DNA of 64,000 nucleotides from Octopus sinensis (taxonomy: Eukaryota), in assembly GCF_006345805.1 (NCBI RefSeq), contig NC_043001.1, forward strand, positions 91,202,001 through 91,266,000. Reading direction: 5' to 3'. The position numbers were made by a program, and so were the translations under genes. The notes below the pieces were generated by a model, which did not search any database, was not told the origin of the DNA, and saw only the letters and a program-made list of their open reading frames with translations. This document shows, piece after piece, positions 1 to 64,000 of this stretch. Within the stretch, counting starts at the first letter, position 1. Each line of letters opens with the position of its first letter.

Positions 1-149
1 TATCACATTATCGAAATCTCAAAGCTACAAGATAATCCATGATTTGATTCAAAACAATGTGAATAAATAAGCATTATATTTGACCGTATAATCTGGATGC
101 TAAAGTATGATGGGCCATTTCAACAATATAACTCACCTAAGTTGGTCCC

Positions 150-1012
150 TCTGTTCAGCCTACATGGGATAGACCCTCTTTTTCCCTACATTCTCCACAT
201 TCTGCAGTCTGTTGTAACATTTTGAAATCTTTTCTCATCATCATTGATGAGGATAAGTTCATCTCCGTCATTTGGATTACTCTGACATACTGATTTGCAA
301 TCTGGGGGTACATCATGCCTTTAATCCTCACATTGTGGAACATTGGCAAACCTCTTGTTTTTAGCTTCTCTCTGTGCTATATATAACTGTTAATTAGCTG
401 TTCTTCTAGCTAGTCAGCATATTGTTCTTTCTTACCATTTTCTTTGTCTTTCTGAGCAATTCTCTTAGCCTTTATAGTTCTAACTATATTATTATTCCAG
501 TAACATCTCACTTTGTTTGATTGCTCCAACCATTGACTTGGTTATCTGATGGAAACTCCCAGTTGTCCTCTACATTATAAGCCCGTATCTCCTCTTTTTT
601 GCTGTAAATGTCACCTAGAACCTCGTAAAACCTACTGAGGGTTCTTTCAGCTTCCTTTTGGAGAAGAAAGGTGTAAAAACTGAAGGAACCTTTGTGTATT
701 GCTTACTCAGCTCTTATCTTTATCGAGTGGCATAGTTTTCTCTGGTGAAAGACTTAGCATTTGCAACTCTGTAGCTTTTATGTTTATTGGTGAGCATGAA
801 GTCTCTCCAGCTTATGTGTTCACCTGATTAGTAGGTGATTAAATGATTGGCTGATTACCTTTGCAGATGGCTATGTTATTTGTGTCCCAACGCTAAGCCT
901 CAATCCATCCTCATATCCATAACCATCATGTTCTCTGGTGTAGCTATCACAGTGCTGCACAATATATCCATTAAAGTCACCAGCCATGATAATTATCCTT
1001 CTTTGGACGTTA
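150..1012 (-). mobile_element. Decayed RTE-type LINE fragment (APE endonuclease region)
   Basis: Minus-strand translation near 900-1010 gives IIIMAGDFNGY...HDGYGY, an APE endonuclease motif; many stops and frameshifts. Confidence 0.6.
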
Positions 1013-1421
1013 TTACTTTTTAGGTATAATATCTCTCTCTTCTACATTTCTCCCCCTCCTCTCTCTCTCTCTCACACATTGACATGAAAATTGGATATAT
1101 GTTTCTGTGAATGCATGTTTATTTAATATACTTATATATACACACATAAATACAAGAGACTGCAAGCTTTTGCTTGAGAGAAAATCCTTTTTTAATGCAC
1201 AAATATACATAGAAAATTTCTGGAAAATGTTAAATTTATCAGCATTTTAATTTTTTTTTTAACTAAATGCATGTTAAATTTAGATAATGATAATTTTTCA
1301 CTCTGATAATGTCAATTGTTATTTGAGTTTTTCCGTATGCTATTTAATCAAGTGTTGCTGTTTTTTAAAAATCTTTTGATCAATAAAACTGGAAATTATG
1401 CAAGTTTAAGCTGTTGTTTAA

Positions 1422-1641
1422 CCCTTTTGATACTAACTCACCCTAAAATGTCTCTTTGTGGTACAAAGCCACTTACTTTAAACTGATCACTATATTTAAA
1501 TTGTATATCATAATTTTATATTAGAACTTTTTTTTAAAATTATACATGAATATTAATAATGAAAATCCTCTAAACTCTTTGATTACTGAAAAAAATAATT
1601 TGACCACAATATATTTCATTTGAATTATGGTCCCAAAAGGG
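1422..1641. mobile_element. piggyBac-type MITE (~220 bp)
   Basis: TTAA|CCCTTTTG ... CAAAAGGG|TTAA termini with TTAA on both sides. Confidence 0.7.
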
Positions 1642-1988
1642 TTAATATGTAGAATAGTCATTCTAAATTCTTTTGGCTTTGTCATGTGCTGGAGATCAAA
1701 TAAAAAATTTAGTTACTCACTTTGCATGGAAAGCTAAAAGTTACTGTTGTGCTTCACATGGAAAGTTAAAGAAAATTTTTTCAAAGTTAAAAATTTAGAA
1801 GAAATCTAGTAAACTGAAACATGTGATCTAGATAAATTTACAGCTATTTGTCATCTTTTTAGAAATGATGCACTTTATTCTTTAGACAACTCTGTGAAGT
1901 AGAAATTTAAACCACTACATTTAACTTATTAGAGTACAGGCATTGCCTTCCTGATTTGCAGATAACATATTTGCTGAATAGTTAATTA

Positions 1989-2027
<39 letters not shown>

Positions 2028-2138
2028 ACTGTGTATTGCTGAATACCTGGAACTTGTATAATGTAGATAGCTGTAGATTTATCTGTTATACATGTTTCAG
2101 GTATTCTGATTTACAGTGTTCTATATATACTAATTATA

Positions 2139-2470
2139 GGCACAGGCTTAACTGTGTGGTAAGAAGCTTGCTTTCCAACTACACGATTCCACATTCTGTC
2201 TCATTGCATGGGGCACATTGGGCAAGTGTCTTCCATAGCCTCATGCTGACCAAAACCTTATAAGTTGATTTGGTAGATGGAAACTGAAAAAAGCCCATTG
2301 TATATGAGTGTGTAGCCACCTCTTGACAACTGGTGTTGGTGTATTTACATCCCTGTAACTTGGTTCAGCAAAAAGGAGTGATAGAAAAAATATCAGGGAT
2401 CAATTCATTCTACTAAAAATCTCTTCAAGGCAATGTGCTATGCTGGGGCAATGAAACAAGTAAAAGATAA
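2139..2470 (+). mobile_element. tRNA-derived SINE family 1, diverged copy
   Basis: Head ggcacaggc...tgtgtggtaagaagcttgc, gggcaagtgtctt segment and gaaacaagtaaaaga tail shared with many copies in the window. Confidence 0.75.
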
Positions 2471-2499
2471 TTAATTAACTATTAATTGAAGTTCCCCAG

Positions 2500-3110
2500 T
2501 GCACTCTGCTGTGGAATGTCATTGAAACAAATGGAGAAGTTTCAGTATCTCAGAGCTGTATTCATGAGTGATGGTGAGTGGGAGGTTGAATTTGATGCTA
2601 GAATTGCAGGTGCTGGCACAGTAATGCACCAGCTGCAGCATTTAGGCCTCACAAGATGAGAGGTAAGTCAAAAAGCACAACTGTCTTCAATTTGGTTTCC
2701 ATGCCTATCCTCACCTATGATCATGAATGTTGAGTATCAACTTAAAAGAGTATGATTGCAAATGCAAGCAGCCAAAATGGGATTCCACTGAAGGATCTCT
2801 GGAGTAATGTTATTTGACAGGTTGCATAGCATCGAGATCAGAGTCTCTCTCCAGGTTGTGCTACTACTACTACTCTACACCCACAGCTCTGGTGCTCTGG
2901 ACATGGGATTAGAATGTCACAGAAATAATCACCAGGTGGATTCTTAAAGCTGAGCCAACTGGTAGGTGACCTAAGAGTACACCAAGAATGAGATGGTTAG
3001 TCACTTGGGAATCCATCTGGAAAGTCTAATGATTCTTGCTTCTGATACAACCCTATAGAAAGGGTGTCTGAAGACACTACCCCAGTGATAATGGATGGAG
3101 AAGATGAATA
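2500..3110 (+). mobile_element. RTE LINE 3' fragment (RT C-terminal region)
   Basis: Translates in pieces as LKQMEKFQYL and PILTYDHEC, typical of the RTE RT C-terminus; degenerate. Confidence 0.65.
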
Positions 3111-3239
3111 AGGGAAGATTGTTAATATCATATCCTGATAGAGTTTACATTATAGCTCTCTGAGCGATTGAAGAACATCATCCTCAAAACAAATCTGTAA
3201 GAGGTTCCCAGTTATTTTTCTGCTCTTGGGGATCTTTTT

Positions 3240-3640
3240 TTTTTCTTTTTTAAAGCCTGGTACTTATTTTGTTGGTCTCTTTTGCTGAACTGCTAAGTTA
3301 CAGGGACATAAGCACACCGACACCATTATCAAGTAGTTGTGGAACACAAATGCTAAGTCTTTCACCAGAGAAAACTATGCCACTCGATAAAGATAAGAGC
3401 TGAGTAAGCAATACACAAAGGTTCCTTCAGTTTTTACACCTTTCTCTCCCCCTCTCTCTCTCTCTATATATATATATTTACACACACTCACACACCACAA
3501 GCTTTTTGCAGTTTCTCTCTCCCAAATCCACTCACAAGGCTTTGGTTGGCCCGAAGCAATAGTAGAAAACTCTTGTCCAAAGTGCCATGCAGTGGGATTG
3601 AACCCAGAACCATGTAGCTGGGTTAACAAACTTGCTGCCA
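3240..3640 (-). mobile_element. SINE family 1 copy carrying a 99-bp insertion
   Basis: Reverse-complement SINE body and head; 3347-3445 is an exact inverted copy of 665-763. Confidence 0.75.
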
Positions 3641-6015
3641 GGATATTTTCATCCCTCTGTAATCTCTGAAACCAAGACCTTCAGAATTAAATCATAACCT
3701 GATTTATTCACATTGTGCAGGTTTCAAATTTTTGCATTGTTCTATATATTATCAAACAACTATTGCTTATCTTGTCTTCTTCATCATACTTGTGTATAAT
3801 AAAATTCTAGCATGTTTTTTTTTAAGAAGTATGAATTTTCTAGTGCCTTTAATTGTATTTTCAAAAATCCTCAGTACGCCTATTGTTGCGCACACTGTGA
3901 GAATCAGTAATTTTTTAGGCTCTCTTATTGCATCATGAAATTTATAGTTGTAAATATATGTTGGCTTGCTGACTGTAAATTTGGTATGGAAACATACTCT
4001 GATGGATATTTTTGCAAATGGTTTCTTCAGTCATTCTGTTGGGGACAGCCTTTCTAGCATTAGTGGTATGATAAAATGCACCAAGCACACTGTGGAAAGT
4101 GGTGATAGGAAAAGCATCCAATATTGGAAATGTCCAAAAATGAAATGTATGAATGAGACGTGGGTCCTGTAAGCTGCACCAGTCTACTCAGCCCATTCAA
4201 AAAGGCAATGATTCTGATTAAGAACTGATGCTGTGTAGAGGGGGGCATCTTTAGTTCACTTGCATAGGATAACCTATTTAGTGCAGGTGGCATGTATACA
4301 CTGTAAGACACACAACTACTAACTTGTCTGATTTTCTCTGTGTATGTAAGATTAAGATCTTGATGAATGTTGTGACCTGTCCAACCCATGCTGACATTAA
4401 AAAGTAGATGGAAAATAGGATTCATTATTTTCTTTTCCTTTTTTTTTTCATTTTAAACATTTTATAATTAATCATTATTGTTAATGGTAGTATTCATTAA
4501 ACCTCTTCTAAAACTTCAGTTCATGCAAAATATTTAATCTTTTAATAATCTACAATGCACTGCTAAAACTGAAACGTATGATCCTCTGGCCTTCCTGTAA
4601 TAACCTAAATTATAGTGACCTGTTCAACCCTTGCCAGCATGAAAGGTAGGCGTAAAATGATGATGCACTCTAAGGCCTGCAATTATCTGTTTCCATAATG
4701 TTTTAAAAGAGACAAATCTCCTTCTGGCTAGACTGCTAGTATAACATTGGCTAATTTTCCCTGGTTGACTGCTATGTATTTTCAATAATTTCATGTATCT
4801 CCACTTGGACGCAGAAGAAGGATCTTACTATAAGATAATAAGATGGAATACTTACAATACATAGTCTGTTAACTGGTTGGCTTGTTATCTCTGTCTTCAG
4901 TAACTTAACTTGATAATGAAAATTGCCACAATTAAAACAAATACAATCTAGTTAAATACACATTTCTATGGCATTATTGAACCTGATCGTTTAAATATAA
5001 ATCCAGAAAATATAGGAAATCCTGACAAGATGTGATTGGTTCTCTCTGATTTCAACAAGTACAGTTAGGTAAATGTTTACGTTGTAGTTCTGTGCTGCTC
5101 ATTAGCCAGATATGTTTTATACAGACATAATAAAGAAAATAATGTCTGTACTTAGAAACTTAGAAGGGCAGCATTGATTATTTACTTTTCCTTTACTTTG
5201 AATTCTATATAAAAAATTTTAAAAAATAAAAAAAGAACTGATTTGCTTCCATTGATTGCTGTATTGATCAAGTGTAATCTCTACGAAGCTATTCATGTGA
5301 GCTGCAATGGAGAACACCAACTGTAATTGTTTAGTGTATTGCTTTAAACTGATCTTCCATTTATTCATTGCAAGCTTCTTTTGAAGTTTGTGTTCTGTAG
5401 ATTTTTTTTTTTCTAAGTGGTATTGAGGTTCATAATATCATCCTCCATCTTTTATTTTTTGTGATAAATTTTGAATATTCTTACGTAGCTGCTAGAATTA
5501 TCCTAGAAACAACCATTAGAATCCCCAAAAAGATTTTTACAATTAATAAACTGTCTTGATAGAGCAACAAGAGCAAAATGATAAGAAAGGTGTGTCTTGT
5601 ATTTAAATTAGCTTCACATTTTATGTTACAAATATCTAAAGCACTGAACCTACTATAAGATTATTTTAAGAAATTTAGAGAAACAATTTGATTTTTATGT
5701 TTTCTGTCTTTTGACAATGTAGTTCTAGGCTTTAGGTATAGAAGCTGTAGTAGACAATTGTATATATATCCTATAGAAGTAGTGGCAGACAGCTATAAAA
5801 TATATCTTTATAAAGACAGCTAATTGCTTAGCCTTTTAAAAGGTAGCTAACATAAAATGGAATATATTAGATCATAACACACACACACACGTGTATGTAT
5901 ACATTGTCTTTCAGTCTGTCTGTCTGTGTATAATGTGTGTTATATACGTGTATGTGTGTATGTATATATGTATGTGTGTGTCTGTGTGCACACATATTAG
6001 AGTGTGTGTGTGTGT

Positions 6016-6310
6016 AGGCACATGGCTTAGTGGTCAGATTGTTGCACTCTGATCATGAATCATTGTTTTGATTCTTACATCAAGTAGTGCATTGTGTTCT
6101 TGAGCAAAAGCACTTCATCTCACGTTGCTCTATGGTCATTTCGACATGTGGCACACTTGCACTTCTGTGGGTAATGTTGATTTGATGGAGGAAGAGAGCT
6201 AATGTACAGCACAAGCATTTAATTGCTATAAACAATCTATGCAACTGAAACTCTTGAAGGCGGTGCCCTGGCATGGCCACAGTCTAATGACTGAAACAAG
6301 TAAAAGATAT
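6016..6310 (+). mobile_element. SINE with a different tRNA-like head but the family-1 tail
   Basis: ggcacatggcttagtggt head; ends gcatggccacagtctaatgactgaaacaagtaaaaga; flanked by (TG)n. Confidence 0.6.
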
Positions 6311-6315
6311 ATACA

Positions 6316-6324
6316 AATGTGTGT

Positions 6325-6376
<52 letters not shown>

Positions 6377-6402
6377 GTTTGTGTTGTGTGTGTGTGTGTG
6401 TA
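6316..6402. repeat. (TG)n microsatellite
   Basis: Direct reading of the sequence. Confidence 0.95.
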
Positions 6403-7319
6403 TATGATTTTATCAAGTCTTCCATTTGGATTCTCTTTTTCAGTATGATGAGAAATGAATTTTTCAGAAGTAAATTATCTTCCACTGTTCCCAATGATAA
6501 ATGGTTACATTCTCTCTATTTGTCTTTTCTGTATTTCTTAACCTTTCAAAACTTATTTAAATGTTAAAGGCATTCCCAACTTAAATGCTTACATCTATAT
6601 TTACTTATTTATATTTGCTATGTAAAAATCTGTAGTTCTTGAACGAAGCAACACACATAAAATGATGAAGAGATTCTTGTTTCTTAACAAAATACCTTGT
6701 ATTTCATAATGTGACGAAAGATTCTCTTGTTTGTCTTTGCCCTACTTTAAAAAAAAACAAGAAAAAAGTTAATGTACTGGGTCTACATTGAAGTGGATAA
6801 CCCAGTGTTTTATAATATTCTGATAACTCAGTTTGTGATTTGTGAATTTCTAGGTTATTTTTCAGAGGAATTGGAGAGAGTTGAGAAATGTTAGACTTAA
6901 AGCTTTTATCTTAGTGATGTTTGGAGGTTTTGTTTATATGGCCAGAATGTGCTAGATTTCCATAAACTACTCAGAAATGTAGTGAAGAGGTTAATTTTGT
7001 TGATGTCTATTTTTATGTTGTTAATCTGTGAACATTTTTGTTGAACTGTATGACAACATTGTATCTTAAAGTAGTGATTTGTATCAACTGCTGTTGTACT
7101 GTAAAGTATAATTAAGAAAGTGACGAATTTCTAATGAGTGGTTACTTCTAAGTACACTTCAGAAGTAGAATGTTTTGGCAATAATGGCAAAGACTCACCT
7201 AAAAACTTTAAACTTTTGCATAAATAAGCAATCAAAAAACTTTTTTAATTGTTTTTGGTAACGGGTCCTTTTCAGGAGTTTTGAAACTTAAAGCTACAGT
7301 TGGATTAATAGATTGTTTC

Positions 7320-7530
7320 TTTCTACTATAGGCACAGGGCCTGAAATTTGAGAGTAGGTTAGTAGTTGATTACATTGACCACAGTGTTCAACTGGTACTT
7401 ATTTTATCAACTCCAAATGGATGAAAAGCAAAGCCAATTTTGGCAGAATTTGTACTCAGAACATAAAGCTGGTAGAAATGCCATAAAGCATTCTGTCCCA
7501 TGTGCCAACGATTCTGTCAGCTCACTACCT
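7320..7530 (-). mobile_element. tRNA-derived SINE family 2 copy
   Basis: Reverse complement of gagctgacagaatcgttggcac...ctgagtacaaattctgcc...gataaaataagtaccagt. Confidence 0.75.
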
Positions 7531-8162
7531 TAACATTTGAGTTAATATTACGATTGATAATATTAATTCCAAATTACAAGAAGTAAATAATATAAAACTT
7601 CAATATCATATTAAAGTTACTTTCAGTCATCTACACTCTGCTCTGGCTGGTAGTACTTCTAGTTTTACTACTTTAACATTTTTTAGTTTAATCTATGACA
7701 TTTTGAACCCCTATCCTTAATTCTACCATTTATTTTATCAATTTTCTGTTTGCTTTTTAATTATTGCCTAATTAAATAACTTAGTACTTGCTTAATTATT
7801 ATAAACTTTGGACATTGGATACCACAGAATAATTTTTTACTCAGCATGTATAAAAGTTCTAAAAATCATTTTGCAAAATATAAAGTTTCCGCATCAGAAA
7901 TGAATTGTATTTAAACTGAAACTTTACATGTTATTTAAAAAATGTCTTTTTTTCTTTGAAGTGGTACTTGAAGGTAAGTAAAAAAAAATAAAAAATAATA
8001 ATAAATAAAGCTAATGTAGCAATTGTACAAGTGTGGTTTATACTGATGTCTATTAAATAATAATTATGCCTGTTGTCTTTGATGTTACTAAAATGCTTTA
8101 TAGCTATTTTTAGCTTCATCTATCTATATAAGTTGTGTATTTTCAATTTGTATCTATTTCAG

Positions 8163-8573
8163 CCACAAGTAATATTCCACTGTCGAGTCCTCAGAGCAAT
8201 GGAGATTTCGTACCTAAAGGCAGTGTCACTCAGACTGCTGTATCCAAGATTGACACAATTCGCTCATGGAGCTTGAATACATACAAATGTACTCGTCAAC
8301 TTTTATCTGAAAAATTTGGCAAGGGTTCGCGAACTGTAGATCTGGAGTTGGAAACTCAGATCGAAGCTTTGCGTGAAACACAACGCAAATATTGCAACAT
8401 TTTGCGTTTGGCACGTTCTCTAACCAATCATTTCTATTATGTGGTGCAAACTCAAAAAGCCCTTGGAGAATCTTTCTCTGAGTTAGCTGCAAAATCTCCA
8501 GATCTCCAGGAGGAATTTACTTACAATTCTGAAACACAGAGAACACTAAGTAGAAATGGTGAAGTACTATTGG
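8163..8573 (+). CDS. ARFIP2: Arfaptin (AH/BAR domain) internal coding exon
   Basis: tttcAG acceptor at 8161-8162, GTAAGT donor at 8574; encodes [42 protein letters not shown], the arfaptin signature. Upstream exons not identified. Confidence 0.95.
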
Positions 8574-8756
8574 GTAAGTAAATTATTAACTTGTTCCTGT
8601 TATTTTATATTTTTGTTACAGTATGTAATTAAAATTGTAGTTTAACACTTGAGTTTACTTCTAAAATTTTTTTTTGTCTGGAAACTGTTATGAAGTGACT
8701 GGATTGTTTTATGGACTTGTTTCTATGGCCTTTTTATCTTTGTCTCTTCTTTCTAG

Positions 8757-8850
8757 GTGCCATGAATTTTTTTACTTCTTCTGTGAACACACTATGCAAT
8801 AAAACTATGGAAGACACTCTACTTACAATAAAACAGTATGAAAATGCTAG
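8757..8850 (+). CDS. ARFIP2: Arfaptin coding exon
   Basis: ttctAG acceptor, GTTAGT donor; [32 protein letters not shown]; phases match both neighbours. Confidence 0.95.
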
Positions 8851-9324
8851 GTTAGTTAATGATGTTCTAATTATTGCTTTTTGTATTTTATTTATTTTCT
8901 ATTTTAGAAATGCACTGAATTATCGTAATCTAGCTAACATTTGAAGATTTTCAATTTCTTTGCCAATATTTCATGTCATTGTTGAGTGCAGCTCATTGTT
9001 TTCTTCTCACTGCTAACTGCACGTGAGTATAGTCCATAATTGTAAAATACTAATTGCTATGTAACTAACAAATGTATTTTATTAGTTTATAGTGTTAATC
9101 CTTGAGCCTCCCATGGGAAGAAAATCATCATTGTAAACATTATAAAAGCTACAATATACTCAAGCATACTTTACTGTGTGGGATGTTTTCAGAGAAGTGT
9201 GGTTTACTGTGGAATTAGTAAATGAAAGATTATAGTAAAATTAAGTTCATTTTTCTGTTATTCATAAAAAGAAAATTTCCAGTTTAGAAACTTGGGTTTT
9301 CATTTCAGAACCTTTACTAGTTAA

Positions 9325-9535
9325 GTCTTTTGTTACCTTAATTCTGTTGAATTACAGTGCCATTGTTTCAATTCATTTCGAAAATAATGAAGGATTTGGT
9401 AAAATAATTTGGTCATTATTGTTTGGGATATAAACTAACCTAAAATTTTGATGGAAGTCTTAATTTAGATCATTTTAGAACAAGAAGCTTGTCATAAACC
9501 CAAGGGCAGCCTCAGGTAGGTTGGTATCAAAAGGG
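9325..9535. mobile_element. piggyBac-type MITE
   Basis: TTAA|gtcttttgttacc ... ggtatcaaaaggg|TTAA; same family as 32530-32735. Confidence 0.65.
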
Positions 9536-9908
9536 TTAATTAAAAATTTTGGCTTACATGTTACTGCAATTTGAACAATTGATAATTTTATTATAGGGTG
9601 GCAAAATCTAGAAACCTGTTCATATTGATTACTTAAATTCCATGCAATACATTTGCAATGCCTTAGATTAGCAAGACTGCAGGACTGGAAAAGTGGCTTC
9701 ACTCTAAATTTGCTATTACATTACGATTATATGATAGGATGGGTAGCATCATTAAAATGCATACTCTCTAGCAATATATGTAAATGTAGATATTTGTAGA
9801 ACTAGTCAAACATGTCTAGTTTGTTTTGTTGATTATGGTTATATTTAAACCTAAATCATTTCGTGTTGGAATTGTTAGTTGTTTTTATCTATGATTTTCT
9901 TTTTCCAG

Positions 9909-10083
9909 ACTGGAATATGATGCATATAGAAATGACCTTGAGTTTGCTCAAATGGGACCACGAGATAGCAATTCTATACCCAAAGTTGAAGATGCCAAGA
10001 CCAAGTTTGAAGAACATAAACAAAAATATGAATCTCTACGTGCTGATGTAGCCATCAAGCTAAATTTTTTGGAAGAAAATAAG
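9909..10083 (+). CDS. ARFIP2: Arfaptin coding exon (missed by the ORF track)
   Basis: ttccAG acceptor, GTAAGA donor; LEYDAYRNDLEFAQMGPRD...KYESLRADVAIKLNFLEENK. Confidence 0.95.
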
Positions 10084-10186
10084 GTAAGATAACAGTTTGA
10101 TTCCTAAAAAAAATTTCAAATGAAAAAACAATCGAGTTAGGTGTGTTGCACTTGCACAAAAGTTATGACACAAGGAATTAACGCAT

Positions 10187-10470
10187 CCATCATCATCATC
10201 GGTTAATGTCTGCTTTCCATGCTAGCATGGGTTGGACGATTTTAACTGAGGACTGGCAAACCAGATGGCTGCACCAGGCTCCAATCTTGATCTGGCAGTG
10301 CTTCTACAGCTGGATGCCCTTCCTAACACCAACCACTCCGAGAGTGTAAGGGTGCTTTTACGTGCCACCAGCATGAGAGCCAGTCAAGCGGTACTGGCAG
10401 CGGCTACCCTCAAATGGTGTTTTTTACATGCCACCTGCACAGGAGCCAGTCCAGCGTCACTGGCAGCGGC
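10187..10470 (-). mobile_element. SINE family 3 ((GAT)n tail)
   Basis: (CAT)n then gctttccatgctagcatgggttggac...gctggatgcccttcctaac; related copies near 23786, 28330, 32110, 52370. Confidence 0.7.
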
Positions 10471-11052
10471 TAATTAATCTAATACTGAAAATATTACAAG
10501 TTATGTATTTTCAATTTATTATTTACCCTATGATCCTCCACACTTTTCTCTCCCTTCTTTGACTCTCTCAAGATTCCTCTCTATCCTAGTAAGTATTCCT
10601 TTTCCCTCATTCCTTCTCTCTATAGTCACCTATTATAGTGTTGGATAGCCCTAACCTCTCCTTACACAATCACCCTATCTCCCTTTCATCTTTTTCCCTC
10701 CCTTTTTCTCAATCCTTTCATTCTCCCCTGTTCGCTGCTGTACTCCTCCATTTTCTCCTCTTATTTACCCTCCCTTATCTTTGTACCTTGGCTCATTGCC
10801 CGCTCTCTCTCTTTTTTGCTCTCCTTCAGTTATTGTGACCACATTTGACCAATGATGCGGCAATCATTATTTAGTGTGGGTGCCACAAAGAAAGCACCCA
10901 GTGCAATCTGTGATTGGCATTAATAAATGCATCCAGGCATAGAAACCATACCAAAGTACACATTGGTGCATGGCACAGCCCTCCACCTTGTCAGATCCTG
11001 TCAAACTGCCCAGCTCATGCCAGCACGGAAGCTGAATGTTAAATAATAATAA

Positions 11053-11756
11053 TCCTTTTTATTATTTGTACAAAGCCTGGATTTTTGTGGGGATGGGGAC
11101 AATCAATCACATCCCCAGTACTTAACTGGTACTTAATTTAATGACCCTGAAAGGAGGAAAAGCAAAGTCGACTTCAGCAGAATTTGAACTCAGAATGTAG
11201 TGACAGATGAAATACTACCAAGCATTTCACCCAGCATTCTAACAATTCTGTCAGCTCGTTACCCTAATAATAATAACAGTAGTAATGATAATATTAATAA
11301 TGATTTCAAATTTTTCCACAAGGGCAGCATTTTTGGGGAAGGATTGAGTTGATTACATCAATCCCCCACCCCACCCCAGTGTTCAACTGGTACTTTTATA
11401 TTGGTCCTGAAAGGATGAAAGATAAAGTTTCCCTCAGTAGAATTTGAATTCAGAATATGGCAATGGGCGAAATACTGCTAAGCATTTCACCTGGCACACT
11501 TACAATTCTACCAGCTCATTAGTAGTAAATAGATAGTGGATTGGTAGAATTGTTAGAGCTTTGGGTGAAATGACTTGTAGAACTTGTTCCAGCTCTTTAT
11601 GTTCTGGGTTCAAATCCTTCCAAAGTCAACATTGCTTATCATCTTTTTGGGTTGATGAACAAAGTGCTACTAAAGTACTGGGGTCAATCTAATCGGCTAA
11701 TCCTTTCCTTTACAACTTCAGGCCTTGTTTCTGCCTTAGAACCCAGTATTATTATT

Positions 11757-11791
<35 letters not shown>

Positions 11792-12228
11792 TGAAGGTGG
11801 TGAGCTGGCAGAGTCATTAGCATGCCAGGCAAAACGCTTAATGGTATTTCATCTGTCACTATGTTCTGAGTTCAAATTCTGCCTTTTGACTTTGCCTTTC
11901 ATTCTTTTGGGGTTGATAAATTAAGTACTGGTGAAACACTGGGGTCGATGTAATTGACTAGTCCCCCTCCCCAAATTCCAGGCCTCATGTCTATGGTAGA
12001 AAGGATTATTATTATTATTTTCATTGAAGGTGGTGAGCTGGTAGAGTTGTTAGCATGCCAGGCAAAATGCTTAGTGGTATTTCGTCTGTTGCTATGTTCT
12101 GAGTTCAAATTCTGCTGAGGTCAACTTTACCTTTCATTGATAAATTAAGTACTAGTGAAACACTGGGCTTGATGTGATTTAGTCCCCTCCCACAAAACTT
12201 CAGGCCTTGTGCCTATAATAGAAAGCAC

Positions 12229-12275
<47 letters not shown>
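11053..12275. mobile_element. Cluster of five SINE family 2 copies (2 minus, 3 plus) separated by (AAT)n/(ATT)n/(ATC)n
   Basis: Repeated gagctggcagaat...ctgagttcaaattc...gataaattaagtac units in both orientations. Confidence 0.8.
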
Positions 12276-12276
<1 letters not shown>

Positions 12277-13160
12277 AAATACTCCTGACTATTTTTATGT
12301 TTTGCAACTGAGTCCTAAGTCTGAAACTGAAGCCAAACTAAGCTGTTACTGTTTATTTTGCTATGTGTATTGCTTAGTGATAATAGATATCCTGATGAAA
12401 GTTATTGAATTCTTATCATTATGACTGTACCTAGTGAAGCAGATCAGCAATAGGACATATTCCATCACATACAATGTATTGCTTGAACTTGCTCTTTACA
12501 GAGGCAGTGTATTTTTTTGTTTAGTTTATGAAGCCACTGCATATTATTTCACATATTTCGTCTTTATAAATAAAATATTGTCCTTTTTACAAACACTATT
12601 GCATAAAACATTCAAGTTTATCCTGCTTCAGTCCCCATAGTAAGCCTCTCTCATACAAATTGTTGCTTTACTATCCATGTGATGGCCATGGCTCCTTGGC
12701 TTCTCATGGAGTCACAGAGGTGCAATCATGACATATGGTGTATCCTGGGCATTTGAAGATCTGTTGGAGCCCATTCCTCGCTAGGTCTGACCACAGTCAA
12801 TTTCTTCCAGGAAGAGAGAGATAAACAGAATGAAAGAGAGAGAGAAAAGGAGAGAATTTACCCCATACAGGTCTTAGTTCCTCCTGCTCCTAACGGAACA
12901 TTGGGTGATGAGCTGCCTCCACTGAGTGCAATCTATTACAGCTGCTTTTGCATCATTCTAGGTCTATTGCTGTTCCTGTAAGTCCTCATGGACCTGTTTT
13001 TGGGTGGTCTTCCTCTCCCTTGTTTACTACCAGCTGATGTCCTTGTCAACCCCAGTACAGGACTGGTACTTTATTTATTGATCCCCAAAAGGGTGAAAGG
13101 CATAGTTGACCGTGACAGGGTTTCATCTCAGAAAACAAACAGCTGGAATGAATACCTTAA

Positions 13161-14247
13161 CCCCTTCGTTACTATATTTCTGACCAAAATACACCCCTTA
13201 TGTGTTTCAATTAATTTCTAATATAATCATAAATTTAGTCTGGTTTCATTAAACAACTATGACTTTTTTATTTATCAATATATTAATGTGATTTTTGGAA
13301 GATAATTTAATGAAATGTTCTCAACCAATTCTATACTATAATTTTTGTCACAAAGTGACTCTAATTGCAGGTAGATACAGGTAAATTCAACAAAATATAA
13401 GATTATTAAAATTTTGTTCAAACATCGCTATAGAAAATGGGTTATTAGCTAATATTCAATTGGGTATACAACAAAATTTTACGATAGAATTTGTTATTCT
13501 GGGTAACTTTCTGATACCCATAATAATATTTATGGCAAAATAGTCTTAATTTCATTTAAGGTTGTGGGAGACCACTAACTATCCTTTCTTTCGCTTTGTT
13601 TACATTTAGCGTAATGGTTCGTTTCCGCCGTAATGATTTCAAATAGGCTCATTCGAAAAAGTAAAAAGAAATAGTCTAAGGCTTTACTCTCCTGGGAAAG
13701 TCTGTGGCTTGGTCCAGTTTCTTCAGAAAAATCACCGAAAGAAACAGTTTTTAAATTTTCACTCCATTCAGGTGCCAATTTATTTTCTTTATCGCTGTTG
13801 GAGCTCTCAGATTCACTGTTTTCACTTTTGGAAAATGAAACATCAGATTCATTATCAAATACCACGTGCTTTTTTTTTTCAGTCATAGAGTTAGATTTAT
13901 CAAGGTCTTCAGTAGAAAATCCTTCGAATTCTGACTCACTGCTTGATATAATGAAATTCCTATTCATATTTTGTCAGAATTACAAATTTTGGAAACACAA
14001 TAGAAACAAATTTCGGAAAAAAATCTCCCAAAATTCACGGAATTAAAATTACACTTCGATCGTTGTACAAAACTGTAGATGAACTGTTTACGAAGTATAA
14101 TCACATGTTTTCACGAATGTACTAAAGAGATTTACTCTGATATTCTCATTTAAATATGTATAGGTAAATACGGGCGGGTTTGTGCAGCTTGGTCACATTA
14201 ACCAAAATTTTTTTCGGGCGGCTTTGGGCGGTTTGGTAACGAAAGGG
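13161..14247 (-). mobile_element. Internally deleted piggyBac transposon with a transposase N-terminal remnant
   Basis: TTAA TSDs (13157-13160, 14248-14251); TIR CCCYTTCGTTAC; ORF 13575-13967 has an acidic N-terminus and GP...LDYFFLLF...IITAETNHYA; after the stop it continues WSPTTLNEIK...IMGIRKLP. Confidence 0.9.
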
Positions 14248-15469
14248 TTAAGGCAGTGATTTGGTGTTCTACTGACTTAGCAAACTTAACTTACTCATGA
14301 GATGGTAAATTATGAAAAATTTTATTGGAGACAGCGGGATTTTATTAAATTTTGCCCTTCAGCTGTTGCGTGGTACACTGAGTTATATACACAAATTGGT
14401 ATAGGGACAGCAATGTAATTTGTTATGTGTTGAATATTTGTGTCGCATGGGCTTAGGAAGTTTGTTTTGCAGGCATGTGATTTAGGGCATGCTGTGACTG
14501 TGAACAAGCACCTTGAACAAGTATTTTCTATGGTAACCCAGGGCCTGTGTGTGCATATGTGCACGTATATATATCATGATCATGCACAGTGTAGTCCTAG
14601 GTCGATTGTATCCTGTCAAAGTATCCAACCCATGGAACATTAACATTAAATAATGATGATGATTGTGTGCATAAGTGTGTGTGTTTATGTATTTGCATAC
14701 ATTTGTGTCTACAAAAGTTACTCACTCCAAGTGATGTTGCTTGTCATTTTTCTATCAATAAATCATCTGTTTGCTTTGTGCCCTTGAAGACGTGTGAAAT
14801 AAATGATCCCTTAATTGTGAACAGGTTAGGGTTAGAGACAAGAAGGGCATCCAGCTATAAAAACGATGCCACAATAATATAAATTTCTAACCCATTCTAG
14901 CATGGAAAAACAGATGTAGAAATGAACACTGAACCTTCTTTCTCCTGAGTGGTAGAGTTATCAATGCCCTAATTCAAATTAATTACTAAAATGCTTATCA
15001 GCTTACTGGTTTTAGGAAAAATAAAACTGATGCCACTCTTACAAATATTTGTCACATATTTCACCTGTTATCCTTTTGTAAGTGTCTTATATGGAACAAA
15101 TACTAAGATGGACTGGCATTATACTCTTTCAACTTGTATTTACTTAATTGTCTAAATAATTACGTACTAAGTTTATTTAACTTACCATTCACAAATCCTT
15201 AAGTGACAATTCTATTATTATTATTATTAAAAAATTGTTTTCAATATAAAGCAACAACATTACAAATATAATTGTACGTAATTAATAAGATTCAGTGCAA
15301 TCTATCATGTATGATATATAATTTTTCTTAGAAGCACACCTTTCTGGAGCTTGTGCTTTTGTTTATCTTTCCACAAAATATTAACCCAGATCAGTTCAAA
15401 ATAAATCTTAACTATCATTTCATCTAAATCACAATTCTCTTTTAATCTAAAAAAAATAGTCAATCTAAA

Positions 15470-15739
15470 ACGGTCAAGTCAAAAAACTCCTGGACTTGTT
15501 ATTTTTAATAAAAAAATTACTTATTTACTCTTTTACTTGTTTCTGTCATTTGACTGTGGCCATGCTGGAGCACCGTCTTTAGTCGAGCAAATAGAGCCCA
15601 GGACTTATTCCTTGTAAGCCTAGTACTTATTCTATCGGTCTCTTTTGCCAAACCAGGAAAGTTACGGGGCCGTAAACACACCACCATCGGTTGTCAAGCG
15701 ATGTTGGGGAGGACAAACACAGACACACAAACAAACACA

Positions 15740-15771
<32 letters not shown>

Positions 15772-16830
15772 TACATATATATATATATTATATATATATA
15801 TATATATATACATACGACCGGCTTCTTTCAGTTTCTGTATACCAAATCCACTCACAAGGCTTTGGTCGGCCCGAGGCTATAGTAGAAGACACTTGCCCAA
15901 GGTGCCACACAGTGGGACTGAACCCGAAACCATGTAGTTCGTAAGCAAGCTACTTACCACACAACCACTCCTACGCCTAGCTACTTACCACACAGTCACT
16001 CCTTCCTAAGTTTTAACATAGTTTCCTTTGAAATAGTCACCTTGTGTAGCAATACACTGGTCCCAGCATTCCTGTCACTTTTGGAATCCAGCCCAGAAGT
16101 AATTTTCCATAAGCAAGTTGAGGACCTTCTACAATTTGCTCTTGATCTCAACAATGGTATTAAAACAGCAACCTTCGAGCTGCATTTTCATCTTGGGGGA
16201 TGAGATCGAAGTCTGCAGGTGCTAAATCTGGCAAATAGGGTGGGTGCAAAAGTGATACTATGTTGTTTTTGGCAAGAAGCTCACAAGTGAGGTGAGCTTA
16301 GTGATAGGATACATTCGTGAAGAATCCAATTCTTTGTGCTCCATAGATCTGGTCGCTTTCACCAAATGTCCTCCCTGAAATGCTTCAAAGCATCATTAAT
16401 TGTCCTCCAATGGTCCTCATACACAAGCTGATGAATTTTCTTCGCATATCTGGGGGTAATGCTTGTGGCAAGTCTTCCAGATCACTCATCGTTTTCCAGG
16501 ACATTCTTCTCCTTTTGAAGTGCCTGTGTTGCTTGAAACATTGCATACGATCCATTGCCTCATTACCATAAGCTTGCTGAAGCATGTTCAATGTCTTTGT
16601 AGCAGACTTGCCAAGTTTAATACAAAATTTTACATGGGTTCTTTGTACCTGTCCTTGACAAGAATTGCAGACTCCAGCCAACACGTGATTATAAAAACAC
16701 AACTTTTACAATTTGCGAAGTAAACACTGTGATGTCACTCAACACACTGCCTCATGAAGGTCACTGCTAGGTCTCACTGCACATGTAACCATATCTGTTG
16801 GCGTGCTACAGAAACTTGCCTGGGAATAGT
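15470..16830 (-). mobile_element. Decayed mariner transposon interrupted by a SINE
   Basis: QRTHVKFCIKLGKSATKTLNMLQQAYGNEAM (mariner HTH) and HPPYLPDLAPADF (YSPDLAPxD-like motif, ~16210-16247). Confidence 0.85.
15528..15980 (-). mobile_element. SINE family 1, full length
   Basis: Complete head, central (CA)/(TA) microsatellite and tail. Confidence 0.85.
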
Positions 16831-17309
16831 CATTGGTATAGATTTCTGTGCAGTTCATGATACTCATAAATAAATGGCAGTTAGGCAACAATTGTCGTCA
16901 TTATTGAGTTGCTAAGATCTTGATGAATTGTTTATAACCTACTTTTAATTCCTAGTTGCAATCGTTTCCTTAGTATGTTAATGACTTCCTTGAAGAAATA
17001 TTATGACTGTTGTATTTTCCTATCTTCTGAAAATATTCATGGCTTCAGGCTGGTATAAGCAATCTTCAATGTTGTTGTCATCATCATCATCACCAACAAT
17101 AACAACGAGGTGGTGGTGAGCTGGCAGAATTGTTGGAATATTTCTTCCAGCTATTAATATTCTGAGTTCAAATCTTGGCATGGTCAGCTTTATTTTTCAT
17201 CTTTTGAAGACCATAAAATAAAGTTCTAACCGAGTACTGGGGTTGATGTAGTTGACTTACTCGCTCTCCTCAAAACTGCTGACCTTGTGCCAAAATTATT
17301 ATTATTGAG

Positions 17310-17790
17310 TGAGAGCACAGTGCATGCCATCAAAGTGACACTGGGGTAAAATATACAATGCCTAGTATACTCATCATAACTACCTGTCTGATAAGGGTAC
17401 ACTAGGCACAAACATCACAATCATATGTGCACAACATGGTGATCTCATATCAAGATAAACAGTGCATGACCTTGCAGGTGGGGCCCAGTTAGAATTTTCT
17501 TCAGGTCAAGTAGCCCATCCTGCTCAAAAGGTCCCTGGATAAGGGTTGTTTAAGGATGTTGGATGAAACACCCATGTTTCCAATGGTGTATTATCCAAAG
17601 AATTCCTCTCAACACATGGCTATGATGCTCCCCCACTACTGCTCATGATCAGAGATGCACATATCATCAGTCACCAAAGAACATGCTCAGTTGGTTGCGG
17701 TCAAACAACTGACAAGCAAATCTGAGGCATTGAGCAGAATATTTGCTGTAGCCCATCTTTTATACCAAGACAAAAGAATGTACATGATAA
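17310..17790. repeat. Unclassified interspersed repeat
   Basis: An inverted partial copy lies at ~25215-25400; flanked by (ATT)n. Confidence 0.55.
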
Positions 17791-18098
17791 CTTATTATTA
17801 TTATTAAAAATAGTAAGATTGGTAGAATTGTTAGCATTCTGGGCTAGATGCATAGTGACATTTCATCCATCCTTATGTTCTGAGTTCAAATTTCACCAAG
17901 GTGAGCTTTGCCTTTCATCCTTTCCATGGCCAATAAAATAAGTACCAGTTGAACACTGAGGTCAATGTAATCAATGCACCCCCTCCCCCGAACTTGCTAG
18001 CCATGTGCCAAAATTTGAGACCATTATTATTATTATTGTTGTTGTTATTGATTTTAGTTATAATGGTTGTTTTTTCATTTCTGTTTCTTAAATTTCAG

Positions 18099-18251
18099 GT
18101 GAAAGTCATGCACAAGCAACTTCTTTTGTTCCACAATGCGGTGTCGGCATACTTCAGTGGGAATGAGACAGCTTTGGATGCAACATTGAAGCAGTTCAAC
18201 ATTAAATTGAAAACAGCCAATTCTTCAAAGCCATCTTGGATTGAACAGTAG
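18099..18251 (+). CDS. ARFIP2: Arfaptin terminal coding exon
   Basis: tttcAG acceptor; [38 protein letters not shown]...PSWIEQ-stop, the conserved arfaptin C-terminus. Confidence 0.95.
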
Positions 18252-21200
18252 TCAACTTCATTTTGTGACTTTGAGGAACCATGCACCTTGCAGGCCAAAG
18301 CACCTACATACGAATATACACAGAGATGTTCTTAGAATTACTTACACACACACACATATGCACTCACACAAACACACAAACATACACACTATTATGTACA
18401 TTGAAAATTGATGTTGAACAGATGTGCACTCTACCAGCTAAAGTGAAAATTTTTGGAGCCCATGTACATGCATGCCAACACAAACCTTCAGAGATGGATG
18501 GTAAGAACAAATCAGCACTAATAAAAGGTGCCTGTTGTCTATTCCAGTACATGACACATCCGCTTGTGTACACTCTTACTTACCAACACATATAGAAAAC
18601 TGCCTTTGTGGAGAATAATTTTTACTACTTTTATATTGGTATTTACTAGATAAGTCTTTATTCCAAAATTAAGTCTATTATTCAAAACTGAGTTGCTTTC
18701 ATGATGAAATTTTGTCTGTGATATCAGACATTATAAGATATTTGAAATAGAGAAGTGCGACAGATCCATTGATAGGGAAGCAAACCACATATAGTTTTCT
18801 TGCCAGGTGACCTTATTATTTGTTCTATAACAGATCCTGCCATTCCATCTTCTCAAATTAAACAATATAATTTATTTCTGTTATTTTGACAGTACTACTT
18901 TATTTCACCAAGATATTTCATTAACTATTTGCTGCAAACTTAGTGGCTGTTCTACTAGTATCTTCTATCATTGAGAGGTATCCAACCCCAGTTAAATGTT
19001 TTTTTACAACGAAAAACAACACCTGAAGGTTAGAACTTGGATAGGATCTCACAATGGTGGGTATTAATAAAATTGCCTATCCTGCAAGCTTGCATACACA
19101 TTTGTATATGTTTGCTTGCATGTGTGTGCACATGCAAGCACACACACACTCTTCCCTGCCCTCTCTCTCTCTCCACTCACAACAACAGTTCTTGTACTCA
19201 GACAACATTATTTCTGTATGTTATCTCTTTATAACAGTTCTCATGAATTCAATAGATGTTGCCCGATATAATTTCATTTCTCATTACTATGTTTGTAATG
19301 GGCTAGAAGGTTTTCTAAAGTATTATAGTAATGAAGGTTTTCTACAGCATTATAATAATGGCAATATATATCCTGTGAGTTGTAGTGTATTGCCATATTG
19401 TTAGGGAGTTAGATGCACAGTTGCTTGAAACACTAGGAAGATGTATCAGTGTTTTATTTTTTCTTTCTTTGTCATAAATTTCTTGTTACATGTCATATCA
19501 TCGGTTGGTTTGTAAGTAGTATGTGTACAAGTATGGCATATCTGCACAGTATGCAGAATTACAATGGGTTCAGTGTTATCACATGGACAGTATTGTTTGT
19601 GCAGTTAGCAGTAACCAGAATAAAGGTCTTTGCTTCTCTGTTCATCATGAAAAGCCAGTCCATTGTTCAGAACCTTTGAGATTTGGCAACATGAACACAA
19701 GCTGTATGGATCCCACTTTCATTTGGCCTGCTTGCCTTGTTTAACTCTTTACTTGGGGAGAACCAAATTAAAAAAAAAAAATATATATATATATAAAACA
19801 TAAAAAATATACTTCTATGGATTGAGCTGGATTTTCCCTGCACCATTTTACCCTACCCCTATAAATCCTCTTTATACTCCACTCTTTGGCCTTCTATTGG
19901 GAAAGGTCATCAGTAATTTAAAAGAAAATATTGGAAATCCTTCTATATTTCTCTGTAAATATTCATCCTTCCCCTGCCACCGCCACCACTATGTTGAACT
20001 TTCATTTAAGACTGTATTAAGCTGATATTCCAATTTTCTTTCTTTCTTTTCTTTGCTCACTTTGGTTTTTTTTTCTTCTTTTTTGATCACTTCATCTTCC
20101 ACCAAAGTGGAACTTTTGTTTTCTTCCAATTATCTAAGCATTAATTTTTACATTTACTTTATTTTCCTTTTTTTTTCATCACACATACTTTTGTGAGGGG
20201 ACAGAAATTAGTTTATTATTATAGGATTAAAATGACTTTCCATGTTGTTTATTATTACATTTTAGTAATTAATCAATTTAGATTGTTTCATTACATTACC
20301 AATCGTCATATACTTACAATTTATATTTGATTCTAGCTCTCTCTCACCTTTTTTTTAATTAATTATATGACTTTCAATTATTAATTTTGGTTTTTAAATT
20401 ATGTAAATTGCATTTTATTTATTATTTTTTTTCTTCTGGAGTATGAAAAAAATACCAAATAAAAAAAGGAACATCTTGTACAATCCTTGTAATTATAAGT
20501 CCTACAACAATGTCATTACTAACAACAGCAGCATCAACAATTTACAACACAATAAAAACTTGATGTATCTGTTATTTGTCTCCAGAGCAAATGCTATGGT
20601 ATCCTTAAAAAAAAAGTTATCTTATTCTTAAAAAAAAGTTAATAGTCTTTTTTTATAAGTGTTTTTTTATTTTTGAGTGTATTTTCTTTATTCTCTTAAC
20701 TATTGAAAGAGAGCAAACGAAAAAAAAAAGTTGCCCTCATGAAGTCTCATTGCCAAAATAGGTCTCTGGACATCTTTAAACTCAGAGATAAAAACAATAT
20801 TTTTCTTTTATAATTTGAGATCTACTTTTGTAAGAAATTTCTATTTGCTGCATGAAATATTTAACTGTTACCTTTATAGTAACTATAAACTGAGGATCCA
20901 ATAGTAACAAGTGATTGGTAGTCAATTTAAGAATATCGAATGTACAGTTGTTAGAGGGTAAACTTAAAGATTCGGCATTCAGTATACAAATAGGTTTGTT
21001 CGGTAAGGAGCTAGTGTAAAAAAACAATACTTATACTAGCGATACTTTTTTCTTTTATTTACAGCTAAATTTTGGTTAGTAACACAAATCCAACGACATT
21101 CACATATGATGTGCATAATCACTCATGTTCTCATAATTACATGTACATAGCATAATTTTACATGAATACTTATGAATACATACATGTTTGCCAGCAAAGT

Positions 21201-21327
21201 AGTGCTCATGAATATGATCCATAGACATGCCAGTATATATTTTCCTAAATGTATGTACACATACACACTCTCAATTTCTTTCACAAAATGTCTTTGGCCA
21301 GAATAATTTATGCTCATACCTATCTCG

Positions 21328-21388
<61 letters not shown>

Positions 21389-23340
21389 CTGTGATGGGTT
21401 TTGTTTATTTCAACAGGTATCTAAGATTTGTTGAAAATCTGGGTTTTAACTTGAACTTAAATACTAAGGGAAAATTTTATTATTCTTTCTAAATTATAAA
21501 TACATATCTATAACTATATTTATATATATATATAATATATATATATATATATTATATATATATATATATAAAAGGCATACACACACTAAAGAGTGTGTAT
21601 ATATACACATGAATATATTTTAAATTCATCTCTTGTCAGTATTTTTAAAAATTAGTTGGTTGATTACATATAATTTTGTAAGAGGGGGAAAATGATTGGT
21701 AATTGATGAGTATGAATATGATTTAAAGAGACATTTATAGAATGTGAGAAAAGGTCCTCAGCTATGAATCGGGGTCTTGAATTGGGTACTGAACAAGAAT
21801 CACATAGAAACGATTGTTGTCTTTTTTTTTAGGGACTTTATTGTTAGAAATATTGTTTTATTGACATTCAAAATAACCCGGTTCCCATTCTCTTGAAAAT
21901 AGTTTCTTTTCAATGAATATCTGTATAAAAATATTTGTATGTTAGTGTGTGTGGATGCATTTGTTACGCTTATGTACATATGTTTATGTATTTATAAGTC
22001 GCATACATCTTTGCATATCATATTTTTCAAACATCTTTTGTTTTTTAAAAAAATATTATAGTTTCTTGAAGGGTTTTTTTCTCTAAGACTAATATTTCAG
22101 TTTCCATCTAGATAAGAGTATTTGCTGCAGTTATTACAAAAGAGGGAAAAACAAAGAAGCTGTTAAAAGACGTATGATGTATTCTCTAATGACCTGAACA
22201 CTCTCAAGCATTATATTGTCTTTTGTTGAGGGACATAACTCTGCTTGCCTCAGTTTACCTCACTGACAACATGCTCCACCTATTCTCAAATTTCATAATG
22301 AAGATGTTAGAACTAGGAAGGACATCCATTAAAAAAAATGTTCTAACAATAAACATTCCACTCATGCTAGCATTGCAAACAATGGATGTAACAAACAATT
22401 GTTTCATCAATGATGATAGTTAAGTCATTGGTGAATTTTCTCTTTCTTATTTTTATATCTCTTCTTCCTTTCCCTTCTGCATTTCCTAACAAAAACTTTG
22501 CCACTGACTGCAGCATTTTCAAGAACCTATTCCTGGAAGCCCAGCTTTCAGCTTGGCAATTGAACTGCATATATGACAGATCTGTTACTAGTGGAAATTT
22601 GTTAATGCTTTGCAAATTCTGGAAGACAAGCATTTGTGCCTCTATCTGTAGTGCTTCTGTTTAAATGCAAGTTTATGTCATCTACTGCTGTTTCACTTAA
22701 CACCCTGCAGATTCATTATTGATATTAAACTGCAAGCATTTCAGATTGTTCAAACAGGAAGCAGTCTCCACCAGCTTTTTGCCATAACCATCACCTTATC
22801 TTAGTGCCTAAGTGTTTGGCTGTGGAGATGCACATGCTGTGTATTATGTTACCAGAACATTTACATTGCATTTGTCTAAAGTTTAATATAGTGAACAAGG
22901 TCTACTCTTTCTCCAGGGTATATAGTTGTTGATACCAGCACTAGGTATCTGCCCATGCTTAAACATAGTGATTCAACTTGAGTGGTAGGGGATCTATATA
23001 CCTAAGTGACATAGAGAGAAGCCATAAATTGGCCCAAGGAGCACACTAGAGTAGTGGAGGGAAAGGAAGGTGTTGTCTTATTCCTGTTAGATGGTTAATC
23101 CACTTTCTATCAATACAGACATACACACACACACACACACATACACATAACTCTTTTAATTCATAAAATATTGTTGCGTCTATCAGCCTGAAACAATTTG
23201 TCCTTGAAGTTCAAAGTCTTAGGAGAAACCAGACTATGAAAAATATTCTTCTCTCTCTCTCTCTCTCTCTCTCCATAAAGGAATCATTGCAGAAAATAAT
23301 TGAAAGTATTAAAATAAAAATATTCGTTTATCTTGAGAAT
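18252..23340 (+). other. Putative long 3' UTR of arfaptin
   Basis: No SINE recognised over 5 kb; AATAAA at 23313-23318 followed by a T/GT-rich tract; further upstream AATAAA hexamers. Confidence 0.5.
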
Positions 23341-23785
23341 TGCTTATTTATTTATTTGTTGTTGTGTGGTGGATGAATAATTAAAGGACTGAAACAGTGT
23401 AATGGGTTCAAGTGTAGCTCTTTGAATCCTCAGTTAAAACACTTCATCTGCCTCATTCAAGTTAATCGGGTATATAACACTGCAATAAAAAACAATATAG
23501 CTATCATGCTAAAACTGTTGATAAATCAGATTATGAATGTTGAAAATGTTGCTAGTGAGATTACTCAAACCCATGTTTAGGCAAGATTAATAATTTCTGT
23601 GACTTTTTTTAATATATATATAATGTCATGATGTGATGTTCTCATTTATTTTTCAAATTTCTCACCAAAAGAGGAAGAGCCAGGATCTAATTCAATGACA
23701 AGGCCTTTTCAGAATTTGGAGAATATCAACTAGGTATTTGTTCATGTATACCTATACCTATATATATATATATATATATATATAT

Positions 23786-24170
23786 CATCATCATTTAACG
23801 TCCGCTTTCCATGCTAGCATGGGTTGGACAATTTGACTGAGGTCTGGCGAACCAGACTCCAATCTGATCTGGCAGTTTCTACAGCTGGATGCCCTTCCTA
23901 ACGCCAACCACTCCAAGAGTGTAGTGGGTGTTTTTATATGCCATCGGCATGAGGGCCAGTTTGGTGGTACTGGCAACGTGCTCAAATGGTGCTTTTTACG
24001 TGCTACTTGCGCAGGAGCCAGTCCAGCAGCACTGGCGACGACCTTGCTCAAATATTTCACGTGCCACCAGCACAAATGCTAGTAAGGCGACACGATAACC
24101 ATCACGCTCAAATGGTGTGCTTAAACGTGCCATCGGCACGAAGGCCAACTTGTTGCTCTGGCAACGATCT
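23786..24170 (-). mobile_element. SINE family 3 with internal tandem subrepeats
   Basis: (CAT)n tail; repeated gctcaaatggtg...cgtgcca units. Confidence 0.7.
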
Positions 24171-24182
24171 ATATAATAAATA

Positions 24183-24213
<31 letters not shown>

Positions 24214-24424
24214 ATAGAAAATGGATTGAATAACTTGCATAACACTATTTCAATATCAATTCACCAGTAGTAATTCAATAAATATTACAAAATTCCAAAT
24301 GTCTAACCAATGATATGATCAACCTTGCTGTATGATAATATTTGTTAGCCAATATCCGTACATGAGCTTTGTAAAGCAAACTACAAATTTTAGATTTAAA
24401 TCAAACATATATATATGCACACAT

Positions 24425-24720
24425 TTTATTTATTTATGCGCCTTTTTCAAGCCTAGCCAGGCTCATGGGCCTGGTTTTCCGGTTTCTATGGCATATGTGT
24501 TCCCCCAACTGGACGGGATGCCAGTCCATCGCAGCGTTACTCAAGAAACGGGAAGAATGAATGAGAGAAAGTTGTGGGTTAAAGAGTACAACAGGGGTCG
24601 CCACCACCCCTTGCCAGAGCCTCGTGGGGCTTTAGGTGTTTACGCTCGGTCTGCAGATCGAAACCGTGATCCTCTGACCGTGAGTCTGCTGCCCTAACCA
24701 CTGGGCCATTGCACCTCCAC
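24425..24720 (-). mobile_element. tRNA-derived SINE with a V-domain-like segment
   Basis: Minus strand: tggcccagtggttagggcagc A-box-like head, gcgatggactggcatcccgtccag segment, (TAAA)n tail. Confidence 0.6.
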
Positions 24721-24859
24721 ATATGCACACATATGTATATGGATGTATGTATACTTATATGCAAGTATGGATGACATTGCATCTGTAGATCTGTATGTTT
24801 TACACTTATACATGTGTACATATACATATATCTGCATGTCTACATGTGTCTGTATATAT

Positions 24860-26760
24860 ACTTATAATATGCTAAGCTTCTGACATGTTTTACATATTTT
24901 CACACTTATTTCAATGGCCAGTAGGTGTAATTTTCTAATTAGCAGTGTCCTATATGGTTTCTTATGTGCAGGCTAGCTTCTGAAAATTGGTACTAAAGCA
25001 GTTTGTTACAGATCCAACTACCCTAATAATTACACTGTATCACAATTTCTTTTTTCTGACCTGGTCAGTAAGTGTTATTTCCTATTTGCTTCTATATAGA
25101 AATCAAAGGAAATGACAACTATTCCCTTCAGACTTTACTTTTGGCGACTTGGAGATAAATGTTTCAAAACTGACTGACTTTCCATTACATTTCCAATAGA
25201 TTCAACAGTGAGTTGCTGAGACAGAAATATTGTTATAGCAAACATTCTGCTCAAAACCACAGATTTGCTCGTCAGTTGCTTGACAATAACAACTTGAGCA
25301 TGTCCCTTAGTGGTTGACAGTATGTGCATCTTTGATCACGAGCAGAAGTAGTGGGGGAGCATCACAGCCATGTTTTGAAAGGGATTCTTTGGGGTTTGAA
25401 TAAATGCAACAAAAGCAGTTTGAAGGAAATAACCATTTTTCATACTTTCTAGAGGTAAGCAAATAAGAAGTAACACTTGCTATCCAAGGACAAAAATTAC
25501 ATTACATAGTGTTTAGGTGTAAATCGAAAGCTATTGTCTGGGTAGAGTAACTGCATATTTCTCATCAGATGTTTTCTTTTTTTCCATCTCACCTTATGTT
25601 AATAATCTCTGCTGGGCGGCTGATTTCTATTGTATTGTACAATTTTTTAACTCTGTCTCAAATCATTGTGTTTGATCTGTTATATTTGCATTTCATTGAG
25701 GTCTTGGCAGGAACATTTCACTAGTATACTTTCATATATTATTGAATATATTACATCTCTGTAACTTGTGTTTTTATCATCAAGATTATCCTTTGCATTG
25801 TATATACTACAATGTTTTCTCCTTGACATCATGCTTTATAGGTAGTATATGATATTTTTGGATAGCTGATTATCATGTGGGTGTCATCCTTGGTGGCAAT
25901 ATTACAGAGTTTGCATTGGTTGTCACATCTAGATTGTTTATTTGCATTAGGTATTTCTTGTTGCTGTATTTCAAAATCTCAGTAAAGTGAGAGCTAAATA
26001 CTGGTTGTTGGTTCAAGAAAGAACTTCTTTGGATAGCTATGTTGCTGTCATTTTGAAAGCTTTCTGGCCACTTTGTCATGCACGAAATTCTGCTAATATG
26101 TATACAGTTTTTTATCAGATGACCTACAGTTGTATGAGTTCTCTTTGGATGTATCCCTGATCACCAGTCAGTGGATATTTTTCAAGGGTCTCCTTTCCAA
26201 CTCATGTTATATTTCTCATGTATGCAGACTTGATCCATAGCTGTGCTTTAACACTTAGTGGTTAATAGATGTTAAAGGGATATGATGTGGCATTTGAAGG
26301 TTGTTTGGATCAATGTTAAGCCCTTGCCATCCTGTGTTTCATTTTAGATCTGTATCATTATTGGAAATATATGGAAATTTCTGTTGTTGGTTAACAGTTT
26401 GTGGCTTTTAACGTATACTATCTGGATCTCATCTAACATCCAATTGAGCAGCCCAGATGTTATGAGCTCTGGTACAGCAAACACATTGTGAGTTTTTGGA
26501 GAAAGTTTTGAAGACCTTATGTTATAATTCAAGTGTTACAATCCTTGGTTACACATTGCATGTTATACATTCCACTGTGAATTATGTTTTCACCCATCCC
26601 TAAGTACCTGGAACATTCCCCATAAGATATCACTGAAATAGTCAGGGCATTGATAATGTCATTAAATTGGCTTGTAGTTCTTCCTTGTTTTACAGCCATG
26701 TTGAAACATTTATCCTAGCCAATCTCCATCCCTGGATCCTTTGAGGATATTGTTTCACGG
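24860..26760 (-). mobile_element. Decayed RLE-type (R4/Dong-like) non-LTR retrotransposon fragment
   Basis: Minus-strand DNQCKLCNIATKDDTH zinc-knuckle remnant followed by KHDV; a related 3' fragment lies at ~26870-27790. Confidence 0.5.
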
Positions 26761-27232
26761 CTGGATAGATGCATTTCTTCTGGTTTTGTTTTTCAGATTT
26801 TTCAGCAAAGGAGGAAAAATTAGCTTTTAAGTTAGAAACAAGGTTCTTTCATTGGAATTTAGACATCAACTGGGTAGTTGTGTATATATGCATGTACATA
26901 TGTATGTGCACATCTGCATATATAAACCTCTGTTTTGATGTATCTATGTGTACACATATTCCGTGTGTAAACACTTATTACGTGCTAAACTTCTGGAATG
27001 TTTTTTATATTTTCACGTTTCTATTAATTACTTATTGCTGTAATATCCTAATTATCAATGTCCTCTCTGGTTGTGCAACCTAACTTCTCAAGATTGGAAC
27101 TGAGACAGTTAATTACATAACCAACTTCACTAATAATTATAGGTATGAATTTATAGCTATTGTCCAGCTAGAATACTAGCAGATTGTTCATTAGTTTTGT
27201 ACAGATGTTTCATTTTGCACTAATCTTTCACA

Positions 27233-27648
27233 TAGGTGCAGGAGTGGCTGTGTGGTAAGTAGCTTGCTTACCAACCACATGATTCCGGGTTTATTCCCAC
27301 TGTGTGGCACCTTGGGCAAGTGTCTTTTACTATAGTCTCAGGCCGCCAAAGCCTTGTGAGTGGATTCGGTAGGCGGAAACTGAAAGAAGCCCATCGTATA
27401 TATGTATATATATATATATGTATGTATGTGTGTATATGTTTGTGTATCCGTGTTTATCCCCCGACCATCGCTTGACAACCGATGTTGGTATATTTACATC
27501 CCAATAATATAGCGGTTTGACAAAAGAGACTGATAGAATAAGTACCAGGTTTACAAAGAATAAGTCCTGAGGTCGATTTGCTTGACTAAAGGCAGTGCTC
27601 CAGCATGGCCGCAGTCAAATGACTGAAACAAGTAAAGAGTAAAAGAGT
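27233..27648 (+). mobile_element. SINE family 1, full length
   Basis: ggtgcaggagtggctgtgtggtaagtagcttgc ... gaaacaagtaaagagtaaaagag. Confidence 0.85.
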
Positions 27649-27898
27649 ATAACATCTGCTGGGCAACTGATACTGCTGTGCACAGTGTCTTTCCTTTGCT
27701 CGCATCATTATACCTAATATGTTATAGTTGCATTGCACTGAGAGTTTCACAGGAACTTTCCATCAGTATCCTTTCATATAATGTGTGATTATGTTCTTGT
27801 ACATATCTATCACATCATTTCATTGTCTACTTTTCCATGCTTGCATGAGTTAGACAGAATTTGCTGGAGTAGATTTTCTGCAGCTCGATGCCCTTCAT

Positions 27899-27968
27899 GT
27901 CTTCAGTCTGATGAGTAGCCTATACTGCTAGTGCTTTATAGGTGCAAAACCAATGGTCACTCAATGAC
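27899..27968 (+). ncRNA. Type I hammerhead ribozyme, probably inactivated
   Basis: CTGATGA at 27908, stem II gcctata/tataggt, CAAAAC in place of CGAAAC, stem III acc-aat-ggt, GTC triplet at 27956-27958, stem I gtcttcagt/actcaatgac. Confidence 0.65.
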
Positions 27969-28583
27969 TGGCCATGACTTTTAACTTTATATATATATTT
28001 CTATATCTATCTAATTATTTAAACTAATTTATCCATTACCCATCTCGCCTCTCGTGTATTCATCAACCATCGTGTATTCGCGGTGCACCCGCCCTGCCCA
28101 CCCCCACCACCAATACCGGATATCCCTATTTTTGCTCCATCCATACCGATGTCGCTTCTCCCACCACCATAATAGGTGTCTACTCTTCGAACCCCCCTCT
28201 TCAATACGCTATTTCACCATGCATTACCCCTCTCTTGATATCCTACGTTCTACTTACCTAGAACCTGTCATCATTTCTCTGAACCACCCCTCCCCACTGG
28301 TGCTCCCCTATATTTCTGCACCCCCCCCCCACATAAAAAAGCACCATCCGAACGTGGCCGATGCCAGACCCCTCTGGCACCTGTGCAGGTGGCACGTAAA
28401 AAACACCCACTACACTTGCGGAGTGGTTGGCGTTAGGAAGGGCATCCAGCCGTAGAAACTCTGCCAGACTAGACTGGAGCCTGGGGCAGTCCCTAGCTCC
28501 CCAGACCCCGGTCGAAACCGTCCAACCCGTGCTAGCGCGAAAAACGGACGTTAAACGATGATGATGATGATGATATATATATA

Positions 28584-28972
28584 CGAGCTAAACACCCCCC
28601 GTCCAATGGACAGTGTTGAGTTGTCAAACATTTAAACCAAATTTTCTCAAAATAACTTGTCTGACCATCCCATTTTGTGGCATTATTTCAAGCCAGCCGG
28701 CTTTTTTGCAAAACTGCACATGCATTTTTCTTGCATATGCATAGTATCGATTATAACAGCTGATGTACTTGCGCATACAAATGCACGTTCCCACGGCTTT
28801 ATCGATTGCATTCTCAACTGGAATCGATTTTTTTTGTAATTTTTTCAAGACTTATACATGCCCTGATACCGTCAGTATCTACATATCAAATTTGAGCGCA
28901 ATCGGATGAAGGATGTCCAAGATCCTAGAAGACACACACACAGACAGACAGAACGGATTTTATATAATAAAT
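28584..28972 (-). mobile_element. Non-autonomous Helitron-like element
   Basis: Minus-strand start ttattatataaaatccgttctgtctgtctgtg; subterminal hairpin gtccattggac and CTCG (variant of CTAG) end. Confidence 0.5.
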
Positions 28973-28989
28973 ATATATATACAGGGCTC

Positions 28990-29670
28990 CTTGATGATGT
29001 CAGATCAGCTTGGTCTCTGCATCTTTCAGGAGACTCAGCAAAGAGCAAGTACAAGAATCTCTGTTTATCAAGCTGTCTGTTTATCCACTCTTCTGTATGG
29101 ATCTGAGTGCTGGACTGTTTACCAGCACCAGATCACTCCAGTCTCGCATGGCTGGACATGTTACTTCATACTGAAATCTTTCTAAGGCCTGGGATCTCCA
29201 CTTTTGAAACCAGCATCCTTCATTGTCTTTTCTGCTGAGCTGGCCATGTTATTCGGATGGTGGGTAACTGGTACTCTTCAGTGAGATCAAGACTGGAGGT
29301 AGGTTTTATGGACATCCAGAACTTTGAACTTTGTTTTCATCATCATCTCAAGCAGTCTTTTATTTTATGTAATCTCTCTTCCAATTGATTGTGCGCCTGG
29401 CTGTTAATTGGAAGGTATGGGAGTCCATATGTGATGGTGGAACAGAGCTTTGAAAATGAATGCAGGAGATTGCATGAAGAGAGGAAGAGATGTCATCAAA
29501 CCCTTGCGGTTGTTGTTCGGATCCACTTTCAGTATCTTCAGTGCCATAGGATCTGCCTATCTTGTATTGGTCTTGTCGCCCATACCTGCTCCAATGAGGA
29601 ACAATGTGCTGGAGGCAGAAAAGGATAATCTCTTGGATTGATACTGTCATCACCTTTGACAGGCCATTGT
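28990..29670 (+). mobile_element. RTE (BovB-like) LINE 3' fragment
   Basis: ISVYQAVCLSTLLYGSECWTVY and C-terminal QCHRICLSCIGLVAH zinc-finger remnant. Confidence 0.75.
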
Positions 29671-30017
29671 AAGTAATTAAAAAGACAAAATGAACATATG
29701 TACACAAACACACACACATATATATGACAGGTTTTGTCTGCCTGGGGCTATAGTAGAGGATACTTTCCCAAGGTACCATGCAGTGGAACTGAACCTGATA
29801 TCACATGGTTGGGGTGTGACTTAACCATACAGCTATACTTGTGCCTATGAACTTCTTTCAATGCTGATAGCTCTTAATACTAGAGGAAATGAGTGAATTG
29901 ATCATTTGTATGGCCAAGCTAAAATATACAGCTCAGCTGTATTTAATTGCAAGCAGGTTCCATAGGTAGAAAAGTATCTTTGCAAGAAACTTTCAAAATA
30001 TAAACTATAATCTATAT

Positions 30018-30350
30018 AGGCGCAGGAGTGGCTGTGTGGTAAGTAACTTGCTTACCAAGCACATGGTTCCGGGTTCAGTCCCACTGCATGGCACCTTGGG
30101 CAAGTGTCTCATGGTACCTTGAGCAGCTGTCAAGTGTCTTCCATAGCCTGAAGCTAACCAAAGCCTTGTAAGTGGATTTGGTAGACTGAAACTGAAAGAA
30201 GCCCGTCGTATATGCTGGTGTGTTTACGTCCCCGTAACTTAGTGGTTTGGCAAAAGAGACTGATGGAATAAGTACTGGGGTCGATTTGCTCGATTAAAGG
30301 TAGTGCTCCAGCATGGCCTCAGTCAAATGACTGAAACAAGTAAAAGAGTA
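30018..30350 (+). mobile_element. SINE family 1
   Basis: Head and tail present; short internal duplication of accttgggcaagtgtc. Confidence 0.8.
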
Positions 30351-31185
30351 TAATCTCTTCACAAGCTGTCATCATAATTTGTTTTTCTGTGCTTTAAGAG
30401 GTCTGTTGCTTGAGTCTGAACCAGGATCTTTTCACCTTAAATTCTTGTTCATATTATTTGCTTCTCTGTGGCATTCTTCTAAAGGACCAAATAATTGGCA
30501 GACATCTCTGAATGAAATGTACTAGTATATCACCAGTTAACATTCACTTTTCCATGGTTGCATGAGTCAGACATAATTTGTTGAGGGAAATTTTCTATGG
30601 CTGGATACTCTTCCTGTCTCCAATTGTCACCTGTTTTCATTGAAGGTACTATTTCCCATTGCCAGACATGTTTTCCAAAGAAACAGAAAATGAACAACTC
30701 CACTTGTATGATATTTATGCTTGTTTCCGACCATCACATAATACCAAGACAAGGCTACACACACACACATATATAGCATCATTATCATTAACGTCTGCTT
30801 TCCATTCTGGCCTGGATTGGTTGGTTTCACAGGAGCTGACAAAGCAGAAGACTGCACCAGGCTTCAGTACTTGTTTTGGCATGGCTTTTTTTTTACAGCT
30901 GGATGCCCTTCCTAACATCAACCACATCACAACAGGCTTCTTTCAGTTTTTATCTTCCAAATCTACTCACAAATCTTTGGTTGGCTTCAGGCTATAAAAA
31001 GACACTTAGCTGCTCAAGGTACCATGCAGTGAAACAGAACCTGAGACCACATGGTTGGGAACCATACTCGTCAACCACACAGCCTTGTCTGTGCCAGTTT
31101 TTTAATTGAAAAAATTGTTTCTTTGCTTATGGGGTTTATAAGCTCAACATAGCAAAATAACAAATTTGTTATTTATACAGTTTCT

Positions 31186-31416
31186 TATTTCTTTATTGCC
31201 CACAAGGGGCTAAACAAAGAGGGGACAAACAAGGACAGACAGAGGGATTAGATTGATTACATCGACCCCAATGTGTAACTGGTACTTAATTTATCGACCC
31301 CGAAAGGATGACAGGTAAAGTCAACCTTGGCGGAATTTGAACTCAGAACGTAATGGCAGACGAAATGCCGATAAGCATTTCGCCCGGCGTCCTAACGATT
31401 CTGCCAGCTCGCCGCC
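31186..31416 (-). mobile_element. SINE family 2 monomer (tail type A) with TSD
   Basis: Flanked by the direct repeat ttatttatacagtttct; CpGs retained. Confidence 0.85.
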
Positions 31417-32529
31417 TTATTTATACAGTTTCTACTATTCTGAATGATGAACAATATTTCTAAATGGTACTTGTTGTTCAACTCTGATTGATGAAGGTTA
31501 TGATCAAAGAGGTTCTAGTTGCGAGCTAATTTTTAGTATATCTAGGATAACATTTTTAATTTGTTAAGGCAGATTTACATATTTAAGAATTCCGATGCTA
31601 TTTGTAGCAATTTGAGAGATTGCAAATTTGGTTGGACATGGTACATAGAGCTTAGTGACTGGGATTATTGAGGGTTATGTTAGAAGAGATGTAACCATTC
31701 CTTTCCAACTCACATGAATCCATAACACTTTGTGCTCCAAATCAATTTAGTGTTTAGTGTCAATGAAATAAACTTCTCTCTGAATAGCATATTTGTCTGT
31801 TTTATGTTACATCACGGAGAAAATCTAGTAAAAGTGGAAGAACTGACTGTTATTTTAAACATTTGTTATATTTCGTGTATACCCAATTATTATCTGCAGA
31901 GGCAACAAGTGTTTTGGGAAATGTGAGAAACAGTATGAAAAATACTCAGTAAAAAGATAGGCAAGCCTAAGAGCTCATTATTCTTCTCTTTTTCTATTTT
32001 GTCATGATGAAAGTATCAAAGCTTTTATCATATTTCTGTTGAAATATACTACTGTTGTCTCAATTAAATTTGAAAATTCTGACTGATATAGTAAAATAAC
32101 ATTGTTTTCCAAATGCCAACTACTTTACAGTGTATGCATCCAGTCCACACTGTAAAGTGGTTGGTGTTTGGAAGAGCATCCAGCTGTAAAAACCTTGCCA
32201 AAACTGACCTTGCTTGTGCTGGTGCCAATGTAAAAAGCACTCAATCCACTCTGCTGGCTGGTTGGTGTTAGGAAGGGCATCCAGCCATAAAAAACCCTGC
32301 CAAAACAGAAGTCTGGTGCAGGCTCCTGTCAAACCTTCCAACCCATGCCAGCATGGAAGGTGGACGTTATAAGATGATGATGAAGCTAGCGTTTGGTACT
32401 CAAATTAGCATGAAATTTTGATGGATGATTTTAATTTAGATCAGGAAGTGTTTAGCATAGAGGTTGGTTAGTGTCAGGAGTTGAAAATTTGAGAACTATT
32501 CCTTGAAGAGTTGTGCTGATAGGAATTAA

Positions 32530-32735
32530 CCTTTTTGTTACCATATTTCTGTCAAAATACTCTTCATTTATTTCAATTAATAATGAGAATAATGAAAAAT
32601 TTATCAAAATAGCAATGGTGTTTGAAACAGAAATGAACATAAAATTTTGATGGAAGGTCTTACTTGAGATAACTTTAAAACAGAACTTGTGTCAAAGGAC
32701 CAATGGCAGTTTGAGACAGATTGGTATCAAAAGGG
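32530..32735. mobile_element. piggyBac-type MITE
   Basis: TTAA|cctttttgttaccatatttctg ... ggtatcaaaaggg|TTAA; left end resembles that of the 13161 element. Confidence 0.75.
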
Positions 32736-32897
32736 TTAATGTTTATTTATATAAATGTGGGAATTAGATTTTTCTTGTTCCACTAAAAAATTATAGCTTA
32801 CTATTTTTCTTCTTTGGTTAATTTCTTTAGGTTAACTTGCCATTTGTATTTATATATTTTTATTCTTTGATTTCCTGCATAAAGACAGGTTTTATAA

Positions 32898-33270
32898 GGT
32901 GCAGGCATGGCTGTGTGGTGAAGCTTCCTTTGGAACTCTGCAGTTTCAGGTTCAATCCTACTGTGTAACATCTTGGGCAAGTGTCTTCTACAATAACCCT
33001 GTGATGCCCAATGCCTTATGATTGTATCAGATTGAAAGAAACTGAAAGAAGCCTTTCATTTGTGTGCATGTGCATGTGCCCCCATTGCTGCCTTAAAATC
33101 AATGTTTGTTTACATTCCTGTTATACAGCAGTTCAGCAAAAGAGACTGATAAAATAAATTCCAAATTTTAAAAAGAAAAATATACTGGGGTGCATTTGTT
33201 TGACTAAATCCTTCAAGGCAGTGCTCCTGCATGGCCATAGTCTAATAACTGAAACAAGTTAAAAGAAAAC
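32898..33270 (+). mobile_element. SINE family 1, diverged
   Basis: Head ggtgcaggcatggctgtgtgg; tail gaaacaagttaaaaga. Confidence 0.75.
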
Positions 33271-33440
33271 GATAGTATAACATTTTGAACAAAGCATTTT
33301 TTTTTTTGAAAAATTAACTTATCTAACAAATTATGAAAAATATGGGATTTATTTATTTAAAAAAACCTGTATTCACATATTTTAGCTTGTAGTGTAGCTC
33401 GGAGATATCCTCACTGTTTGAGAGATATATTAGAAATGAT

Positions 33441-33616
33441 GTCTTTGATAGCAACCATCTTTTGGCTACTATTTGGACCCTGTTGTGTCCACTGCTCTGA
33501 TTGGTTGGCATTGGTGCGAACTAAGTCAAGAGACAAACTGCACCAATGCCGACCAGTCAGAGCAGTGGACACAACAGGGTCCAAATAGCGGCCAAAAGAT
33601 GGTTGCTATCAAAGAC
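33441..33616. repeat. Inverted repeat: 77-bp arms, 22-nt loop
   Basis: 33441-33517 vs reverse complement of 33540-33616: 4 mismatches. Confidence 0.95.
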
Positions 33617-33840
33617 CACATGATTTCTAATTACCAAGCTACGCTTCAAGCTATCTGACTTGGATAACTTCACCATGATGTGTTGCTGTGACAAAATAAA
33701 TATCGCACTGTTAGATACCTTGATGATATTTGCAGACATTTATTGGGCTTCATTAAATTACGGAAGTTAATTGATGAATGCATTAAATGTTTTAGTTAGG
33801 AATGGTAGTAGGAAACTATCTATCTATTGTCAGTCTCATA

Positions 33841-33915
33841 CAGTTTAGACCTCGTATGAAATACGAGGTTTCAATGCCCCTATTCTTTGGCGTGCTTCTT
33901 CAGTAAGACGAACTG
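33841..33915 (-). ncRNA. Type I hammerhead ribozyme motif
   Basis: Minus strand: CTGAAGA (33903-33897), weak stem II, GAAAC (33872-33868), perfect 9-bp stem III acctcgtat/atacgaggt, GTC triplet, bulged stem I. Confidence 0.7.
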
Positions 33916-34104
33916 ACATCTTCACTTCTTTGGGTCTCTTTGACAAATAGTCTTCGAAACCGTTTTCGTGCATCGGTTGTCTTCCCAGCGAAGTAAACTC
34001 CACTTGAAGGCATCACATGGACCATAAGACATCTGTGTTTTAACAATATCAGAGAAGCCTTTTTCTCTGCAAGCATCTTGAAACTTTACAGATATGATGG
34101 AATC

Positions 34105-34520
34105 GTTAGCACGCTGGGTGAAATGCTTAGCGGTATTTTATCTGTCGCTACATTCTGAGTTCAAATTCCACCGAGGTCGACTTTGCCTTTCATCCTTTTG
34201 GGGTCGATTAAATAAGTACCAGTTACGCACTGGGGTTGATATAATCGACTTAATCCGTTTGTCTCTCCTTGTTTGTCCTCTCTGTGTTTAGCCCCTTGTG
34301 GGTAGTAAAGAAATAGGTATTAAATACCTATTAAATAGGTATTTCGTCTGCCGTTACGTTCTGAGTTCAAATTCCGCCGAGGTCGACTTTGCCTTTCATC
34401 CTTTTGGGGTCGATAAATTAAGTACCAGTTACGCATTGGGTCGATGTAATCGACTTAATCCCATTGTCTGTGTTTGTTTGTCTCCTTTGTGTTTAGCCCC
34501 TTGTGGGTAGTAAAGAAATA
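34105..34520 (+). mobile_element. SINE family 2 head-to-tail dimer
   Basis: 15-bp TSD agatatgatggaatc (34090-34104, 34521-34535); internal junction aagaaatag|gtatt. Confidence 0.9.
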
Positions 34521-35493
34521 AGATATGATGGAATCTATTGAATTAGAGTGAATCCTATTCGTTTACCTGATCAAAATGTATGCATATACCAAGCTGCTTT
34601 TTCTGGTGACATTAGTGATAGAAATATCATTTGTAACAAACAGCTCACAAAAAGGAAGACTAAATTGTGGGCGTAACCATAATTTGAACTTACTTCCATG
34701 AAATTTGACTTACCACTTAAATTAATTAGAATGAACTGATACGTTGATTGCAGCTGATGATGCACACACCAGCAGGAAACTCTGATCTAGTTTTCTGTTA
34801 AAACCGTTTATTTCATTTCTTTGAGGAAAAACAAGCAGAAAAGAAGCAGTAGAGTGAAAACTACTGATAGTACAAGAGTGGCAGAGGTAGAGATAGAAAG
34901 AAAGGAAAGACAATAAAAGAGAGATAATAAAGGATAGAGAAGTATGGGACAAAGCAAAGGAAAAATAAGTAAATGGGAGAAGTATGGAAGAAGGATTTGA
35001 ATTAGTAAGGTGTTGAGAGGAAAGAGAAATAAAGTGACAAGGGGAGTGAATGAAAGAAAGGAAAAACTGGAAAAACGTTCGATAGAGGAGCATGAAGTAG
35101 AACAGTAAAATAAAGAATTTCAGTCTTGTGGTGGTAATGGACAAACAGACGATAACTATGTACAATGTGAAAGATCGCACATTTCGTATAATTGCGAAAA
35201 ATCTCTTTGAAAATATTTGGTTCTGTCAGAAGTTTCAGCTGCATGAATACACATACATGCAGTGAATTTAATGTATGAATTTTTGACTAAATTAAATTAA
35301 GAAAGCTGACAGAAGGGGAAGTTTTTCGGTTACATACATACATATCAATATGTTAGTAACATTATTAAAATTGCAAAACCTTTGAAAGCATAACATTTAC
35401 ATTCATACAAAGGCCACTGTGAAGAGGATGAGAGCGAACTGGTTCTGGATGACTGATGAATTATGTTATGAAGAAAATATAATTAACATTTTT

Positions 35494-35898
35494 GGATCTT
35501 TTCGGTTTGAACGGCAGTTTTTAACATAATTTCTAGGTAACTAAAAAAATTTAAACTTCGTATACTGGTAGAATGTGTTTATAAAACATCTTTTTCTCTT
35601 GGCTTTATTGAGAAAATTCTATAGTTTATAAGATATTTGTTGTTTTTTTTCTGCAATTTCGACCAATCACTGACGTCTATTGAGGTAAAAAAAAAACATT
35701 CTGTGCCGTATGAATATGTCCCTCGTTTAAGAAACAGATTGGGTTTATTTACATTTCTGAAGAAAAATGATCCCCTTCCCCCCACCCCTAACCCTAAAAC
35801 AGATTGAAATGCAATAGATCGATACTAGGGTCATAATTATGGGTGACAATTTCATATAACACCGCTAGAAAAAACTGCCGGTCAAATCGAAAAGATCC
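35494..35898. mobile_element. Merlin-like MITE (405 bp)
   Basis: 29-bp TIR GGATCTTTTCG... (27/29 identical); 8-bp TSD ACATTTTT. Confidence 0.8.
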
Positions 35899-36890
35899 AC
35901 ATTTTTGATAAGCTTTCGCATTTGTTCAGAAGGATAGTAAACGACATGGAAACCAGTTTTAAGATACGAAAAGGTTTTAAAATATTTAATACAATTAATT
36001 AATGATTTAAATATTTAGTGTAAATTGTTAGAGTGACGGGGAAAAAATGCTTCGCAGTATTTAGTTCGAAGTTCCGCTAAGATCGATGTTGTCTTTCATC
36101 CTTTTGGGCTCGATAAAATAAATATCAGTTGAGCACTGGAGCCAATGTAATCGACTAGTCCACACCCCCAACTCCAAATTTTCAGGCTTTGTCTCTATAG
36201 TAGGAAGAAATATTTAGTGTAATTCCTACAGTTTGATTTTTTTAAAGTATTCAGACATTTTCAAAAAGAGGAAAGCAAACCGTTTCAAAATTAATGTTTG
36301 TTCCCGTTATTCAGGTAGTTTATAGATGCGTATTTTAAAATGAAATAAGAATTTATGATGCCAACACTGATGTTGAACAAACTTCAATTCTAAATGTTTA
36401 GCGCTAAGATTCTTGTATTTTTAGAGGCGGGTAGTGAACAATGAGTAACTGGATACCTTTTTCTTCTGGTTTTAGTCTTTCATTATCCCATCCATATCAA
36501 TGATGTATTAAAAAAATTCTAAATTGACACAATACTTGGCCCATACTTTATTTTATCAATCACAAAAGGGTGAAAAGTAAAAGACGAATAGGGTGGGTTT
36601 TGAACTCGGAACATAAAGGGCTGTAACTAAATGTCATAAGGCATATTTTTTCTCGGCACTCTTACGATTCCGGCGGTCAGGTTTTAAAGCGAACACACTT
36701 GGTTGCTTTGTGTCATCCCTTTCACTTGAAAATATCGATCTAAATTCGTTTCTCAGCATTAGATTTGCTTCTCCATAGTTTCAGACGTAACTTTATATTA
36801 AGAAAAAGAAAGGAGAAAAACGTCAACGTTTATTTCTGGTCTGTTAAGATATCAAAGGAATTCAAACGGAAGACGCTGCTTACATTGGAG

Positions 36891-36935
36891 ATGGTTGCGT
36901 CAACAAACGGCACGAAAGCGTCAGATAGAGAAAAG
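36891..36935 (+). CDS. Candidate first coding exon of the zinc-finger gene
   Basis: gagATGG start context, MVASTNGTKASDREK, AAG|GTAAAC phase-0 donor compatible with the phase-0 acceptor at 40809. Confidence 0.45.
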
Positions 36936-37768
36936 GTAAACGTGATAAAATTATACTTTCATTTAACTTAAAAGGTATCAAAGAACAAAAACACCACTGT
37001 GAAATAAATTTAAGGAATATAGGTTTTGTTCCTCAGGCGGAAGCTCTCAAGGAACAGATAATATTCGTGTATGCCATTTGGTTCAGCAACATCTGAACTA
37101 CCACGTGAATTATTTTGTTGCAATTTATTTTCTTGCTCGTCTCTTTAGAATGCGATAAAGCTTGCAAAGAGATGGGTAAACATAGAAAATCAAACGTTTG
37201 GTTACAATTTCTCTATTGAAAATATGTTGCTTATGATACATATATCAAAGACGTATTTTCAGTGTTTCAGTTTAAACCCAGAATTGGGTGAATTTAGTAC
37301 TACAACAAGTATTTAAAAATTAATGTACACACTAGGCCTAAAATTTAATGTAAATCAAATCTAAAACTAATAGAAAATGTAAAAAAAAAAATCTTACATT
37401 ATTATTTTATTAGAGTATAATCTGTAGTGCAGTTTCAATTCCCACTTGTTGCCTTTTCTAATTTTACGCATTAACAATAGTGAGAAGGTTATGAATACCC
37501 AAAATCATTTATGTACTGCGATTTTCTCTGCTCACTACCGCCAGTATTTTACATAATGTCCTGTATTTTTGTAGATTTGGATTTAACATTAACATATAAA
37601 GAAAGGAGGTCATTAAACAGCTTATATATTCAGGTGAATGGAAATTGTTTTGAAACATCAATCCCAATAGAAGTTTCTTTGCTTCCTGCTTAAATACAAT
37701 GCATACACTTCCTCATAAGTTGTTGAAGTTTCACAAGTTAGTTGAGTAGCTCTTTCTATACAGAATTA

Positions 37769-38072
37769 GTACCGTAAATCTTCGAGTATAGTCCGCACTT
37801 GAGTATAATACGTAGGGGATTTTTAGGGAGCTGTACCTCGGAAAAGCCTAAACCTTGTGTACAATACGCACCCCTTCTCTAACTTGAGTTAAGGAGTTCT
37901 ATATAACGTCCTTGGTTTGAAAAATGTATACGATAACGTCCTTTATCATTATTGTATAAATAACATAATGCAAACGTGTAGCTTTTTTGTGCATCTTTAA
38001 CCTCGTATATAGTACGCACTAGGGATTTTGACCTTCAAATTTTGGGGAAAAAATGCGGATTTATGATACTCA
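37769..38072. mobile_element. Tc1/pogo-like MITE with damaged right end
   Basis: TA-CCGTAAATCTTCGAGTATAGTCCGCA start, internal gtata..acgca repeats, partial inverted end tgcggatt...atactc. Confidence 0.5.
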
Positions 38073-38273
38073 ACATGATCTTCAGAAGAAAGCAATGCAT
38101 TTGCGTCATTGCTGAGCCCAACTTAGGAATCCTCTTTCAAAAAAAAATTCAGCTGGCATTGCTGTACCCACTTTTTCACGGCTATTTTCTCTCGTCTGCG
38201 TAATCAAATCGTTTTCCAGAAATCTGTCCTTCATTGGACCGAACCGGTGGAAGTCACATGATGCCAGATTCAG

Positions 38274-38483
38274 GCTCTTTTACTTGTTTCAGTTATTTGA
38301 CTACGGCCGTGCTGAAGCAGCGCTTTTAGTCGAGCAAATCGACCCCAGGACTTATTCTTTGTAAGCCTAGTATTTATTCTATCGTTCTTTTTTGCCGAAC
38401 CGCTAATTTTCGGGGACGTAAACACACCAGCATCGGTTGTCAAACGATGTTGGGGGGACAAACACAGATATACAGGCACATAC

Positions 38484-38543
<60 letters not shown>

Positions 38544-38686
38544 GTCTTCTTTCAGTTTCTGTCTACCAAATCCACTCACAAGGCTTTAGTAGAAGACACT
38601 TGCCCAAGGTGCCACGCAGTGGGACTGAACCCGGAACCATGTGGTTAGTAAGTAAGCTACTTACCGTTCAGCCACTCCTACGCATA
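38274..38686 (-). mobile_element. SINE family 1
   Basis: Near full length, central (TA)n(CA)n. Confidence 0.85.
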
Positions 38687-39089
38687 GGCTGTACAATAAG
38701 AGACTTCTCACCAATTTTTCCGATGGATTGACTTGTTGTCAAAGATGTATGTGTGTGGTCACTATTATGGTGAATGTAGATCGTTTTCAGATTCTTGTTC
38801 GGTCTCTTCTTCCTAAAAGCTTCTCTAAGCTTTTTAAGTGTATCAATGTATCATTAGCTGTTCGTAGTACAGCCATGTTCTAGGAAATCAAGGAAACAAA
38901 CACCCTTGTCATCTAGTTAAACTGCCATAAAGGTGGCATGCTGGCAGAATTGTTAGCACGCCGGGCGAAATGTTAAGCGGGATTTCGTGTCCTCACGTTC
39001 TAAGTTCAAATTCCGCCAAGGTCGACTTTGCCTTTCATCTTTTCGGAGTCGATAAAATAAGTACCAGTTGAATACTGGTGTCAATGTAA

Positions 39090-39453
39090 GGCTCCGTCGT
39101 TGGTTTGTCGCAGTAATAATTTTGTTGTTATTTAACCTCAAATCAACCCTAATACAGCAAACCCATGTTGTTATAAAAACATCTCTGGTTATTAAAGAAG
39201 AGTTTTGTTAGGGGAGTGGACCTGGAAGTTGTTGTTCGCAAACAGCAGCAGTAATTTTCTTCCGCTGAATACACATCATTGATTGGTTAAAATTACCCAA
39301 ATACGACAACTTTAACACGAAATAACTTCTAAAATACAAAAAATTTTGTCAAAAACGTTAAGAGTAAACCCTGTTCTATGTGACACATTTTACCAGTATC
39401 CGAAGTTTCAACGTGCTTAATTAAAAAATCTGGCCGTCAAATTGAAAAGATCC
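39090..39453. mobile_element. Merlin-like element inserted into a SINE family 2 copy
   Basis: 8-bp TSD CAATGTAA (39082-39089, 39454-39461); GG...GAAAAGATCC ends; acacattttaccagtatccgaagttt is shared (inverted) with the 35494 element. Confidence 0.7.
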
Positions 39454-39555
39454 CAATGTAATCGAGTTACCCGCTCCCTCAAATTTCGGCCTTGTGCCTA
39501 TACTAGAAAAGATTTACTTACGTAATTTGTTTGAATTGTACGCGCTGTAGAGAAA

Positions 39556-40178
39556 CTAAACATAGAGGGGATAAACAAGGACAAACAAAGGGATTAAGTC
39601 AATTATATCGACCCTAGTGCGTAACTGGTACTTATTTAATCGACCCCGAAAGGATGAAGGGTAAAGTCGACCTCGGCGGAATTTGAACTCAGAACGTAAC
39701 GGCAGATGAAATACCTATTTCTTTACTACCCACAAGGGGCTAAACACAGAGGTGACAAACAAGGACAGACAAACGGATTAAGTCGATTACATCGACCCCT
39801 GTGCGTAACTGGTACTTATTTAATCGACCCCGAAAGGATGATAGGCAAAGTCGATCTCGGCGGAATTTGAACTCAGAGCGTAGCGGCAGACGAAATACTG
39901 CTAAGCATTTCGCCCGGTGTGCTAACAATTTTGCCAGCACGCCGCCTTACTTTTAATAAAATATTCTTTTCTCCTCTGGGCACAAAGCCCGAAATTTTTG
40001 GGGTGGGGGCTAGTCGATTAGATCAACCTTAGTACACAACTGGTACTTAATTTATCGACCCTGAAAGAATGAAAGGTAAAATCGACCTCGGCGGAATTTG
40101 AACTCAGAACGTAACGGCAGACGAAATACCACTAAGCATTTCGCTTGGCATGCTAACATTTCTGCCAGTTCGCTGCCC
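39556..40178 (-). mobile_element. SINE family 2 dimer plus adjacent monomer
   Basis: Dimer junction near 39715; the monomer at 39966-40178 is flanked by the 18-bp repeat tacttttaataaaatatt. Confidence 0.85.
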
Positions 40179-40808
40179 TACTTTTAATAAAATATTGAAA
40201 ACAAGCCAACGGCAGCATACATAACCCGCACTTGTTTATGATCTAAATGAAAAATTATCCTAAATAAATGAAAGTTAAACTTCTATTTGCCTGTCAGCTT
40301 TTTGCAATGAGTGAATGACAACAAAATCATAGTGATAGTGCACCACCCTAGTGGCAATCGCGGTAATACAAAACATCACAATCAGAAATACGAGTTTTAC
40401 AATACTTTATGGCAATTCTCTTGGATAAAATATAAATAGCAATACAGTTGATCTGAGAGAAGATAACCATCGTTTACGGTACTCCCATAAATGAGTTTAT
40501 GATAAATTTACGATTTCATACTTTATTCCAGTATGACACAATATTGCATTTACATGTGTAAAATTTATATATCTTTCCCCACAAAAACTACGCCAGTATA
40601 TCTTTTAATAAGCGTATAATGAAACCTATTAAATTTGTTTTATTTTCCAAAAAAAAAAAAAAAAAAGGTCAATGTGAAATGGGAATGCGTCTTAATTGAG
40701 AGTGCATCTTGTACTCCAGCAAATACGATACCTTAATTTTTTTTTTAAGTGATTGCTGAGTAGTAATAGTTATTTTTGAATCTTCTTATAGATGTAATTG
40801 TTTTCCAG

Positions 40809-43800
40809 ATCGGAAGGACTTCGTTGAGTTTCAAATGTAATCGGTGCGATGAGAAATTCCGAACTTTCATATCTTTAATGAAACACAGAAACGTTCCGTC
40901 CAAATATAATGACCGAAAATGCGGGGATATTTTGCCGAAGATTTGCCTTTCAGCCAGTATGGTTGACTTTTTAAAACACAATCGAAATATTAAACTATTC
41001 CAGTGCAAGACATGTCAGAAAGACTTCTCTCATATTACTTACTTCTTGGTTCATTTACGAATTCATAGCAAACAAGCTCCCTACATATGTGATTACTGTT
41101 CTAAAACATTTATTATTGGCTTGAATCTTCAGAGGCACCTGGAGAGTCACAAGACAGATGTTCTGCATCTCCCTAAATGCGAAAGCTGTTCAAATGATAT
41201 TGATAAACTTATGAAGTTATTTAAAGTCGATTCTTATTCAAATTGTTGTCGGTGCCCTTTCTGTTATAAAAATATTAAAGCTGATAAAAATTTCACGGTA
41301 GCACATTTAAGAAGTCACTTTCCAGAACACTCCACTTGTGCCAAATGTAACTTCAGAATTATCCATTACAAAAAGATAATGAGAAAGTTGAAAACAAAAG
41401 TCCTTTTACAAAGTACCCATCGCTCGCTTAAGAGAATAGGTCGAACGGGTATTTCCGTGATAGAATGCGAACGCTGTGGTGAATGGTTCAAGCGGAACCA
41501 GCTTGCAATACATTTAATCTCCCATTCAATGGAGCAACTTCACTGTATGTATTGTGATGTAATCTTCAGAAGTCGTTATTTACTAAAGAAACACGAGGCA
41601 ACTTGTGAAAATAAAGATGTAATTGCTAAATCAGAAGGAATGTCTATGAAATCGGACTTGCTAAAAGAGAGAAACAACCTCAAGCAATGTCCTTTTTGCT
41701 CCCAAATTTTTTTATCTTTCACAACGTTGAAAATGCACTTACCGACTCATGCAGAAAACTATGCTTTGAAACCAGATTTTGAATCATTAGAAGAGGATCC
41801 AGACGAAACAAATTTGGAAACAAGCTCGGAACGTATCCGAGCCCTCAGTTGCATAAATGGTGAAACCAAGACTAACGGGTCTAGTGTGAGGAATTTAAAA
41901 CCAAATGCGTTTAACCACTGTAGTTTTTGCTCAGCTATTTGTCAAAATGTACCAGAACGGAAACTTCATGAAATGGACCATTACGAGATTCCAGCATCTT
42001 ATTCTGAATTTTACTCGAATGAATATAAAATTCAACATCACTCAAATTTGCTTTATCAGTGTAAATATTGCAGGAAAGTTTTCATGAGCGCCTGCAACTT
42101 TAATTCCCATATAGACTGTCACTTTAGTAAGCCGCCATTTTATTGTAAAGTCGGCCGCGAAGTTTTTACGAGTCCAGACGGTTTTGACCACGAGAAAGAC
42201 CACTCGATATTACAAACTAGAGATAATTCTCATGCTGTTTCATCCAGTTCTATCCGTTTGTGTGAAATATGCGGAGAAATTTTCCATAATCTAAATATTT
42301 TCAAAAAACATTTAAAATCTCATGAAATGAAGTGTATTAATTGTTCGACGCCCTTTTCCACAGATAAATCGCTTCATGACCACATGAAACATTTAGTACC
42401 AATAACAGGCGATAACGATCGATCAAGACCTGCTCCTCCGAGAGAGAACATAGATGTCGAATTAACTTTAGCAAATGCCAAGAACAACAGGTTTCCGAAA
42501 GCCGAGACATACACTTTTTCAGGTCCAGATAAAAGAAATCTTTCTGTCTCATCCCAAGGTTATGAAACTGGTCTGGATTTTGTTCCTTTCTATAAAAATA
42601 GACCAAACTTAATTCCATCTTCTCCGTATCAATTCGAACCACCCAAAGTTTCCAGTTTTTGTGAGAGACGACTTCTACAAACCGGAAAGAATACAAATTA
42701 TTATAACCCACTGCTGTTGCAAAAAAACAAGAGCGATAGTAATTTTTCAGTGGCTGGCAGCAATGGTTTCTCTCGCTTTAATGATGGAAACGAAGCATAT
42801 AGACCCAAGCCAACTCGCGTGAATATCAATTGTAATTTTTCTAGTCGAGAGGAAATAGGTCTTCCCCACAAAAGTGTTAATAGCCCAGTAAATGAAAACT
42901 TAGGTATGGATAACTTTAATGCTTTCAAATCTATGAACACTGTTGCTGCATTTGAGCCACTCAAAATAGAACCGACTAACTCCCGGTATCAGAATCATTA
43001 TTCTTGCAGCAGAAATAAACTAGAATCATCAAATATTTTTGATAATAAACAAGAATGTGGTTTAATTTTAGACATTCCATTTGATAAATATCCCAACGCT
43101 TTAGACTTCAGGGATGAAAACCAACTTAATAATCAGAAAGAAAATGAAAACAACTCAGTTTTGATTCAAGCAGGTTCAAGCTCCACTGGAATGTCTCACT
43201 TTAAGGAAAACAATTGTTTAGTTATTGATACAAATGATAGTAGCTTAGAGCAAAGTATTTGTGAAAATTGGGAATCTAAACAAAAGGGAAAAGATTCTGA
43301 TAAATTTCAGCTGAAAGAGCACACTGCATTAGTATCGGCTTCTCCATTGCAAAAACATCCGAGTAAGAGATATCAACCGGCTGATATCTACTTTTCAAAA
43401 TCCAGCACAATAAAGGAAGAGTTAGGATGTCTGTCGAAGTCTAAATCAAAAAATATCTACAGCGAGTATAATTTTCCAAAATATTCGATTTCACTTGAAA
43501 ACAAATCACTATATGCTACTTCTCAATCCAACAATTGTCAAGATAAAGAAAGTACCTGTCAAAACAGAAGGAATTTCTTAAAAATTCCCGAAGTACATTC
43601 AAACTGGAACAATAACGGAAACATATCAGAAAAATTGATGATTACAAAAATGTCCAAAACTCCAATAAAAAAGGGTGACGCTGGCTGTCATGCGTCAGTG
43701 AATGAAAACCACTTCAGTGACGCGAATAACAATACATTATGCGACAATCTGACAGATTACACACACACTACGTTAGCGACATCTTGTGATCGCGAAGAAA

Positions 43801-43817
43801 ACTTTTCTTTTATATAA
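40809..43817 (+). CDS. Multi-C2H2 zinc-finger protein, main coding exon (~1000 aa)
   Basis: 3-kb open frame after a ttttccAG acceptor; about ten C2H2 fingers (e.g. CKTCQKDFSHITYFLVHLRIH, CDYCSKTFIIGLNLQRHLESH, CEICGEIFHNLNIFKKHLKSH); N/S-rich C-terminal half. Confidence 0.92.
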   Translation: MGRTSLSFKCNRCDEKFRTFISLMKHRNVPSKYNDRKCGDILPKICLSASMVDFLKHNRNIKLFQCKTCQKDFSHITYFLVHLRIHSKQAPYICDYCSKTFIIGLNLQRHLESHKTDVLHLPKCESCSNDIDKLMKLFKVDSYSNCCRCPFCYKNIKADKNFTVAHLRSHFPEHSTCAKCNFRIIHYKKIMRKLKTKVLLQSTHRSLKRIGRTGISVIECERCGEWFKRNQLAIHLISHSMEQLHCMYCDVIFRSRYLLKKHEATCENKDVIAKSEGMSMKSDLLKERNNLKQCPFCSQIFLSFTTLKMHLPTHAENYALKPDFESLEEDPDETNLETSSERIRALSCINGETKTNGSSVRNLKPNAFNHCSFCSAICQNVPERKLHEMDHYEIPASYSEFYSNEYKIQHHSNLLYQCKYCRKVFMSACNFNSHIDCHFSKPPFYCKVGREVFTSPDGFDHEKDHSILQTRDNSHAVSSSSIRLCEICGEIFHNLNIFKKHLKSHEMKCINCSTPFSTDKSLHDHMKHLVPITGDNDRSRPAPPRENIDVELTLANAKNNRFPKAETYTFSGPDKRNLSVSSQGYETGLDFVPFYKNRPNLIPSSPYQFEPPKVSSFCERRLLQTGKNTNYYNPLLLQKNKSDSNFSVAGSNGFSRFNDGNEAYRPKPTRVNINCNFSSREEIGLPHKSVNSPVNENLGMDNFNAFKSMNTVAAFEPLKIEPTNSRYQNHYSCSRNKLESSNIFDNKQECGLILDIPFDKYPNALDFRDENQLNNQKENENNSVLIQAGSSSTGMSHFKENNCLVIDTNDSSLEQSICENWESKQKGKDSDKFQLKEHTALVSASPLQKHPSKRYQPADIYFSKSSTIKEELGCLSKSKSKNIYSEYNFPKYSISLENKSLYATSQSNNCQDKESTCQNRRNFLKIPEVHSNWNNNGNISEKLMITKMSKTPIKKGDAGCHASVNENHFSDANNNTLCDNLTDYTHTTLATSCDREENFSFI

Positions 43818-44200
43818 CATCCCAATCCAAACTAGCTGCCTTCGTTAGGTAACAAAGAAGAGGGATAACAACTTAAGGACTTTAAAGTTTATCGGAATAG
43901 ATAAACAATATATTTTTGTTTGATTCTCTATAACGGTGTCTTTTTTTCAGCCTGCAAAATATACGGTATTTTCTTTTAATATTCTTTGAGTTTGAATCAA
44001 AATAATCCGATGAAATTAGTAAGGAATAATAATCAGATGATTAATTATGATTTTAAGAGTGAATTTATTTTGTTTTGTGAAATATTTTGGAATATTACAT
44101 TTTTGTATTTGGTTTGTAAAATTCTTGATGTAAACTCGTGTGTAGAGAGAAATTTTGCTACACCTCAGGACGGTTATTACGCCAATAATGAACACGCGTC

Positions 44201-44433
44201 CTGATTCTATTTTACTTCTTTATTATTCGTCAATTGGTTAGCTATTTAACCAACTAACTAATCGATCGTTTTATTAATCATTCAATTAAGCTGAGAAGGT
44301 ATGGTCGTCGAAGAGGTCGCGAATGGCGACGAATAAACTTGGGCAAACACAACTGATTAATCAAACAATCGACTAGTTAGTTGGTTAAACAGCTAACCAA
44401 TTGAATAATAATAAAGAAATGAAATTGAGTCAG
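44201..44433. repeat. Inverted repeat: ~80-bp arms, 73-bp spacer
   Basis: caattggttagctatttaaccaactaacta... pairs with ...tagttagttggttaaacagctaaccaattg. Confidence 0.9.
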
Positions 44434-44636
44434 AGCATGTGACTATTATGGACATAATGACCCTTCCCCAAAACGCCAAAATATTTTGGAATAATTGTTT
44501 ATCAAACTTGCGCTTATATATTTGTTTTGCAAGATTCCTGATGTGAAATTGTGGGCTGAAACATAATTCAGGATGGTCTTTTTTGGCCAAATACACACAC
44601 ACCTCTGTAAATGTAATATGTGACAATTATTCGGTA

Positions 44637-44705
44637 GCCATGATAAAACTCCGAGTTTCGGATATCAGGGTGGAAATCCACACCCCATCTCTTCAGTTAT
44701 CCGGC
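44637..44705 (-). ncRNA. Type I hammerhead ribozyme (left arm, minus strand)
   Basis: gataa-CTGAAGA-stem II-cGAAAC-tc-g-ga-GTT-ttatc on the minus strand; catalytic core intact. Confidence 0.75.
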
Positions 44706-44755
44706 CATCAGAAAAAATGCTATGAAAATGCATTTTCATAGCATTTTTTCCGATG

Positions 44756-44825
44756 GCCGGATAACTGAAGAGATGGCGGCGTGGATTTCCACCCTGGTAT
44801 CCGAAACTCGGAGTTTTATCATGGC
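44756..44825 (+). ncRNA. Type I hammerhead ribozyme (right arm, plus strand)
   Basis: CTGAAGA at 44765-44771, GAAA at 44803-44806, stem III actc-g-gagt, GTT triplet at 44813-44815, stem I gccggataa/ttatcatggc. Confidence 0.78.
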
Positions 44826-45007
44826 TACCGAATAATTGTCACATATTACATTTACAGATAAATTCCTTTATTTATATTCGTCTTTCACTTCAAGGACAGT
44901 AAAATAATAATAATAAAGCTGAAGTGAAGAACGAATCACTAGCTTAACTAGAGGGGCTGCTACTTTGGTTTGCGATCTACGTGTCAGGAAGCTACTTTTG
45001 TATGCGA

Positions 45008-45319
45008 TGTTACACGTTCATATCTATGTGTATACGTAGGTATACGTCGGCATGAGTTCGAATTCCACCGCTGCCACCATGTTATGTATTCCTTTGGTTC
45101 GTTTTGGGATAATAACTCACTGAAGGCATTATTATGATTATGCGTGTTTATTTACTTGGCATGTTTACAAACTGTATATGTATAGCGGAGTGATACACGT
45201 TGTGCGTATCGGCCTTAGACACAGTTCATACTGTTTACTAGATGCACTTAACGAAATAGTACTAATAGTGGGGATGTATTCGTATACCTACGTATACACA
45301 TAGATATGAACGTCTAACA
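45008..45319. mobile_element. Non-autonomous Ginger-like element (312 bp)
   Basis: TGT...ACA termini; 39-bp TIR with one mismatch; 4-bp TSD GCGA. Confidence 0.7.
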
Positions 45320-46053
45320 GCGATTTACTCTTTATATTGCGATATACCAGAGAAGTTATACTTATCAACAACAAGGATAACACCAGTATCGGTTTCGAGA
45401 GAATGTCTAGTTAGAGAGTATGAAGCATAAGTTCGTTTTAAATTTGCTTCTTTCTAATTTCTTTTTAATAGTAAAATGTATAAAATTTTTTTTTTTTTTT
45501 TTTAGTTTTCTAACTGATATTCGTTTGATTTCCTCATAAAATTTTAGTAAACTTGTTTCAAATCTGCTTCATTTTAATTTTTTAAAATATATGTATAAAA
45601 ATGTAAGAATGTTTTACTTAAAGCCATAATAAATAAATGAAACGTGTAGATCGCTTACTAAAGTGGAATTTGACTCTTGTAGATCACGTTAGCTACGTAG
45701 ATCGCATACCAAAGAGCACCTTAGAGGGGGAAGTCCGCTATGGGTGGCATCACTTTTGGATCTGCTGTATTTTTTTTTGGGGGGGGGGTCAAGATAAAGG
45801 GACATCCCGGGCGGCACACACTCTAGCTACGCTAATAGAACGAATATATTGTGTGTGGGGAAAAAATCCCGAAATAAACACTTAAATTTTGTTTCTGCCC
45901 CGATGAGATGGCAATTATTTTTGTTCAAATAAAAAGTTTTGTACACTAATATAAATCTTTGAAATACATTGTATTACATTTTTCTTATGTTTATTTGTAT
46001 CTATGTCTTCTTATATATACATATACATGATATAAGAATTTTTATGTAAACTT

Positions 46054-46379
46054 AGGCGCAGGAATAGCTTGCTTACGAACCACATGGTTCCGGGTTCAGT
46101 CCCACTGCGTGGCACCTTGGGCAAGTGTCTTCTACTAGCTTTGAGTGGATTTGGTAGACGGAAACTGAAAGAAGCCCGTCGTATATATGTATATTTGTGT
46201 TTTTGTCCCCCCGGCATCGCTTCTGGTGTGCTTACGTCGCCGTAACTTAGTGGTTCGGCAAAAGAGACCGGTAGAATAAGTACTAGGCTTACAAAAAATA
46301 AGTCCTGGGGTCAATTTGCTCGACTCAAAGTGGTGCTCCAGCATGGCCGCAGTCAAATGACTGAAACAAGTAAAAGAGA
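46054..46379 (+). mobile_element. SINE family 1
   Basis: Head and tail present, internal deletions. Confidence 0.8.
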
Positions 46380-47009
46380 ACACGAAATTTCTTTTTTTTT
46401 AGAACGTGGTATCTCGAAGCGCACAAAACTGTAAATAAAAGCGTGTAAATATTGGGTTAGAAAGACTTTGGATAGATGGAGCCCAAGGCTCCGTGGAACT
46501 TGAACCCACGTATCCCTCTTAATATAGCAGAAAATGATTTCAGAATAAATGGGGATTTGACTGCTGATTTTGGAATGTGAAGCTACCGAATGGTGCTGTG
46601 CAGTGTGTTAATAGCTAATATTTTAATGTTTCCTGCATCAAAATATTAACAATAATTATTCAGTGAAGACGGGAAACAATATTTTTCTAATATCATCGTT
46701 CTTCTATTAATTTCGTTGGAAGACAACGAAACGAATCGTATCCGTTGGTGTGAAAGCTTATATCATGCAAGCAGCACTAAAAGCTGATTAATTGGTATTA
46801 AAATTGTCCCCTTTACGTTCTGAATTCTAATTCCGCTGAGGTCTACTTTATCTTTCATCCTTCTGGGGTCGATAAAATAAATACCAGTAAAACACTGTGG
46901 TCGATATTATCGACTTAGCCTGTTGGCCTTGTGCCAAAATTTGAAACTAATATTAAAATTTCCGAGCTGTTTGATAGTTATCTCCCTTGTCAAGGGAGGC
47001 AACTACTTG

Positions 47010-47300
47010 GTTGTACTACTATTGTCGTACGTTGAAACCATGCTGTTGCTGAGACAGCTCAGATGGGCGAGCCACGTCTCACGTATAGACAAATACAGAA
47101 TGCCGAAGGCCATATTCAACAGTGGGGATCAGTCAGAGCAAAAAAGACAGAGGAGCCCCAACTCGAAAGTGTTTCTAAGATCAGCAGAAACACCAGCTTA
47201 CCCAGGCAGGGATAGACTCCATAGAGTGTGGGTGGAGGATTCGCAACACAGAGGGAGGGCCAGAACTACTGCAGCGGAAGAGAGAGACACCAAAAGAGAA
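47010..47300 (+). mobile_element. RTE LINE fragment
   Basis: VETMLLLRQLRWASHVSRIDKYRMPKAIF matches the RTE LRW.GHV.RM...R.PK motif. Confidence 0.75.
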
Positions 47301-50300
47301 AAAAATTAATGCAACTAAATGGTTGCATTAATATACGTGTCGAAGTTTTGTTCTACTCTAGTATGTGCTGCAAGTTAATCTGACATAACCCAGCTCACTT
47401 CGAGATATCTTTCATATAAAAATGTATCCAGCATTACAAACTAATGAACCATTCGTCATTTATAAATTGTGCACAATGAGTTTATGTATTCATTTATTTG
47501 TTTCAGTCACTGGACTATGGTCATGCTGGTGCGCCGCTTTGAGAGGTTTTAGCTAATCAAATAGATCAATTCTCAGCTAATTTCAACCCCATCGTCGAAG
47601 CTATTTCTTTCAACATACAACTAATTTCTTGGCCGTCACTCACCAGTGTGTATAATTAATCTGGTAACTTGAACGACGCTCTTGCTAATTGTTTTAGGCG
47701 TGTACGGAGTAATGGGCAGACACAGAAATGCTATCAGATCCCGCACGCTTAATCTAGCAGAACATCCAGAATGTGAAAGATGAGTGATAATTGCACCGGC
47801 ATTTGTTTTCGCTGTGTAGACAGGAACAACCTCTCACAATGATATAACGCAGCATTGAGCCGAGGAATTGAACCCACAATCTAGTGATCGTGAACATCCT
47901 AATCACAAGGCTATATACCTTAATTTAAAACTTAAAATTTCACAATTTTAAAAAAATATTTTGTTACGGTACCGTTTGGCTGCGAAATTTAACGCCAGTT
48001 TTTCAGCCATGTGGTGCATGGGAGACAATCTGCAATATACAACCTAGAAATACAGGAATGTGAGCTGAAGAGTTGTCTCTCTTGTAATCACTTTGCGTGA
48101 GTAAAGCGGATTTAACTATCGTAAAATGAGTGGATGCTTAACATACTTAAATGTAACGAGCTGGGAAATTGTACATGTCTAGATGTTTGAAAGGGGACAT
48201 GAACGATAGCGAGTTGTGAGAGATGAAATCTATAGTGTGCGGCCGGCCAGGTGAGGTACCCACAATTTGCAACTAGTCACTATATATAATGTACATTGCT
48301 AAAACACTTAATCATCAAATTACTATGCGTTGTCGATTAAGAACTCCATGATTAATCCATTTTGAGATGTTTTCACAGTTTAGCATCTAGTCCAACTTGG
48401 GATTCATTCATTGCCTAAGCCATGTGATAATGTCCAACTCACACCGGTAGATTATTCACTTATGAAATTCAAAATCTCAAAGGCATCCATGCATTACTCA
48501 TCTTTCATTATTAGTTTCTCTCTTTCTGAACATCCTAGGATATGCATTTGCAAGCTCAAATACATTGAGCTTCATATTCTTTTGATAATCTCTTCTCGCA
48601 TGATTCCATGATCTATCCCACTGTGTGGTACCTTGGACAAGTGTCTTCTACTGTAGTCTTGGTCCGACTAAAGCCTCCGCATAGATTTGGTAGTCAGAAA
48701 CTGAAAAAAGTCTGTATGTATATATAACCATACAGGTAATTCTTGACTATTTTTTTCCTTCTCTCCGGACCTTTTGTCTTTTTGACAAAAAACCATGCTC
48801 CCTCTTTTTTCCATCTTCAACATTCATTGCATACATCTTTTTGATTTTCGTTGTTCTTTACCTGTGTGTATTCCTTTGAGTCTGTCCACTGCCACTACTG
48901 GACAACTGATGTTGGAATGTAGGTCTTTGTAACTTAGTTTGGCAAAAGAGACAGAATGAGTACCAGGATTTAAAAAATTTAAATACAAGGATCGATTCAT
49001 CTGATTAAAATTCCTCAAGACTGTACCAGTATGGCCACAGCCTAATGACTGAAACAAGTCAATATAAATATATAGATGTATTAAAGACTATACTGAGTAT
49101 CTCTTGCTTCTGCAACTACCAAACAAATATCACCAACATATTGAAATAATAACACAGTACGAAAGAGGACAGAGTGTGGAATTGTTATTTACTGCAAAAA
49201 ATTATTACACAGTTATACAATTTAGGTGATAATTTTTAATGTAATGATTAATTTGAGGAAAGATAAACAAACATCTGTACCCCAGTCCCCAAACTGGGAT
49301 TACTTTTAATAACAGTGTCACAAATGTATTTCTATAATCATTTTTTAGTGACATCATGTATCCTATACAGGGTTTTTACAATTGACATGCTATGATCTGT
49401 TAACATTATCAGATTTACACCACCTTTTGACAAGAGGTTTAAAATACTGCCAAAATAAAATTCTGAAAGAAAATTAACTTGAACTGACACAAATTAAGAT
49501 ATATAACATTTACTATAAAGGAAATAAACATTTTAATAAATTTCTAAATTATAAAATTATTTTGATTTCTTGGCACTTGGTTGAAATTATAAAATGAATA
49601 AATTTTATGTTAATCAGTAAAGGAAAACAAGCACATTATTATTACAGCTCATGAGAAAGGTTACAAAAAACAAACAAAAGCAGAAATATTACATTGCTGC
49701 TGATTTGTGAATAACAATTAGATTAGAATTTTACCTGTAAAAGTAACCAAAAAAAAAAAAAAAAAAGTAATTAGAAGACACACATCATTTATGATTCTCA
49801 AAAAGTAGTTTTTACTCTTAATCAGGGAAGCAAATGTAAATACAAGATTTCATTGTGTCTGATGAATGTGAACACTTTCAGTATCTGAAAAAGCGTATTT
49901 TAGATAAGGGAATCAACACTTTTCTACTTCAAAATTATTTTATAAGAAGAAAAGTAATAACGAAAAAAGATGAAACAACAGTATCACAAGTGATTTTTTT
50001 CATATACTTATAGCTTGACTTATTACAAAATTTAAGTTATGAGTTTCTTCCCAAGACACAATTTCAGCTTCAGAGACAAAAGGGAAATGACAATGTATGA
50101 TAATTATACATTGAAGGGCACTGGTGATGAAAGTGAAGTGATATAAAAATAACTGGAAGTGGAAACCATTAAATGTCAGATTTTATAAGTGAAATTTTAA
50201 CATAATTACTAAACCAACAATGAAATATAATAAACAGGAATCAGAAAAAATGTTGGAAGGGAGCAAGGATTTAAAAAAAAAATGGAAGATATCAATATAT

Positions 50301-50478
50301 TATTAATTATACTTAGTAAATCATTTGAATCTCAATCTTTTGGTCAGCCAAGTTGTTTGTTACTATTTCCTTATCTTCTGCAGATATCTAGCAACAGACA
50401 ATTCAAATTAAATCCTGAATTCCTACTTTCTAAAGGTCTTCATGTGCATACTTAGAAAACGTGTATAAGTCTTGACTT

Positions 50479-50723
50479 CTAGCTGCTTGTATTTTCGAAA
50501 CTTAATAATAGTCCTGCAAGTTTCCATAAAAGGCTAAAAATCGCAAAAATATAAATGAAATTCTCCAAAATCACTGTGAGTGAGATTTCTTCATTGTCTG
50601 TTTGAGTTTGCACTGATACTGGTGCTGTATGAGATTTCTCTTTGTCTGGTAAATTTGGTGTGGAATAATTTGACAATGTCACTGTTGTTCGATGCCGGAG
50701 AAAGGGTTGATCGTCTTTTTGGG
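50479..50723 (-). CDS. Terminal coding exon of the KY/hillarin-like gene, with C-terminal hydrophobic helix
   Basis: tttccAG acceptor (phase 1); QKDDQPFLRHR...NFIYIFAIFSLLWKLAGLLLSFENTSS-stop. Confidence 0.7.
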
Positions 50724-52369
50724 CTGGAAACACAAAAGAAAGAAATAACAGTTTGAGCAACTTGAATTTCATTGTTTAACCATAACTTTATGTTTATAAC
50801 TATTTACACTACTTTAATCCTTAAGCATTTAAACTGGCCATATCTGGCTCAAACAGTCTACACATCTTATGTTGCAACTCACCAAATTGGGCCGTTCACA
50901 CCTACCTTACCTCTAAAACTAAATAGCCACATCATTAAAATTTCAAAGCAACAAGATAATGCATGATCAATTCAAAACAATGTGATAAAATAAGCATTAC
51001 ACTTGACAGACTCACCTGAATGATAAAAGGTTAAAATCTGCCTATTCTTTGATCATCTTCAGGTGAACTGTTTCTATCATTAACACACTATTATCTCAGT
51101 TAAGGCGGTGAACTGGCAGAAACGTTAGCATGCCAGGCAAAATGTATAGCCGTATTTCGTCTGTATTTACGTTCTGAGGTCAACTTTGCCTTTCATCCTT
51201 TCGGGATCGATAAATTAAGTACCACTTACGTACTGGGTCAATCTAATCGACTGGCCTAGTGCCTAGAGTAGAAAAGATTACTATCTCAGTTGTTTAATGG
51301 TTTTATAGATACACAACTGGAGGAGTTTATTTTAATTTACTGAATGAATGTTGGGCAAGGACAAATGACCAAGACCTTTGGCAATATGCCATGCTTGAGA
51401 AGAAAACCTATCAAACTAAGTGAAATCATAGTCATGGTGGACACTAGTGCCATACAGCTGGCATCCATGCCAGTGGCATGTAAAAGCACCCATTACACTC
51501 TTGAAGTGGTTGACGTTAAGGACATCCAGCCATAGAAACCATGCCAAATCAGACTGGAGTCTAGTGTAGCCTTGGTCAAGCTGTCCAATCCATGGACAAT
51601 GGATGTTAAATGATGATGATGATGAACAGAAGCAATACTTTACAATAATTTCTTACATTTATATTTTAATCACCATCATCATAAGTCAGGCATCATCTGC
51701 TCTCAACAAGTTGAACACCATGGCCACTATCTTGGTCTTCCTTAATTATATTTTAAGTCTGTCCTATTCTATATATTATTCAGTCTCATAATTGTTAAAC
51801 TGTCACATTGCAGGATATCTAGAGTTGCCTAAACTAACTCCATTTGCAGCTGGCAGATGTTTTGTTGGGGCAAAAGTAGAATGTTGCTTGTGTATACAGG
51901 AAGAAATTTGAGATTCTATCAAAATCATACCATTTAAAAAAATACCACTCACCAAAATAGAGGTGTGTGTGTGACCATTGAATTGTAAAGTTGGTGCATC
52001 ATATACATTACTTCTTGGCACTCATGTCACCTTTCTGAGCTCTGAGTTCAAATACTGCCAAAGTCATATTTGGCTTTCATCCTTTCAGGGTCAACAAAAT
52101 ACCAGTCATATACTGGGGTTGGTACTTTTCTCCTTGAATTGGTTGCATTGCACTGAGGAAATGGTCATGAGGGAACCATTCACAGCATTCCTTCTTCCAG
52201 AAATGGGAGAAGGGTTAAATGAGGGGTTAGCCACCTCTTAGCATAGATAAACTAATATGGTACTGAAACTGTCCAAGGACAAACTGATGTGTGGCAGAGC
52301 ACAGAACAGAAATAAAGATTATTTTTAACAATTAATATCTACATTAGTTATATGCTCGGTGAAAAAAAA

Positions 52370-52800
52370 TCATCATCATCATTTAACGTCTGCTGTCCAT
52401 GCTAGCATGGGTTGGACGATTTGACTGAGGACTAGCAAACCAGATGGCTGCACCAGGCTTCAATCTGATCTGGTAGAGTTTCTATAGCTGGATGCCCTTT
52501 CTAATGCCAACCCCTCTGAGAATATAGTGGGTGCGTTTACGTGCCAGTCAGGCAACGGCCATGCTCAAATGATGTTTTTTACATGCCACCTGCACAGGAG
52601 CCAGTCCAGCAGCACTGGCAACGACCTCGTTTGAATGCTTTTTCATGTGCCAGTAAGGCAATGCTGGTAACGATCACACTCAACTGGTGCTTTTTACATG
52701 TTACCAGCACCGAAGCCAGTTAGCTGCTCTGGCAACTATCATGCTTGAATGGTGCTCTTAGCACTCCACTAGCATGGATGCCAGTTATCGAATTTGATTT
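52370..52800 (-). mobile_element. SINE family 3 with internal subrepeats
   Basis: (CAT)n tail and repeated ggcaacga...ggtgcttttac units. Confidence 0.7.
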
Positions 52801-52996
52801 CGAATGTGAATGAATGAATGAATAAATAAATAAATAAAAATGGGATGGTCGTGTCTGGAATGCTTTTGATCATAAATCTGCTCAATTGTGCTTGATATGG
52901 TAGTAAGTAATAAGAATGGTTTTCATATTTATGCACAAGGTCAGTCAGTTCCATCAATTTCAGTACTTGTTTGGTACAATAGAAGTGTGAGAAAAA

Positions 52997-53097
52997 GTAG
53001 GTATACAGTTGCTTAATAAGAGTGGAATGTTTTCATCTTTTATCCTAAAAAAGAAATGAAAAGAACATTCCACTCATATTAAGTAACTTTTACCTAC
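52997..53097. repeat. 101-nt hairpin
   Basis: gtaggtatacagttgcttaataagagtggaatgtt pairs with aacattccactcatattaagtaacttttacctac. Confidence 0.85.
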
Positions 53098-53323
53098 CCC
53101 TGTATTTTATCACCCCTGAAAGGGTGACAGGCAAACTTGACTTTCATGAGATTTGAACTTGGGAAATAAAGAGTTGGAACAAATACTGCAAACCGTTTTT
53201 CCTAATGATCTAATGATTCTGTTAAACAAATTATCAATAATATATACAATAAGACAGATTCAAATAAGTCAGATGTTTGTTTCTAAAATATGGCTGAGAA
53301 AAGGATTATTGGATTTATCTTAC

Positions 53324-53360
53324 CTGGTGCTCCTCCAAGGTGGAAATTTTGAATTGCAAT
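53324..53360 (-). CDS. 37-nt microexon of the KY/hillarin-like gene
   Basis: ttctctctacAG|ATTGCA...CCAG|GTAAGA; IAIQNFHLGGAP; converts phase 0 to phase 1 exactly as required between the flanking exons. Confidence 0.75.
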
Positions 53361-53887
53361 CTGTAGAGAGAATTAAAATTCAACATTTGCAATTTAATAA
53401 ATTTAATAAAATTCTATATATATATGTATGTATTACATAATGATTTTAGGACTATTTTACAGCATTGGAGAATTTTGAGATATTTTTTTACGAAGTTGCA
53501 CTAATGTAAATGCAGTTGTAAATAATAATATATATTGGTCTTTGTGACTGAATTTAGTAGACAGAAAATGAAAAACTTGGTGGGTGGGTAAGTGAGAGAG
53601 AGAAAGTGAATGAGTCATTGTCATTTAACGTCTGTTGTCCTTGCTGGCATGGGATGGACAGTTTGACCAAAGCTGGAGAGCTGCACCAAACTCCTGTCTG
53701 ATCTGGCATGGTTTTTATGTTGTATGCCCTTCTTAATGCCAACCACTTTACAGAGTGTGCTGGGCGATTTTTACATGGCATGGCCTAAGTGCTTTCATCT
53801 GGCATCAGCATGAGTGTGTACGCATACACATGTATACTCGTGTGTAGGAGTATCTCTCTTAGTCTTGATACATGACAGTTGTAAACA

Positions 53888-54049
53888 GGCACAGGAGTAG
53901 CTGTGCGGTAAGTAACTTGCTTACCAACCACATGGTTCTGGGTTCATTCCCACTGTGTGGCACCTTGGGCATGTGTCTTCAAATATAGCCTCGGGTCAAC
54001 CAAAGCCTTGTGAGTAGATTTGGTAGATGGAAACTGAAAGAAGCTCGTC

Positions 54050-54093
<44 letters not shown>

Positions 54094-54908
54094 GTCTATA
54101 TGTGTGTGTGTGTGTGTCTGTCCCCGCAACATCGCTTGACAACCGATGCTGGTGTGTTTACATCCCTGTAACTTAGTGGTTCGGCAATAAGAGACCGATA
54201 GAATAAGTACTAGGCTTCCAAAGAATAAGTCCTGGGGTTGATTTTCTTGACTAAAGGCAGTGCTCCTGCATTGTCACAGTCAAATGACTGAAACAAGTAA
54301 AAGAGTAAAAGAAATGTCATCATTATACAAGTGAAGTTTCCAATCTTCCATGAAAGCATATCTAGCTGTGTGAAAATATTACCTTACTTGGAAACAAGCG
54401 GAGATTGTAGACAGGAAGGGAATCTGGTTATGGAAAATTTGCTTCAACAAGCACGAGAAAGTGGACATTGAAGTCATGATGATTGTAGCTACATTTACAT
54501 TTGAGCAACTCCATAAAGACTTGGTTTTGGGTGCAGTTCTACTATGTAGAAACTAAGTAGCTTGCTTACAAACCACATGGTTCCGGGTTCAGTCCCACTG
54601 CATAGTACCTTGGGCAAGTGTCTTCTACTATAGCCTTGGGCTGACCAAAGCCTTGTGAGTGGATTTGGTAGACAGGAACTGAAAGAAGCCCGTCGTGTGT
54701 ATGCGTGCGTATATGTTTGTGTCTGTGTGTCCCCCCAACATTGCTCGACAACTGATGCTGGTGTGTTTACGTCCCCGTAACTTAGTGGTTTGGCAAAAGA
54801 CTCCAATAGAATAAGTACTAGGCTTACAAAGTCCTGGGATCGATTTTCTCAACTAAAGGTGGTGCTCCAGCATAGCCGCAGTCAAATGACTGAAACAAGT
54901 AAAAGAGT
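53888..54908 (+). mobile_element. Two SINE family 1 copies (53888-54312, 54555-54908)
   Basis: Standard head, body and tail. Confidence 0.85.
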
Positions 54909-54990
54909 ATAATTCCAAGCTTACCAAAGCCTTGCAAGTGGATTGGATAGAGAGAAACTGAAAGAAGCCTGTCATATATGTTTGTGTGAG

Positions 54991-55352
54991 CAGGGCTAGA
55001 TAGAGACCAGTAGAGGGCCTAAGTTCTTAAAAGATTTTGGTGCCCCCAAATATATGTAATTCAAAATATAAACAAAACTAACAGTAAAATAGAAAATAAT
55101 ATTTATTATTGTATACTTCCACATTATTTATATTTTAAGTTTTCTACATTTTCAATTGCACAGTCTCTAATCAGAATCTCAATCTTATGTAACACATCTA
55201 CTTCTATACTTAGTAGGAATAAGGTACCTTGAATATTATTTTAGCAAGTTTAAAGTTATTTCTTTCATGCTGTTGTAAACCATTTACCATTTTATTTTGG
55301 TGGTGTCTCCTAAGCCCTAAGATTGTTTTGCTTAATGGTTAATCCAGTGCTG
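54991..55352. mobile_element. hAT-like MITE
   Basis: CAGGGCTAGAT ... ATCCAGTGCTG imperfect TIRs; flanked by the direct repeat tgtttgtgtgag. Confidence 0.5.
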
Positions 55353-55654
55353 TGTTTGTGTGAGTTGGAGCATGTGAGTGTGTGCGTGTGTCTCCTTGTC
55401 TTAACATTACATGATCATTGTAAACGAACAGCATTTATTTTCAATATTCTGCAAAATCGTCTGACCATGGGTAAATATAATCTTGCTTGGAAGATGGTAA
55501 GAGGTGGTGCCAGGAAGGGAATCAAGCTGTTGAAAATCTGCCTTAATAAATTCCACCTGACCCATGAAAGCACGGAAAAGTAAATGTTATGATGAACACC
55601 GAAGATAAAGAAGTGGAACAAATAGTGTAATAATTCTGAGAATATGATTTGTAA

Positions 55655-56000
55655 TACTTTTACTTGTTTCAGTCATTTGACTGGGGTCATGCTGGAGCAC
55701 CACCTTTAGTTGAACAAATCGAACCCAGGACTCATTCTTTGTAAGCCCAGTACTTATTCTGTTGGTCTGTTTTGCGGAACTGCTAAGTTACAGGGACGTA
55801 AATACAGCAGTATTGGTTGTTAAGCGATGGTGGGAGGACACAGACACACAAACACACACATACATACATACACACATATATATGCATATGTGATGGGCTT
55901 CCTTCAGTTTTCGTTTACCAAATCCACTCACAAAGCTTTGGTTGGCCCAAGGCTATTGTAGAAGACACTTGCCCAAGATGCTATGCAGTGGGACTGAACC
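55655..56000 (-). mobile_element. SINE family 1
   Basis: Reverse-complement copy, 5' truncated. Confidence 0.8.
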
Positions 56001-56573
56001 TAGAATCACGTGCCTATAAAAACCAGAACTTTTGGGAGGAATGGTCAATTATATATAAACCTCCTTTCAGTGCTTCTTGTATACTTAATTCATCAACCAC
56101 AAAAGAATGAAAAGCAAAGTTGACTTTGGTGAGATTTGAACTCAAATGTAAACATGGAAAGACATGTTTATCATTGTAAAAATTCTGACATGACACTACT
56201 GTCACCCACAAAACGTCACAAAGTAAATATTACAAAACGCTTATTCAGCACTTACTTTTCAATCCCACTACACTAATAATAAGTGCCATAGAAATTCCTA
56301 TTGTCACATTTACCTTCACACTGCTGAAAGCCTAGTCAATAACCCTAAACATGGAGCCCTTATTGGGTGCTGTTGGCCAGAGAAGACTGGGCTCAAAACT
56401 CATGATCAAAGTGGTGGTCTCTGCACCAGCACCAGTCTGAGCCATCAGCTGCTGGTATGCGGTGAGTTTCCAGAAAAGAAACATTATAAAATGCTTGTAT
56501 AAAATAAAGTATTATTTGTTTACAAAATAAACATAAGATAAAAGAAAATTGTCAACTTTTATTATATTCATTA

Positions 56574-56970
56574 CTAGCAGTATCGCCCGGCGTTGCTCGG
56601 GTTGTAAGGGAAATAACTATATAAGCATTTTTAGAGAGTTATAGCCAAAAAATAGCAAAAAAATGCATTAAAAATTGAAAGAAAATTAAGGTAAATATTT
56701 TTTTAAAAATCGTTGACACATCGTAGATATTTTTAGAGAGTTACTTCCCTTATATAAAAGCGAAAAAAATGCATTAAAATGGAAAAATATGATGGTAAAT
56801 TTTTTAAAAATCGTAGACTCATCGTAGACGCGCGCTAATACCCAGAAGGGCTCGATATGAATCACGACTATAAGATACCCGCTTTTGGTTAAACTGCACC
56901 GCAAAATGTAGGAGTAGTTACGAATCTAAATCGTAGGAGACAGACACACAACTTCACTCTTATATAAAGA
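56574..56970 (-). mobile_element. Non-autonomous Helitron
   Basis: Minus strand A|TC...cccgagcaacgccggg hairpin...CTAG|T, no TSD. Confidence 0.85.
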
Positions 56971-57296
56971 TGCTTTTTTTTTTCAGTCATAGAGTTAGAT
57001 TTATGAAGGTCTTCAGTAGAAAATCCTTCGAATTCTGACTCGCTGCTTGATATAATGAAATTCGTATCCATTTTTTGTCAGAATTACAAATTTTGAAAAC
57101 ACAATAGGAACAAATTTCGGAAAAAAATCTCCCATAATTCACGGAATTAAAATTACACTTCGATTTTTGTACAAAACTGTATTTGAAGTGTTTACGAAGT
57201 ATAATACGTGTTTTCACGAATGTACAAAAGAGATTTACTCTGATATTCTCATTTAAATATGAATAGGTAAATTCGGGCGGTTTGGTAACGAAAGGG
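56971..57296 (-). mobile_element. Truncated second copy of the piggyBac element at 13161-14247
   Basis: Closely similar to ~13867-14247, including the ggtaacgaaaggg terminus. Confidence 0.9.
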
Positions 57297-58305
57297 TTTA
57301 TATAAGTGTCGTCTGTTTATACATAAACACTGTTTCATACTTTCAGTTTAGTCTTCCTCAAATCACTCTGTCGCTATTTACTCTCTTCCAAGAACATTTT
57401 CACTCACTTTTATCTGTTAGATACATGAGTAAAATGTATGGCAAGCTATCAGCATGATAGACAGAAACAAATATTACATCTAGTTTCACTTTATTCGTTG
57501 CACACTGTTTGCGTGTGCTGTAAACCAGACTAAGAAAAGCATTTGACATACACACCAGAATGTGAGTTTTCTGTAAATTTTGCTTAATTGGAGTTTAAAT
57601 TTTAAAAACTGGACCTGGCAAAACCCGATGCATTCTACTCTTAAAAATGCTAGGTAAATTGTAATTGAAGAAATCCTATATTGTAGATTTCTATAACTGA
57701 CAAAGGGAGGCAGATAAAATCTGCCTTTTATAATAAGAGATATATATTGTTTCTGGTATAAATTAATATTACTAAGAAATATACCAATCCCTGGTATAGT
57801 GGCAAAGAAAAAAAAACTGCTGGTACACCACTTCAGATAGTTTGAGAAGCACTGCTGTAGACTTCTGTGAACTAATGAAAGCTTTGATATTAATCTACAT
57901 TACTTTGTACCAAAATACCTGTTTTTATATTTGTTGAAGCTGGTACCTAGAGACCAAGTAATGGGTTTTGATGAATATTGAATTGTAGAGTAGAGCTAAG
58001 CTCTCAGAGTACCAACACTGTGATTCAATTTCATCCCTCACAGTAACCATTTTATGTAAGTCATGTACGTATGTGTGTGTGTGTGTGTGTGTCTTTCTGT
58101 TTGTGTTTGTTCCCTACCAGTTTGCCAACTGATGGTTTGTTTATGTCTCTGTAACTTAGTGATTCAGCAAAGGAGTCTAATAAAGTATCAGACCTAAGAA
58201 ATAAATGCTGGAGTCAATTTGCTCAACTAAACCCTTCAAGGTGGTGCCCCAGTCTAGTGACTAAAACAAGTAAATGGTAATGCCTTAAATGTGTTATAGG
58301 AATCA

Positions 58306-58341
<36 letters not shown>

Positions 58342-58343
<2 letters not shown>

Positions 58344-58725
58344 TTTTACTCTTTTACTTGTTTGTCATTTTGATTGCGGCCATGCTGGAGCACCGCCTTT
58401 AGTTGAGCATATCGACCCCGGGACTTATTCTTTGTAAGCCCAGTACTTATTCTATCGGTCTCTTTTGCCGAACCGCTAAGTTACGGGGACATAAACACAC
58501 CAGCATCGGTTGTCAAGCAATGCTAGGGGGACAGACACACAAACACACACACACACACATATACGACAGGCTTCTTTCAGTTTCTGCCCACCAAATCCAC
58601 TCGCAAGGCATTGGTCGGCCCGGGGCTATAGCAGAAGACACTTGCCCAAGGTGCCATGCAGTGGGACTGAACCCGGAACCATGTGGTTGGTTAGCAAGCT
58701 ACTTACCACACAGCTACTCCTGCGC
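58342..58725 (-). mobile_element. SINE family 1, full length
   Basis: Standard structure, inserted in (TA)n. Confidence 0.85.
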
Positions 58726-58743
58726 ATATATATATATATTATA

Positions 58744-59088
58744 TATATATAAAGCTGAAGTTGTCTGTGTGTGTGTGGCAGGTTTGGTAGCCTTCAACTA
58801 ACACTATCTCCTCCGAGAACCTGCAGCGCTAGTTGACCAAAATTGAGAGTATGATAGAATGTTAAGACCAAAAATTATTTACATCAAAAAGGTGCTTTTT
58901 TCTATGAAAATCCCTATTTTTTACGATTTTTTTACTGTTGTGTCACCATTTATCGGTGTATTTCAACCAGAAAAATGTTCATTTAAAGAGAATAAGCTAC
59001 ATAATGCAAAATTTTTACTTTTCAAAAATTCCAATTCTAAAGGGTCGAAAAGAAAACAAACCCAAGCAATGCTGGGCTATACTGCTAG
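58744..59088 (+). mobile_element. Non-autonomous Helitron
   Basis: tatataaagctgaagttgtctgtg start; cccaagcaatgctggg hairpin and CTAG|T end; ends related to those of the 56574 element. Confidence 0.8.
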
Positions 59089-59154
59089 TATATATATATA
59101 TATATATATAAATAGGTTAGAAAAGAACAAGGCGAAATCAAAAGGTATAAGTAC

Positions 59155-60195
59155 CTCATCTTCTTCAATTGTTTTTTCAATAGAAGCTACTTGTTGGAGC
59201 AGTTTCTCTGTAAGGTCCTCTTGTTTCTTTGGCTCTTCTCTTACAATAATCTCTTCCTCTTTTACTTTTTCTTCTAGATTTCTTTTCATTCTCAAAGGAA
59301 CCTTTGGTTTTACTTCTTTCCCTCGTAGTTCTGATAGTCTTTCAACTAAACTGTCTTTGCTGTCATCCACAAAAGAAGGACAGGCATTTACCAGTCCAAC
59401 AGTCTCTGCTCCTATTATCTCTTCTGCCTGTCTCACATTGTCAACATTTTCTTCAGATTCATCAGACTCAGGACCATTCCGGTTCTGAGTCAGAGCGCTT
59501 TTAAAGAAATCATCAATTTCTTCTTCTTTTTCTGAAATAGGCGTCAGTCTGACACCATGTTTATCAAAATTAAGATGATAGTCCGAGTGATTGCCAACAT
59601 TGTTGTCATAGTCTTCATCACTGTCATCATCACTCTCATTAACACCATCAAGCTCATTTAAATTTATGTCAATTTTGGGAAGTGTTCGCTTTTTGATGGT
59701 TGGTCTGATTTTTACCGGCGACATGCCTAGATTATAATTGTCATTTTCATTTCCATTGACAGGTCCATTGTCAAGTATTGCTACATTTGACTGCCTGTCA
59801 TTGACTTCACTAAAAAAATCAACAAAGGCACCATTTATATTTCTTTCATAATTATGACTCTCTAACACATCTCCATATGTTACATCTCTCTCATCACGAA
59901 CAGTGTTTTCAGTACCATTTTGCGTTAAATGTTTTGGTACTTCAGGCAAGCATTGGTCCAGTTGTTGAATAGCATCATTATCCAACTGCTGATCCATCAG
60001 CTTCAAGTGGTCCTCATTCAAATTCTGTAATTTCATCTTTGCCATTCGTTGAATCATATGAATCATTGACCGATCTTTGCGCATGCTTTGCAGGTGTTTC
60101 TTGCGAGAGAGATGCTCTACATACTCCTGTTCAGCATTCTCACGAGATGCTCTTTGCTTGCGGAACTCCTCTCTCAAAACATGAGATGGAACAAC
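59155..60195 (-). CDS. Large coding exon (347 codons; coiled-coil and acidic) of the KY/hillarin-like gene
   Basis: ctctatAG acceptor and GAG|GTACTT donor, both phase 0; uninterrupted frame VVPSHVLREEFRKQR...EKTIEEDE. Confidence 0.85.
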
Positions 60196-61073
60196 CTATA
60201 GAGAAAAAGAAGAGAAAGAAGAACATAAACACAAATAATAAAAAAATGTATTTGATTCTGTATTATCTATGTTTAATATATGAATAATCACTATAGGCAC
60301 AGACGTGGCTGTATTCAATACCCTTGCATAGCATGAGGGACAAGTGGTTTGTAAGAAGTTTGGCATTGAAATTCAGTCAGAAGATTGCAGCCAGGTTCTG
60401 GTACCACTTTCATGGGTTTTTATTTAACTGTATCAGAAACATCAATACTTGTTTTAATTTGGTATTTGTTTTATCAATATCTATTTGTTGAACCAGTAAG
60501 TTACAGTTTTGAAATAATTGAAAATAGTTGAATGTTGGTAACTTAAACACACAAACACACACTCTCTCTCTCCCTCCCTTGATTAGCTTCCCCAGTTTCC
60601 ACCTACCTAGATGCACTTACAAGACATTGGAGAAAATATAGTTAAAGTGGTAAAATATATAATGAGAAAAGCCCTAAGTTTGGTGCACTGAGCAAAAATA
60701 TCTTACGCTATTTACTCCATCTGAGTTGTACAGATGTCACACTTGTCACTTTTGTCGTTGAAAATCTATAACCAATGATATCAGTCTTCAGAAAATATAT
60801 GATAAATAAATCATTGCCATTAATGTCCATTTCCCATGCTGGCTTGGGTTCGACAGTTTGACAGGAACCCATGAGTTATAAAGCTATGTCAAGATTCAAT
60901 GTTAACTTTGGCCTGGTTTCTATGGCTGGATGTCCTTCCTAACACCATTTTACAGAGTGTACTTTTTTTGGTGGTGGTGGGAGGCACCAGCATTAGCTTG
61001 CAAAATAGAAAAGAACAAGGAAAGGAAGAGGGAAGTCATTATTTCCACTTAATCACACCAACCAAATAAACAG

Positions 61074-61247
61074 AGGTGCAGGAGTGGCTGTATGGTAAGT
61101 AGCTTGTTTACCAACCACATGGTTCCGGGTTCAGTCCCACTGCGTGGCACCTTGGGCAAGTGTCTTCTACTATAGCCTCAGGCTGACCAAAGCCTTGTGA
61201 GTGGATTTGGTAGACGGAAACTGAAAGAAGCCCGTCGTGTATATGTA

Positions 61248-61328
<81 letters not shown>

Positions 61329-61530
61329 ATGTGTGTGTTTGTACCCCCCCCCAACATCGCTTGACAACTGATGCTGGTGTTTATGTCCCCGTAACTTATT
61401 GTTTCGGTAAAAGGGACTGATAGAATAAGTACTAGGCTTACAAAAGAATAAGTCCTAGGGTCAATTTGCTTGACTAAAGGCGGTGCTCCAGCATGGCCAC
61501 AGTCAAATGACTGAAACAAGTAAAAAGAGA
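61074..61530 (+). mobile_element. SINE family 1, full length
   Basis: Standard structure with long central (TA)n(TG)n. Confidence 0.85.
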
Positions 61531-61557
61531 AAATAAAGAGAGGAGGGAAAATGTTAC

Positions 61558-61898
61558 CTCAAAGGAGACTAATGCCTCAAAGGAGCGCACAGCACTGGAC
61601 TGCCGGGCGGCTATGGAAATGATATTCCCAGAAGCTTTTGGAACAATGGTCCCAGTCCATTTGTCTTTTTCACCTTTCTCTAAGTAAATCCAGTTTTGGT
61701 CTTCGATTGTAGCAACAGATTCAGCGTTTGGTACGACCATGGCTATCTTTATATTCTGACCTTCTGCTATTTGATTTACAGCTGGTGAAAGGATATTGTA
61801 TGTATCCTTACAGGCTGAATATTTCTGTGGATATGGTAAGCATTCAGTCATTGGCCAAAAAGTTTCAAGAACTGAACAGAATACTTTTGGGTAGCCAC
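61558..61898 (-). CDS. Coding exon with a KY/hillarin-like beta-sandwich domain
   Basis: tttccacAG acceptor, GAG|GTAAC donor; VVPNAESVA...WIYLEK...WTGTI...ISIAAR...FEALVSFE resembles KY/hillarin C-terminal repeats (judged by eye). Confidence 0.75.
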
Positions 61899-62198
61899 CT
61901 GTGGAAAGTAGAAAATGTTAAGGGTGGAAAGTGTAAAAATTAGTCAGTAGCAGAAAATGCAAAAAATAGTCCAGCAGTAAAAATGTACAAAGTAAAATAA
62001 TAAAAATGGTCCAGCAGAGAATTAGTTGAGATGAAAAAAGTAAAAAAAAAATAGTCATGAGTGGAAAAAGGAAAAAAATTAGTCAAGAGTGGAAAACATG
62101 AAGATTAGTTAAGAGAAAAAGGCTTTCAAAGCTTGCTGTCGAAATATTACCAAACTTTTCAGCATACATGTCAATGTATATAATATATACATTGACAA

Positions 62199-62605
62199 GG
62201 CGCAAGAGTAGCTGTGTGGTAAGTAGCTTGCTAACCAACCACATGATTCCGGGTTCAGTCCCACTGCGTGGCATCTTGGGCAAGTGTCTTCTGCTATAGC
62301 TTTGGGCCGACCAAAGCCTTGTGAGTGGATTTGGTAGACGGAAACTGAAAGAAGCCCGTCGTATATATGTATATATATGTATGCGTGTGTGTGTTTGTGT
62401 GTCTGTGATGGTCCCCCTAGCATTGCTTGACAACCGATGCTGGTGTGTTTATGTCCCCGTTACTTAGCGGTTCGGCAAAAGAGACCGATAGCATAAGTAC
62501 TGGGCTTACAAAAGAATAAGTCCCGGGGTCGAGTTGCTCGATTAAAGGCGGTGCTCCAGCATGGCCGCAGTCAAATCACTGAAACAAGTAAAAGAGTAAA
62601 AAGAG
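62199..62605 (+). mobile_element. SINE family 1, full length
   Basis: Standard structure. Confidence 0.85.
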
Positions 62606-62699
62606 TATATATATATATATAATGTAAGCATTCAAATATTGTCACTTTCTTTTCTAATATTGTTGCATTTCACATGGAATTTTGGGTCCTCCAAAGTTG

Positions 62700-63727
62700 T
62701 CTCAGCATTTTTTTGGCAGCTTATAGGGGAGGGGTCTAGTTGATTACATCGTCCCCAGTGTTTCACTGGTATTTAATTTATCGACCTCGAAAGGCTGAAA
62801 GGCATTGTCGATCTCAGCAGCGACCATATATAATCATTTCTGCTAAAAGTACAAGGCCTGAAATTTGAGGGTGGGAAGGGGACTAGTTGATTAAATCTAC
62901 CCCAGTGTTTCACTGGTACTTATTTTTATCAACCTTGAAATGATGAAATGCAAAGTTGATCTCAGTGGGAATTTGAACTCAGAATGGGAAGATGGACGAA
63001 ATGTTGCTAAGCATTTTGCCCAGCTTGCTAATGAATCTGCCAGCTTGTCCCCTTATTAATAATAATAATGATAATAATAATAATAATGGTTTCAAATTTT
63101 GACACAGTCAACAGCTTTGGGGGATGGGGTAAGTCGATTACATCGACCCCAATGTTTAACTGGTACCTATTTTATCAACCTCGGATGGATTAAAAGCTAT
63201 GTCGACCTTGGCAGAATTTGAACTCAGATCGTTAGGACAGATGAAATGCTGCTAAGCATTTGGCCCGGCATGCTAATGATTCTGTCAGTTCACCACCTTT
63301 ATAATAATAATAATAATAATAATCCTTCCTACAAAAGGCACAAGGCTAGAAATTTTGGGGTAAGGAGGATGGGTTGATTACATCCATTCCCAGTATTTTA
63401 CTGGTATCTAATTTATCAACTCCGAAAGGATGAAAGGCAAAGTCGACCTCAGTGGAATCTGAACTCAGAACGTAGCAACGGGCGAAATACCTATTTCTTT
63501 ACTACCCACAAGGGGCTAAACACAGAGAGGACAAACAAGGACAAACAAAGGGGTTAAGTCGATTATATCGACCCCAGTGCGTAACTGGTACTTATTTAAT
63601 CGACCCCGAAAGGATGAAAGGCAAAGTCGACCTCGGCGGAATTTGAACTCAGAACGTCTTTAAGGCGGACGAAATGCTGCTAAGCATTTTGCCCGGAGTG
63701 CTAACGATTCTGCCAGCTCACTGCCTT
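62700..63727 (-). mobile_element. Tandem array of about five SINE family 2 units, partly separated by (AAT)n
   Basis: Repeated actggtac...atcgacc...gaaaggatgaaaggcaaagtcgacc...gaactcaga units; junction at ~63491. Confidence 0.85.
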
Positions 63728-63737
63728 TATATTGATG

Positions 63738-63786
<49 letters not shown>

Positions 63787-64000
63787 ACATACCGTCCTCT
63801 GAGTTAAGTTTGGCGAATAGATCAAAGCGGTAAAATCCAGGTGACGGACATCTTATGGCGAAGCTTACGATATCTCCATTTCGATAATAGTATGTATAAT
63901 CAGAAACGTCAGTGAAAGTGTTTTCTGATTGGTGAATAAGCTTACAGAAGTAATCAATATTGGCTGGGATTTTAATTTGAAAAGAACACTGGCCTGTAGT

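Follow-up and report, generated by a model that had tools for sequence, protein, structure and literature searches.

Inverted insertions of Penelope-like retrotransposons have been described from several directions. Copies that are inverted, truncated on their 5' side and tailed at a single end are on record (PMC8557442), rotifer Penelope elements have head-to-head palindromic junctions (PMC3846280), and hammerhead motifs occur in pairs on opposite strands, 100-700 bp apart (PMC4209133). PMC8557442 treats the formation of these inverted ends and tails as an open question, and in vitro a Penelope protein nicks and extends both target strands, with two reverse transcriptase (RT) start sites that bracket the tail (PMC11167929). 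Among Penelope-like elements, the Hydra clade is defined by an N-terminal RWK motif, DKT, a CxCx5C linker, CxxC and CxH motifs around the E and N residues of the endonuclease, the lack of CCHH cysteines and insertion into (TA)n; a length below 3 kb is a stated tendency, and the octopus element Hydra-1_Obim is among the members given in the supplement (Craig et al., 2021; PMC8557442).

Here we analyze a palindrome in a stretch of 64,000 nucleotides from Octopus sinensis (NC_043001.1, positions 91,202,001 to 91,266,000 of the forward strand), referred to as the window, in whose numbering all positions are given unless a locus is named. The palindrome very probably consists of two head-to-head, 5'-truncated ends of a new Penelope-like family of the Hydra clade, likely laid down in one insertion event and likely inert. 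The locus itself is ordinary, and a rule on the placement of the tail in such pairs is its useful by-product.

Structure of the palindrome

The palindrome has arms of 127 and 128 nt that abut without a spacer and differ at four places, namely substitutions at right-arm positions 44751, 44780 and 44797 and an indel at 44777 (Table 1). A sequence-only reading of the window had described a spacer-less palindrome of about 255 bp some 0.8 kb from the stop codon of a zinc-finger frame; the palindrome is real, and the frame ends 787 nt upstream of it. The centre is perfect, two rare variants are common to both arms, and the predicted fold reaches -220.8 kcal/mol (200 shuffles, z = -35.9). The sequence-only reading had given too short an insertion, for a degenerate tail carries it beyond the right arm to about 44891. 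Tail sequence is found on the right arm alone and is partly deleted, so that a full-length cut-off alone would score this arm as short; a 17-nt inverted repeat (44876-44892 / 44920-44936) overlaps the deleted remnant. No target-site duplication was seen in the flanks at the locus, and the right end of the insertion lies outside any microsatellite, (AC)n being present on the left only. The TCATTT motif at the centre is Inr-like.

Table 1. Features of the palindrome and its surroundings. L269 is a copy of the parent retrotransposon; X1 and X2 are RNA-like sequencing runs.
Feature	Positions	Strand	Remarks
Large last coding exon, C2H2 zinc-finger gene	40809..43817	+	Open frame; X1/X2 contigs stop at AG acceptor 40807-40808, DNA runs continue
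Putative 3' UTR containing the palindrome	43818..45310	+	Linked contigs of two RNA-like runs (one study)
Short (AC)n tract	44593..44602	.	Adjoins left end of palindrome
Left arm	44604..44730	-	5'-truncated retrotransposon 3' end; runs to the short 3' terminus of the family, without a tail; 86% to L269
Type I hammerhead motif, left arm	44635..44707	-	C3 at 44696; predicted cut after 44647; coordinates mirrored from right arm
Head-to-head junction	44725..44736	.	Both arms begin at the C of the element's Inr-like TCATTT motif
Right arm	44731..44858	+	5'-truncated copy of the same retrotransposon end; 88% to ORF-bearing L269 over 44731-44877
Type I hammerhead motif, right arm	44754..44827	+	C3 at 44765; GAAA at 44803-44806; predicted cut after 44815
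Penelope tail	44859..44891	+	Degenerate, partly deleted; right arm only

Hammerhead motifs

Within the 64-kb window a type I hammerhead descriptor matches the two palindrome sites only; 20 first-order Markov resamplings of the window gave three matches in total. Each motif has the CUGANGA, GAAA and NUH elements of type I, together with a G10.1-C11.1 pair and stems I-III, and judged by sequence both cores are intact, so that the type I core claimed for each strand is borne out with the same predicted cuts. The stems had been drawn somewhat differently. The stem III sequence actc-g-gagt stands as proposed, but as a 4-bp stem with a 1-nt loop it cannot close, the monomer having 3 bp and a 3-nt loop, and stem I is made of 5 bp, a bulged A and 6 bp rather than of 9 bp. 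Between two copies stem III becomes an 8-bp duplex of -9.7 kcal/mol. The lowest-energy fold of a single arm (-25.7 kcal/mol) is non-catalytic, and the catalytic fold, with the core held open as a constraint, has -22.0 kcal/mol. Covariance models did not confirm the hammerheads: Rfam reports no hammerhead family for the whole window at gathering score, and none over 44550-44920 at E<=10, where the other families reported, mostly generic miRNA hairpins, all fall below gathering score. Both CUGAAGA and GAAA are kept in 13 of 16 aligned copies (the exceptions are L019, L023 and L029), and two complete ribozymes are found at about 10% of the loci in the position sample described below (8 of 84). 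Other hammerheads with a palindromic stem III were seen at L084 and L090.

The parent retrotransposon

The palindrome arm represents the 3' terminus of a high-copy Penelope-like retrotransposon family, which its motifs and a profile match place in the Hydra clade. A 23-mer from the outer end of the arm has 1,723 exact matches in the genome (control, 0), and a genome search with the arm as a repeat gave 2,317 candidates. Copies end at either of two 3' positions, separated by about 67 nt, and most finish in (TA)n; ATATAT directly follows 23 of 35 scored short ends, in line with (TA)n insertion. Walking 5' from the arm leads with continuous homology through an internal microsatellite and a 3' UTR of about 1 kb into an ORF, the region reached encoding RT followed by a C-terminal GIY-YIG-type endonuclease (L269, L255, L242). 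The link to Penelope drawn by the sequence-only reading was right. A self-contained element of about 440 nt is ruled out, its apparent 5' end being the internal (TA)n.

The copy L269 is a unit of about 3.2 kb in which a short ribozyme arm, inverted, is followed by the ORF body, the 3' UTR and then hammerhead and tail. An N-terminal RWK motif is present in L269 and in the sister copy L277, DKT stands in place of DKG in L270 and L277 (NKT in L269), and the CxCx5C linker reads CSCRDKNLC in many copies. CxxC is present as CGLC, and the His position of CxH varies among decayed copies (Y, H, Q, N, C). On inspection the endonuclease lacks a CCHH motif: its GIY and YIG strands enclose no pair of cysteines, in contrast to Neptune-type L082. 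The span of L269 exceeds the generally short (<3 kb) length of the clade. A family profile built from 17 of 23 database relatives and three genomic fragments matched the genome's Pfam-positive RT/GIY-YIG Penelope ORFs over 597 columns (97.4% probability, E 9e-12); Pfam gave no RT or GIY-YIG match on the family's own fragments, and PDB sequence searches returned no significant match.

The Pfam-positive GIY-YIG loci are themselves not the parent, as they represent families of the Neptune and Penelope types with no relation to the arm, and the parent was reached solely by the 5' walk. Neptune-type Penelope families with open frames of 775-883 codons were found at L081-L084 and L099. The ORF copies seen from this family are broken, and the single 717-aa open copy checked, L277 (G000:C3:133910450-133912300), belongs to a sister Hydra family with 80% DNA identity in the ORF and a different terminal sequence; it has inverted pieces on its 5' side, and 717-codon open frames occur in it and in two other copies. 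Neither a direct pLTR-ORF junction nor a pLTR-ORF-pLTR partial tandem was present among the loci examined, a small sample. Copies running beyond the tail into an ORF were looked for and none was found. Elsewhere in the window, 61294-61340 weakly matches the 3' UTR of the family (79% over 47 nt).

Head-to-head pairs and the one-tail rule

The position sample was drawn from the first 100 matches to the 23-mer listed, all on contig C1, which correspond to 88 distinct loci, 84 of them examined; it omits one pair and the last three places, and six overlapping duplicates were dropped. Half of the 84 loci (42) are head-to-head pairs, 42 are solo and none is tail-to-tail, and at four of the 42 "solo" loci an inverted partner comes from another part of the element. 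Across the 42 pairs arms start anywhere between reference positions 15 and 399, with a peak at 240-279 (43 of 134 aligned pieces), and the junctions range from an overlap of 30 nt to a gap of 57 nt, most falling within a few bases of zero. Copies had been expected to share one centre if the palindrome were a unit; instead the inversion points vary, and the exact centre occurs at two loci genome-wide, this one included. The second locus has neither the two rare shared variants of the first nor its flanks and is an independent insertion. With the palindrome and its flanks as query, about 40 other two-arm loci were found among 40 scored candidates, a set selected for likeness to this palindrome; their lengths varied, and they have no common flank beyond short microsatellite run-through. 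The varied centres, and the recurrence of the exact centre at one other locus with different variants, indicate that the palindrome was made anew at insertion and is not mobile as a unit. At L006 (1420-2151) two tandem palindromic insertions of identical structure, each with an 11-nt spacer, are separated by (TA)n.

The full Penelope tail is on exactly one arm in all 42 pairs, for which independence, given a solo tail rate of 25/42, would lead one to expect 5e-14; a stricter probe taken from the start of the tail scores 41 of the 42 as one-tailed, the exception being a few tail bases on the short arm. Among the 38 simple pairs (four complex loci left out), the tailed arm starts earlier than its partner in 13, later in 21 and at the same position in four, so that simple fold-back of one arm does not explain the other. 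Within a pair the two start positions correlate (rho 0.52, p 9e-4), and they coincide in 5 of 42 pairs. In 29 pairs, derived variants are common to the paired arms at 1.6% of sites, about three times the 0.55% between loci, and the per-site difference is 8.4% for paired and 10.4% for unrelated arms (p 0.07); the median start offset, 35.5 nt, does not fall below that of permuted pairs (p 0.12). Because of the correlated or identical starts and the rare variants shared within pairs, some fold-back, a shared template or later conversion may have contributed.

Pieces of the element's ORF 5' region adjoin the inversion point at L058 (1185-1335) and L179 (870-1063), suggesting template switching during cDNA synthesis. 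At the Inr-like A, an extra non-templated base is G in 9 of 14 arms (p 6e-4), a post hoc hand count made after dropping two duplicate rows, two spurious matches and five arms with a templated C; of the 22 arms in the position sample that span the site, only 3 end there. As a lead, the centre may mark a transcription start, and some arms may be run-off copies of a capped RNA end.

Host context and transcription

Upstream of the palindrome lies a 1,015-codon open frame (40770-43817, +), apparently one exon, with C2H2 fingers in its first half and a long Asn/Ser-rich tail. The runs X1 and X2 behave as RNA, in that their long contigs leave at the splice acceptor at 40807 into other sequence, whereas DNA runs do not. 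Contigs from X1/X2 cover 40807-44221, 44433-44549, 44520-44644 (left junction) and 44838-45272 or 45310 (right junction). The palindrome is probably transcribed within the zinc-finger 3' UTR, a location that we put no higher than likely because no single contig among the X1/X2 contigs listed spans the palindrome or the putative 3' UTR. At 44818, A>G accounts for 97 of 192 (X1) and 45 of 228 (X2) of contig depth, against 0.1-0.3% in two DNA runs, and A>G was also seen at 44764 and 44185 in X2 only; these signals are hints of editing, the reads being mixed with those of other copies and the DNA coming from other samples.

The surroundings hold several further repeats. The putative 3' UTR also holds another inverted repeat, unrelated to the palindrome (44172-44462; 109-nt arms, 81%, 73-nt spacer), which belongs to a MITE-like family with 1,139 candidates and contains the A>G hint at 44185. 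Inverted arms of 42 nt at 45005-45046 and 45281-45322, 95% complementary and 234 nt apart, lie near a drop in RNA-like coverage. A very high-copy short repeat at 46050-46390, presumably an octopus SINE, holds the deepest bins in the run contigs, and on the minus strand 59077-60195 is a 372-codon acidic open frame.

Origin and likely fate of the palindrome

Palindromes are a known artefact class, and no contig crosses the centre among those listed, but a fold-back artefact of sequencing or assembly is barely credible here: the arms differ at four places, the flanks are unique, the tail is on one arm alone, both outer junctions, where a 3' end meets the flank, occur in independent runs (X1: 44520-44644 and 44838-45272; X2: 44838-45046), and half of the sampled copies have the same form. 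Very improbable, too, is the small non-autonomous palindromic retroelement that had been proposed, a 255-bp unit moving as such. The roughly 40 other loci with two long arms of similar length and the peak of arm starts at 240-279 speak for it, but those loci were chosen by likeness to this one and vary in length (248-299 bases matched to at most 274 query bases), the exact centre is found only twice, the second time with different variants, inversion points vary across the 42 pairs, and the same ends are carried by ORF-bearing copies. A MITE or similar palindromic mobile unit was rejected on the variable centres and the lack of any target-site duplication seen. The other proposal, an ambisense ribozyme switch, is unsupported as well. 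Read-through from the zinc-finger 3' UTR would make a 127-bp hairpin as the right arm emerges and, the antisense arm being made first in such an mRNA, this hairpin, a likely ADAR substrate, would mask the single sense ribozyme. That the transcript masks its own ribozyme as a duplex had been foreseen, and it agrees with probable transcription and with a hairpin (-220 kcal/mol) that outweighs the ribozyme fold (about -22) by about 200 kcal/mol; the further idea that editing frees the ribozyme did not survive simulation. With A-to-G changes at 10, 30, 50 and 100% of adenosines, and G-U standing in, generously, for I-U, the hairpin retains -219, -211, -201 and -150 kcal/mol, and the survival of the five core adenosines is 0.59, 0.17, 0.03 and 0, so that the core would be lost before the hairpin opens. 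We consider it improbable that the host has co-opted the hairpin as an editing- or protein-gated switch controlling the zinc-finger mRNA, although both cores are intact, RNA-like contigs reach both outer junctions, A>G occurs at three positions and a related Penelope ribozyme is protein-assisted (PMC11167929). Against these points, one ribozyme per strand allows no dimer in cis, intact cores are to be expected in young copies, the double-ribozyme form is a by-product at 8 of 84 loci, and the A>G hints mix in the reads of other copies, without matched DNA. The chain of events in which ADAR edits the mRNA hairpin, a protein (the RT of the element or a host helicase) opens it or an internal start at the centre bypasses it, and the ribozyme then cuts the mRNA, is improbable to the same degree; if true, with half of some 1,500 or more copies palindromic, the family would be a genome-wide source of gated 3' UTR elements. 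Since the arrangement is common to many other copies and was likely made during insertion, it is probably no ribozyme switch but an ordinary scar of the insertion of the element. The sequence-only reading had itself named an ordinary Penelope inverted end with random inversion points at an untranscribed locus as the alternative to its proposals; the inverted end and the variable points are what we find, and the locus is probably transcribed. We infer that the palindrome is inert, a term to be read in the light of the A>G hints, which show that its RNA may be processed.

As for how such pairs arise, we lean toward dual priming at two RT start sites. The element's RT-endonuclease would nick an AT-rich or microsatellite target on both strands; reverse transcription primed by one strand at the distal start site would give the tailed arm, priming by the other strand at the proximal site would give the short arm, and the two truncated cDNAs would be end-joined into a head-to-head pair. 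It is the one-tail rule that points to each target strand being primed at a different start site before the cDNAs are joined. The ribozyme would ride as passive cargo of the inserted end, given its position just inside the element's 3' end. Self-priming (fold-back) of one cDNA or antisense template, followed by trimming of the tail by the endonuclease, is a possible but doubtful alternative. It has been proposed for rotifer Penelope elements (PMC3846280), and the pairs with identical starts, the derived variants shared by paired arms, and the perfect centre with two rare shared variants at this locus fit it, but if the tailed arm had folded back, the start of the short arm should lie level with or beyond that of the tailed arm, an expectation that fails in 21 of 38 pairs, and the prediction of the reverse direction fails in 13. 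The ORF 5'-region pieces at the inversion points of L058 and L179, and start offsets no smaller than in permutations, also tell against it. Dual priming, in the form that the one-tail rule suggests, predicts one RT start site per target strand, which is testable in the existing in vitro system. Whatever its mechanism, the family deposits many near-perfect hairpins, some of them in transcripts, which may serve editing or small-RNA pathways.

Comparison with known systems

In L1 twin priming, cDNA is primed from both target strands and the ends are joined via microhomology, and L1 inversions hold largely non-overlapping parts of one RNA; in the palindrome, by contrast, both arms copy the same element segment. 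Close to it are the published inverted pLTR insertions (PMC3846280, PMC8557442, PMC4209133), which have the same head-to-head truncated copy, a palindrome at the junction, one tail and hammerheads on opposite strands. They differ in that their tails are 30-40 nt long against about 67 nt here, and in that the tail asymmetry has here been counted (42/42). The one-tail rule is already stated qualitatively in print, and the count is our addition; a literature search, with most subscription journals outside its scope, found no published count. The Penelope hammerheads of PMC4209133, dimer-type and weakly active, fit the single-arm fold and the intermolecular stem III found here. The Poseidon element PAc of Anolis, studied in vitro, has two 3' ends that bracket the tail, AT-rich targets and a hammerhead just upstream, as here (PMC11167929); it belongs to another clade than this family, and that study found no start-site difference between strands, whereas the pairs described here imply one site per strand per event.

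Retrozymes of the non-LTR kind likewise have a short repeat, related to Penelope pLTRs, that carries a type I hammerhead (10.64898/2026.07.22.740005), but the palindrome is not one of them, as their units stand head-to-tail in tandem with a ribozyme per unit on one strand, and the palindrome is head-to-head with one ribozyme per strand. With Hydra-clade elements (PMC8557442) the family has in common the C-terminal endonuclease, RWK, DKT, CxCx5C, (TA)n and a hammerhead near the 3' end, and the stem III sequence actc-g-gagt is the same as in Hydra-2_aMil and Penelope-16_HM (supplement of PMC8557442). The N-terminal protein text of Hydra-1_Obim resembles that of the family by eye, and its ribozyme has the same ctgaagag core, then atg. 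Its stems I, II and III differ, however, and its length is 2,507 bp against at least 3.2 kb here (PMC8557442), on which grounds we regard the family as separate. The arrangement is already known from print; the family itself is new.
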